Shown here: in pieces, positions 1 to 64,000 of the stretch | Layout of the letters: each line of letters begins with the position of its first letter | How positions within the stretch are numbered: position 1 is the stretch's first letter | Assembly (NCBI GenBank): GCA_024704765.1 | Contig: JAKMXF010000321.1 | Span: 62,001-126,000, forward strand | Reading direction: 5' to 3' | DNA from: Oopsacas minuta | Taxonomy: Eukaryota > Animalia > Porifera | Length of the DNA: 64,000 nt | Program-made: the position numbers and the translations under genes | The notes under the pieces: generated by a model | Databases searched by the model: none | What the model saw: only the letters and a program-made list of their open reading frames with translations | Told to the model about the DNA's origin: nothing

Positions 1-1347
1 GAGTATTGATACCATACGTCCCATTAAGGAGTTACACTTTCTAGTAAATAAACAGTTCCCAGAGGCTATAACACAATGTGGAATGTTAACAGAAGTACAC
101 CCTCAGTCCTGTGGTATCACTACTGCTAATAGTCTTAGACTGCTGACTAATGATCCTACAGAGTTTGTGATACATACCAAGAACTCACAAGGTTGTTAGG
201 GTTAAATATTTATACATTTAATTAATTGCTAATAGGGGAACACCGCTGATATTTACCGAGGGTAGGGGTATACAGGAGCCCTCATTATCTCCCGTTATTG
301 TCTATATTTGTAGGAGAGACAATCTACGAGGACTACACCCAGGTAGAGAGCAAGATCAGCGGTCCTACACGCATTAAACCAGTAACACAAGACAACAAAG
401 ACGGTACATACACCGTCCAATTCACACCTGACATTATAGGAAAATATTCAGTAACTGTTACAGTCAATGGAGAAGTTATTCCACAGTGTCCTATGCTTAT
501 GATTGTGTCACGGAACTATTACGAGATAAGTACACCTCTTATACGTGTTAGTGCCACTAAACAGACAGACAAGGGGCCTTATGAGGCGGTATGTGGGGTA
601 GCATGTGACGCTAATGGGAACTTGTACGTAGCAGTCCCTGGTAACAAATGTGCAAAGGTATTTAGCCCAAATGGGAAATTCCTCTACCAAATAGGTAAAG
701 ACAAGCACGATATACGTCCGTACGGTGTAGCCGTCTGCAGGAAAGGACGCGTGTATGTAACGGATCAACAGAAAAACTGTCTAGCAATATTCGATAATGA
801 CGGAGACCTGCTTAATTGTGTTAAAGCAACCCAGAAGGGATACCCAGAGCTGAATAAACCCCTGGGGGTGTGTGTCAATCACGTAGGAGAGATCCTAGTA
901 GCTGATTCAGGGAATAACAGAATAGTTGTATTTGACAGTGACGGATTAGCAAGGAGACAGATAGGGACAGGGGATGTGTTAACTGCTCCCCATGACGTAG
1001 CGACTAACTCTCTAAACCAGATAATTGTCCTAGACAAGGGACAGTTCCGTATAAGTGTATTTGACCCCAAGGGAGAGTTCCTATTCACAATGATACCAGG
1101 AGGTCGTAATGAGGGTTCAATTGGTAAGGGAAGGTTCATCGGGGTCGATAAGGCTGACAACATTCTAGTAACAGACTCATCGACTAACAGCATTAAGATA
1201 TTCTGTATGGATGGTTTATTCTTTGGACAACTGTACTCTCCCAGCGATGAGACCGACCAATTGTCCAAGCCCCTTGGTATAACCGTCAATTCAGAGGGCA
1301 AGATTGTGGTTAGCTATTCGGGGAGCACACGGATAAGCCTATTTTAG
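1..1347 (+). CDS. TRIM2/TRIM3/TRIM71-like filamin(Ig)-NHL protein, 5' part outside window; exons <1..191 and 314..1347
   Basis: Open frame 2..191 (..EFVIHTKNSQG) splices via GT at 192 and AG at 312-313 into GETIYEDY..DNKDGTYTVQFTP (filamin repeat signature). It is followed by about six NHL blades (P-x-G-[VI]-[AC]-[VC] motifs, VADSGNNRIVVFD). Stop at 1347. Confidence 0.85.
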
Positions 1348-1592
1348 ATTTTAATAATTTGTATATTTGTATATTGTTTATATTGAATCTTTTATAAATA
1401 TGAATTCCAATCAACTATCTTCGTAACCAGAGAAATATAAGATCATACACACTATGGATCTGGTCAGAAAATCTGTCTCCGTTTCCATAGTTACCTCGTT
1501 GGTACAGTGGATAATCTGTAGAATATTTAATCCAATAACAAACAATAACAAAAGACAAATAAAACCATATACACCTAAGCTAATAAAATTAA

Positions 1593-3371
1593 TTAACACA
1601 AGAATCTCTTCTTCCCTTCATCTCCCAAATTTCTTCCTTTAGTCTCAAACGGAAGTAAGAAACTAGCAACAGCTGATGCAATAGCTACACCAGCGTATAC
1701 AAATATTGTAGCATAGAAGTTCTCTTTCAGCAGTACAGTTGCTATGAAGGGCGTTATAATAGCCCCTACTCTTGCCATTGTGCTACAAAGCGCGAGAGCT
1801 GAAGCCCGTATTCGAGTGGGGTAGGCCTCTGGGGTGTATACATAGGCTGCTTGGAATGCACCCGTAATACAGCCCCTGATAGCAAATAAGAACACAGTCT
1901 TAATAATCTTATCATTAAACCCGGTACATAATAATAACAGGAAGTAGAAAACAGCTGATAACCCGAATTCTGACGTCATCGTTAACTTCCTGCCTATCAG
2001 ATCACTTAGTAAAAGTGTCGCGAAAAGTCCGGGGAATTCCGCGATAGATGTGACTAGGAATTCTAAATAATCTTCACTAGTGAGTACCTTACAAGTGTTA
2101 GGTGTGTTAGTAGCATTCGTGATACCACAATGGTTGTCATATACGAATAACTCAGTTGTAACTAGTACAGCTCCGTAGTAACCGAAACCAGAACCAAACC
2201 ATACTATTAATAGTATCAATGTGGTTAGGAAATACTCTTTAGAGAATAGTTCTAGAAAGTTACCTCTCTGGCCTATCTTAGGGAGCGAAATAGGAGCGGT
2301 GGGTGCTGATGAATCCTCCTCGGTCTCGTCACTCTCTGTGTCCAGAATTGGTGCCTCTTCTCCAGTAGACATGTCCCTCTTGTGAGCTACAAGTTGCCCT
2401 GGAGGCAGCTGTCTGCAATTCTGTTTAGCAGCTGCCACCAGAACCTTATAGGCTCTCTCTGGTTCATTGCTAGCTAGGAGGTACCTGGGACTATCTGGTA
2501 CAAATGGGAAGTAGAAGAGGACCAATAGGATAGGGATGGCAGAGAACCCGACTAAATACCTCCAACCTAATGTGTCCATCACAAGAAGTGCAAGTAATGC
2601 CTCGAAACAGGAACCAACTGCCCAAGCAAACTCTAACATAACAATACAAGGAGAACGAAATCTGATTGGTAGAAACTCTGAGTAATATGTGACCGCTTGA
2701 GGGGAAGCGCTAATACAACCACCGACACAAAACCTTACCACTAGCAGCCACGCGTAGGTGGGTACCAGTGATGTCATGAGTCCAAAGTATACAACGAAGA
2801 ATGAGCTTAACCATAAGGTCCTTCTCCTGCCATATCTAGTGTTAAAATGGGATTAATCACTCATTCAACTAATAGAATGTCAGAATCTGATTGGTGAAAA
2901 TATTAATAATAGAAATTTCATAACAACAGGACAGCATCTACACCCTATAATGTCCCCACTGACAAAATTCCAAGTCAATCTTCCCTAGCAACAGGGAGTA
3001 TAACACCTCTTAACTTACCTATCAGAGAGAATTCCAAAAGGAGGAGATCCTAGCATCATTCCAATGAACACTACCGTTGTTATCATAGCCTCCTCATAGG
3101 TAGAGAGGGACCATTGACACTGTACCGCAGGGGCTAGTACTGCTAACATCATCATCTCCATAGCATCTGCCATCCAGACCAGAGCTGAGAAGACAGATAA
3201 CCGAAGTTGGAACATTCCAAATCCAATTTTCTCGATTGCCTCATCTACTGTGAATTCCAATTTTTCCCCCGGGGTAGGGGATACGGGGGTACTGGGCTTG
3301 TTAGGTGTGAATAGGACCTCTTCTCTTAGCTTAGAGTAGCTAACAGAATTTTGACATTCTGTCTCAGTCAT
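1593..3371 (-). CDS. SVOP: Synaptic vesicle 2-related MFS transporter; exons 3371..3019 and 2835..1593
   Basis: FTVDEAIEKIGFGMFQ, DAMEMMML, and GILSDR|YGRRR joined across a GT-AG intron (3018..2836). Also has SDLIGRK, YTPEAYPTRIRA and LPFETKGR MFS sugar-transporter-family motifs. Confidence 0.88.
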
Positions 3372-3679
3372 TCTTCTAATAAACTACAAGTAACTTATCC
3401 ATGGTTCAATGTGATTATTCTATTCATTGACAGATTGAATGTAATAAATTTGTTTGTCACCTTGAAATTGCAGAATACAGTATACTCTAATTAATTGGCT
3501 CACATGCTAATACACCTGACCCGTCTGACCCGATTACTCTATAGATCTCTCCTTAACAAACCTCTTGTGAGCACGAGAGTAGACACACACACAGCTGATA
3601 TACTAATACAGTATGTTACCCTGTCACAGCGGTCCACACCTTTTCACCCAAGGCCCTTATTCCAATTTTACACATTCTG

Positions 3680-3747
3680 TGGTGACGACCCCCTGCTCTC
3701 GTTTGTGGACCCCCAAGAGGTCCATGAAGCCAGGTTGGGAACAGCTG
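3680..3747. mobile_element. Right end of a dispersed hAT-like MITE family (GTGGACC..GGTTGGGAACAGCTG)
   Basis: Similar ends occur at about 40735-40797 and 60973-61038, with related pieces at about 20065-20100 and 59459-59617. The terminal sequence is the reverse complement of CAGCTGTTCCCAACC, typical of hAT/Charlie ends. Confidence 0.6.
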
Positions 3748-3889
3748 CCCTTTAAGATACTTCTATGAGTTGTGTACAAATATAATACTTTGGGTGACAT
3801 TTCAAAATTCAATGATTTAATTCTATTTTTTGAAAGATAATATTTACATTAGAAACATCTGATGGAGCTTGAAAGAAATGGCCTTAAAA

Positions 3890-4235
3890 CAGGGCGACCA
3901 GACGTCCTTTTTTGCCCTTTTTTTACCCTGGATTCTAATGACTCTTTAATTAACACGGATATCCATAGAGTGGATTGTAACTTACCGTATATCCTTATTG
4001 ATTCTCTCTTCAGAATCTATAATTCATAAGTCGGGTTCATTATTCTTACCTCACTTTATTACGTATTGTATAACAATATTACTAATTCTGTTTTGTTTCC
4101 TTACTCTATTGACGTAATATCTAGTTTCATAGGTTAGCATGTATTGTTATCGTTCAAAGTTCAGTGATCTACGTATACATTGTATATCATAGAAAAAGTG
4201 TCCTGTTTTTATAACGAAGACATCTGGTCACCCTG
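3890..4235. mobile_element. hAT-type MITE
   Basis: TIRs CAGGGCGACCAGACG (3890) and CATCTGGTCACCCTG (ends 4235), flanked by a perfect 8-bp TSD CCTTAAAA (3882-3889 and 4236-4243). Confidence 0.9.
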
Positions 4236-5146
4236 CCTTAAAAGGACATTTATGGGATAAATATTATTAACCCATAATATCGCAAGAACAAACATCAAAA
4301 GAAAAACTTGTTTGCTAATATTTGTTAAATGTCAACAAAACAATATTTTAGAGGATTTTCAGTTAATCTCTAAACTTATTTACACTTCGGGGTAAAGATT
4401 CGGGTTCGGGTCGAATTCTGTACCCAGCGGTTTCCAACCTTTTTGCCCTTTAAGATACTTCTATGAATTGTGTACAAATATGGATTCATCATTATAATCA
4501 TACCCGGTTCTAAACGGGGCCAATAGACCCATTTGTGTCCCGCATGATCTCAAAATTTGTATCACAGTTTATAGGAGTGAATCCACAAAATGTGTTAGAT
4601 TGGTATAAGAGATAATAATAGGAACATAGCCCGCCAAATATGAAACAGTTATAAATAGCCAATTTACAAACAAATAAACTAATAAGAAGAATCTGTGAAT
4701 AATTAAATTGTTGTTGTTGTTGTTGTTGTTGTTGTTTGGATTCTGATATTTGTGTAATATATTAACAGAGCAACCAAACAAGTAAACATCAAGTTACTTG
4801 TTTACAAGATAAACGGAATATTAAGCTATTCAACTAGGTGTTACAATATGATTAAAGAATTCTACTTAACCCAAAATGTGTCATTAATTAAGCTCATATC
4901 TGTGAGGCCTGATATGGCCACAATTTACAGAATGCCCTCTAGCCATTTTGGCGCCATTTTAAATGTTTAAAAATAAAGAAAACAATAAACAAAGGTACAA
5001 ACTCCACGCGTCAGAATTCGACAGAGATTCTTAACATTCCAAAATATGGATTCTGCCATATCAAGTCGACACAATTTGAATGGTTTCAGATATGGACAAT
5101 TTTAGTTTATAAGAGTGACAAAAAATATTCATACATTATTTCTAAA

Positions 5147-5932
5147 ATGTGTAGCTGTACATTTTGCAGGATCTTCTTAGCTTTGCTGCTAATCATATTA
5201 AACATAGTTGGACTATGCTTGGGGGCATTCTTGGTGATTGGTTCAGGTATCCTCTTGGCCAATATGACCGAAATTGGACTGTTTACAACCGGGATAGAGT
5301 CCCCGCTGATTTCGTGTATAATCGCTGGGGCCTTTCTAATAATCCTCGCGGGGGTAGCAATCCTGGGGGCATTTCTGTCCTGTCTGGGGAGTAACGTGAT
5401 CGCCAGATGGATCGCTACTATACTCCTACTCATGTACATTGGAACAATGATAGTTCTAATTCTACTAGAACTAGGGGCTACAATCGCCCTCGCAGTATCC
5501 AGACGGGAGATCATCCACACAGCAGGTGATTGGTACACATTACAATTACAAGACCATGTGACAGAAGATAACAAGGACTACATCCAACGGATCGACGCCC
5601 TACAGTACCATTTTATATGTTGCGGGTTCCATGGTCCAAATGATTACAAAAACACCTCGTTAGGAAGTATGGGGAGTCTACCCAACAGCTGTTGCATGCC
5701 AAACATTACAATAGCAACAATGTATAACTCTACATGTCATTTCAATTCCTCTACACTCATAGACACAGGGTGTCGTGTCCGTTTAGAAATGTATATAGAT
5801 GCTAATGTGATACCACTCAGTGTGGCAGGTGGCATACTACTTGTGGCAGAGATAGTATGTGTCGTAATTCCTATTATACTTATCGTTGTCATGTGTATTT
5901 CAGCTAGTAGGGATGGATATATGGAAGCTTGA
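5147..5932 (+). CDS. Tetraspanin (intronless, 261 aa)
   Basis: Four hydrophobic segments and a large extracellular loop with CCG (FICCGF), PNSCC and a distal Cys (TGC). Confidence 0.92.
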   Translation: MCSCTFCRIFLALLLIILNIVGLCLGAFLVIGSGILLANMTEIGLFTTGIESPLISCIIAGAFLIILAGVAILGAFLSCLGSNVIARWIATILLLMYIGTMIVLILLELGATIALAVSRREIIHTAGDWYTLQLQDHVTEDNKDYIQRIDALQYHFICCGFHGPNDYKNTSLGSMGSLPNSCCMPNITIATMYNSTCHFNSSTLIDTGCRVRLEMYIDANVIPLSVAGGILLVAEIVCVVIPIILIVVMCISASRDGYMEA

Positions 5933-6224
5933 ATGTTTTTGTTTGTTTGTTTATATTTATCTTCATTTCGTATTTATTTATGATCTTATATCAGTGAAAT
6001 AAAGTATTCTGTATTGTTTGTTGTTTACCCGAGCGAGTGTCAAACGAATACACATAATAATAATAAACAGTTAGACAAATCAGATTGAAGGATTGTTTGT
6101 TTGTTTGTAGATTTGTTTGTTTACTCTGAACCATGAGCACATAACACTAACCCACTCAAAACAATAACTTTACATTAATAAAACAAACAATATAATTAAA
6201 GATACAAACATCAAAACATTCCAA

Positions 6225-9200
6225 TCATGCAATATTAAACCCTTGAGTATTCCTTATAGCATAGAGTAGTTTCTGTTTAAGCTCTTCATAACTTGAATAT
6301 CTGGGAATATCCAGACGGTTAAAACACGTATGAGATTCTGGGAGACCTTCTCCGTAAATCAATCGTATCGTGAACCTCTGTACGTGTCCATGGGTGCTTG
6401 TGAGTCCCTGGAAACCGTTTAGGGGAATGGAACTTGATCCTGTTATGAATTGTAGCAATCTGAGTCTGTCTTCATTTTCAAATTCCTCAACAGCCCTCCA
6501 GAAATTTTTAACAACAGGATTATGTTCACTGATACCTGAACTATAATGAGTGTTCTCCTTCCAGTCAGTAAGGTCTATCTCTACCGATCCACTAATGAGC
6601 CACTCCAGCTCAGAGGCGTCAAATCTTTTCAACATTTTAAGGGGGACAATCTCTCGTACTCCACTGACCAATGAGATTGTCTGCTTCTCTACGTCGTGTG
6701 ACATTCTACTCTTCAACATTAAATCCACATATTTTTGTTTGTTTTTATTATTCACACCTATCTGTTGTCCATCTTTCATGAGATTTATGGTCCTCACCTC
6801 TCCAAATGGGAGCTCCTCTTGGTACGAGAAGGTTAGGTACAAATCCTCAGTGTCATTATTAGAGAGGACATATTTTAGTGACTGATGCATAGTCGGGTCG
6901 ACCGCTTCGAGGTCACTAAGGACAAATTGCTCATCTAAAATGGGTTTAGTAATGGCCCGAGAGAAGAACACATCCATTAATTGTTGTTGTACCAAAGCAA
7001 GCCCAATTAATCGACCAGCAAATCGAAACCATAAATTCCAGTTTCGTATTTTACTGCTGGTTTTCTGTATTTGTACATTATAACTACCATCAGCTGAGTA
7101 CTCAAATAGACCGTAGGAAGGATTAAATAATTCATGAGAGAGATAGAAAAAGAATTCCTTTATGAGTCCTCCTTCATCAATACCGTCCTCTGTGTCATAA
7201 TTAACTCGAATGTGTCGTCTTCTGAGTTTAATAGCAGGTGTTTGCATCAGCTGTTGAAATGCACTGGTTAGGAAAGTAGTGCGGTTAAGATAGAATGTTA
7301 AAGTGTCCCATGAATGGTCGTAACCTTTCTCATTCAATTCGTTCCAGAACTTTGTGGCCTTCTTCATAAACTGTCCCTTTTCAGCATGTAATTGTGTCGT
7401 TGTGTTGGTGGCACTTACCGCTACCCTCTCTGAATGTGTCCGACGGATCTGTCGTGGGTTATAGACCTCTATCTCTTGGTCTACCATACTCAAAAAGTGC
7501 GCTAATATCTCAGAATTCTGGTGCCTCTCCAATCCATCTTGTCCTCTGTTCCCTACCTCCCGTATAATGGACCTCAATTCAGGTGTCGCGAATTCTCCCA
7601 TCACATTTGAAACAACAGTAAATATGTCATCACGTCTGAGGAATGCAATTAACCTCTCTGTTGGCTCAAGTTCTACAAGCTCCCCATCAGGTTCCAGATC
7701 CCCATCAAACACCTCCTCTTGGTCCAACACCCCCCCTGCTATCCTCCTGTTGTTGCTGATCCTCTGTGGGATACCCTCCTGGGTGGTGGTCAAGGTTTCA
7801 ACACCTTTTTGTGGCAGACGTGGGTCCACAAATGTGACGAATCTTTGTTCGTGATTTACGAAAACTCTCTCTTTCATTTTTGATATTTTCATTTCCCAAT
7901 CTTTCGGGAAATCTGCGTTAGTGTCAGCCATGCTATTCAGGAATGTGACTAAAGTGGAAGACCTGTGCCACTTTAGATAGGTGTTAGGATTGTGTCGTAT
8001 TTCCTGTACAATGGCTAAAAGTTTCAAATCACTGAACAGATACTTAGAATTCCCTCTCTTCTCTAGAAACACAAATAAATCCTTTCTCAACAGGAATATT
8101 ACTCCAGGATTCTCTTTAACTACAGGGTCGACACTTTGTGGCACAATGACAGACTGTCTCTTCTTCCTGAAGGAACTAAATCTGGGTAGAGAGGAGAACA
8201 GGTCCCTCATGGAGTCCCTGGTAAAGGAGAGCGAGTCCATGGTAAAGGAGAACGACCCCCTGGACAATACGGAACCAGATCTTTTCCCTTCTGTGTCCTC
8301 CTGTCTGCTAGGTGTGAATTCTCCACTATTCTCAATACATTGCGTACGAAGCGTTACCATAGTTTCCTCTGTGGAATTCTCCAATGATTTATTTGATTTA
8401 TATCTACTCAACATTCTCTGTTCGTATCTGAGCCTCTCCTCATCTAAATCAGAGGTGATATTAATCGGAACTAACTCTATCGGATCGAGGGATGTTGTTT
8501 CAAGGGGTCGGGATAGAGGGAACTTGAGATTATAGAGGGCAGCAGTGAACTCTTCTGTCAGGCCAGCTGATATATTCGGTAAAGTCAGAGGTGAAATATG
8601 GATAGATTCTCCACAAGTGGAAAATTCAAGAGGTGATAATTCTACACTAAGTGGTTCTAGTTGTTCAGAGGGTTTAGATGACAATTTTTCAGCCTCATCG
8701 GTTGCTGGGGATGAACACGCAGGGCTAGATACGGATTGTGCGAATGGAATGCGAGCGAGTGAATTATTGATAGGACTATAAGAGATTGGATTGGCTTGTT
8801 TTATGAAGAAAAGTGTGAAAAAAATTCTTCCCAAACTCTTATTTTCTATTTTCAAATCTAAATCTATTTTCTTGGTCTCTCCAGGTGTAAAATGTGGCGC
8901 GAGACACAATTCCACTTTCCCTAACAACCTGTAAGTGTCCGCATCGGTATTTTCTAGACACAGTGCTTCAATAGCCAATGAATCTTCAGCATTTGCAGAC
9001 AGGTTATGAATCAAATCTGAGCGCCAACTAATTTCCCCGCCTAAAGATGTTTTCAGCAATAAGATCTTAGCCAATGGGATTGCTAGCTCATTCCCCGCCA
9101 GTTTAATATCTAAATATAGCACATGGATATCGTTTTGGGGACTATGGAATTCTTTTATGACAATATCGCTAATGTGCATATTATGTCGAAGTGGCACGCT

Positions 9201-9632
9201 AGAGTACTGAGGATGTACCACTGTAATTGTGTCGCTAGTTGCCAACAATTCACTTTGGAAACTGTAATACCGGAAACAGCAGGGGGTTTCTGATTCAGTG
9301 AATGACTCAGGATTAATCCTCCAACGAAGCATACCGGCTTTCTGGACACATGGACCTCTTTTCTTGAACTCCAGGTAGTCAAAGGGACCTGTCGCCTCCA
9401 AGGGGTACATACCTAGCCAATCCTGTGTATCAGTGGGTCTATTAACGAGCCAACTAATATTCAGGGTCTGTCCTACCGTAACACGAGAAGAGGACAGATA
9501 TATATAAGAGGAACTGGGCTCATCAGTGTCACCCCCTAGCATTTTATCCGCGGATAAGGATGTGGCTAGTTGCGGGAATGGGACGGAGACAGGTGGCAGA
9601 GGTGGTAGCGACACATTCATACAAGTTGCCAT
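6225..9632 (-). CDS. HECW: HECW1/2 (NEDL)-type HECT E3 ubiquitin ligase, intronless, about 1135 aa
   Basis: Contains the HECW N-terminal domain (TLNISW..DWLGMY), a C2-like region, helical box, a WW domain (FPKDWEMK..TFVDPR) and a HECT domain with catalytic Cys (SHTCFNRLDIP). Start placed at MATCMN (9632) because the longer ORF begins in AT-rich intergenic sequence. Confidence 0.9.
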   Translation of the reverse strand: MATCMNVSLPPLPPVSVPFPQLATSLSADKMLGGDTDEPSSSYIYLSSSRVTVGQTLNISWLVNRPTDTQDWLGMYPLEATGPFDYLEFKKRGPCVQKAGMLRWRINPESFTESETPCCFRYYSFQSELLATSDTITVVHPQYSSVPLRHNMHISDIVIKEFHSPQNDIHVLYLDIKLAGNELAIPLAKILLLKTSLGGEISWRSDLIHNLSANAEDSLAIEALCLENTDADTYRLLGKVELCLAPHFTPGETKKIDLDLKIENKSLGRIFFTLFFIKQANPISYSPINNSLARIPFAQSVSSPACSSPATDEAEKLSSKPSEQLEPLSVELSPLEFSTCGESIHISPLTLPNISAGLTEEFTAALYNLKFPLSRPLETTSLDPIELVPINITSDLDEERLRYEQRMLSRYKSNKSLENSTEETMVTLRTQCIENSGEFTPSRQEDTEGKRSGSVLSRGSFSFTMDSLSFTRDSMRDLFSSLPRFSSFRKKRQSVIVPQSVDPVVKENPGVIFLLRKDLFVFLEKRGNSKYLFSDLKLLAIVQEIRHNPNTYLKWHRSSTLVTFLNSMADTNADFPKDWEMKISKMKERVFVNHEQRFVTFVDPRLPQKGVETLTTTQEGIPQRISNNRRIAGGVLDQEEVFDGDLEPDGELVELEPTERLIAFLRRDDIFTVVSNVMGEFATPELRSIIREVGNRGQDGLERHQNSEILAHFLSMVDQEIEVYNPRQIRRTHSERVAVSATNTTTQLHAEKGQFMKKATKFWNELNEKGYDHSWDTLTFYLNRTTFLTSAFQQLMQTPAIKLRRRHIRVNYDTEDGIDEGGLIKEFFFYLSHELFNPSYGLFEYSADGSYNVQIQKTSSKIRNWNLWFRFAGRLIGLALVQQQLMDVFFSRAITKPILDEQFVLSDLEAVDPTMHQSLKYVLSNNDTEDLYLTFSYQEELPFGEVRTINLMKDGQQIGVNNKNKQKYVDLMLKSRMSHDVEKQTISLVSGVREIVPLKMLKRFDASELEWLISGSVEIDLTDWKENTHYSSGISEHNPVVKNFWRAVEEFENEDRLRLLQFITGSSSIPLNGFQGLTSTHGHVQRFTIRLIYGEGLPESHTCFNRLDIPRYSSYEELKQKLLYAIRNTQGFNIA

Positions 9633-9720
9633 GCTAATATGTAAGCAAATATTAATCAAAATGCAAATCAACAATAATAAAAACAAAGTTATAAAAATAC
9701 AAAATAGCAAACAATAACAA

Positions 9721-11394
9721 TCATATTACATCAAAGAATTGCAAACACCCAGAATGGTTACAGGACAAAACAACCAGACGATTGGTACTATCAAACACGA
9801 GACCCCTCGGCTCTACAAACACCCCCTCGGCACCTATTTGCCCCTTCATAACACCATCGATGGAGAATATGAAAACACAATTCCTAGCATAATCTGACAA
9901 GAATACGTCATCATGTTTACTAAGTGTCATAAACAGAGGATTAGATATTTGTTTGTGTAATGAGAAAGATATTGTGCTATACAAGAGGTCACCTGATTGT
10001 CCAAACACGTGAAGACACTTTAGGCTCCTGTCCAACACCACAATCTTATTGGTCGAATCACAGGCTATGTCCACAGGTTTCAACAGCTGACCAACACCCA
10101 TGAGACGTTGGAAATTTGTTGAAAAGTCGAATATTTGGATTCTGTTGTTTCCTGTATCACAAATATAGATTAATCTCTTGGACGGGAGAGCGGTCATACA
10201 AGAGGGGAGGGAGAAGCGACCGTCAGTGGTCCCTTCCTTACCGAATTTCTTAACAAATGCCCCGTTAGGTGTGAAAATATAGATACAATTCAGAGTGGAT
10301 TGTGTCACATACACGTGATTGTTAGCGAAACATATTCCATAAGGATTTGACATTTTATTCGATTTCTCCACAAAGAACTTTACATGATCCCCGTTAGGTG
10401 TCAAAATCTGCACCCTAGAGTTCCCCTTCTCCACCACATACAGGTTCCCATTCACCGGATTAACACTTATAGTCTTTGGTTTCATAATACAGCCACTTCC
10501 AGTCCCTTCAGGACACTTCACAATTATGGGGTATTTGGGATAGTGTGTAGGTTTCGATGGTTGTGCCAGTCGAGCCATCTCTTCTTCAGTCAAGTCGTTA
10601 ATGTCTTCATACATTGGTGCACTTCCTGGTGGCACAAATGTGTCCTGTATAGGTGGCACGATGTCCCTTTGTGGCAGTTCTGGACCATCATTAGGCAATG
10701 AGTAGTAAGTGTTACCGACAGGTGGACCAACCATCTCTGTATATACACTATCTCTATTATTAGTGCCTGTACCTTCAATAGAAACTTCAAGCGAATCGAT
10801 CTCATAAGCAGTACGACTCTCCGTATCTGGAACTAAATAATTGGACACTTTTTTCGTATCAACAGGAGATGGTTCAAACCCTAATTTTTTGATTGTTGTA
10901 CTTACATGTCTTTTCGGTTTAGGGGGCTTTTGGGGAGACAGATTCTCTAGGGACACTGACGATTTCAAAGCAGGTATAGGCAGAGACCGAGATGGTGACT
11001 GTTTGCTCTCATGTACCCCTAATTCTACATCTCCAAGAGATGAGACCAATTTAATGAGCTGGTTATCCGTCCAAGCTAGCTTAATGCAGGATATAACACC
11101 CTCCTGATGAATATTCTCATACGGATGAACTCTACCTTGTATCTCAGAAATTTTATTATCGATAACAGCAATATTCGCAGCTGATTCTCCCAAAATGGAA
11201 ACCGTTTGACATCTGTATTCCCGCAATTTCTGTAATTCCTCTATATTAGACTTAGTCTCAGAATCAATCTTGTCTAAGCTGTCGAATAAACTGGCCTTTC
11301 TGGAATCTAACTTTGATTTAATGTCAGAGATTCTATTTTCTATCCAAACTTTTGTTCCAGAAATATCTGAAAATTCTTTAACAAAATCTACCAT
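9721..11394 (-). CDS. RING-less coiled-coil + Tyr/Pro-rich linker + NHL beta-propeller protein (557 aa)
   Basis: N-terminal heptad helix, low-complexity linker, then NHL blades (KPKTISV, NPYGICF, LPSCMTA, CDTGNNRIQIF, EPRGLVFD). Single exon. Confidence 0.88.
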   Translation of the reverse strand: MVDFVKEFSDISGTKVWIENRISDIKSKLDSRKASLFDSLDKIDSETKSNIEELQKLREYRCQTVSILGESAANIAVIDNKISEIQGRVHPYENIHQEGVISCIKLAWTDNQLIKLVSSLGDVELGVHESKQSPSRSLPIPALKSSVSLENLSPQKPPKPKRHVSTTIKKLGFEPSPVDTKKVSNYLVPDTESRTAYEIDSLEVSIEGTGTNNRDSVYTEMVGPPVGNTYYSLPNDGPELPQRDIVPPIQDTFVPPGSAPMYEDINDLTEEEMARLAQPSKPTHYPKYPIIVKCPEGTGSGCIMKPKTISVNPVNGNLYVVEKGNSRVQILTPNGDHVKFFVEKSNKMSNPYGICFANNHVYVTQSTLNCIYIFTPNGAFVKKFGKEGTTDGRFSLPSCMTALPSKRLIYICDTGNNRIQIFDFSTNFQRLMGVGQLLKPVDIACDSTNKIVVLDRSLKCLHVFGQSGDLLYSTISFSLHKQISNPLFMTLSKHDDVFLSDYARNCVFIFSIDGVMKGQIGAEGVFVEPRGLVFDSTNRLVVLSCNHSGCLQFFDVI

Positions 11395-11509
11395 TTCAAA
11401 TAAATAGAATTACAGCCTAATATCAAAGTTTAGTAAGTGAAGAAATCTGATCTCATAGAGGTACTCGTATGTGTATATATAATTGAATAAGCTGGAATAG
11501 ACCAAGAAA

Positions 11510-13156
11510 ATGGCAGATAATGAAGATTATAGGAAAGTGTCATTCGTTAGAAAACTGCTAGAAAAGAAGATGTCTAAACTTCACGACTGTTTAGATGAAA
11601 GGTTAAAAGTTATGAGCAAAGAGTTGGACGAATTTGAGGAACTGTTTGAAAGCGAAAATGAAAACGATGAAGCAGAGCTTGAGAAATTATCTCAATACAG
11701 ACGTAACACTATAGAACTATTCAACCAGTTCGATAATCAGATGATTACGAATATCGAAAGCATGATTGAAGGTTTGAAGAGTAGAAAAGAACAGAGGAAG
11801 TTAAAATTAGAATTTGACGACGAGAGCTTAACCAACCAGATTATGACACTTGGATGCCTGATACGAATGGAGGACAAGACCAAAGACTATGAGGAGTTTG
11901 GGACCTTGAGTAATGATGACTTTCTTAAATATATGAATGAAGATATGATCAAAGAAGTCATAAAGTCGAAAGCAGTATATGAAGACATCGTGTTAACGCC
12001 AGATGAATATCCAAAGCCTTCACCACCACCACCACCCTTGCCTCGAAAACTTCGCCCTCGATCTGTCAGCACGCGGGAGAGGGTGCTAAAACCTCTCCAC
12101 CCTACTAGCCCCTTACAGCTAAAAAAAGATTGGGGAACTGAGCCTGGCGAATACTCAGAAATCAACCCTGATGAAATAATTCAGGACCATGACAAGTTCA
12201 GTATTGGGCAAAAATGGACGTTTGTAGATAAAGGGTTGATAAGGAAGAAGTCCACCAGTCTAGGCAACAAGATTAACTTAGTAGGACTACCCTCGGGCGC
12301 CAGACTAGCAAGCAAGCAGGACTTTCTGTTAACCGCAAAGTGCAGAATAGGAACGGAAAATGGTCAAATATTAAAACCCAAAAACATCGCCATTTCACCA
12401 CAAACAGGGTGCATATTCGTAGCAGAGAAGGGGAACAACAGGATCCAGGTATTCTCTGCAACTTGTGACCCTATGTACTCGTTTGGCAAGAAGGCTACAA
12501 TCCCCTGCCACTCGTTAGTGCAGCCATACGGGGTCTGTATTCTTGATGAAATAGTATACGTGTCTGTGACACAATACGCGTGTATACATGCTTACAAAAC
12601 TAACGGAGAGTTCGTAATGCAGGAAGGTGAGAAAGGGAAGTTAGAGGGGAATTTTGAGTTCCCGACGGGTATGAACACAGACGGAATCAATAAAATCTAT
12701 GTATGTGACTATGGAAACAACAGAGTACAAGCATTCAACAAAGACCTACAGTTCAAACAGATTATTGGAGCAGGAAGACTAACAAATCCAACAGACATTG
12801 CTGTCGACCACAATTTCGATCTATACGTGTTAGACAGATCAACTACGATTGTACATCATTTCAATAGTGAAGGTATTTATCAGAAGGATATCATTAAAAT
12901 CAATAAATATCCCATTTTATCGAATCCACAATTCATTGCTATCAGCCCAAGAGGTCGTATCATATTGTCAGATATCCTGTCGAATAGTGTGAATATTTTC
13001 AGCATGGAAGGAAGTCTCAGAAGGACACTGGGAGGACATAGAGGCAAGGATATATTTGGGGAACCGAGGGGTATTGCTTTTGATAATAATGGTAATCTTG
13101 TTGTTGTGTGTCATAAAGAGTCAGGTTGTTTACAGATTATAGATATTGAAATCTAA
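11510..13156 (+). CDS. RING-less coiled-coil + linker + NHL protein (548 aa)
   Basis: NHL motifs VAEKGNNRIQVF, FPTGMNTD, CDYGNNRVQAF and EPRGIAFD. Divergent from the 9721-11394 gene with 115 bp between start codons. Confidence 0.9.
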   Translation: MADNEDYRKVSFVRKLLEKKMSKLHDCLDERLKVMSKELDEFEELFESENENDEAELEKLSQYRRNTIELFNQFDNQMITNIESMIEGLKSRKEQRKLKLEFDDESLTNQIMTLGCLIRMEDKTKDYEEFGTLSNDDFLKYMNEDMIKEVIKSKAVYEDIVLTPDEYPKPSPPPPPLPRKLRPRSVSTRERVLKPLHPTSPLQLKKDWGTEPGEYSEINPDEIIQDHDKFSIGQKWTFVDKGLIRKKSTSLGNKINLVGLPSGARLASKQDFLLTAKCRIGTENGQILKPKNIAISPQTGCIFVAEKGNNRIQVFSATCDPMYSFGKKATIPCHSLVQPYGVCILDEIVYVSVTQYACIHAYKTNGEFVMQEGEKGKLEGNFEFPTGMNTDGINKIYVCDYGNNRVQAFNKDLQFKQIIGAGRLTNPTDIAVDHNFDLYVLDRSTTIVHHFNSEGIYQKDIIKINKYPILSNPQFIAISPRGRIILSDILSNSVNIFSMEGSLRRTLGGHRGKDIFGEPRGIAFDNNGNLVVVCHKESGCLQIIDIEI

Positions 13157-13416
13157 TACATTACAAAATGTATTCTATACACTAAGGCTATGGCAACCAA
13201 TTCTAGCATATATTATATGTAAGAAAGTATACTGTGCTCTGTGGGTATAATAACAAGAGAGTATAACTATCAAATTTGTCTCTGAAATAATGGTATATAG
13301 CAGCGATTAGGAATTTCCTGGCCGCAAACGTACTTGGAGGAACGCTCCTGGGATGGCAATTTATGTCCTCGTGGCTGCTGAACTAGCACTTTAAGTGACG
13401 GTGTGAGAGGTAATAC

Positions 13417-13564
13417 TGTTCCCTCGAACATTATCCCCCTAGGCAACCCTGTTTCTCCGAGTGTTTCCCCTTGCACACTTAGCAACACATACGTGGGTCA
13501 AGGAAACGGAAACAAGTATTCCGTAGGGAATATTGTTCCTAAGGGAAAAGTGTTCGGGGGGACA
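13417..13564. mobile_element. Degenerate inverted-repeat (MITE-like) element
   Basis: TGTTCCCTCGAACATTATCCCCCTAGGCAAC at 13417 is imperfectly complementary to the segment ending GTGTTCGGGGGGACA at 13564. No clear TSD. Confidence 0.4.
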
Positions 13565-13710
13565 TAAATATGGGGATCTATGACACCGGCTTGTATAGAA
13601 TGCTATTAATCAGCCTGATATAATATGATGAGTAATATGATCTCGAATAGGTATTTGAGTGAGCCATATGTAAATGTATATAATTGAATAAGCTGGAATA
13701 GACCAAGAAA

Positions 13711-15393
13711 ATGGCAGATAATGAAGATTATAGGAAAGTGTCATTCGTTAGAAAACTGCTAGAAAAGAAGATATCTAAACTTCACGACTGTTTAGATGAA
13801 AGGTTAAAAGTTATGAGCAAAGAGCTGGACGAATTTGAGGAACTGTTTGAAAGCGAAAATGAAAAAGATGAAGCAGAGCTTGAGAAATTATCTCAATACA
13901 GACGTAACACTATAGAACTATTCAACCAGTTCGATAATCAGGTGATTAAAATCGAAAACAAGATTGAAAGTTTGGAAAATCGGATCGAAAGTAGAAAGTT
14001 AAAGTTAGAATTCGATGACACTAGTTTAACCAATCAGATTAGCTGCTTTGGGTGCTTAACACGAATGGAGGACAAGACCAAAAACTATGAGGTGTTTGGG
14101 TCCTTGAGTAGCGATAATCTTATAAAGTATGAAGAGATCGATGAAGAAATGATGGATGAAATTAGGAGCATAAAGTCTAAGTCATTAAATAATAGTCCAA
14201 GTCATGGGGAAACATCGGACCACGAAGACACCGTGTTCAAGCCAGGAGAATATCTAAAGCCTTCAAGACAAGCACCTATACCTCCTAAACATCGTCCTCC
14301 AGTTCCCCCCACGCGAGGGAAGGCGCCAAAACCTCAGCACCCAATGAGCCCTTTAACAGTAGGAAAAATTTGGAAAACTCAATCTGATGAATATGCAGAG
14401 ATTAACATAGATGACAAGAAACAGGAAACTGAGTTATACTGTAAAGTCCCAGAAGGGAAATTCCAAGATAAAGCGTTCTTCAGGAAGAAGTCCATTAGTT
14501 TAAGTAGCATCCTTAATATAACAAGTCCATCACCCGGTGAGATATCTAACAAGCAGGATTATCTGATAACTGCAAAGTGTAAAATAGGAGCGGGGCCAGG
14601 TCAAATGCTGAAACCCAAAAACATCGCCATTTCACCACAAACAGGGTGCATATTTGTAGCAGAGAAGGGGAACAACAGGATCCAAGTATTCGCTGCTACG
14701 GGCGACCCTATGTACTCGTTTAGTAGGAAGACAAGTACCCCCAATCACTCCTTAATCAAGCCATATGGCATATGTATACTGAATGAAAGGGTATATGTGT
14801 CCGTTACACAATACGCGTGTGTACATGCTTACAAAACTAACGGAGAGTTCGTAATGCAGAAAGGAATCGAAGGGAAGTTAGAGGGGAATTTTGAGTTCCC
14901 GACGGGTATGAACACAGACGGAATCAATAAAATCTATGTATGTGACTATGGAAACAACAGAGTACAAGCATTCAACAAAGACCTACAGTTCAAACAGATT
15001 ATTGGAGCAGGAAGACTAACAAATCCAACAGACATTGCTGTCGACCACAATTTCGATCTATACGTGTTAGACAGATCAACTACGATTGTACATCATTTCA
15101 ATAGTAAAGGTATTTATCAGAAGAAGATCATCAAAATAATAAAATATCCCATTTTATCGAATCCACAATTCATTGCTATCAGTCCAAGAGGTCGTATCAT
15201 ATTGTCAGATATCCTGTCGAATAGTGTGAATATTTTCAGCATGGAAGGAAGTCTCAGAGGGACACTAGGAGGACCAAAAGACAAGGATATGTTTGGGGAA
15301 CCGAGGGGTATTGCTTTTGATAAGAACGGAAATCTTGTTGTTGTGTGTCATAAAGAGTCAGGTTGTTTACAAATTATAGATATTGACATATGA
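13711..15393 (+). CDS. RING-less coiled-coil + linker + NHL protein (560 aa), tandem paralog of 11510-13156
   Basis: Near-identical 5' leader, N-terminus and NHL domain to the 11510 gene, with a diverged central linker. Confidence 0.9.
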   Translation: MADNEDYRKVSFVRKLLEKKISKLHDCLDERLKVMSKELDEFEELFESENEKDEAELEKLSQYRRNTIELFNQFDNQVIKIENKIESLENRIESRKLKLEFDDTSLTNQISCFGCLTRMEDKTKNYEVFGSLSSDNLIKYEEIDEEMMDEIRSIKSKSLNNSPSHGETSDHEDTVFKPGEYLKPSRQAPIPPKHRPPVPPTRGKAPKPQHPMSPLTVGKIWKTQSDEYAEINIDDKKQETELYCKVPEGKFQDKAFFRKKSISLSSILNITSPSPGEISNKQDYLITAKCKIGAGPGQMLKPKNIAISPQTGCIFVAEKGNNRIQVFAATGDPMYSFSRKTSTPNHSLIKPYGICILNERVYVSVTQYACVHAYKTNGEFVMQKGIEGKLEGNFEFPTGMNTDGINKIYVCDYGNNRVQAFNKDLQFKQIIGAGRLTNPTDIAVDHNFDLYVLDRSTTIVHHFNSKGIYQKKIIKIIKYPILSNPQFIAISPRGRIILSDILSNSVNIFSMEGSLRGTLGGPKDKDMFGEPRGIAFDKNGNLVVVCHKESGCLQIIDIDI

Positions 15394-16045
15394 TAGATAT
15401 ATTGTTGTTGTGTAGTGTATAATATGTGCTAATTTGTGTATAAGTAAGCAGTTTACATACAAAAAGTGTTTGATTACTTTTGTGCAACTCTGGGGGAGCT
15501 GTGTCCGCACAGATATTAGTAAAAACAGGAAACTTAGTGCCTAGAATGAAACTACAATTGTTATGATATAAATATTAATGTATAGGATAAACTATACGAA
15601 TACAATGACATCATAAAGAAAGAACTTAAGGGGTTTATATCCTATTATCTTAGCATCGAGTTATACTTTATGCAAATATCGAATAACAATGGAATAGGCT
15701 AGTTGCTTATAAATTTTTAACTGTGCTGAATATGCCATAACGAGCTACTATTTATCCCTCGAGGGTGTACAGCCAATCTTTCAGAGTACATCGTAATGCA
15801 GTGTCGCGGTGTGCACTGAGAGTTGGACACATTGTGCCACTTTTTAGACCATTAACAAATAATTACAAATTTCCATCAAAAATAGTAAAATCAATTCAGT
15901 GCAGACAGCTAGTATTTATTTAACGTTATTATAGTGGCAATAAAATCGTAGGCACTAAATGTACTCTTCAATTAATATAACACAGGTATGCTGTCGGCAA
16001 AGATTAAATCTAATATTTTTCAAAATATATAGAATAACTAAATAA

Positions 16046-17818
16046 ATGCTCACTGAATATTTCGAGAATGTGGAAGAGGCGAGAATTCAAATCGACCATA
16101 AAATTTGGCATATAAAACAGGTCCTTGATAAGAGACAGCTGGAACTAAATTGGAATCTTGACAATATCAATTCCGGAATTACAAATCAGACAAAAATAGC
16201 AAAAATAAGGATAGACTGGGTGGATAAAGAGGTGTGTAAATTAATCAAGACCCTGGGTAACATAGAAATCGAGACAATCCAAGACAAAACGAACAATGGG
16301 AACATCAAGATGGACAATTTGTTCCGATTTTGGGGAATCAAGAAAGGTAAAAATGAGCCAATTAAGGAATCAGACTACATGACGATGAAGCGACCCAAAA
16401 AGAGAAGCAAATCCACATCAGATATTACGACCACACAATATCCTAATAGTCCTGGAGATGGAGAGAGAGTTCTCCCCACAGCTCCAACAGGCCAAGATCT
16501 CTACACGTTGATGGAGGGGCTTAACAAACAAGTGATTAAAGGGGATAACCCTACTCAAGAAATCAATGAATATAAAGAACCAATAGGACAAGATGTGGAC
16601 GACTACAAACCGATCGATCTAATCAAAAGCAAACAGCTGATCAGAAAAGATATTAGCCAATATAGAATGCCAATAAGCCAAGATGTGGCTCTGTACACCC
16701 AGATGTTTCCAATAAACAGCAAAACAAGTGTTAAGAGAAGTATTTCTACGAAGGACATCAATGAGTATAAAACATACCAGGAAGATATGAGAAAATCCTT
16801 AGATTTTACTGATGAGGTACTTCCAATCTCACCAGGCTTGGAGAGTAACGAATTCAAATGGAAAAGTGAAGAGTTGTTAAATAGTCCGATATATGAAGTT
16901 ATCGATGAAAAATATTTTACGAGGGAAAGGAAACTTTGGGGGACACTTGGCTCCAAAAGGAAAAGGGAGGTTAAAAAGGAGATTAGAATTTTAGACCTTC
17001 CAGTAATTGCCACCTGCACGCAAGGGAAGAGGCTGGGACAATTGGACAAGCCCAAAGGTGTTGCCGTATCTGAAAATGGCAGAATTTTCGTAGCAGAAAA
17101 GGTAAACAATCGTATACAGGTGTTTACAAGCGAGGCAAAATATATTTCAAGTTTCGGGGAGAAATCAGGGCCAAATAAAATGCAGGGACCTTATGGAGTC
17201 TGTATACGAAAAGATGCAGTGTACGTAACCCTTACGAATCAACACGCGATACAAATGTACACCACAGAGGGAGTATTCATAAAACAGAAAGGAAGAGAAG
17301 GTCGAGAAGATGGGAGACTCAAATTACCGACTGGGATAGACTGTGACAAATCAAGAGGGAAAGTATTCGTTTGTGATACAGGAAATAATAGAATACAAAT
17401 ATTCGATAAGGAACTGAAATTCATTAAAGTTCTACACAAAATTAAACTAGACAGACCTCTTGATATAAAAGTAGTCAGATATGGAGATTTCTATGTGTTA
17501 GACAGGTCACAATCTTGTGTCCATCTATTCAACAGTTTAGGAGAGCTACAGGCAGAAGTAATCGATACGATCTTCCACATAAACCTACTGAATCCTCTCT
17601 ACTTAACAATTAGCCCTGAGGATTATATTATCTTGTCAGATTACTCTAATCATTGTATCCATCTGTTCTCAAGTGGAGGTGAGCTAATGTGGACACTAGG
17701 GGACGAGGGGAAGGGAAAACCACTTGAGGAACCAAGAGGAGTAGCCTGTGACTCACGTGGCAGATTAATCACTGTTTGTAACAAGAAAAAGGACGCACTA
17801 CAGATATTCCAGATTTAG
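16046..17818 (+). CDS. RING-less coiled-coil + Tyr-repeat linker + NHL protein (590 aa)
   Basis: NHL motifs KPKGVAV, VAEKVNNRIQVF, CDTGNNRIQIF and EPRGVACD. Single exon. Confidence 0.88.
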   Translation: MLTEYFENVEEARIQIDHKIWHIKQVLDKRQLELNWNLDNINSGITNQTKIAKIRIDWVDKEVCKLIKTLGNIEIETIQDKTNNGNIKMDNLFRFWGIKKGKNEPIKESDYMTMKRPKKRSKSTSDITTTQYPNSPGDGERVLPTAPTGQDLYTLMEGLNKQVIKGDNPTQEINEYKEPIGQDVDDYKPIDLIKSKQLIRKDISQYRMPISQDVALYTQMFPINSKTSVKRSISTKDINEYKTYQEDMRKSLDFTDEVLPISPGLESNEFKWKSEELLNSPIYEVIDEKYFTRERKLWGTLGSKRKREVKKEIRILDLPVIATCTQGKRLGQLDKPKGVAVSENGRIFVAEKVNNRIQVFTSEAKYISSFGEKSGPNKMQGPYGVCIRKDAVYVTLTNQHAIQMYTTEGVFIKQKGREGREDGRLKLPTGIDCDKSRGKVFVCDTGNNRIQIFDKELKFIKVLHKIKLDRPLDIKVVRYGDFYVLDRSQSCVHLFNSLGELQAEVIDTIFHINLLNPLYLTISPEDYIILSDYSNHCIHLFSSGGELMWTLGDEGKGKPLEEPRGVACDSRGRLITVCNKKKDALQIFQI

Positions 17819-17940
17819 TAATATTTGTTTATTAAGAGTTGAGTATATATTGCATTCCTGTGTTGCTATAGAGTTATATATTTATAATATTCAATTCTCA
17901 AACAACAGCTGCTAAATAGTATATCTACACATTTTCACAC

Positions 17941-18306
17941 CTATCTGAAGTCCTCAGCATTGAACATCCCTCTTGCCCTCTTCAATATAGAGTCCTTGCT
18001 AGGATCGTACGGATGGTCCTTGGACGGAATCTCCAGGATAGCGGGTATCGACATAGTATGATTGTCTAGAAGGTATCTAATCTCCTCGGCAATAGTTTGA
18101 GTTATCAATAGAATAGCAATATCATTACGTGTTGTAAATAGTTTAAACTTATCCTCTATGTCTTTAGTGCTTGTGTCTTTCGTTACTGTGAAGAAATTGG
18201 CCTGTTTGGCAGCGTTCAGCTCCCCTGTACCCCCTAATAGGAACCCGGTACATGTGTCCTCATCTCCAATAATAGCGATTAGTTTCCTATGAATTGATAT
18301 AGCCAT
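17941..18306 (-). CDS. ATP6V1F: V-type proton ATPase subunit F
   Basis: KLIAIIGDEDTCTGFLLGG, RNDIAILLI and ILEIPSKDHPYDPSKDSILKRARGMF; 121 aa, intronless. Confidence 0.97.
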   Translation of the reverse strand: MAISIHRKLIAIIGDEDTCTGFLLGGTGELNAAKQANFFTVTKDTSTKDIEDKFKLFTTRNDIAILLITQTIAEEIRYLLDNHTMSIPAILEIPSKDHPYDPSKDSILKRARGMFNAEDFR

Positions 18307-18527
18307 TTGGTTAAGCTATCCAAATCTCTAGTTTTATATAACATGTACACATATTAGAATCCTCATATTCTCATAACATATGGCTCTGTATTGCTATTCA
18401 ATTGGCATAGGGGAATACATAATATGGATACAGGAGATGATAATGAGGGAATAGGAGAGCCTTGAGGTGTTATTCTGCCAACAGTAACACCTCAGTGGCT
18501 CAGTGGTTGACTTGGTGCATAAATATA

Positions 18528-18673
18528 CAATGAATGCTGGTTATAAGAACACCGGATACGAGAACATACCGGATATAAGCACCATACGGTTCTCATATAT
18601 TCCTGTATACTTATACCGGTTATAAGAGCATGTATTGCTACTCCTAAGGGTGTTCTTATAACCGGTATCACTG
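18528..18673. mobile_element. Tc1/mariner (pogo/Tigger-like) MITE
   Basis: TA-flanked imperfect TIRs CAATGAATGCTGGTTATAAGAACACC and GGTGTTCTTATAACCGGTATCACTG. Confidence 0.75.
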
Positions 18674-18833
18674 TATTTCCTCAAGTTCACACCTTTAGAG
18701 ATTAAGACACAAATTTGGTTCTTTTCATTTTAAGCCAATCAGATTGTATGCATTTAGCAATTAGGAATATACTAACAATGAATTGGTTCTGGTTCCGGGT
18801 GAATTTATTGTTGACATTATGAAAGTAAACAAG

Positions 18834-19097
18834 TTAGTCAATTTGGAACTTATCAATTGATTCTAGGACTATCATTAGGAGGTCAAAATAGGCGCCAACT
18901 GCTACCCGGAGGATTCTAGCTTCCATAGCAACGTAAATTACTTTAAGAATGTTGTCATCTAAAATAAATTCCTTTGTAACAAGACTGTTTCTAGGCTCAG
19001 GATCTGGTGAAAGCGAGTTGAGAGCAATCTCTGCCATCTGATTGGTTGGAAAAGGAACTGAAATTTCACACCTAACAGGATATTCTTCCGTTGCCAT
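18834..19097 (-). CDS. LAGE3: KEOPS/EKC complex subunit Pcc1/LAGE3 (87 aa)
   Basis: CEISVPFPT..AEIALNSLSPDPEPR..VTKEF..LKV...ARILRVAVGAYFDLL is the Pcc1 family pattern. Start at MATEEY (19097). Confidence 0.88.
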   Translation of the reverse strand: MATEEYPVRCEISVPFPTNQMAEIALNSLSPDPEPRNSLVTKEFILDDNILKVIYVAMEARILRVAVGAYFDLLMIVLESIDKFQID

Positions 19098-19253
19098 GGT
19101 AACAGCTAGATATGCTAGGAATGTGTTAATATTACCTTCTGTATAATTCGAGATAATATAATTGCATCGAATAATCAGATAAAATACGAGAATCAAGTTT
19201 GTGGTAAATAATTGTAAATTAATAGAGTTTGAATGGAGAAAAAGTAGTGAATA

Positions 19254-22200
19254 TTAGTCAGTGTTTAGTAGTAAGGCAACTCCCTGAAGGGTCCAATGCG
19301 AAGAGTGTTCTTGTGTGAAGAGGTCTGCTTCAAATACCAGACCAACCCCCATAGCATTACGTCTATTAGAGGTGACGTATACAGGTGTGCGGAATGTGTT
19401 CTGTAATTTCAATCTATGGGCTTCTACAGGGATAACATGAAGGATGGGGAGTTGTTCAATTAACACTTTAGGACTAGACTTCTTTAGACACTGGTTGACG
19501 TGGTCCCAAATAGCTCCCTCCAAATATAATCCCTCTATATAGCACCCTGTTACAGAGATTATTAATATGGAACTATAAGTGTGAAAATAAGATAAATTAC
19601 CAGATTCAGGTCTCTCATCAACTTCATTACTATAAGTAACATCCTTAACATTAGTGTATAGAGTAGACTTATCAAGAGGCCAACCATTCTTCCTACATGT
19701 AGACTGTACCAGTGCTGTTAGGTAAGATTCTGGTATGTGGAGACCTGATAGCCACATCACTTTAGGTTCAACTATAGAGGAGGTATGCGTATATATATTT
19801 GTTTGTTTGTTTGTTTGTATATTTGTTTACTTGCATAGTCTCCCAAAACGGACACTCCGAAAAGCGGACAACTCCATGCAACGGACACACCTCGTGGCAC
19901 GGATTTAATTTGCCAAGTGTTTAATACTTAAGGAGTCTCCGAAAAGCGGACAATTCTCTACAACGGAAAGAAACCAGGTCCGTTATTCGGAGACTCCACT
20001 GTATAAGCATATTTATTTGCTTGTTTGTTTGTTTGTTTGTATATTTGTTTACTTGCATACTTCCGCGGTTCCAACCTTTTTCACCCATGGACCCCTCCCA
20101 CAGGCTGAGATATTAAATATAAGTTCCTGTGCACCCATACAGCCGTCCGTGGAACAAGGGATCAATAGACCCAGGTTAGGAACATTTGGTCTACTTGTAT
20201 ATCTAATTGGTTGTCTGCACTGTAAGTATTACGGATATATTGTTTGTAAATAGACTAACCTTTAACCCATTTAGTATACTGATCAAATCTCCTTAAGAAA
20301 TGCAGCATCCAGTTACCCAGAGACTTAAGGGTCTCCGGAGCTAGAGATCTCCACATAGAGGGTAACTGACCGTTATAAAGACTCTTAGCAAGCTCATCTA
20401 ACTCATTACTCATGCCTACCTCACCTGCTAGAGCTCTCTGTAAGTTAATTAGAGACAAAACCATCTTCTTCACTAAGTTATTGAACCTCTCCAATTCCTG
20501 CAAGAGGACGACATTAGTTGGGGTAAGATTTCCAAATTTCTTCTTTATCTGATCTAGCTCGAAGGTTAGTGGAAGTTTGCTTTGTATGTCTGAGGCTATT
20601 CCGCTTATGAAGTCCTCTCTACTGACACCTGTAAACAACAATAACAACAATAATAATACACTACGATGTGTATTTAACATCATTAGACCAGTTAAGCATG
20701 TGGAGGAGGCATTGAATGAATTATTTGCATTATAGTATCCCTTTTGAATTGTGTCGAGGACACAATTAATTGTGACACACATGGAGTAATACAGGAATAT
20801 ACTCGGTAGAATTTGTGGCAGTAATTGTGTCACAAGATTATAACTTTTGTATAATTCTATTAGAATATAGGAGGTGTTAGGTTAGATTACTTTAAAATAC
20901 TAATTAGTTCCAGTTATAATTCTAGAAAATTCCTTTTATGGAAATAATTGTAGTTTAGTTTCATTATCCAATAATTAGATTGACATTAGTGACACTAGAG
21001 ATGTCACAGTTTAGTTAGGACTTATAAGACACAAAAATATTTGTTTATAGCAATTCAATAACTTTTTCTGTTTTCATTATTAGAAACAAATAACAATAAA
21101 TGGCAAACTATAACGCCCCAGGAATAGCCCCCGTAGACGATATCGAGACACGAATCAACCAGCTATTCGATGGTCTGTTTCTTCGCCTCCATCAGAGACG
21201 ATTAACCCTCATTGCCGCGTATCATGACCTGCGTGACGATAAGGCAGCTAGACCATTAACTCGAATTAACAAGTTTGAACAACTGGTCGGTTTGAAGGCC
21301 GAAACGGAGCGTCGACTCCAATTGAACGAGCTCCGAGAGCTACAAGAGAGAGTGCTTGCTGATATCGAGCAAGAACTAGAAGAGTTAAATACCCCCCAAC
21401 CTGAGACCCATATTGTATTCAGAGCACAATCCGAACCCCTAGAGGAACTTATTGCAGGACTGGGAGAGGTCCTAGAGCTGGAGATAGCACCTATTGTACC
21501 TAAGTACGATAACATGAGACAGGTAGTAGCTGTTGGGGAGTATGGGAGAGCTCCTGGTGAGTTGCTCGATCCTCATACTATCACTGTTGATCCTAATACC
21601 AATAATATATTTGTTACAGAGGGTGAATTATTCGGATCACATGTACGTATCTCCATCTTTTCTGAGAAAGGATACTATCTAGATAGCTTTACTCACCAGG
21701 ACATGGAGTGTCCATACGGTATTGCTATACACGGTGAATATGTGTATATCACAGATACAGAAGTAGATGCAGTGTTCTGCTTCAAAAAGAGGAATGATTA
21801 CTCTCTAATCACTAAGGTAGGGATTAAGGGAACTCAGATTGGAGAGTTTAGCTTCCCTTATAGCCTCTCTGTATCTTCTACCGGAGATGTATACGTGGCA
21901 GATTATGGTAATAATAGAATCCAAATCCTCAACAGTTCTCTGGTCTATATGCGTAACCTCACTGAACAGGAAATCAGGAAGCCACGTGACATCAAGCTAA
22001 CAGCTGATGAGGTATACGTGCTTTGTGAAGACAATCCCTGTGTCCATGTCTTCTCTCACACAGGAGGGAGACTCCGCTCTCTTATATCAATGGGTAGCCA
22101 GATGGAAATTACTGTCCCTTATTTATTCTGTCTGGACTCAGCAGGGAATATTCTTATCAGTGATAGGTTTAGTAAAGCTATCAAGATATTCTCAAAAGAA

Positions 22201-25200
22201 GGAAATCATATACAGACTATACAAGTAGAAGTACAGGAAGATAGAACATGGCCCAATAGAAATAAATTCTCCAGCCCTTTTGCATTAGCTCTAACAAATG
22301 AGTTAAATTTAGTTGTTTTGTCTAACTTTTCTCAATTTTCACTCAGAATATTTTCATGTATGAATTTGTAATATTTAATATTTGTGACTTATCCGATTAG
22401 AAAATGAACATCTCTAACAACCAAAATCATTCTTTACAATTTACTCTAGTATCATACAATACAAATTAAGTATACACAACAACAAATTTATGAATTAATT
22501 AGTAGTTTCAGTTCTCTAATTAGTTCCATATAGAACTACTAATCTGTAACTATGCCAACTAGCACAAGCCCCGATCGGACTTTAGAGCAGTGGTTCTCAA
22601 CCTTGGGTCCGCAGCCCTAAAATGTTTCGTTATGTTTATTGGCAGGGGTCCGCGGGCCCCATAAAATGGACCAAAAAGGTCCGCGGAAGAAAAAAGGTTG
22701 AGAGCCAGTGCTTTAGAACACGTCCCTTGGTTCCCCGCGCAATAACCATGTTGCTAAGTAACGCGTTGGAATGTTTACTTATCCGATATACATCATAAAT
22801 TTGTTTCTTATCCAGAATAAATAATTGTGTCCCCTAGAGTTTCACATAACTTATCAAACACTTCTTGCCTGTTAATTAAGCGTGTTAAAGTGTTAAAGGA
22901 GGTTTGTCACTATATTCACCCGTTAGTTAGTAAATATATTGTGTAATTTGAATAGTGACAATATTCATGTGGCGGTGGAGCTGAAACAAGTAACGATGGC
23001 CTAACAATAACAACAAACACAAACGCAAACCTGTCCCAGACTCTCCGGTCTGTGGCTGTAGCTCCACCAGTTGATGCCACATATCTTTAGCTGCTCGGGT
23101 GAAATATCCTATCTCAGCATTTGGATGTAGTCCGAACACGTCAGGGCCGTTAGCTAACGGCAGGCGCTCTATCTCGTCTCTGTAGTTATCCTTAGTTCCA
23201 AATTCAGGAATTTTATAATCCATCTGCGGACTCACGAAGAAGTGGAATGGTTGAAAGGTGTCGAAAATAAAATCACCGAAATATTCATCCATATAGGTTC
23301 TAAGGACTCTTCTATCGAAATTATCTATTGCTCTTCCTCCATACATAACCTACATTAAGAGGTGTTATAAACCGGAACTATAACCGGAAATAATTAGCCC
23401 TCACCTCTCCAATCAGGTACTTAAGAGACCCCCAAGGCATTTTAGGGTCCTTAGCCTCAAAAGCTTTGGTCAAATAAGTCTTCAGTAGTTCCATACAAAC
23501 TGTGAAATCTGACTCATTGAAATCGTAACTAATATTCCACCCTATGGTTCCATATTTCCTCCTCTCCTGTACCACAGCATGGAAGAACGCTAGGACATAC
23601 ACGAGGGGCTTGAAGGCAGTATGAGAGCAGTCCTCCAGAGCAGAGGGATGGATCTTATGGTAAGTGTTACGCATGTTAAGTTTGAGACCGTTAGGGGGTT
23701 CTGTGACAACTTTAAGTGATCTCTGTAGAATTGAGATTGGGAAGTCTGGTGTCGGGGCTGTGGTTAACCATAACCGGAAGTCAGGGTGTTGGTGTGTCAT
23801 CTTCTCTAGAGCCTTGTCTAGGTCTCTCAGCCATTTTACTAACAAGTGGCAGTTCTGTAAGAGGAGCCACTGTCCTCTCTGTGAAGCTGTCTCTAGCATT
23901 TGTAGAGCTAGTTTCTCTTGTCCCTGTCCCATAGCTAAGAACTTTAATCTACTTCCTCCAGCCCTAGAATAATATTATAGTAACATGTAGGCCTTGAAAA
24001 TTCCTCCCTCACTGAGGGGTGTAGCCGAATACCAACGAGGTAACTATGGAAACTGGTACATGACACGTCAGTTGGTGAATATATTCATGTAAAGAATGTT
24101 ATGTCCCCCGTCCAAGTGTGCTAAAAAGCAACTGACCCTATCCTGCCGGCTAATTTATGAAGCTCTCCAGCTGGATCAGCTCCAGGACTGAGTATAAAGA
24201 CTATAGGTGACAAACTAGTGGTCTTCTCAAACACCTGTTCGTATGATATAACAGGAGGAGTTACAAAACTCTCTCCCATTAGTTTAGTAATATAGTTAGT
24301 AATAGCTCTGTATATTCTGTCTACTCTGAAGCAGCGTAATACCAACAGCTGTTGGAGGTCTGTTAGACCGGTAGAATATGCTCCAGGAAGAGGTGTTACC
24401 TATTGTGATATACATGTGAATCAGAATGGACCATGAGTTATCATTGGTGACCCCATGACCGAACGATCCATGGTCCCTATGGTGTAAATATATTCCATAT
24501 ATGGTTATAATATGTGCTAACCTCTGGTGCGTCAGAATCGAACCAATTCTTCCAGCTGTTCTCACTTCTCTCTATTGAATCAGCTAAACCCCCAAACACC
24601 TCTGTATTAATCTGAGTTAGCTTTACAATGTCCTCCCATCCCTGGTCCGGGACCCAGGAGTACGGCTTACCCCGGGAGCTCTTCTCTAAGGAGATGTTAC
24701 CCTTCAGGAAGAAGTTGAGTTCCTCTTGGTTAAGACCTGATTCTGCTTCCTAATTAAGATAATATTAATAAACAACTAGTAAACAACTAGTAAACAAATA
24801 AGTAAACAAACTAACTACAGTAGAACATGTTAATACGAACGAATTTGTAGAATCAGCTGATGTTAGTATTAGCGAGGTTACACTATAACAAACAAACAAA
24901 CAAACCTGTATCTTAATAGTCATCTGAAAGGAGAACAACAACTTGTGTTCCTCAAATAATCCTGTACAAGCATAATGATAGACATTACCAGTTAGAGTCT
25001 CTATAATATTCTTAACTCTCTTCTTTACGTCATTACTTGGATTAGACTTCTTTAAGGAATGTTTGAAGAGCTCCAAATATGAATTCAGACTGTACTGGTA
25101 CATGGTGTTTATGCTAGCCATGTTAGACAGGACAAAGAATAGGACAGCTCCCCTCTTAGCTGCTGCTCTGTATAGGTTACGGAGATCTTCTATCTCTTTT

Positions 25201-28200
25201 GAGGTCTTGTCTGCTTCTGTTAATTTTACCATTACCTAAATTTATGTGTACGTGTTTGTTACATATTGTTTGTTTGTTTGTTTGTTTGTTAGTTTGTTTG
25301 TGTACTCGTTGATCAGGGGGGAGGAGCAACGGTCGGGCTAGTCAGGCCATTTCACCGCCCTTGTTTGTTTGTTTGTTTGTTGTTTATCCTATTGTTTACC
25401 TCATAAGCCTTAGTCTTAGTCTCTTCCAGTGTTTCTACTAACTCTACATTATCCAGCATATTCCCCTGACTACTAGCTAGCTCTCTAAGCAGTGTATCCT
25501 CCAGATCTTTTAACAACTTCTTGTTAATACTAGTCTGCTCGATTAATTCTTCCCTCGCTTTCTCCAATTCAGGACGTTCGTTCCCTACTATAACACTCAG
25601 AAGTTGGTCTTCCAGACCCTTGAGGGTGACTGTATAGTTGATAACCATAGCACGGGAGAATATGGCAGGAGTATATATTGGGTTAGCCAGTTTGGAGGTG
25701 AGATATAATCTAAAATTGGGATCATAGTCCACATCTTTGTCACCTAATCTTACTGTCAGCTGTTGACCTGATCCCTTGAGGTTCTTCCCTAACACGTCAT
25801 CTATAACAGGATCGATATAGCCCTCTACATCTTTGAATAGGAAAGGAGATCCGTACTTAATCGCTAGCTCCAGACTCTTGATGAAATCTGAGTCATTAAA
25901 GGTTGAAATCTACAAGTGTTAGATAATATATATAGTGTTATAATAACACCCCTGGGAGTAGCAATACATGTAACCGGTATAAATATACAGGAGTCTATGA
26001 GAATCCTATTCCAGAGGATGGTGCTTATAACCTTCTGTATTCGTATAATCTCTGTATAATTATAACAGGGGTTAGGAAGTATGTATCACCGTCCTATGCT
26101 TTTAGCCCTTTGATAAAGAAGTACGATGGACAAGGATACATTATCTAGTACAGCTATTAAGAGGGTATAGTGTATATGAATATATAACACCTTTAGGTTA
26201 GAATCAGCTTCCCTTCTCCTAATCCAGTTAATAGCTTGCTGTTGTGGATCTACACAGATAGGGAATCTTGATGCTCTGGTAGTTAGTATTCCATTCTGTA
26301 TGGATAGCTCATCAGGTGGCAGACCCTCTGAGGTCCATCTATAAAATGTGTCGATTTAAGTGGCAGGAATAGAGGCAAGGGATATTTCCCAATAATTAGG
26401 GCACAGTGTAACTTCCACACATGGGGGTGCTAGTGGCGCCGAAAAATGTTTACCCCGTTTCACCGTTAGTGGAGGTTAATTCTTATGGGGATAGGAATTC
26501 GCTTGATTTCTGTTCACTCCGTTTCCAGAGGTTCCACGTTGGTGGATGTTATACTGTCACAAACAACAAATAAAGATAATAAACAAACTTGCTAATTTCT
26601 ACATCATTTGTTAACAACTCTTCCAGTTTGAAAGGCTGTGATAAAGGAATAGATCTGTCGATTATATCGCTCTGAAAAATATTGAATACCATCTCTTCTC
26701 TGAAATCGTAGCTAAAGGCTCCTTCATAACTGAGGAAGGAGGAGGCCAGCATGCAGTCCCCGAGGAGACGTACCCTTTGTCCCTTCAGCTGTTCAAGATC
26801 CTCTCCCCATCTTTTCTTCTCGGATCCTAGTCCCGTTATGAGTTTGTCTGCAGCGATGAGACGGCGTTCCATTATAGCGGTCTCTTCTTCTAACTCACGT
26901 TTGTCATTCATAGCTTCTTCGTATCTAAACAAAACACGAATATAAATACAGATAACCCCCCCGTTATATAGAAGCACAAGGGACCTTGTAGGTGTTATAA
27001 TATGGAACTAACTTTTTAGATAGTTCAGCTAGCATCTTAGTAATCAAATCCAATTCCTTATTAATCTTCTCCAGATCTCTCTTACTGACCTGATACTCAT
27101 GTTCCAACTTTGCTACCCTCTCTCTCTTTGGCTTAATTTTCTTAGCCACGTCACAATATCCGAGTACAGCACATACGAATGTGTATAGTCCTGCCCCCGC
27201 ATGAGATTTTAACTCCATTGCCTCAAGAGTTATGCCCTCCTTGTCAAGGGTAGCGGTGATCTTGTTTGCTTCTTTAACCTAGTAAACAAGTCAATAATAA
27301 CAATATTTAACATCATTTTGAATTATAGGCAATAGGTGCGAAAATATGATTAATCATATGAGAAATAATTATATCACATAGCAAGAAGCTTCATTCTGAT
27401 TGGTCTACTCAACCTCTTTATCTTTGATGTTATCAACATCCAAATGCTGTAGACTCTGTAAGAAATTAGTATCAGACATCATTCCTCTACAAGTCTTCCA
27501 ATCAGCTGATTTGTACCCTTTAAGGTATGCCACACATGCACACACGTACTGGACAGCTTGAGGGGGATTAGCGAACTGACGGATCTCAGTCACATCCTCC
27601 TTGTTGAGTCTCTCCAGGGCTTTTCTAGCCCTCTCAAGGGCGGGCAGTGCTTCCGCGAGCTGTTCCTCCGCGTCTGTCTTCTCAACAGCGATTACTATCA
27701 GAAAATGTAGAGTCATACTCGTTCACTATTTTTTAGCTATAGTAAATGCATTGATTCACTATTTTTAAACTAACCTTTATTCTGCTCTTCTATTTCCGCA
27801 CTTTTCTTCTCAGCTAATTCCTTCTTAACCTTAGCTTCAGCTGTTTTGCTAGAAATCTCTTCTAACAGTTCTTCACAAGCCTGGGTTTTGGCGCTCACTG
27901 CCACTCTTTGGACCTCTAATTTAGCGTTTAAGTGGTTTAACTGGGTGGTAGCGTCAATAATCTTAGACATGCCACCTTCCAATCTTTTGCATTGGTCCAT
28001 CATCAATTTGTCTTTACTCTCAAGTAAACCTAAATATGATTAATCAACAACATACCAGGATAATTTCCCTAACAACCATATACCTGAATAGGAATTTATA
28101 TAGTCTAGATAGTTCTTAGGTGTCACGTGGTTAACTCTCCGCCACTTTTCAAGATATTTCTTAGAATACTCCGATACACTCAGGTGCACAAATACAACAT

Positions 28201-31200
28201 GCTCCACTACCTGGTCTCGATTGGCTTCTGGTACCAAATTGACCTCTGTCAAGAAGGCTTTACCTACCGCGTGGAGTGCCTGTTTAGGCCAAGGCATGAA
28301 CCAATCAATGACAGTACAATTTACGAGGCCTGGGAAGTTCCTGCATCTTCTCCGGAGGTTCTCACCAGCTGGAGACATAGCTAGGACTATATGGAGGTTG
28401 TTTGACGATTTCTGTATGAAGTAGGTCCAACAGGATTCCTTGGTCTGTGGTAATCCCAAGTTCTTAACCTCGTTACGGACCTACAGGATTGGAATGTGTG
28501 TATATAAATGCATAAATGGGAATACTATATAATGTCAAAGCTTCTAATCTAATCTAAACATTGCTTTTATCACCATAAAGGTGTGATATTATACACATTA
28601 GAATAATTCTATATCTGAGGTGCATATCTACACCCAAATGTACTAATATATTTCTCAGGACACCGCCTACGAACGGACGGATGCGCTACATCGTCCATGC
28701 CAATATGGACAGTTCCAATTTGAAGGTACAATCTTATCCTCACCTGTCCAATGAGAGCCTCCTTTTCATCATCAGGGAAGAGGGCAGGCACCATACCGGA
28801 AGTAAGCATATTATTAATTAATTCCAGAAAGCCTTCCTGAGCGACGTGCGCATCTGTAAACAAAAATACCACTTTCTTATTCTCACTACCCAGCATTCTA
28901 TACAGGCTCTTAAGGTCCTCTCTGAATTCTGTCTCTCCGTAACCTCTACTAAGTTGTATCTCAAATACCTAACATTCAATTAGTCAACATGGTAACTAAG
29001 GTGTGAAATAATAAGTAAATAACAACAAACCTCACATCCAGCAGCAAATGCAGCTAATCTAGTCAAACTCTGTTTACCTGATCCACCAACACCTACTAGT
29101 AAGCAATGTCCTAAATTCATCCTAACTACTCTGTGTATCCTTGTCAGATGGTCGAGAGCATCATCAAATAGCACCAGGTTCATGGGGGAGTGATCCGCAC
29201 TGTATTCCTCCATGATCTCCTGGAATAGAGCCTTAGCAACGTCATAGTCCTACAAATATGTGTATACATATACAATTTGTAGTGTAGTGTAACATACAAT
29301 AAACTCCTATTATATCTAAGCTGAAGGGACGGCGATCATTACTCCGGTATAACTGATGGAATATGTTACTGTAACGGTTTGGGACCATATTTGTACAAAT
29401 TCACACTTGGATACAAGCGGGTAATTCTATATATCTGTGTTTGATATAACGGGAGTTGACTTTAGAATATTCAAAAGACTGCTTTGTGAGGTCTTTGGTA
29501 GCAGTGCCAAGGGGAGGAGGACTAAAGGGGGCCCTCAAGCACGCCCCTTCCAATCCTGGATCCGCCATTGAGTGCTGAAGTTGACACAACAACAAGAGAG
29601 ACAAATACAAACACATACAAACACATACAAACAATCAATTACCTGAATATTCTCATAAATGCGTGGTTTATCAGGCTGCAGGGATGTTCTATAATCTCCA
29701 AACAATATCGGTTCAATACAAACATACTCTGCATAATCCTTAAAGTTCTCTTCCAGTAATTCAAAGATTTTCCCCTTCACGTATTCCTTATCTTTCTCAT
29801 TGGTAAGTCTATCTGAAAATATTCTCAAACATTCATTGCGCCAGACTCTCACCAACTCTTTCGGCGCGTTAAAGCGATCGGGTATAGTTAGATAAAGCCC
29901 GTGGTAGATACGTGACAAGTCTCTTAAGTTGAATATATAATGAAACTTTGAAGGTGTTGGTGGAAGTTCCATTACAATTTGGTCATATAACTTCATTGTT
30001 ACTTTTGTCAATATAGTTGATAATTCTTGTACCTCACTCTTAAATGGGGCAAGATGTCCAATGAGGAGAGAGTTATAAATATGGAACAATGAATCATTTG
30101 AAGGGAAGGTAACGTGAAAAACAGAAAACAGTGAAATGAATCTCGGATCAACCTCGTTTCGACCGCCACCAGCTTTCCCCATAGCAGCTAGATACCTGAT
30201 GTCCTTAAAATGTTTATAATTAAGATCTTTCCCTCGATCATACATCCCACCTCTCTCCAGCAATAACTTGAGTATAGCAATAGGCTGTTGTGTGCCATAC
30301 CTGTCAACTTGTGGCATATTCATGTCATCAATGAATACCAGAAGTTTCTTACCAATAGGAGGCCCATATGTGTCCTTAGTTCTCTTTTCAACATTCGTTT
30401 CTAATGTTCGCTGTACGTCCATGGAAGAAGTTCTCGAGGAGAAGTTTAAATTCAGTATCATGTATTTTTCAGTGTCGAGCGAGCGAAGATAGTTGGCAAT
30501 TGTCGCCGTTTTTGAAGTTCCAGTTTCACCAACCAGGACAACAGGACGATTAATTTTAAGCATAAGCTGTAGCAGCCATGTGATTCGTTGAGTGTCAATA
30601 GTTGGTACTAAAATCTCTGTGAACCTCTTGGTACAATCATGGACGTATTCGGGGACCAATTGGGACCATGGTACCCATAATTTCTGTTTAGAATCGTAAT
30701 AATATTGGTAGAGGGTATCGAGAGCAGTTGGGAACTCTCCAGCCTGCGCTGAAGCCCCTGAACTAGGATTTGAAGGTAGATTTGATAATCTTTTGCACAT
30801 TTGGTCAAATTTTATCCTCCCATCTTCCAACAAAACTGCTCCAACCGACCAATAGAGTGCCTGTAGAAAATAAGCCTCCAATTCTTCTGGACTCAATCCG
30901 AGACCTTCATCGTTTTCTACAGTTTTCTCATCCATATCCGGTAACAACGCGTCTAGAAGGTGTGATAATTGTGTCACCATGTTCAGGTTTGTGATAGGAG
31001 CAATAGTAGGAAGTTTCTCTTCGGCTCTACCATCTACAAAGCCTTCCAGAATCATTGAAATATTTGCAGGGACATATTTCTCAAAGAGTGTAATCAAAGT
31101 TGTCCTATCTTCTTTCCCAGAACGAGCATTCACCCATTTCTTCCAAAATGGGAGATATCCCAGATCTTTAGGGTCAACATACACCATGCCACACCTCGAC

Positions 31201-34200
31201 ACAGTCGACGGGGAAGCATATTGTAAATCAAACACCTCAACTAGTAAGGCACAATGTTTCTGCAACCTGATCCTCTCACCGTTAGCTAGTGTCAATAGTT
31301 TATTATCGTCCATTACGGAATTCATGTTCTCCACCCACAGAGAATCTACGTCACCATCAAATACTATGTATCTCCTTTCTTGCTTATCTGTTGGATGGTT
31401 AATCTCTCGGAATATATTAGATAACAATCCGTCAGTCCAGTCACGTGTAATCGGATCTAACACCCCGTATAGTTCTATAACACTACAAGCCTTAGGATTC
31501 AGAGTGTACAGTTTCGTGTTTAACCCGAGTTTGGTTTGAGCGCGAGCTAAAGTGTTGATGACGACACTTTTTCCACCACCAGTAGGACCCACAACCATGG
31601 TAGTGTGTCGTGTTAACATGGTCTCATAGAGCTGAACCACTTTATCAGCTTGATTCTCTAGGAGTATATATTTATGTTCTTCCAGACAACTCTCCACTGC
31701 ATCGTTAAAATTAGGATATCTGACCCTTGGACAATCCAGACCAGGGAAAAGGTCCCCAATAAGACCAAGGAACAGGGGAACATCTTCAAATATGAATTTG
31801 GGTAAATTCATGTCACGGAGAGCTCGCATTAGCACAACGTCTTCTTCAAGATCTAGCGCGCCTCTTTTCAATTCACCCGCCATAACAAGGACGGCTTTAA
31901 GGGCGCGTAAACCGAAATCATAATGATACTGTCTAGACAGCTGTCCCTGTGACAACTTGTAAAGCACAGTCATTTTCTTAGCCAACACTTTAGCCATCAT
32001 GAACCCCTCTGAGAATAGCATAATCTCACAAATCTGCATCATATCCGGAACAATAACAACAACAGGTCTAAATAATGCTTTCACACTCTCTGGGAGCTCT
32101 GTCCTACCGGCATAACCTGGGTTCATGGTAATAAATATCCCCATACGGTCATCTAATGCTATATCGATACCTTCGAACTGGAATCTCTCAAGTCCCATTA
32201 ATAACGCATTCTGTATAGTTTTTATCTGTGTAGATATGACTGATAACACAGATATATCGATACGGTTAAACTCATCAAAACAGCCCCACGCGCCACACTG
32301 CGCCAAACCAGAAAACAATTTCCCAACAGCTTTATAGTCCATTCCTTCTCCACAATTGGTAACTACGCAAAATAATCCCATAGCCTTGGCAAGGTCTTTA
32401 ACTGTTTCAGTTTTCCCTGTGCCAGCTGGTCCTGCCGGTGCTCCACCAAGCCGAGCAGACAGTGCTTGTGTCATTGTTAAATATATCCTATCAGTAAGAG
32501 GTGTGATAACCAATCGACCATTTAGCCCCATGTACTCGTACCCATATCCAAAGTTCCCTGTACACTGCTTAACGATGAGATTATCCTCTGACTGCTCCCA
32601 ATAAAATCGCAACTGTGACTCCCACTCGAATTCCCTAGCGTCCATGATAGAATCCCTCACGAACCGATCCGTTATATCTCTATTATGAACATCTACAATT
32701 AGAAGAGAGTTAAACTTCTTCCGATCATTCTTGGTTAATTGTGATCTAATTTTAACTACTGTATCATCGATTTGAGAGTGTAGTTTCTTGCTGTATGTCT
32801 TCAAACCCATTTTATCACCTCTCTTGATCTTATTAAACACATCCTCAACTTCCCAGGTCCACCAGACCTGATTAGAGGAGAGGATAACCATCCCTTGGTA
32901 ACTGTTAACCCACTCAATTCGTGTCTTCCCTTCATAGCAATAATAGAAAATTGCTTCTTTTGTAAGAATCCGGTTAGAACGTCGCATTTCCTGGAGTATC
33001 TGTGTCATCCAGTGCTCTACCTTCCCCTCCGGACGGACATGGGTTCTAAAATCGATTTCCTCACCCTCAGAGGACACCATTCCGGCAGCTATCGGGTCAC
33101 CGGTTGAACCGGTTTGGAATTTTAACTTGGCAATGTTGTCAAACATTTTGATCATATGTTCTTGTACAGCTGTACACTCATGTGATCCTAGAATAGATAA
33201 TAACTCCTCGTCTGAAATAAAGAAAAATCTGGGAAAAGCGTTTCGTTTTGAGTCTAAATAGTCGTTTAAACTTTTCTGACACTTTTCCATGCCACTTAAC
33301 ACCATTTGTAATTCTTGAAGTCTGACATCTTGGTGGCACGCTTCCACCACTTTTGGGTTCTTAAAGGTGTCGACCATAATTTTCTTAAAAGTCTTATCTA
33401 AACTGTCAAATTTCTTCGCCTCCTCAGGCAATTGTGTCCTGATGTCTCCACCAATAAAAATAGATTCTAGATACATCCACTTCCTCTGAACATTCATCCA
33501 CACGTCCACCACCTCGCTCACATGTGAAAGGGATTTCTCCCATCTTTGTACCCGCTCAAAGAATGGCATTACGTATCTGGAGGCTGACATGCTCTGTAAA
33601 TTCATTGCATTATCATCCAGAGCTTGTAATATGTCGTCTATAGCACCCAGGATTATGCCACGTTCCTCTGTGCCCTTCATGTATCTAAGGAGAGATATGT
33701 TATTTAACTTGTTTGTTAGTTAGTTTATTTGTTTGTTTGCTTGTTTGTTTGTTGTTGTTGGTTGGTATATTTGTTTGTTTGTCTGTGCGTTTTGTTAGCT
33801 AGTTTATTTGTTTATTTGTTTATTTGTATATTCCATCACAACAACTAACTTTAAAGTAGTAAACGTCAGATCTCTCCATATCTCTTCAACTTCAGCTAGC
33901 CCTTTCTCAATACTCATTTCTTTAGCAGCGCTAATCACAATATCCTCAATTACTTCTTGGAATCTGTGTAGTTCCATAGAGAATAAATTAGCTAGTGTGA
34001 ATGTATCAGGACTCATGTCAAATGATTTCCCTGTCTCAGACATTAACCTCTCCCAGTGGCGGTCCCTCATTGCATCGGTTTTAAGATTTCCAATGAGTGG
34101 AAGAGAATTTCTGAATTCTTTCATTTTCTCGTCTAAAGTTTGACACACAAGCATAGCTTTTATTTCTTTAGGGAACTTCCTTAACAATTTAATGTACTCG

Positions 34201-37200
34201 TCTATCCCATCGGTAAGAGTCTTCATATTCAAATTGGCCCATAGAGTGTTAGCCCACTCCTCCCTTGTCCTCTTTTGGTCCTCATAGAGGGAGTATATCT
34301 TGTCCAGGGCTTTGATCTCTCTGTCCACCTCAAGGAGTTCAGGAAATGAAGTTATTTGTAAATCGAATAGTTTCTCAGCTTTTGCTAATTCGACCCTCTG
34401 GACTTCAAGCTCAGCCTGTTGTTGTTTATAAGCCTTCATAACAGACAGACCATGGTCCAATTCAGCACCCACCGAACTGGGACCCTCCTCTTTAAACTTT
34501 TTGTTGAAATCAGAAGCGACTGAAGTGAAGTCTGTCACCTGTTTGAGTGTTATTTTCGTGAATTGGCGCTTAACTGGAACTAAAGATCTATTTGTTGATT
34601 TTGTTGTCCTCAACAGTTCCAACCAGCGTTCCTCTAAATTGTCACAAAGTGCTTGTTCCTCTCCTGGTACTTCTATCTTATACATTCCTAATGTACGATG
34701 CCGTTCCTATGGTAGCAAACAATTAAATCACTTCAAAATGTGACATCACTCTCCTTGGACAAAAGAGGAGTGGGGATTTGTGAATATTTCGCTATCTATA
34801 CTGTAACCATGGTAACATTCCGTAGTCTCCCTTACATGCATACTACCAATTGTCATACTTTCTAGCGGTTCACTTTACAGGAATTTGTGATGTTTATCCT
34901 GAAACTTGCCAGAAGTGGAAATGACCACAAAATATGACCTCTCACCACTCATGAGCGTACAATAAACTCCTGTCATATCGAAGACCGCGATAATTACTCA
35001 GATGTAACTGATGAAATATGTTACTTTCACAGTTTGGAACCATATTTGTACAATTCACACTTCGATATGAGCGGGTATTTCTATTATTAGATATGACAGG
35101 AGTTGATTATATATATATATATATATATGATATTTCTATAATTAGTAACAATCTACCTGAATATCTCTGTACTGCATCTCTACTTCAACAGACATATCTT
35201 TGATGTCAGATATTTTCTGTAATACAAATTTCAGGTTCTCCAAGGTGTCAGGTGGCTGATTCAGATCCTGTGATAATTGTGTCAGTTCTCCGGACAATCG
35301 TAGCAACGCTTCTTTAGCTGCTGTATTCAATAACCCGCCTAATGGTACAGGAAGGTGTGATAAACTGGAACCAAGAATATGTATGGTAACATATGGTGTT
35401 ATGATATGGAACTATAGGAGAATAGGGTCAACCATTCTAATAGTGATATACTTAATTGGACCAACGCCTAACTTCGACCTCATGGGATCAAAATGGAATA
35501 GCCTGGGTATGAACCTTGGTCCGCAGGGTTTCCTATACGATAGTTCCAATAGGAACTAACCTAATGACTTAATCCAATTCTGAATATAATTCTGAACAGA
35601 ATTTGCAAGAGAACTCAAATCCAGCTGTATACATCTTATACGTTGAAACTCTGGAGATTGATTGGCTGCCTCAAGCCATCGAACAGCTGATTGCAGTCTG
35701 TAATCAAACTGAATTACAGACAATTTCTTCTGAGCTATTTTCTCTATGTCTTTCTGTTGCTGCCACAAATGTCTGTATCTGTCAAATACTCACCATGGTT
35801 ACGAGATATGTTAAATGGTATGTTAATACAATAATATAACTGATAAAGCAAACAAATTTGACTGTCCGTTGGTGTTCATATTAACAAGGTTACACTGTAT
35901 GTGATATTAATTGAAGTAAAGGTGTCAAAAGTGGCTTATATTTATAAGCTAACAACCTCATCTTCCATTTGGAATGCAAATATTGCTCGATATCAATTCT
36001 AGATCCTTGACAGCTAAGAATAACATTTGCAACAAGTTCAGCTATATCAGGATTGTTCTGTAGATCTTGGAAGAATGAGTACACATATGGTTCATCTTCC
36101 CCCTCTACTGGTTGAGGTGGTGCTTCCATACACGTGCCATGTAGCCACCTGATAAACACCTTTGTTCCTTCAACGAATGCGCGTACCTTTATGAGTATAA
36201 TAACCAATCAAATAACAGAATAACATATCGATAAACCTCTTCAACAGGAAGTAGGATAAGGTTCGGTTGGTCAATCTGACCACTTATAATCTGCTTTCTA
36301 CCTCCCTGCTCAAGTGGCACAGATCCATCTCTTACTTTAAAGATGTGAAAAACTTCGAGTATAAATTCCAAAAATTTGGTGTCTTAATCTCTAAAGGTGT
36401 GAACAAGACACAGTAAACACCACTATTAATATAATATTACCAGATTAGTGTATAGCTTGTATATCTCAGAAGCAGGTGGATGTATAACAATCTCTGGTAC
36501 AGATAGGATAGAGTCAATGGAGAAGAGAGGATCTCCTCTATCAGATTCTATACACTCAAACAAGTTAGACAAGTTATCACATAACATATTCAGTATAGCT
36601 GTGTATATGTTCCTCTCCCAATATCTGTAATAGTTGCTCATCTTAGGGGAACAACCTAAGAGACCATAAATGAGACAATATAACAATTGACAAATTGGTT
36701 CCTCTATATGCTTATTAGGTAATTCACCATGGATAGTGGATATCGGAATCCCATCATCCATGGTTAATAGCTAATAAACAAGCAAGCTTAGCTTACTTGC
36801 CTTACACGGCACGCGAACACTTCATGTCCGCTGGTTGCATTATATACATGAACTTAGTTACATGTTTAACCAATTGCCATTTGAAGAATTTGGCACAAAA
36901 GGAACCATTGTAGCGGGACCAATTTCGAATTTGGGAAATGGGAAGGTTCTAAGTTGTCGTGTATGTAATTCAGAGTGGCATAGAAAGTGTCACATGATAC
37001 ATTAGGTGTGAGGATGAGATTAGGAAATCTAAAGTTAACATTCTCAACAGTTACAGTTTGACAAAAGAGATTACTCTAACTTTTCAATAAAATACTAGAA
37101 TCCTATTTCTTGTAATTAATTACATTTTCACGCCTTTCTGCGGGTGTGCAAAATACCCCATCCTGTCGATGGGCAAAATTCATTATTAACTCAAGTTGTC

Positions 37201-40200
37201 CTCACCTGTACTTGTTTTAAAAACAATTCCCTCCAATTTGGTAAGAATTGGACCAATAGCCCTATACTTCCGTGTCAATAGGCACATAGTTTCGCTCCTA
37301 TTCTGCTCTATAGTGTCAAAAAATGATTTCGCATCCGGGGGGCTACCATCCAGCTGAGGGGAAGCTCTCACAAATAAGACCGCTTCTGAGATTGTACGTA
37401 CCCTCATTGCAATCTCATCTGAACTTTTCATAACCTATACTCAAAGTATCATATGGTTACCATGGATACATCCAGGAATGTGTCAACAAATACCTGAGTA
37501 ACAAATGACTCAAAAGTGCTGAGTCCCTCTTCACACCTGTTGATATAATCTGAGATGGCTAAACTGTTCCAATTGTGTCGCTTTGAACCTGGTCTGATAA
37601 TTTTCTGTAAAATTCTAACTCTTTCCTCTAACAACAGAAACTCGGGTTCTGGTACTGAGTACATCAGCTGATTGTATCTCCTCACACATCGGTCTAAACC
37701 ATCTCTATACCTAACCGGAACTAACTGAATTAAACCAGAACTATAGACTCATAACAGAGCATTACAACTCTTCTAAGTTACTGGTCATACACTTGGATAT
37801 ATGAATATGGAACTAATTATTTATAGGTGTCATAATATGGAACTAACTTTATATAGCTGTCCTCCTGCAGAGCGACATTCCTAGCTAGTTCAGGAATGTT
37901 ATAACCCAGCTGTTCTAGATATTTAGTCTCTTGAATTATTTCATTCAGCTCAGAAGCGAAATTAACGATAAACACCTCTGATGGGGCAAGAGGCACAAAA
38001 CCTGTCTCATCGGTTTGATCCCCCATGACCGAGTGTAAGAGACGATCTTTACTTGGGGAAATTAGTTCCGTTCTATCAGGCGTTAGTTCCAGTTCAGCTG
38101 TCCTTAATATAGTCCTTTTGAGATATGAAGCTAGATGAAGTTCTTGAATATCCACCCAATCTTGATACAAATTATCTTCGTACTCTTTCATAGAGCGAGC
38201 GATGACCAAATATTTATTTTTAGCCACTCTCCCTCTGTCACTATCTATCAGGTCTTTCATGGCCTATAAATATATTGGAACTAACACTCATAGTTCCATA
38301 AAGAACATGCATACCCCTTCAGGTCAAATTATGGTATCAATACCCTTGGATATGATATATATACATAACTAACACTTATAGTTCCATATATACCTGGAAC
38401 TTAAGTACAGCATGCTTAATCTTCTGGAAGAGAGATCTACTCCAATGAATAGCACCTGCTATCTTAGGAAAGCTCTTATAAATAGGCGGGTGATCCTTAC
38501 GTCTAAGGAACAGCTGATTAATGGTGTCTAGCTCTTTCTCGAATTGAGACAGAATCTCTCCAAACTTTTTCATTAAAGTATTCTTAATAGCGCCACGTGA
38601 CCCGATATTCTGATACTTCTGCAGGAGATCAAATGCCCCCTCAGAGGAACGGAGGGTGCGGAATGACTCGTCAATAAACTGGACAGCTTGTTGCTCCATT
38701 TGCTCAACATTACTCTGGAAAGAGGCCATCAAATTCTGCCAATCAGATTGCTTGTTTGGGTCAAATATGTCAAATCGAACTATCTCAAAAGGTGTGACCA
38801 AGTTGTTTACTTTTGTGCGAACTTTATCAATGCTCTTTGATTCTCCTAGAATATACATAATTAAAAAGCTAAACATCCAAACAGTCAAATATTCATATTT
38901 CTGAACTTTATATGAGAACTGTTGTTTCAAAAGGTGACCATATGGTTTGTTAATCAAACAGTTAACACAGCTAAACGATTACACAATGAAACGGTTAATC
39001 ACCTGTAACAGCTTTCAGATCGTCTCCGAAAATATTAAAGAACTCCTCCATGGTCTGAGACAAGGTGTGAATATCTTCACAAATGCCAGACATGTAATTA
39101 GTAACCTTGAATAGCTTAGCTCTATCAAATTCCCATCTAGCATCTCTACCAGAATTTTCTATCTTAGCTCTTACATCCATATAGGAACTAAACCATAGTT
39201 CCAGTGTCTGTTTAGCATCTGTTGTTAACTGAAGAGGTTTATAAATATGTAAATAACAACAAAATATGAAGGAAAAATGTAAACAATAATAATAATAACA
39301 ATTGAATGGGAGAAATAGAAATGTAACAATCAATATTTTTGAAATGTTTACGAAGAAATTCTTCCCTAGCAACGAAAGTTCATCTCTAACGAGCAAAGGA
39401 ATGCGGTATATATAGGTTCAATAACCTCTTTATCTCTAACAAAACAACAATAAAAGGTGTGAAAATATGTATCTACCTGTTTTACAGTTCCCAGCGTATG
39501 TGGGCTTCTGTTCTTAAACAGGAACTTAATATTTAGAGTAGCTTGTATCTTCTGAGACAATTGCCAAGCTATCCTCTCCATTAATGGAACCATCTGATCG
39601 TCCCTATTAAAATGACGAGAGATTATCCAAACCATCCTCAGAGCATTCATCATGGGAGGAATAGAGTCTTTTATTAACACGAAACTCTTGCCTACATGGT
39701 TTCAGTTCCAGTTTAATATGGAACTTAATATCACCGTAGAAATATATGTCTTATACAGAATGATGGTGTAAAAGACATATAATATTATAGTTCCATATTA
39801 TAACACTTACCAGCAGTTATATTCTTGAAGTGTCTTTCAAGTGTCATCAGAAATCTAACATTGTCTTTAGCTTCTACATACATTTTCCCTAAATCTGATT
39901 TATTGGAGTTGAATCCGACAAGAAAGCCAGAATCTACAGATCGAAGTAATTCCAAACACGATTCAACCTAAACAGTTAAACAATTAAACAGCTGAACAGT
40001 AACACTATTAGGCGCTATAACTTTGGTTCCTGATTATACACCAAAACTTAAATAAATAGCCAAACAATCAAACAGTAAAATTTATTAAACTCCATCTGGG
40101 GCAATTAATGTCTCATCCATGGTCCGTATAATATAATAAACTGGTCAATAAGTGTCCGCTATGTCAGGTGGCAGTTATTGTGCGTTGCAATGGTTACCTG

Positions 40201-41951
40201 CACAAGTTTGATCTGTTCCCACATACTGCTAATTACTCCATTCCTCTCCTTCCAGTACTCAATCTCAGACAGGGGTCCTGACCCCTTCCTGTCCATATCA
40301 TTACATTTAATTATGACAGAGTGTATAGATTGTGTCCAGTTAGTGACACATGACTCCACTCGCTCCAGGGTGCGTGGGTCTCTTGAGATAGTTCCACTTC
40401 CAAGATTAGGGATATCTGGTAGTTCTAGTTTGATTTCTCCTTCCACCTGCTGAATTGTTTGATGTATTTGCGAGAGGAACTTCCTCACATTAACTACAAG
40501 ATCATCTCTAACCACGCGACGAGTTGACCCTAAAGAATGTATAGTTACACACAGCTGAACTTCTTATCGAGGTGTCAGGAAGCATTTGATCTGCACCCCA
40601 CTTCAGGATACACCATAGTCTACTAAAGATAAGGCTGATCACTGAGTCAATTTCACTGGACCAGGGATAAAAGAAAGTGGATATATTTGATGGGAAATTC
40701 TGTAATCGCCAATAATATGAATAATATCCTGTGGACTCCTTGCTGTCCTCTGTGGACCACCAAATGGACCATGGGCCCCAGGTTGGGAACAGCTGGTTTT
40801 CTGTTGTATAGTATTAATTAATAAATACCTGACAGGATTTCAGAAATTAATTGAGGCTGATTAGGATCTCCTCCAGTCAAGCTATGTAGAGATAGAGAAC
40901 TGACAGTCCTTGAGGGCTGTTTGGAAGATGATACATTATTTTGATCTGTTTGGCTAGCTAAACAACAACAACAACAAATAAATATATGACAATATTAAAC
41001 ATAAGGCTACTGTTAGTTGTAAACAGCTCCACCACTTGCATCAAGGATGCCAGTCACATGAATATTGTCAGTATTCAATTACAAATATATTCACTAACTA
41101 ACGGGTGAATAGTAGTGACAGACCTCCTTTAACACGCAAAATTAACAATTCAGAATTTGATAATTCTCCAAAAATTAGACACTTTGTATTCTAACGTCAT
41201 AACATAATGAGATATGAAATATCGCTGCTCGTATGCTATGATAGACATCATATGGAGCTGAAACAAGTTCGTCATTAACAGTGCCTAGAAATAAAACAAA
41301 CAACAAACAAACAAACAAACATACTTACCAACAGCTCCAGCCTGGAATAGAGGCAGATACACATGTGTCAAAATATTCTCTAACGCTTTCAAACTATTCC
41401 CAGGAATAGATCCGTACTCAAACATTTCTCCCATCAACAGCTTAGCTTCTGATTGGCTGGTTACAGCTGGTATTGAGTGTGATATATTTGGTATAAAATA
41501 CACTACATTAGCATACGTGAGGTCTTCTGTAATATCTCTGATACACATCTTAAGAGTAATCACATTCTTTACATCTACAAACATTCCAACGCGTTACCTA
41601 GCAACATGGTTACTGCTCGGGGGACCAGGAGAGGGCACTGGACGTGACGGCCCTACCTAGTAACCAAATTTATGCTAAAATATGTAACTAACCTCCATTT
41701 GATTCATTCGTAGAATTCCTGTGAACATTTTGATTGCAGGAATTAGCGTCATAGAAAACAACAGCTGACATTTCTTCTAGCATTCCATTCCTGTTGTCAA
41801 GGTAATCAACCAAACTGACGCCGATATTTTTATCACATTCCAACATATCCAAGAATCGTGCGTCTCCATGGCAACCAATCAGACATGAAACCATTTCCTT
41901 AAACCACCAAACACGGAGGTCTGTTGTACAGAGCTCTGTGCTAGTTGGCAT
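19254..41951 (-). CDS. DNAH10: Axonemal dynein heavy chain 10 (inner arm I1/f alpha), multi-exon, apparently complete
   Basis: Exon 1 41951..41693 ([28 protein letters not shown]) resembles the DNAH10 N-terminus. Exon 2 is 41574..41329 and later exons encode the tail ([23 protein letters not shown]). A ~4-kb exon near 33680..29640 has P-loops [16 protein letters not shown] and GETGTSKT; AAA4 GVGGSGKQS is near 29070. Stalk, AAA5 and AAA6 ([22 protein letters not shown]) follow, and the C-terminus [17 protein letters not shown] ends at 19254. GT-AG junctions checked at several exons keep frame (e.g. 27012, 37847, 23030/20629, 19600/19547). Confidence 0.93.
19838..20001. mobile_element. Tigger-like MITE, left end truncated (same family as 55631-55781)
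   Basis: Shares GTCT.CCAAAACGGACACTCCGA.AAGC.GACAA with the 55631 element; right TIR GGAGACTCCACTG followed by TA. Lies in a DNAH10 intron. Confidence 0.7.
21100..22371 (+). CDS. Coiled-coil + NHL protein (423 aa), nested antisense in a DNAH10 intron
   Basis: Intact single-exon ORF with NHL motifs ([26 protein letters not shown]). Paralog of 42146-43405. Confidence 0.88.
   Translation: MANYNAPGIAPVDDIETRINQLFDGLFLRLHQRRLTLIAAYHDLRDDKAARPLTRINKFEQLVGLKAETERRLQLNELRELQERVLADIEQELEELNTPQPETHIVFRAQSEPLEELIAGLGEVLELEIAPIVPKYDNMRQVVAVGEYGRAPGELLDPHTITVDPNTNNIFVTEGELFGSHVRISIFSEKGYYLDSFTHQDMECPYGIAIHGEYVYITDTEVDAVFCFKKRNDYSLITKVGIKGTQIGEFSFPYSLSVSSTGDVYVADYGNNRIQILNSSLVYMRNLTEQEIRKPRDIKLTADEVYVLCEDNPCVHVFSHTGGRLRSLISMGSQMEITVPYLFCLDSAGNILISDRFSKAIKIFSKEGNHIQTIQVEVQEDRTWPNRNKFSSPFALALTNELNLVVLSNFSQFSLRIFSCMNL
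22588..22710. mobile_element. hAT (Charlie-like) MITE, 123 bp
   Basis: TIRs CAGTGGTTCTCAACC and GGTTGAGAGCCAGTG; flanks CTTTAGAG and CTTTAGAA (7/8 TSD match). Confidence 0.85.
24010..24110. repeat. Dispersed repeat shared with about 62800..62926
   Basis: CTCA.TGAGGGGTGTAG.C.AATACCAACGAGGTAAC.ATGGAAACTGG.ACAT.ACACGTCA...GTTGGTGAATATATT...TTATGTCCCC is present in a DNAH10 intron and in a myosin RLC intron. Confidence 0.8.
29350..29430. repeat. Dispersed repeat shared with 35005..35083 (two DNAH10 introns)
   Basis: TAACTGATG.AATATGTTACT......GTTTGG.ACCATATTTGTACAA..TCACACTT.GATA..AGCGGGTA.TTCTAT in both introns. Confidence 0.8.
41593..41605. promoter_or_regulatory. RFX X-box-like motif in DNAH10 intron 1
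   Basis: GTTACCTAGCAAC fits GTNRCC(N0-3)RGYAAC. A second X-box, GTCTCCATGGCAAC, lies at 41862-41875 in exon 1. RFX control of axonemal dynein genes is established in other animals. Confidence 0.55.
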
Positions 41952-42145
41952 AATTACAGATTAGTAGTTCTATATGGAACTAATTAGAGAACTGAAACTA
42001 CTAACGAATTCATAAATTTGTTGTTGTTGTTGTTGTTGTGTGTATACTTAATGTGTATTGTATGATACTACAGGAAATTGTAAAGAATGATTTTGGTTGT
42101 TAGGGAAGTGAATTTTCTAATCGAATAAATTACAAATATGAAATA

Positions 42146-43405
42146 TTACAAATTCATACATGAAAATATTCTGAGTGGAAATTCAGAAAAGTTAGACAAA
42201 ACAACTAAATTGAACTCTTTTGTTAGAGCTAATGCTAAAGAGGTGGAGAAATAAAATATATATTGCTCATCTTCCTCTTGTATAGTCCGTATATGATTTC
42301 CTTCTTTTGAGAATATCTTGATATCTCTCGTAGTCCAATCACTGATAAGAATATTCTTTGTTGGGTCCAGACAGAAGAAACAAGGGTCAGTAATTTCCAT
42401 CTGGCTACCACTTGATATAAGAGAGCGGAGTCTCCCTCCTGTGTGAGAGAAGACATGGACACAGGGATTGTCGAAACAGAGCACGTATACCTCATCAGAT
42501 GTTAGCTTGATGTCAAGAGGTCTCCTAATTTCCTGTTCAGTGAGGTTACGCATATAGATCAGAGAACTGTTGAGGATTTGGATTCTATTGTTACCAAAAT
42601 CTGCCACGTATACATCTCCGGTAGAAGATACAGAGAGGCTATAAGGGAAGTTAAACTCTCCAATCTGAGTTCCCAGAATCCCTACCTTAGTGATTAGAGA
42701 GTAATCATTCCTCTTTTTGAAGCAGAACACTGCATCTACTTCTGTATCTGTGATATACACATATTCCCCGTGTATGGCTATACCGTGTGGACACTTCATG
42801 TCCTGGTGAGTAAAGCTATCTAGATAGTCTCCTTTCTCAGAAAAGATGGAGATACGTGCAAGTGATCCGTAAAATTCACCCTCTGTAACAAATATATTAT
42901 TGGTATTAGGATCAACAGTGACATCTTTAGGATTATACAATTCACCAGGAGCTCTCCCGTTCTTCCCAACAGCTACCACCTGTCTCATGTTATCATACTT
43001 AGGTACAACAGGTGCTACCTCCTCCTCCTCTAGGACCTCTCCCAGTCCTGTAATAAGTTTCTCTAGGGGTTCAGATTGTGCTCTGAATACAATATGGGTC
43101 TCAGGTTGGGGGGTATTTAACTCTGCTAGTTCTTGCTCGATATCAGCAAGCACTCTCTCTTGTAGCTCTCGAAGCTCGTTCAATTGGAGACGACGCTCCG
43201 TTTCGGCCTTCATACCGACCAGTTGTTCAAACTTGTTTATGCGGGTGAATGGTCTGGCTGCCTTATCGTCACGCAGGTCATGATACGCGGCAATGAGGGT
43301 TAATCGTCTCTGATTGAGGCGAAGAAACAAACCATCGAATAGCTCATTGATTCGTATCTCGATATCGTCTACGGGGGCTATTCCTGGGGCGTTATAGTTT
43401 GCCAT
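42146..43405 (-). CDS. Coiled-coil + NHL protein (419 aa), 194 bp upstream of the DNAH10 start codon
   Basis: Intact single-exon ORF with NHL motifs; source locus of the nested copy at 21100-22371. Confidence 0.88.
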   Translation of the reverse strand: MANYNAPGIAPVDDIEIRINELFDGLFLRLNQRRLTLIAAYHDLRDDKAARPFTRINKFEQLVGMKAETERRLQLNELRELQERVLADIEQELAELNTPQPETHIVFRAQSEPLEKLITGLGEVLEEEEVAPVVPKYDNMRQVVAVGKNGRAPGELYNPKDVTVDPNTNNIFVTEGEFYGSLARISIFSEKGDYLDSFTHQDMKCPHGIAIHGEYVYITDTEVDAVFCFKKRNDYSLITKVGILGTQIGEFNFPYSLSVSSTGDVYVADFGNNRIQILNSSLIYMRNLTEQEIRRPLDIKLTSDEVYVLCFDNPCVHVFSHTGGRLRSLISSGSQMEITDPCFFCLDPTKNILISDWTTRDIKIFSKEGNHIRTIQEEDEQYIFYFSTSLALALTKEFNLVVLSNFSEFPLRIFSCMNL

Positions 43406-43995
43406 TTATTGTTATTTGTTTCTAATAATGAAAACAGAAAAAAGTTATTGAATTGCTATAAACAAATATTTTTGTGTCTTATAAGTCCTAACTAAACTGT
43501 GACATCTCTAGTGTCACTAATGTCAATCTAATTATTGGATAATGAAACTAAACTACAATTATTTCCATAAAAGGAATTTTCTAGAATTATAACTGGAACT
43601 AATTGGCATTTTAAAGTGATCTAACCTAACACCTCCTATATTCTAATAGAATTATATTAAAGTTATAATCTTGTGACACAATTGCTGCCACAAATTCTAC
43701 TGAGTATATTCCTGTATTACTCCATGTGTGTCACAATTAATTGTGTCCTCGACACAATTCAAAAGGGATACTAACATTCCATAGATTGATTGAGTATTTC
43801 TTAATTCCATACTTAGTGACTCAGTCACACCTTTTGTTTCAGAACTAAAATCGCTCGAAACTATTTATATTCCAATAATTATTCAATTCCAGTAATCTAC
43901 AGTCGGAAAAGTAAACAAATCGAAAAGAAAGGTAGCGGGCTATTAGGCAATGATCTTAGCAACAACGCTAATAAAACATAATAGTCAACAACCAT

Positions 43996-44265
43996 CAGGG
44001 GCGGATCCAGGATATAATCTCAGGGGGGGGGGGGGGCATGTTGAGAGCGTAGCGAGTTATCCCTAAGGGGGGTTTGGGGGTCAAACCTCCCATAAAATTT
44101 TCAAATGTTATAAGCTGAATAGCGAACTACAGATATTTCTACTCCCTCTGGAGGAACCATTTAAGGAATTGTATCTTATTAGTTATTCATTTTGAGACAG
44201 AAGATTAGATCTCAAAATCTCAGGGGGGGGCTATGGCTCCTCCTACCCCCCTGTATCCGCCCCTG
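43996..44265. mobile_element. hAT-type MITE, 270 bp
   Basis: TIRs CAGGGGCGGATCCAGG and CTGTATCCGCCCCTG; flanks ACAACCAT and ACAACTAT (7/8 TSD match); internal poly-G tracts. Confidence 0.85.
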
Positions 44266-44464
44266 ACAACTATTGAATGCAATATTGTAGCTCAGGTCCA
44301 AATAAACATAGTTCTGAAAACAAATAATAGAATATTTCATTTCCAAATAAGTATAACAAGTACAGTTTGTAATAATCAGGTTCTTACTATTGGTATTACT
44401 CAGGTTAATATCAAATAAAAATTTTATAGTCTGAAGGTGTTAGTATTAACGCTGTTACAATGTA

Positions 44465-44503
44465 TATCAGTTCCTCTAGGGGTTCGGATTGCCCTCTGAA
44501 TAT
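44465..44503 (-). pseudogene. Relic fragment of a third paralog of the 42146-43405 NHL gene
   Basis: Minus strand encodes [13 protein letters not shown] versus [13 protein letters not shown] (34/39 nt identical to 21415-21453). No surrounding ORF in that frame. Confidence 0.7.
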
Positions 44504-44738
44504 GATAAGGGCTTCATGCTGGGGTATCCCAAAATCTAATGTTTTCTATTATGCCATGTATTTCGTTACTAACTTGTTGTGAAGACAATAAACAAACAAA
44601 CAACTTGTAAACAATATCATAAATATAGATAAATATTTTGATAAATAATAAAATATTTGTAGAATATTGTAAATACTAAAATCCCAAAAATAAGTAAACA
44701 CAAGAAATATTAGTAAACAGTAAAGTGACAGGGTTACC

Positions 44739-47700
44739 TCATGCTTCCACACTTTTACTTGAAGTGGCAGAATAGTGCCACATTTTCTGGCCACAATCTA
44801 ACACCTCTTTGTACTTTGTTTCTAGAATTTGATTTTCTTTTTGCAACTTTTTGATATTCAAATCCCGCATTTTTATTGAAAGTGTCTTTTCGTTTAATTC
44901 AGTTTCGATTTCAGAGAATTTGGTTTGTAACTCTAATTTATCTTTTAAGATAGTTTGATGTAACTCATCAGCTGTTTCCTTCCATTGGCGTTCTTTCTCT
45001 AAAGTGGCTTGTAGGTGTGTAATCTTGTCCTCAAGTGATGTGACACTCTTTTCACACCTTCCTTTTTCTTCGCTAATTTTCTCTAAAGAACCTTCCAACT
45101 TTGAGATCGATTGTTTCTTTCGTTCTTCCATTCGTTTGTTAGAAGATTCCAATTCACCTTCTGCGCTCGACAACTTCCCAAGGAGGTTCACAATATCACC
45201 ATGCATTGTGTCACAAGTGCTTTGCATAGTTTTATACTCGCTTTGCCACTTTTTACACTTTTCATGTTCACGGACTGTCTTAGCGCGCTCCGATTTCAGA
45301 GCAGACTTAGCATCAGCTATGGACTGTTGGAATGTTGATAATTGTGTCAGCTGTTGTCTATCATTACCTTTGAAGTGGTCTAACGCCTCTCTTAATAAGT
45401 GGCATTCCTTTTTAAGGACACAATTTTCAATATTAGCGTCTGAATACAGTTTTTTGCATTCATTATATTGTTTGGCTAAATCAGCTGTTTTCTCATGACT
45501 CGCTAGGATAAGGTGATGATCAGTTTCTAATTGATTGTAAGTGTCAGTTAAATCGTTTAGTTTCAGTTCCAATTTGAAGGCTTTCTCGTCAGATTTGTCT
45601 TTTTCCTTATCGAGAATTGTTTCCGACATTTTTATATGGTCCAATTCCTGTTGTCGGTTGTTTAGAAGTGTCCCCATCTCTGATAATTCTCTTTCACGTT
45701 TGGAGAGGGTCTGTTCCAAATCATCAGCTGATTGTTTAGAAGAAATCAGCTGAGATAGGACACTTTTTAGTTCAGATTTGATATCACTTAGTTCCAGTTC
45801 TAATTGCGTTTGAGATCGCCTCAGCTGTTTGTGTTCTTTCTGCTCAATTTCTAAACTATTAATTACTCTATTTAGTTCCAGTTTCAGTTTGTCGCTATCA
45901 CTAGTCATACCCTTCAGCTGATTGGTCTGATCCCCTGTGTCCCTCCTCAAGGCATCAATTTCCAGGTTTAACACTTCAACTTGTGAAGCGAGTGCTGATT
46001 TTGAAATTTCCAGAAATTCGATGGTTTTCTTGTTTTCTGTTTTTGAGGTGACAATAGTTGTCTCTAATTGGTGGATTTTGTTTTCAACCAATCGTCTTTC
46101 GTGCATTGCTTGTTCTTGAAAACTGAAAAGTTCATCAGATTTTTCCGCCAATTTTTGCGACAATTTTGCCACTTCTGATGACGTAATTATCGCCTCTTTA
46201 TTCCCAGATTCCAGTTTGGATTTTAAGCCAATCAAATCCCGTTCTTTGTGAGAGAATTTCACCTGTAAATCTTCAAGTTCTTTCGATTTTTGAGTCAATT
46301 GTGAGAGTGTTAGTTCCAGTTCTGATTTGTTCTTAACGTTTAGTTCTAATATGTTAGAAGTTTCGCCACGTTTATTATCAATATCTTCTTTCAACAGCTG
46401 ATTTTCATTATACACAATAGATAGTTCATCTTTTAGTTCTGATATCTTACATTCCAATTCCATATTTCGTCGTCCGGAGCGGCCCTTGTGCTCGTTCCAG
46501 CTCTCAATCAGCTGTTTATTCTCACATTCCATTTGACTCATCCTTGACAACAAATCATTATTATAAACATCAACTTCGTCACGTTCCTTTTGTAAATTTT
46601 CAAGCGACAATGTCAAATTCTTAGTTTCATTTTCAATTTGCTTTTTCACATTTTCACTTTCGATTAATTTATTTTTCACACCTTTTAGTTCCAGTTCTGT
46701 GTTATTAATTATGTCATCATAATTATCTGTAATCTCTTGCATCTTATTTTCATTCCCAGAAATCGAATTTTTCAATCTATTTATCTCATTCTCTAACGAG
46801 TCATTCTTTTTGGAACTAGAGGTGTTTGATAGTTCCAGTTTGTCTCTGAGTGCTTTAACTTCCTCTCTAGTGTGTCGTAGTGTCTCTTGAAGCGACACAT
46901 TCAGCTCTTGAGCATTCATTAACACCTCTTCCTTGTGTGCTACTTGGTGTTTCAAATTTTCGATTTCAATTTCATATGTACTCATTTGCAAGTCAAGTTT
47001 GTGTTTACCTTTTTCTTCTGTTAACGCAAACAACTCTGCTTGTGTACTCAATTTCTTCTTCGCCTCCTGGAGAACCTCTATGTCACCTTGGAGGGTCGAT
47101 ATCTCCCCTTTAAGTTCCTTAATCATATCGTCTCTCCTTCGACAACCATCCTCAGCTGTTTTCAGTTGTATAGTTAGTTCTGTTTGCTGTCTGCTATTGG
47201 AATTAACACGTGTCTTCTCTGAGTCCAATAGGTGTTGGTTCCGGTTTAATTCCTGTGATAGTTCCAGTTTCAAATCATTGACGTTAGTTTCAAGCTCATT
47301 CCGCTCATTCTTCAAGCTCTCCAGACTGGATTTAAGTGAACTGAAAGATTTTGAAATCGTATCTTTCTCAGATTGTAATCTCTTAAGTTGTCCTTCATGT
47401 GTCACATTCAACACCTCTGTAGAAGTGGATTGTGTCTTGAGTAACATACGTAATTTCTCCAATTCCTTTTCGTATTGTGTCGCTTGTACAGATATTTGTT
47501 GTCGCAATCTTGTCTTATCTTCCTCAGATTTCTTTTGTAGAATTTTAATATTTTCTTTGTATGTTTCTTCAACCATAGAAATATTGATATATTTATTTCC
47601 GGTGTTTATAGCAATGCGTTCAGCTACTGTCTCGTAAACAAGTCTCTTCTTAACGATCGCCTCCTCGATTGATACCAACTTGTCATCAAGGCCCTGTCTC

Positions 47701-48640
47701 TTAGCAGAGGGGGATTCCCTCTTTCGTAACTCAAACTTAGCCTGATCCACTTCATCTTGTAAATTTGTAACCTTTCGCTCCTGTCGATTTAGTTCTGTTT
47801 GTATTTTCTGTTTTTCTTTAATAAAGAACGTTACCATTTCCTGCACTCCTGCTCCAGAGAGGTGTTGGTGTCCCTCTGTTATCAAGAGTCTCCTGGCTGA
47901 CCTAACCTCATCGTATAGTGCATCCTTCTCTGCATCTGTTTGGATAATCTGTAGAGTATAAGAAAATACACAAAATAGTCCAATTTGGCCCAATTATAAT
48001 TATATGTCTTATACTCATAGATTCGAAGGAACTCTCAATCTGGGATCAATTGGGCCTCGGTGTTACCCTGACGATAGCAGAAGATCACAGGATCTCAATA
48101 TTTGTTACCCGTGTACACCTGTGGTTTATCTAGGTAATTGGTGGCGCTTAAAGTGTCGGTACAGAGGTCATAAATGACACAAAGTGCTGCACATGAGAGC
48201 TAGAGGATCAAAATGTTACCGTCCAAAAATGGCCAATGGACCCCCCAATTTGTGAACCGCTAGGGGATCAATATTTAACCTAAGTTTGGTAACAATTATC
48301 ACACCTGTTGTTTAATAGCATCATTCTCAATTTCCAGTTCTCTAGACAACTTATCTCTCTGCTCACTCAGATTTCTAATATGAGCCACATAGCTTTCCAC
48401 GGCTGCCATCTCATCCTTGGTTTGTTCCCTTAGGGTAGCACTTTCATTCACGGCACCTTTCAAAGTGTCCTCTGTTCGTTTTAGCTTTCTCCATAAATGT
48501 TTGAGTTTCAATTCATCTGTCGCGGATAAAGCAAGGCCGTCTGTCATGAAACATTCGTTTATTAATGACATTTCATCTCCTGGGACATTCCCAGACCGTG
48601 GACTGGTTGTTAAGGTAGGTATCTTAGAACGTTTCGCCAT
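44739..48640 (-). CDS. Long coiled-coil protein, CCDC30-like N-terminus; exons 48640..48305 and 47948..44739
   Basis: LKHLWRKLKRTEDTL..EMAAVESYVAHIRNLSEQRDKLSRELEIEN resembles the CCDC30 long-isoform N-terminus (from memory, needs a search). A phase-0 GT-AG intron (48304..47949) precedes about 1070 aa of heptad-rich sequence. The 3' end could splice further at AG|GTGTTAG near 44805. Confidence 0.7.
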
Positions 48641-49719
48641 GCCAGGTTTGTAACTAAGCAACCATTAAAGGAATGTACAAGTAGCTAATAAATACAGTAG
48701 ACCGGTTAATCGGGATAACACCATTATCCCGATTAATCCAGTCAAAATGCCCTGCTGGTCCCGATGTGACACTATTAAGAGGAGTCTACTGTATGTAAAT
48801 AGCAACACCTTAATAATACATACGTATAAGGGTAAGGGCCGGAATTACCCTGGAGTGGCCCAAAGGCTGGATCATACAAGTGGCCCGAAACATGGTCGAC
48901 ATTGGTTGGTGCCCTCCCAAATTTCAAATATTTTACAAACTAGAAAGTGCCATATTTTACAGTGCAGGGGTCTCTGCCAATATTGGGTTGGAATAAATGA
49001 CTGACCTGAAGTGGCATGATGGCTAATAAGAGGTCAAGTAGATAAAGAGCAAGGATAGTGACCGATCTAATAGGGTTATACTTGCTCCCTTCCCTTGGAA
49101 AGTAAACAAACAAACAAATAAATAAATAAATAAATAAATATATCCGGATTAGTAATTAAGAAAAATGATTAAAGATAACCCATTAATAATTATTATCATT
49201 TACGGAGCCAACTTTGTCCAAGAGGAGACCTATTGGGGATCAAATATTGGTCCAAAATATACCCAAATTGGCCAACGCAACATAACGACGTAGCAACGTA
49301 ACGCAGCATTTACGTGTAATGTATCCCGTAATAGCCACATATTATAGTACCTCAAGTTTGAATTTTTTAGAAATGTGTCGTTTTATTTGTCAAATAAGCA
49401 ATGATTTGGTGAACAAACCACTTTTGACACTCAGTGGACTTTAAATTAATACAACTTAACGGCTACAGGGTGTGAATTAATGATGGGGGTTCATTCACCA
49501 TATATGATTACTTATTTCTTGTCAAATAGAGAGATACATTTCTAGAATATTTCTCCTTTAAATAGGAGAGATAAATAACTAGGCAGTACTTCGTATCTTC
49601 TTTGCCATTCAACTACGAGCAGCCAACTACTTCGGAGATACCATTGGCATACATTGAAATGGAAACGGCTAATAAACCATTCATTAGCGCATGTGAATTT
49701 GATGCCCTGGAGATGATTC

Positions 49720-49853
49720 GTGTTGTGTTGTGTCGCGGTGTTGTGTCGAGTTGTGTCGCGGTGGTGTGTCGAGTTGTGTCGCGGTGGTGTGTCGAGTTGT
49801 GTCGCGGTGGTGTGTCGAGTTGTATCGCGGTGTTGTGTCGAGTTGTGTCGCGG
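49720..49853. repeat. Minisatellite, 23-bp higher-order unit (GTGTCGAGTT + GTGTCGCGGT[G/T]GT), about 5.5 copies
   Basis: Tandem array read directly; no unique spacers. Confidence 0.95.
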
Positions 49854-49856
49854 AAG

Positions 49857-50138
49857 CGAAATCGAATACGAATACGAATACGAATACGAATCGACTACGA
49901 ATACGAATCGAATACGAATACGAATACGAATCGAATCCGAATACGAATCGAATCGACTACGAATACGAATCGAATACGAATCGAATCGAATACGAATCGA
50001 ATACGAATCGAATCGAATACGAATCGAATCGACTACGAATACGAATCGAATACGAATCGAATCGAATACGAATCGAATACGAATCGAATACGAATCGAAT
50101 CCGAATACGAATCGAATACGAAATACGAATCGAATACG
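49857..50138. repeat. Mixed CGAAT/CGAATA (5-6 bp) satellite
   Basis: Continuous ..TACGAATCGAATACGAATCGAA.. array that abuts the minisatellite. Confidence 0.95.
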
Positions 50139-50468
50139 TTAAACGAAACGCACGTAACACTAGTTGGTATTCATCATCCATGGTCAGTACCCTCTCTTAG
50201 CCTGATCAACTATTTGAGGATTATAGATCTTGGGTGGCGGATACTAACCAGTAACACCTTCAGTTATAGGTGGATAAGTTCGATGGGTCTTTCAGTTTAT
50301 AAGTGGGGGGTGGACTGTTGGGTAAGCCATGTATATACAATTAACGAAGCGAGAGCCTAGGTAACTGTAATGGTGACAAGGGTAACGTATAGGTACAACA
50401 GCTAGGAATGTGCAGCCCAATTATGGGTTGCATGCTCCCCTTGTCACTCTCCAATCGTATAGGCTCGC

Positions 50469-50540
50469 GGTTGGGAAAGGTACAGAGTGTGTCCCAAGTG
50501 CACTCACAGCGAAATCGCTGTATCCCCTGAGGGACCAACC
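50469..50540 (+). ncRNA. Twister-ribozyme-like RNA motif (P1 type with P5 stem), possibly degenerate
   Basis: P1 GGTTGG/CCAACC; GAA at the cleavage position; P2 AGG/CCT; T1 AC/GT; P4 GAGTGT/GCACTC around loop TCCCAAGT; P5 ACAGCG/CGCTGT; catalytic GA followed by GGG pairing with the loop CCC (T2). Confidence 0.62.
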
Positions 50541-50956
50541 AATAATCCAATTTACAATATACCTCGTATCGCAGCTCTTAAATATAACAAGAACTATAAA
50601 TCTTGAAATCTCCCTTATAGTGTCTCTATAACACCTAACACCTATATGACGTCACAAAGTACTCCGCTGTCCTCTCTAATTGTTCACTTACTAGTGGACA
50701 ATTAGAGAGGACCCAATGTATACACTGATTCAATCTTTAATTAATAATGATACTAACTATGGAACTCGGAAGAGAAGTAAACTCACCTGTATGTGATTAT
50801 ATGTTATGTCCCTCGTCCAAAGGTGCTAAAATATGAATAATCACCCCGGCTACTATTCTATAGATTAGGATCTCAAAAATTCACACTCGGTAACAAATAT
50901 ACAAACAAAAATAAATCACGCATTCTCAAAATATATTAAAATACCCTATTTCTTGT

Positions 50957-52009
50957 CTAAACTGGAACTAAGAAGTAGAACCGTAGATTCGTGTTAGTTC
51001 CAATTACATCAGAATATTCTGTTATAAGATCAGATTCGCTAAGTGGAACAGTTCCAAATACCATTTTAGAGAGGATCTTTTTTGCTGTCATATTTATGAT
51101 TCTAGCGTACATCTTCATTTCCTGCTTTTCATTAGATATTCCTTGGGTAGCAACCGTAAATACGTCTTGGTATGTGTCTGTAGGTGTTAGATATAGATAT
51201 TTAACAGAGCCCCACTTAGTTTCAGTTATGATTCTATAAGAAAATCTGAGTTTGGATTCGGAAAAAGTATTTGAACGAGGAAGGGGAACAATTTGATTGG
51301 TAAAAGAAATAGGGTAAGAGCCTTCAGACATGCCATGCCAGTATAGCAACTGGTCCCAAGCTTCGGAATGTAGATAAATGGGGGATACAGTATGCAAATC
51401 TTTCCCTAAGATATCCAAGTTGTTGATTGGAATGTTCGACATAATTTCGTTATCACATTTTATATCTGAACTATCAAAATTGACGGCTTGTTTCCACTTC
51501 TGGAACCAAGTGTGAGATACCACATAATTTGTCTCTCCTTCCATTGGTTCCAGTTTCAATAAGGGTGCAATTGTGTCTCTCTCATACTTCTTAGTTCTAA
51601 ATATAGTAACCTTCCCTAACTCGTTAAAACATGTATCATCGATTTCCCAATTCAGACATACTTTATCAAGTGAATATTTCTTAGTTCCATATTGAGCCAT
51701 TAAGTCCCGGATCTCCTGGGATTGTTTCGTTTGAAATTCCACCAAATTATTACTTTTCAGATTCAGTTCCACTTGCTCAAGAGTTAGTTCCAGTTTCCGT
51801 ATATCCAATTCTATAGTTTCAAGTTTGGATAAATTCAGACTTTCTGCTCTATCAATCTCCGCCAATATTTCTTCTTCCCGTTTCCCTAGCAACCGATGGA
51901 ATGTAGCTATTCTATTTTTAACATTTTGTCTAGCATCTTCAAAGCTTAAAACTGTAACCGATGGCGTCTTTAAAGCCTCAAATTCTTCACTTTCAAAACT
52001 GGATGCCAT
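50957..52009 (-). CDS. Coiled-coil + DUSP + ubiquitin-like protein without USP catalytic domain (350 aa)
   Basis: EGETNYVVSHTWFQKWK..PINNLDI..LHSEAWDQLLYWHG matches the DUSP domain of USP4/11/15. The C-terminal ~95 aa has a UBL-like pattern. No Cys-box or His-box. Single exon. Confidence 0.8.
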   Translation of the reverse strand: MASSFESEEFEALKTPSVTVLSFEDARQNVKNRIATFHRLLGKREEEILAEIDRAESLNLSKLETIELDIRKLELTLEQVELNLKSNNLVEFQTKQSQEIRDLMAQYGTKKYSLDKVCLNWEIDDTCFNELGKVTIFRTKKYERDTIAPLLKLEPMEGETNYVVSHTWFQKWKQAVNFDSSDIKCDNEIMSNIPINNLDILGKDLHTVSPIYLHSEAWDQLLYWHGMSEGSYPISFTNQIVPLPRSNTFSESKLRFSYRIITETKWGSVKYLYLTPTDTYQDVFTVATQGISNEKQEMKMYARIINMTAKKILSKMVFGTVPLSESDLITEYSDVIGTNTNLRFYFLVPV

Positions 52010-52149
52010 AGCTAAGAGGTGTTAAACTGTCTCGTGTTATGCCACAAATAATTATAGCGACATTAAGTATTTTCTATATTAGTTATAAAATAAAACAACA
52101 AATAAATAAATACAAAAATGTTACTCAAAAAAACCCAAATATTTATACA

Positions 52150-53178
52150 TTATAACACAGCTGGAACAATAAAATAGAACCTGATATTAGTGTCAGTTCC
52201 AATTTGCTGGCTAAAATCACTGATTTCATTCACTTTTCCATAAACTTTTACCATAAAACTATTTTTCTTTCGTTTAGTCTTCCACTGAATCCTTATTGTG
52301 TCGCGACCCACTCCAATTCCCTTCATAGCAACGTTAAGTAGCTCTTGGAATGTATTGGTAGGATATAGATATATAAAGTTAACAATCCCGCGTTGTTTTC
52401 CTTGAATAATTCTATAAGAAAACCTCAGTTTCGACTTGAGAAGATGTAGAGCAAGATCAGAATTTGAGAATACAGATATGGGATATGATAGCTCAGATAA
52501 GCCATGCCAGCCTAGCAACAGTTTCCAAGCATCGGAATGTAGAGGTTTACAAGATACAGAATCCAAGTCCTTACCTTGGATCTCAATGTTGTCGATTGGA
52601 ATGTTCGACATAATTTCGTTATCACATTTTATATCTGAACTATCAAAATTGACGGCTTGTTTCCACTTCTGGAACCAAGTGTCTGATACTACATAATTCG
52701 TCTCTCCTTCCATTGGTTCCAGTTCCAACAAGGGTGCAATTGTGTCTCTCTCATACTTCTTAGTTCTAAATATAGTAACCTTCCCTAACTTGTTAAAACA
52801 TGTATCATCGATTTCCCAATTCAGACACACCTTACCAAGTGAATATTTCTTAGTTCCATAATCAGCCATTAGGTTCCGGATCTCCTGGGATTGTTTCGTC
52901 TGGAAATCTTTCAAATTATTACTTTTCAGATTTAGTTCCACTTGCTCAAGAGTTAGTTCCAGTTTCCGTATATCCAATTCTATAGTTTCAAGTTTGGATA
53001 AATTTAGACTTTCTGCTCTATCAATCTCCGCCAATATTTCTTCTTCCCGTTTCCCTAGCAACCGATGGAATGTAGCTATTCTATTTTTAACATTTTGTCT
53101 AGCATCTTCAAAACTTAAAACTGTAACCGATGACGTCTTCAAAGCCTCAAATTCTTCACTTTCAAAACTGGATGCCAT
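52150..53178 (-). CDS. Tandem paralog: coiled-coil + DUSP + UBL-like protein (342 aa)
   Basis: First ~190 aa nearly identical to the 50957-52009 product; DUSP motifs retained; C-terminus diverged. Confidence 0.8.
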   Translation of the reverse strand: MASSFESEEFEALKTSSVTVLSFEDARQNVKNRIATFHRLLGKREEEILAEIDRAESLNLSKLETIELDIRKLELTLEQVELNLKSNNLKDFQTKQSQEIRNLMADYGTKKYSLGKVCLNWEIDDTCFNKLGKVTIFRTKKYERDTIAPLLELEPMEGETNYVVSDTWFQKWKQAVNFDSSDIKCDNEIMSNIPIDNIEIQGKDLDSVSCKPLHSDAWKLLLGWHGLSELSYPISVFSNSDLALHLLKSKLRFSYRIIQGKQRGIVNFIYLYPTNTFQELLNVAMKGIGVGRDTIRIQWKTKRKKNSFMVKVYGKVNEISDFSQQIGTDTNIRFYFIVPAVL

Positions 53179-53306
53179 AGCTAAGAGGTGTTAAATGTGT
53201 ACAGGGAGAACCAGTGACCACTATTGTGACACTATCACTTCTTTAATTCTAATTAATGTAATAATGGAATTACTTAAAATCAAAATGTCAACAACAACAA
53301 AATTAT

Positions 53307-53630
53307 TTATTTATGTTCTGTAAGCAATTTTTTCGCATCGTTTATTTTAGTGGCGATATAAGGAGATCCACCTTTGTCAGGATGGTTTTTTAACATTAAC
53401 CGTCTGTGAGCCTCAGAGATGGCTGAAAGTGGCGCAGAGGGACTAACACCTAAGATCCGTGCCGCTTCTCTGTGTGTCATAGTTGGGTCAAATCCTCCTT
53501 TATAATATGACGACATGATGCCCTTCATTCGTATCCTCATGGGTCCAGTTTTCTGAAAGGTCTTCATTGCTGTCCTGATCAATATGGCACCGACGAATAG
53601 CCCTGTACCAACGATAACAAGTGAGGACAT
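53307..53630 (-). CDS. DNAJC19: Mitochondrial import motor J-protein TIM14/PAM18
   Basis: N-terminal TM segment, [21 protein letters not shown] and [19 protein letters not shown] (HPD motif); 107 aa. Confidence 0.93.
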
Positions 53631-54402
53631 TCCAGAGACAACTCTTAATCAATCTAATTGACGGAGTATACTGTAATATAAGAACTAACACCTTTTAGGA
53701 ATATTAATACAGAGGTAAACAAATTTAGAGGATTAGTATTTGAACCCTTAGACATTTATGTCCCTCTGTAACTCGTGTGTCCTTATACTACGAAAAATCG
53801 GGACGAATTAAGGTTTTTGGGAAGATTTGGCGGAACATATCTCATTAGCCTTGGATACAGGTCATACAAAACTGGACGTCCCGGTATAACCATCTATCCT
53901 GTTGCCAAGTGTGATATTACGCCATTATGGTTGTAGATACACTCTTACTAATTCATCTCATTTCTATAACTGATCTCACGGATCGACAGACAGTCAAAAT
54001 TGTCTATAACAGCAACCGAAAGTACTAGCAGAAGTTGGCCGTTAAGACAAGTAACCTATATTAAGATAATACAGTATAAGTAGTAACGATGGTAACCCAA
54101 AGGAATGTCAAAGGTATACTTTATGGGAGGCGAACACTTTATAAAGTGGCAGTTATAGACAGCTTTAGCCCCAGTAAGGGACCAAAATTGTGGCCGCTAT
54201 GTGCAGGTGACTGTTATACAGAGGTGGATACCTATACGAAGAGATCGTGAGAGTTGAGCGGCCTGCCAAATGCATGAACAGGATTTTGGTTTCCGCCCAC
54301 TGGGACCACCACTACCCTTAAAGGCGTGAAAATATAACAAAGAAATATTGTAAAAATGTGGATAAATTCCAATATATACAAATAATATGTAAAAATTATA
54401 TA

Positions 54403-55394
54403 TCAATCATCAAACACCTCTCTCAAATAACTAATTCTAGAACAAAGACTGACATTATCAGGATCTCTCCTGTCTACTCTAACCTCTACATTAAACCCTA
54501 TAGGTTCATATACTAGGTTACAGTTCCGGTTCAATTTACCTCCAGCATCCTCGGTGTTTGAGGTGATCTCCTTTGGAGGAGAAATTGGTTTCACTTTGGT
54601 GTCAACTTGACACTCCCAAGCATCCACTTGTACTTTTTTAGTCTTATCGTCAAAATAAGTTTTCCTTGCTATTGTAATTGAATCATTTGCCATTCCATTC
54701 CACCCTAGCAACAGTTCAAATGCATCGGAATGCAGCAATACAAAATGTTTGTTCCTCTGAAGTCCATATTTGAGTCTGGAACCGGAAATAATCCGGGAAT
54801 TATCGATTGGTACCCGTTTAACCGGAGCGGATCGAAAACTTTTGAATAAAGATTTATGGAAATTCACTTCATCACACCAATCCCTGAACCACCTAGCTGA
54901 CACAATGTGCCATATTTCCCCAAGTTCAGGGTGTCTTGATTGAATGATACGTTGGATCATTGTCCTCTGTTCCTCACGGGACGGTAGCACATGACTAATC
55001 GTACAAACATTATTTTGACACCTTTCAAAATCAGAGTTCCATATTAAAACAACAGAATCCACTTCAATTTCTTGTACATTTTTGAGATAATTTATTTTCT
55101 TAACAATCGAATTTACAGATTTAGTATATTCTTCGTTTAAAATATTTTCTGTAAAAGTTGTCTCAACTTTTGTAAGCGCTTTTTCTAGCTCAAATATATT
55201 AGCAGAAATCTCATTTGTTTAAAGATTCTATTTTGGATTATTTCTTGAAGTTTACTTAACAATTTTTGTTCCAAATCGTATAATTGGTCGTGGAAATATG
55301 AAAATTTTGATCGTATTAGAACCTCAGCATCTGATAGGCTGCATCTCTCAATTGTGTCTGTAAATTGTGTCGGTTCAGAATATTTTGTTGCCAT
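54403..55394 (-). pseudogene. Third, older coiled-coil + DUSP paralog with two frameshifts (pseudogene or assembly indels)
   Basis: Starts MATKYSE (55394). The frame shifts near 55222 and again near 55100 into the DUSP ORF (GEIWHIVSARWFRDW..PIDNSRI..LLHSDAFELLLGWNG). The intervening frame, ANIFELEKALTKVETTFTENIL, aligns with LDIRKLELTLEQVELNLKSNNL of the intact paralogs. Confidence 0.7.
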
Positions 55395-55630
55395 AATTAA
55401 ATTACTAATAACAAACAAAAATGTAGACAAATAATAAACAATCAACTCTCGTCATATCGAAGCTGATTGGACTGATAATTATCACCGATGGAATGTATGT
55501 AACTTTAACGGTTAGCTCCAGTTTTGTACAATTTCACACCTCGATATAAGCGGGTAGACACAACAGATTCTGCTAAATAGGGCCACATCGGGACCAAGAC
55601 CATTTTGACCCGAATAACCCGAGTAATATA

Positions 55631-55781
55631 AAGTGGAGTCTGCCAAAACGGACACTCCGAGAAGCAGACAATCCCTCTACAACGGAATGAATTAGTAATC
55701 ATATATGTAATACTTTAGCAGTCTCCAAGAAGCGGACAGAAGCGATGTCCCTGACGTGTCCGTTAGCTGGAGACTCTACTG
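55631..55781. mobile_element. Tigger-like Tc1/mariner MITE
   Basis: TA-flanked ends AAGTGGAGTCT and AGACTCTACTG; homologous to 19838-20001. Confidence 0.75.
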
Positions 55782-56283
55782 TAGCAGTATGTATATGGTT
55801 CTGTTTCTGGACAAGTGGCCAGATTAACTGGTGGCTTAGTGGCTCGGTAGTTCGATATTACAGGAGTTTAGAGTATCTAATTATCCACAGTGTATTTGTT
55901 GTTATTTACGTAAGCAAACTAAACACATTGCAAATGCTGTATCCATGGTAAACAACTTTAAGAAGTGATGGAGGGCGTATGAATAAGCATAAACAAATTT
56001 AGAACACAAACAACAAGTATATCTTTGAAAAAGCCAACTCACAGGGTGTTGCACTGGCCCCATAATAATGCACCTAGCAACAAGAAAATATGTAACTTTA
56101 TGAGACAGCAAGATTAAGCCACACGACACCACATTTGGACATTCCTTTGGGTGGTAACACTGATTGCAAATATAATTGAATTAGACATATGTGTGTAAAC
56201 AAAAGTTGATTAAGCCAATGAATATTACATAAATATGAATAATCACACTAATTAAGTGATAACAAATAATTAATAAGCGGGGG

Positions 56284-56697
56284 TTAATAATATTGAAAAT
56301 ATCTTTGATGTTCTGCTTGTATCAATTGGTTATACATTTGAATTTCTGAGATAAGTAATTGCCTCTCTCTTTTAAGTGCATTCTTTTCCTCAGATAGCGT
56401 TGTTAGGGTAGAATTCAGTTTTAGGTGACGTGACTTTTCACTTTCCCGGAATCTTTTAGCGGCTCGTCGGTTGTTAACCTTCCTCCTATTTTCACTGATA
56501 AAGGCTTTATCAGTGTCGGACAATAGACCGAGTTTTGATAAATTTCTGTAATCGATTTTACCTAAACTTTTCAACTTTTCTGTATCGATCAAATCTTTGA
56601 AGTCTGTGTCTTCCATTTTCATCTCCCAGTCGTCGGACAGTATTTGTTTTGTTCGTTGACATTTTGCTATTTTATGACTATCAATTGTTGTTGACAT
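56284..56697 (-). CDS. Small bZIP transcription factor (137 aa; Maf/CNC-like upstream helical region)
   Basis: Basic region RRKVNNRRAAKRFRE with N-x7-R, followed by heptad zipper L..L..K..R..I. Single exon. Confidence 0.82.
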   Translation of the reverse strand: MSTTIDSHKIAKCQRTKQILSDDWEMKMEDTDFKDLIDTEKLKSLGKIDYRNLSKLGLLSDTDKAFISENRRKVNNRRAAKRFRESEKSRHLKLNSTLTTLSEEKNALKRERQLLISEIQMYNQLIQAEHQRYFQYY

Positions 56698-57711
56698 TTT
56701 GGTTATTTGTTGTTTAAAATAATATTAATTCATTTCAAACATATTTATACTGATTAGATGGCAAAAACCACAAAATTTTATATATACACTTTCAATCTTC
56801 AGCATAGCAACGATAACAATGAAAGGAATGTAGTTCAGTTATACACAAACCACTTAGTTTACCCTAATGTCACTGGAGTCCCATGGTACGAAAGGGAACG
56901 CGTGAACCTTATTCAAGCAAATTCCTGAGCGTTTCCAAGGAAACTTATCAATTAACCTCTATTGAGGTAATCAACCAATGAAATTTGAGAGTTTATTAGT
57001 GCGTGATTTGATTCGTAGAATTGTTTTGAGAATTTTGAAATCAAAGCAAATAATTTGGACTGAAACTGAACCAAAATGAGTCACAAAATAAGGAGGTGTT
57101 AATTCGATTACAGACTCTATAGATCCAATAATGAGTACAATAACATGTTCTTTGAATTAAAATCGGGTTTACTGTTACCCAAAACGATCCAATCTAATTT
57201 GACTGAGGAACTGATAAGAGCTATAATTCTAGGAACAAGTTCTAAGATCTAAGCCTATAAGATTCGAGGGTTTACCAATTCTGGTATTCATATGATATAG
57301 GCTTTAACCCAATTCAATTAGGAACCAAATATTACCCAATAGTTCCAATTACGTAATTTTTCAAATTCCAATTTGTTAAACATGTAACTATGTTTGTTAA
57401 TTGAAATGTAAATGAGCGTCAGTTAAGATTTTATGACTGATTGTGAATTCAAATTCGCTCACAAATAAATCTGAATTTATCTACAAATATTTCCCATTAT
57501 AGTACTGAAACTATAAATTTATGATAACAAGACAATAATCATATTATGTAATAAACAAAAATAACCATAATAGTAACATTATCTAATATTGAAACTAAGC
57601 AACAAATTGGATTCCACCAAAGAATTCAGCGCTCTAATCACACTCCTTTTCTTTCTTTAAGATTTGTAATCAGGATTGAATGTAATCATTGTACATTCCG
57701 GAAATTAACTA

Positions 57712-57935
57712 CCGTAAACTGGGGCTACTTTGACCCACTGGGTTTGCTTTAGCCCAAATATTACTTATCGAATAGATATTGTATTTGTTTTCGATATTGT
57801 CTACCGATATATGAAAACTCGTTAAAATTTGGTAAGTCATATTCAAGTACAATACTGAATCCAATCTAGTTTCTTTGGAGCTTTCATATTTGGGCTAAAG
57901 CAAACCCAATGGGTCAAAATAGCCCCAGTTTACGG
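57712..57935. mobile_element. Tc1/mariner-type MITE with ~50-bp TIRs
   Basis: CCGTAAACTGGGGCTACTTTGACCCACTGGGTTTGCTTTAGCCCAAATAT and its near-perfect reverse complement ending at 57935; TA on both sides. Confidence 0.92.
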
Positions 57936-58341
57936 TACTTAATATACAACACCATATCATTTCAATAAAGTGTGAATTATACAGGAGTGTTACAGCATTC
58001 GTTTTGTTAGCAAAATTACTAAGTTTTATGCAGAATAACAATGGAATTTGGAAATTGTTTGTAAATAAACAGAATTGCGCGCCTTTAATGCTCTGGAATT
58101 CATTGGCTATTTTACAGTCACTGATTGGTCAACCGTACAATATTAGGTGACAAATTGAGCGCTTAAATGTGTCGAATCAGAATTTCAACGGTCCCTTTAG
58201 TGCACAAGTATTGGCCCAATTATACTAACACCTGTATAATTAAATGAACAATTATTCTGAAGAAATATTCAATGAAGAAATACAACTAAAAGCAGCTGAA
58301 TATACAAACAAATAATTCTTAATTCACACATCAATCTGGAA

Positions 58342-59252
58342 CTAATCCTCTTTAGTTCCATGCTTCAAAATATGAGTGAAGGACACATAATCAAAATTGC
58401 CCTTAAGGTCGATGGGAGCGCCGACGAGCAACTCATCGACCTCCTTGTCGGACATACGGTCCCCCATGGTAGTGAGGAGTTCCCTTAATCTGTCTTCATG
58501 GATCTTCCCTGTACCCTCTTCATCAAAACAAGCAAAGGCATTCTTAATCACGTCCTCTGGGTCTGTCCCGCTTAACTTCTCTCCAAACAGAGTTAGAAAC
58601 ATTGTGAAGTTTAGAGGACCATGTGCTTCATCTAACATGTCCTGTATGTATTGTTCTGACACCTCTTTACCTGTAATAGGTGTTAGTTCCAATTAAAGGA
58701 ATTCAAAACCTGAATACCTCAATACTTCAAAATTATTTCAAAGTACTGGAAATTTTTGGTTCTTTGGGAGCGTATTGGAGCGTAATTCAAGTATATTTGG
58801 CGCCATATTTTTCGGGCGGTTACTCTTAACATATTTTGGCGCTTATTTAGAATTATTCACACACACTTAAAGCTATTTTTGAGCCAGTTATATGATGAAG
58901 TTAATATGTGTCGGGAATTGTATATACTCGGGTGTTTGTATAACTGCCTATGGTCAATAGGGTGTTAGTATTGCCCTCAAAGGGACCGCTGGGTACATAT
59001 AAGTGTCAAAATATAAATACACTAGACACCACAATATCATAGTTCCATATTATAGTTCCACTTACCAAGAGACGCTAGCATTTCTTTGAGGTCATCAGCG
59101 TCTATCTTTCCATCTCTATTCTGATCGATTATATTAAATGCTTCTTTGAATTCTTGAATTTGGGTTTGGTCGAACATTGCAAAAATATTTGAAGTGGCGC
59201 GGTGCACACGCTTACGTGGTTTGTCTTTCTTAGCCACTCGTGCTTTGCTCAT
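58342..59252 (-). CDS. Myosin II regulatory light chain, paralog A; exons 59252..59066 and 58670..58342 (171 aa)
   Basis: [27 protein letters not shown]-hand [12 protein letters not shown] and [26 protein letters not shown]; phase-1 GT-AG intron. MYL9/MYL12 family. Confidence 0.95.
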
Positions 59253-60536
59253 TTTGTATATGTATAAGCTATTGAAAAGGTGTCAAATGGTCGAAAACAC
59301 ATTAATTGGCACAAATTAGCCCAATGATCCAATAACAACCCTTCTCATAAGTAAGCCGTCATAAACATGGTCCATATAGACAGAAACATCCCTCTATATG
59401 GCACTGTGCCACAATTACCTGCCACTTTTCCAAGAAACGTTCCATGGGGGTTGACAGACAGCGGTTCACAACTTTTTTTTCACATATCGACCCCCCCATA
59501 CAAATTCCCACATTCTGTGTACCCTTCCCATATACTGAATACAAATTTTGAGATCCTTGTGGACCCCATGGTGTCGTCCGTGAACCACGAAGGGGTCCCC
59601 CAAGCTAGGAACCACTCCCATAAATGTTTGTAATAAACAATATTACCAAAAATGCGAACGAATAAGTACGAATTGATATATTACATAATATGAATCTGTA
59701 AATGTGTCGTCTTGTGTCGCTCACGCATTGCACAAGACCGACAACAAATATATGCATACCACCATAATTGGTAAAGTAATATTGAAAGCAACATATAAAG
59801 CATACCAAAGTACATATCACGTTGCTAGGGTTAATTACAAGCTAAACAATAAAACCACATTTAATACTTTCAATGAACTTGTGGCTTTAAAAATTACGAG
59901 GGGATTATACAGCTATAATTAGATTAAGAAATATAATACCTTCAAAAGCAGAGCTAATATAAACACAAATAAACAACGAAGATAAACAACTTTGTGGTTT
60001 AATTATGCTAGTAAGATAATCAGAAAATCCAAAAGTTACTCATAAATAATTATTGGAGAAATTCGTATTATTTATTATATGTAATATTAGCTAAATGGTA
60101 CATTCCTTTGGTAAATATCTGTATCCATGTGATGTATAATGTATAATATCAGCAATTACACATTAGCAATTAGTAAATATAGTAAATTTGTAAACAAACA
60201 AAATATCTAATATTAGAAATTTCTAAAAATAATTATAATTGTGGCTGTAAGTCAGCCACAATTACCTGAATCATATTTACACCTCAAAACCACTTCGAGA
60301 CACAATTTGCAAGAAATTCGAATTTCTGTGAATGCCAATAATGGAAATATTTGACAAGTTAAGAATTCGAATTATTCTAAAATGGCAGACTAATAAAGTC
60401 ACTGTTAGTTGTAGACTTGTCTCACCTCCACCACCCGAATCAAGCCACATGAATATTGCCATTAATTCACCACAAATTAATCTCGAAATATGAGATTTTG
60501 ACACTTTCATAAGTCACGTTATCATCAAGTATTATA

Positions 60537-60846
60537 CAGTAGAACCTCCGAGATCCGGGCAGTGTGGGACCGGAGGGTGCCCGGATCTCGGAAATATCAT
60601 TAACTCTATGGTAGTTACAACCCATAATGTACATTGAGTTCCCTTAGGTATTCTAATTCTGTTATTAAGTTTACATACTGTATACAAACGTAATCCCATA
60701 TGAAATATTTTGGAACTGAAGTCACCGTTAGTGTGAGGAGAATCATATGAAATGGTGGAATTCTTTTGGACTGATATAAAATAAGGGTGCCCGGTTGAGG
60801 GAGGTGCCCGTATCTTGGAGGTGCCCGTATCTCGGAGGTTCGACTG
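60537..60846. mobile_element. Tigger/pogo-like MITE
   Basis: TIRs CAGTAGAACCTCCGAGATCCGGGCA and TGCCCGTATCTCGGAGGTTCGACTG, TA on both sides, with internal subterminal repeats. Confidence 0.9.
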
Positions 60847-61207
60847 TATACCTAATTCTGTGGCTTCATCAACAATTCAAGAACTGTTTTGATGCAAAAT
60901 ATTTATTGCAGAAATTGGCTTAATTAAAATTATGTCGCAAATATAAATTTAGTATCATACGTAACACATTCAGTGGACCCTCTCCTGCTGTCCTCCGTGG
61001 ACCACCAGGGGCCCAATGTGCACATGTTGGGAACTGCTGTCCCTATCCTCACATCGGGGCAAGTTCCTTTCTAAATCCCATAGACAGGGGCGAGGGGAAC
61101 AGGGGACAATTGGGCCAATAAAGAAAATTTCGAGTATAGAATACATGATTAAAATCAATAAGTGATAGATCATAAATGAAGTCCTAATCAACCAATCAAA
61201 ATGCACG

Positions 61208-61951
61208 CTAGTCATCCTTAGATCCATATTTGATTATTCTAATAAACTGAATATAATCAAAAAGACCATTTTCATCAGGTGTTACCGCTTGGAACATATT
61301 GTCCACTTGTTCATTATTGAATCGATCCCCCATGGTAGTGAGGAGTTCCCTTAATCTGTCTTCATGGATCTTCCCTGTACCCTCTTCATCAAAACAAGCA
61401 AATGCATTCTTAATCACATCCTCTGGGTCTGTCCCACTTAACTTCTCTCCAAACAGAGTTAGAAACATTGTGAAGTTTAGAGGACCATGTGCTTCATCTA
61501 ACATGTCCTGTATGTATTGTTCTGACACCTCTTTACCTGTAATAGGTGTTAGTTCCAATTACAATAGGAGTTTTTCCAAAACCTGAATGTTTCAGAATTC
61601 AGAAAATACAAATCACTGGAAGACATTTTTAGGCATTAAAATCACTAATTTTGGCGCTCACTTCCACTTATTCTGGCGCGAAAAGCTATTTTTGAACAAT
61701 GAGTAATATAGGCACTAAGTATCACACATATAGTTCCATTTATAATTTAAAGTTCCAATTCAAAACTAACCTAGAGACGCCAGCATTTCCCTCAAATCTT
61801 CAGAGTCAATGTAACCATCTCTATTCTGATCGATAATATTGAAGGCCTCCTTAAACTCCTGTATCTGTGATTGATCAAGCATTGCAAAGATGTTTGAAGT
61901 GGCGCGTCTGTGTCGAGACTTGCTTTTGGTCATCAAACGGTGTTTACTCAT
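61208..61951 (-). CDS. Myosin II regulatory light chain, paralog B; exons 61951..61771 and 61536..61208 (169 aa)
   Basis: [12 protein letters not shown]-hand [12 protein letters not shown], and the same intron position as paralog A. Confidence 0.95.
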
Positions 61952-62290
61952 TTCTAATTTGTTTGTTTACAAATATGTATACTGTAAACAAAATAACAAC
62001 AAAATGAATTTCTGTAGAAGTTAGATTTGGACCGATAAAGCAAGACACTTGGTCACAATATGACACTTAATTTAATTATACGAAAAGTTCCGGGTCTATG
62101 CGCTATGCTACTTTGCTTAATTTCGAGGCGTTAGTTCCAGATTCGCCTAAATATTCTAGTGTCAAATACTTTAGTGTATGAAGGCTGCAATATGATTGGT
62201 GGATTTAATGTTGCTATAAATAGAATGATCATAAATATACACAATGAATTACAGACTACTACTAGCTACCTCAACCAATCAAAATGCACG

Positions 62291-63144
62291 CTAGTCATCC
62301 TTAGATCCATATTTGATTATTCTAATAAACTGAATATAATCAAAAAGACCATTTTCATCAGGTGTTACCGCTTGGAACATATTGTCCACTTGTTCATTAT
62401 TGAATCTGTCCCCCATGGTAGTGAGGAGTTCCCTTAACCTGTCTTCATGGATCTTCCCTGTACCCTCTTCATCAAAACAAGCAAATGCATTCTTGATCAC
62501 GTCCTCTGGGTCTGTCCCACTTAACTTCTCTCCAAACAGAGTTAGAAACATTGTGAAGTTTAGATTCCCTCTGGACTCCTCCAACATTTCTTCTATATAC
62601 CTCTCTGGGACCTCTTTACCTAATTTGAAGGGACATGTTAAACTGGAACTATAAATATACAAACCAGAACTATACTTATCAATCCTTTCTAACTATCTGC
62701 CTGTATTTCTAATTTTATATGTGTTTTCCATTATGCGAGAAATAATCAATATTTTCCCTGATTAGCAAGCATGCATAACCCTTTCAATGGTCCTCTCCCT
62801 CATTGAGGGGTGTAGACAAATACCAACGAGGTAACCATGGAAACTGGGACATAACACGTCATAGAAGCGGGCAGGGAGTTGGTGAATATATTTCTGGAAT
62901 GTAATAAGTGATAATATATTATGTCCCCAGTATAAGGGTGTTATAATATATAATTCCACTTACCAAGTGACACCATCATCTCTTTCAAATCTTTAGCATC
63001 AATAAAGCCATCTCTGTTCTGATCGATTATATTAAAGGCCTCTTTGAATTCTTGTATTTGAGATTGATCGAACATTGAAAATATATTTGAGGTCCTGGGT
63101 CTACTTCCACCATGTTTTGACTTCTGAGCTCTGGTTTTAGACAT
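62291..63144 (-). CDS. Myosin II regulatory light chain, paralog C; exons 63144..62964 and 62619..62291 (169 aa)
   Basis: [11 protein letters not shown]-hand [12 protein letters not shown], and the same intron position. Confidence 0.95.
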
Positions 63145-63356
63145 GATTGGAATTGGAACTAATTAATATTCTAAATTGGAACTAAGAAAATAAATGGTAT
63201 GATAATTGCCTATGGATCGGTCGAAGCCCCTGGAGGGTGAGGATATTAAAAGGTGTTAATTTTATAACCTTACCTAGGACTAGGGGATACGGGACAACAA
63301 ATTATAAATAGGTGTGCGGAACTGGAACTAAGATATATGAATATATAAATAAGTAG

Positions 63357-63969
63357 CTATAAAATGGCGCAAACTTTAGAAGTGACAGGGTCGCTATTGT
63401 AACTTAAATTAGTCTCAACAACATTATCTAAAGATATATTCTGATTGGTAGACTCTTGGATGCTAGTTCTAGTTCCAATTTCCTCTATTTCCTCGTCACT
63501 TGTCTCAAAAATAGGCGCCAAAACCCCTGGTCTTCGAGGTACCAAATATATCTGTTCGAATTCTGGATCTTTAGGAAATAACCCCGGCATTTCATTGGCT
63601 GACAAACATTCGAACTGATCGCTGAATTCCAATACACCATTTATGTCGTTAAGATTATCAGTTAGTACTGGATAGCTTTGAGTATATTCACCTAATGGAT
63701 GTGAACATATTAAACAGGAACTATAAAATAACCACGGGTAATATGGAACTAACATTACCGAATTGATGTATTTTATCGCTCTGTTTGAAAAGATAAGGTC
63801 CTGTTTCAAATAGGATATTCTCTTCCAAACTGGAACTAACAGAAACCATCCCAATTGAGCCACAAACGGAACTATATGCCACAACACTTCCTGCCAAATT
63901 GCAATCAATAGAAGTAATAGACTCTCCCAGACAGAAACTAGCCAATAGAACCAATTCTGTAAATTCCAA
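63357..63969 (-). CDS. Uncharacterised protein; probable exons 63969..63759 and 63691..63357 (may continue further)
   Basis: Two ORFs join in phase across GT (63758) and AG (63693-63692). The N-terminal SITSIDCNLAGSVVAYSSVCGSIGMV is reminiscent of a WD40-type blade. No family recognised. Confidence 0.5.
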
Positions 63970-64000
63970 TAAATGGATGTATCCGTCTAAACTGGAACTA

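Follow-up and report, generated by a model that had tools for sequence, protein, structure and literature searches.

A candidate divergent type-P1 twister ribozyme in non-coding repeats of the glass sponge Oopsacas minuta

Described twisters and the sponge motif

Twisters are among the best-studied small ribozymes, and their catalogue rests on covariance models and descriptors. The type-P1 form of this self-cleaving ribozyme was reportedly described by Roth et al. in 2014 and, to our knowledge, a biological role for twisters is known in one setting alone, the 5′ processing of schistosome LINEs. By the definition in PMC5408937, a twister has the stems P1, P2, and P4, a pair of pseudoknots, and some ten bases of L1 and L4 that do not vary; it is cut immediately 5′ of a strongly conserved A, and the U ahead of that A is 'less conserved'. 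In a large in vitro survey all four bases were tolerated at N-1, and P0 stems on average lowered cleavage (PMC11662667). The same source gives A1, A2, and the G of GA as essential and reports A-C instead of A-A after the cleavage site as nearly inactivating; PK1 must pair, with wobbles acceptable and mismatches harmful, PK2 is less tolerant of disruption in its middle, and L2 is variable (PMC11662667). Twisters accept insertions ahead of the cleavage site or behind PK2, as well as changes at the broadly tolerant 3′_6 position, where an unpaired A follows GGG in the motif described below, while P0 (present in ~10% of twisters) and P5 (an uncommon auxiliary stem) are both optional (PMC11662667). 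Twisters of Schistosoma mansoni have the arrangement P1 / UAA / P2 / GC / ... / GUCCCAAGC / ... / GAGGG / P1 (PMC8501958). In the Perere-3/RTE elements of that species, the ribozyme forms the very 5′ end of an EN-RT LINE, and the 5′ strand of P1 comes from a target-site duplication.

Within a 64-kb window of the O. minuta genome (the whole stretch of DNA analyzed here, to which all positions refer), the 72-base stretch at 50469-50540 of the plus strand, read base for base, holds all key twister parts in canonical order, and every segment that the first-pass annotation of this DNA had listed is present where it was placed. All features described below lie on the plus strand. The 5′ strand of P1 (GGTTGG, 50469-50474) pairs with the 3′ strand (CCAACC, 50535-50540) and is followed by the 5′ strand of L1, G50475-A50476-A50477 (50475-50477), which corresponds to the N-A-A of twisters; with the position equated in this way, the scissile bond is predicted to lie between G50475 and A50476. 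The 5′ strand of P2 (AGG, 50478-50480), which pairs with its 3′ strand (CCT, 50526-50528), is separated from T1 by a single T at 50481, and U50481 may form a third pair (U-G) with G50500. The 5′ strand of T1, or PK1 (AC, 50482-50483), is complementary to G50498-U50499 in L4, which would give two Watson-Crick pairs between L2 and L4, A50482-U50499 and C50483-G50498. A50484 lies in L2, between the T1 strand and P4.

The P4 stem (GAGTGT/GCACTC, 50485-50490/50500-50505) encloses an L4 loop composed of G plus TCCCAAGT, that is, G-UCCCAAGU (50491-50499), and this sequence, GUCCCAAGU at 50491-99, agrees with the L4 consensus of (G)UCCCAAGC. Downstream of P4 are an auxiliary P5 hairpin (ACAGCG-AAAT-CGCTGT, 50506-50521), a linker (ATCC, 50522-50525) between P5 and P2′, and the 3′ strand of P2. 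These are followed by GA on the 3′ side of L1 (50529-50530), where G50529 is the predicted general base by analogy with twisters, by the T2 strand (GGG, 50531-50533), which is complementary to C50493-95 of L4 and would form the second pseudoknot (T2/PK2), and by the unpaired A at 3′_6 (50534). The 3′ strand of L1 reads GAGGG, comprising the predicted catalytic G, the A, and the T2 purines, as the twister class requires. The motif is of type P1, without P3 and with a P5 hairpin.

The arrangement of the sponge motif can be written as P1 / GAA / AGG / (U)AC / - / P4 / GUCCCAAGU / P4′ / P5 + 3-4 nt / CCU / GAGGG(A) / P1. It agrees with the type-P1 twister (RF03160) in its order, P1-L1-P2-L2-P4-L4-P4′-(P5)-P2′-L1-P1′, and in having N-A-A, GA then GGG, an L4 of (G)UCCCAAG-, a 2-bp T1, a CCC/GGG T2, and the optional P0 and P5. 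Unlike the type-P1 twister, it has G at N-1, a 3-bp P2 with an extra U, an extra A between GGG and P1′, no P3, and an unusually long P0 (~113 nt), and it matches no Rfam twister model even at E<=10. Compared with the S. mansoni twisters (PMC8501958), the L4 of the window motif is identical to GUCCCAAGC at 8 of 9 positions, the odd one being the compensated T1 base; specifically, the sponge T1 is A-U/C-G and theirs is G-C/C-G, a two-sided change.

Several peculiarities had been pointed out when the sequence was first annotated, and they fare differently against the published data. The compensatory T1, AC with GU here against GC/GC in the twisters of PMC8501958, stands. The G at N-1, taken as a deviation, falls within the tolerance for all four bases at that position (PMC11662667), and the supposedly extra G at the P4 loop closure is the normal first L4 base of Schistosoma twisters, GUCCCAAGC (PMC8501958). 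The unpaired A at the top of P1 is indeed present, but its position is among those that tolerate change broadly (PMC11662667).

Genomic copies, covariation, and model searches

The 61-Mb O. minuta genome was explored with a DNA search, pattern searches, and a covariance model that we built ourselves (R1). The DNA search returned six further copies, ~88% identical over >200 nt, and two loci where the similarity is confined to the 5′ half; with the pattern searches and model R1 the total rose to 23 genome matches. The window copy and the six others constitute family A (7 copies), and at least three repeat lineages besides family A carry the core, namely lineage B (C88:558010 and C322:299648), lineage C (C333:295371), and lineage D (C332:1024344). 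The initial suggestion that the motif is part of a repeat is borne out by the seven family-A copies and these other lineages. According to BLAST among the loci, the repeat lineages have only the ~80-nt core in common. About ten copies, recovered by patterns and model R1, are visibly decayed, their L4 being broken, their GAGGG replaced by AAGGG or GAGGC, or their P5 lost. In metagenomic and viral collections, the core pattern gave 70 and 1 matches, respectively, none of which passes R1, and no homolog from outside O. minuta was found there.

A structural descriptor was used that combined TCCCAA of L4 in a loop closed by a P4 stem of ≥4 bp, T1 complementarity, AA, a P2 of 3-4 bp, GAGGG, and a 5-bp P1. 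Across both strands of the 64-kb window it matched one site only, and in 20 Mb of Markov-1 random sequence, with 7,396 TCCCAA anchors, it had no match; given one match in the window and none at random, the motif is not a product of chance. The strict descriptor is passed by eight genomic copies, and the exact core pattern has 10 matches in the genome in the forward direction versus 0 with the pattern read backwards. Additional candidates were examined and set aside. The other TCCCAAGY sites of the window (28454, 51354, and 54614) are not twisters, and neither are a 'CCCAAGT...CTGAGGG' family of >25 copies and the matches on C328, which are transposon or coding sequence. A pattern for canonical twisters with a GC T1 had two chance matches in the genome, the better of which is without P1.

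Intact copies of lineages A to C share an invariant string, G-GAA-AGG-UAC-N-[P4]-G-UCCCAAGU-G-[P4′]-[P5]-N3-4-CCU-GAGGG-A-C, and CCTGAGGGAC, on the P2′/L1 3′ side, is invariant in lineages A to D. At the predicted cleavage site, lineages A, B, and C read GAA without exception, and lineage D carries A-C in place of A-A after that site. N-A-A, GA-GGG, and the L4 GUCCCAAGU do not vary among the copies that are best preserved.

P1 differs from lineage to lineage, with GGUUGG/CCAACC in A, GUGGUGG/CUACCAC in B, AAUUCG/CGAAUU in C, and UUUUCGG/CCGAAAA in D. In a model-based alignment of 18 copies, two-sided changes were present among lineages in 6 of the 7 pairs of P1, and 84% of P1 cells were paired (18 copies) versus 34-42% with the partners slid by 1-3 columns; the P1 covariation score was reached in 0 of 500 shuffles. 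The P5 hairpins are made from unrelated sequences (CAGCG/CGCUG, CAGCC/GGCUG, UGAU/AUCA, and UCCU/AGGA). Covariation analysis among the copies, proposed in the first-pass annotation as a check on the motif, was thus favorable in P1 and in the rebuilt P5. P2 is nearly invariant in intact copies, and P4 pairs are kept despite changes in lineages C and D, changes in either stem being few. Run on the full set of 18, with the decayed copies among them, RNAalifold recovered only P1. Within the O. minuta genome, T1 and T2 show no covariation, being invariant in intact copies and broken in decayed ones, and the putative T1/T2 pseudoknots draw their support from complementarity and from the twisters already published.

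The minimum free energy (MFE) fold of the window motif comprises P1, P4, and P5 (-28.8 kcal/mol, z = -3.0; RNAfold). P2, which has 3 bp only and is followed by the extra U, is absent from the MFE fold and is present by complementarity in all intact copies. P2 and T2 face competition in the MFE fold from a local CCC-UGA-GGG hairpin. The thermodynamic z-scores of lineages B and C were unremarkable.

No match was found when the whole 64-kb window was compared with 4,227 Rfam families at the gathering score, or when the Rfam twister models were run at E<=10 on 401 nt and 91 nt around the motif. The lone weak Rfam match, an L31 leader aligned to a CCUGAGGGA string, was judged meaningless. In the whole genome, RF03160 (twister-P1), RF02684 (twister-P5), and RF02681 (twister-sister) had no match; the search with the twister-P1 model that the initial annotation had suggested was therefore negative both at the locus and genome-wide. 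Of the three observations named there as counting against a twister, one was made, in that no model score was obtained, while another, a lack of genomic homologs with compensatory pairing, is clearly contradicted by the copies described above. An identity as twister-sister was set aside, with no RF02681 match in the genome or at the locus and a pseudoknot-forming L4 that favors twister proper. Because no match reached the Rfam gathering score, we class the motif as a divergent variant of the twister class and not as a member of an Rfam family.

The Rfam models may fail here because the two T1 changes are scored as two losses on conserved columns, and the lack of P3, the 16-23-nt P5, the short P2, and the lack of an A-rich 3′ L2 may contribute. 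A complete twister core can escape all Rfam twister models, and the compensated T1 swap, the short P2, and a P0/P5 layout without P3 would appear to suffice for hiding one. The practical yield is covariance model R1 together with a handful of testable sequences, and the family offers a natural test of the sequence requirements of the T1 pairs. No report of a glass-sponge twister was found in the literature, and sponges are absent from the published twister host lists examined, such that the motif would add twisters to this early-branching group of animals.

Adjoining hairpin, predicted cleavage, and competing readings

Adjoining P1, with almost no linker, is an extended P0-like hairpin of 113-114 nt (50353-50466), seen in the MFE and centroid folds of the family consensus. 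It has outer (50353-59/50460-66), middle (50373-82/50438-47), and inner (50411-19/50424-32) stems. Six copies have 1 difference in 762 sites of this hairpin, and the window copy retains the inner stem via a two-sided U-A to G-U change. Among the six family-A copies other than that of the window, the block formed by P0 and the ribozyme (~200 nt) had 1 difference in 1,224 aligned sites versus 39 in 1,649 in the flanks, a contrast of ~30-fold (Fisher p ~1e-8, although the copies are related, so that the p value overstates their independence). The family consensus has no change at any position that is sensitive in the terms of PMC11662667.

The window copy has 5 differences from the family consensus in 77 nt, no fewer than its upstream flank. 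One G is missing between P1 and GAA, at a junction reported as tolerant; G50484A changes L2, C50521T gives P5 one more A-U pair, and P1 no longer has its 2-bp outer extension. Because these changes avoid every known essential position, the window copy is probably still competent if the family is, and we put the odds that this copy itself cleaves at even.

We consider that 50469-50540 of the plus strand is a genuine but divergent type-P1 twister with an adjoining P0-like hairpin, at a probability of roughly 70%. The first-pass call of a P1-type twister, as either an active variant or a decayed copy, is in line with the architecture, the catalytic positions, both predicted pseudoknots, and the covarying stems, all as judged from sequence. 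The family probably has twister-type catalytic activity, or had it until recently.

In the mechanism that we propose, P1, P2, and P4 would stack as in solved twisters, and L4 would dock through T2 (C50493-95 with G50531-33, plus an A-A contact) and through T1 (A50482-C50483 with G50498-U50499). Docking would bring G50529, as general base, and A50476, as general acid, to the G50475/A50476 phosphodiester, leading to the cut. The upstream product would end in the P0 hairpin followed by the 5′ strand of P1, with a 2′,3′-cyclic phosphate, while the downstream product would carry a 5′-OH and comprise the ribozyme body and a ~0.47-kb tail with a subterminal hairpin. Judging by position, the motif most likely processes the transcript of its own element. 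In so doing it might either separate the P0-capped upstream part from the 3′ tail or set the 5′ end of the tail.

The strongest competitor to a twister family that is or recently was active, and one we think unlikely, is that the lineages once had an active twister and that present copies, including that of the window, no longer cleave, in which case the conservation would come from recent copying or from another constraint, such as on the P0 domain or on DNA-level signals. Many copies are visibly decayed, with damage to L4, GAGGG, or P5, no Rfam model is matched, and the divergence of the window copy from the consensus (5 differences in 77 nt) is no lower than that of its upstream flank; moreover, the families are small (7, 2, 1, and 1 copies) and 85-95% identical, which argues that they were not recently active. 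Against such decay, the six other family-A copies keep the 200-nt block nearly unchanged while their flanks diverge ~30 times faster, all known essential positions are intact in lineages A, B, and C, and the changes of the window copy are confined to outer P1, L2, P5 (where a pair is gained), and the tolerant junction.

We view as quite improbable a structured RNA or DNA element that is not catalytic and merely resembles a twister, for example a protein-binding or packaging fold. Such an element would accord with the lack of support from Rfam covariance models, with a constraint that extends into the 113-nt hairpin, and with pseudoknots that do not covary within the genome. It would, however, need to have acquired N-A-A, an L4 matching at 8 of 9 positions, GA-GGG, T1 and T2, and the three-stem layout in the right order and spacing, a combination for which the descriptor had 0 matches by chance in 20 Mb; furthermore, the invariant bases are exactly the catalytic and pseudoknot bases of twisters, while the stems vary. 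Finally, a chance resemblance within repeat DNA would agree with the window count of TCCCAAGY-type 8-mers (4, versus 3.8 expected by chance) and with the 70 metagenome matches of a looser pattern, all failing the covariance model. It is effectively refuted by the uniqueness of the descriptor, by the 10 forward versus 0 backward matches of the core pattern in the genome, and by the retention of a core with covarying stems across lineages having nothing else in common.

The repeats that carry the motif

Family A is a dispersed non-coding repeat whose window copy occupies 49273-50657 and resembles the six other loci at ~88% identity. This copy lacks both ends of the fuller, ~3-kb copies, which reach to ~-2.5 kb and ~+0.47 kb around the ribozyme motif. 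In family A the motif is preceded by the 113-nt hairpin domain; a unique stretch of ~330 bp separates this domain from the CpG-containing microsatellites, upstream of which the element continues for another 1-2 kb. In the window, this upstream part includes a 23-nt tandem repeat of 5.8 copies inside the element (49720-49853; Tandem Repeats Finder) and a (CGAATA)n/17-mer CpG-containing microsatellite (49860-50138) that is within the element and common to other family-A copies. The last position of the (CGAATA)n array, 50138, lies 331 bp ahead of the motif, in agreement with the distance of ~330 bp from a CpG satellite given in the first-pass annotation. Lineage B has the same layout with other microsatellite units (TTCGTCGT and TCTTCAAT) upstream of the motif and a short P0 hairpin, CGAACU-CUAC-AGUUCG. 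Both A and B have, ~30 nt short of the 3′ boundary, a subterminal hairpin that contains TGGAGGAC.

The ORFs that lie no more than 1.5 kb from a copy on either side belong to host genes (seipin, photolyase, eIF3g, a tyrosine kinase, and PIG-L) or are fragments of other transposons, and no RT or transposase was found beside the motif. In the window, the neighbors of the motif are DUSP-domain genes on the opposite strand. An upstream ORF of 191 aa at locus L150 was discounted, as it is an internally repetitive tandem repeat with stops in other copies and no Pfam match. No tRNA head or poly-A-like tail was found, nor was there a surplus of 3′-end copies, and at the apparent ends there is no long terminal inverted repeat, the sole similarity being the 8-nt TATAGTAT; a CTRR-type Helitron end was not seen by eye. 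Each 3-kb or 10-kb locus has one model match, as does the 64-kb window, with no second ribozyme, and no hammerhead or other Rfam RNA was found near the twister copies.

Because of this context, models of a LINE 5′ end, a SINE, or a retrozyme do not fit. The motif is internal, with no RT nearby and no 3′-end surplus, as opposed to a LINE 5′ end, the SINE reading lacks a tRNA head and a poly-A-like tail, and a retrozyme or circular-RNA unit is at odds with the single motif per locus and the lack of a direct-repeat pair. The retroelement or SINE origin offered in the initial annotation accordingly fails, given the lack of an RT, a tRNA head, a poly-A-like tail, and a 3′-end excess, and a motif that is not at the 5′ terminus.

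As in the Perere-3/RTE T-variants of S. mansoni (PMC8501958; PMC7761336), the sponge twister motif is in a repeated element with the predicted cut near its own 5′ edge, and the ribozyme body would stay on the downstream RNA after that cut. Unlike in Perere-3/RTE, P1 is wholly inside the sponge element and the motif is internal, with 1.3-2.5 kb of common, non-coding sequence upstream, ~0.47 kb downstream to the 3′ boundary, and no RT nearby. The hammerheads of Penelope-like elements and retrozymes are similar in being small ribozyme modules in the 3′ part of repeats, with stems that covary across families, but they represent another ribozyme class, and the sponge repeats have no transposase or RT ORF, a single motif per locus, and no dimeric excision unit. 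A possible release of downstream RNA from a longer co-transcript is likewise a parallel with the HDV-like ribozymes that R2, RTE, and L1Tc retrotransposons carry at their 5′ ends; however, the fold of those ribozymes is unrelated, and they are terminal whereas the sponge motif is internal. The setting in non-coding, microsatellite-bearing repeats, beside a strongly constrained hairpin, calls for a different functional explanation.

One such explanation, which we regard as speculative and rather doubtful, is that the P0 hairpin and the twister form a conserved RNA-processing cassette of ~200 nt, at the heart of undescribed non-coding mobile or domesticated elements of glass sponges. If so, the cassette could leave the RNA with a 3′ end that is capped by a hairpin and not polyadenylated (or with a defined 5′ end), as needed for element propagation or a host function, and it would represent a twister sub-type, with an A-U T1, a long P0, a P5, and no P3, whose role is unlike LINE 5′ processing.

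In DNA contigs of one sample (four runs), the depth was higher over the repeat, and variants of other copies were present.

Elements common to the two repeat lineages

Outside the ribozyme, the only sequence common to family A, the dispersed non-coding repeat to which the window copy belongs, and lineage B, a separate repeat lineage with a twister core, was a GC-rich hairpin containing TGGAGGAC at the 3′ end. This hairpin was located at L150:9270-9327 in family A, and at L055:1830-1890 and the equivalent position of L062 in lineage B, in each case approximately 30 nt before the copies part from their flanks. It may represent a common recognition signal for whatever mobilises both families. A string resembling TGGAGGAC was also present at window 29510-29545.

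Additionally, CpG-containing microsatellite or short tandem arrays were positioned 0.05-0.9 kb 5′ of the ribozyme in both, specifically at window 49720-50138 for family A and at L055:613-1446 and L062:1641-2075 for lineage B. Their unit sequences were not alike, being CGAATA and a 23-mer in family A, and TTCGTCGT and TCTTCAAT in lineage B.

The 5′ side of the ribozyme

Directly 5′ of P1, the outer stem of the candidate twister, was an extended hairpin of 113-114 nt (window 50353-50466) that was near-identical across six family A copies. In the window copy, its inner stem was still paired, via a two-sided change from U-A to G-U. The hairpin may be a very long P0, that is, the optional stem upstream of P1, or else a separate functional RNA domain.

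When the decayed ribozyme copy L075 (G000:C79:31391-31471) was compared with its relatives L072 and L076, the common sequence started at the first base of P1, while the flank 5′ of P1 was unrelated, placing a breakpoint at the 5′ edge of the ribozyme. This breakpoint was not at the predicted cleavage site.

Copy number and downstream surroundings of the window copy

Summed depth of the DNA contigs from runs X1-X4 was several-fold higher across the repeat (window 49288-50575) than in its flanks, and variants belonging to the other copies, such as an additional G following 50472, were present in these contigs. Both observations fit a multi-copy family and carry no information on RNA.

A strong inverted repeat of 15-16 bp, GTCCTCTCTAATTGT...ACAATTAGAGAGGAC (window 50669-50712), coincided exactly with the point where the family A resemblance of the window copy ends, and may be the border of another insertion. 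Approximately 110 bp 3′ of the ribozyme was a perfectly palindromic, CRE-like octamer, TGACGTCA (window 50647-50654); the remaining family A copies had CGACGTCA at this position. Further downstream, the minus strand carried a tandem pair of paralogous ORFs (window 50957-53178), 350 and 342 aa long, which matched the DUSP domain weakly. Their paralogous DNA (51148-52026 and 52326-53195) was 87% identical, and a third DUSP ORF was located at window 54403-55062.
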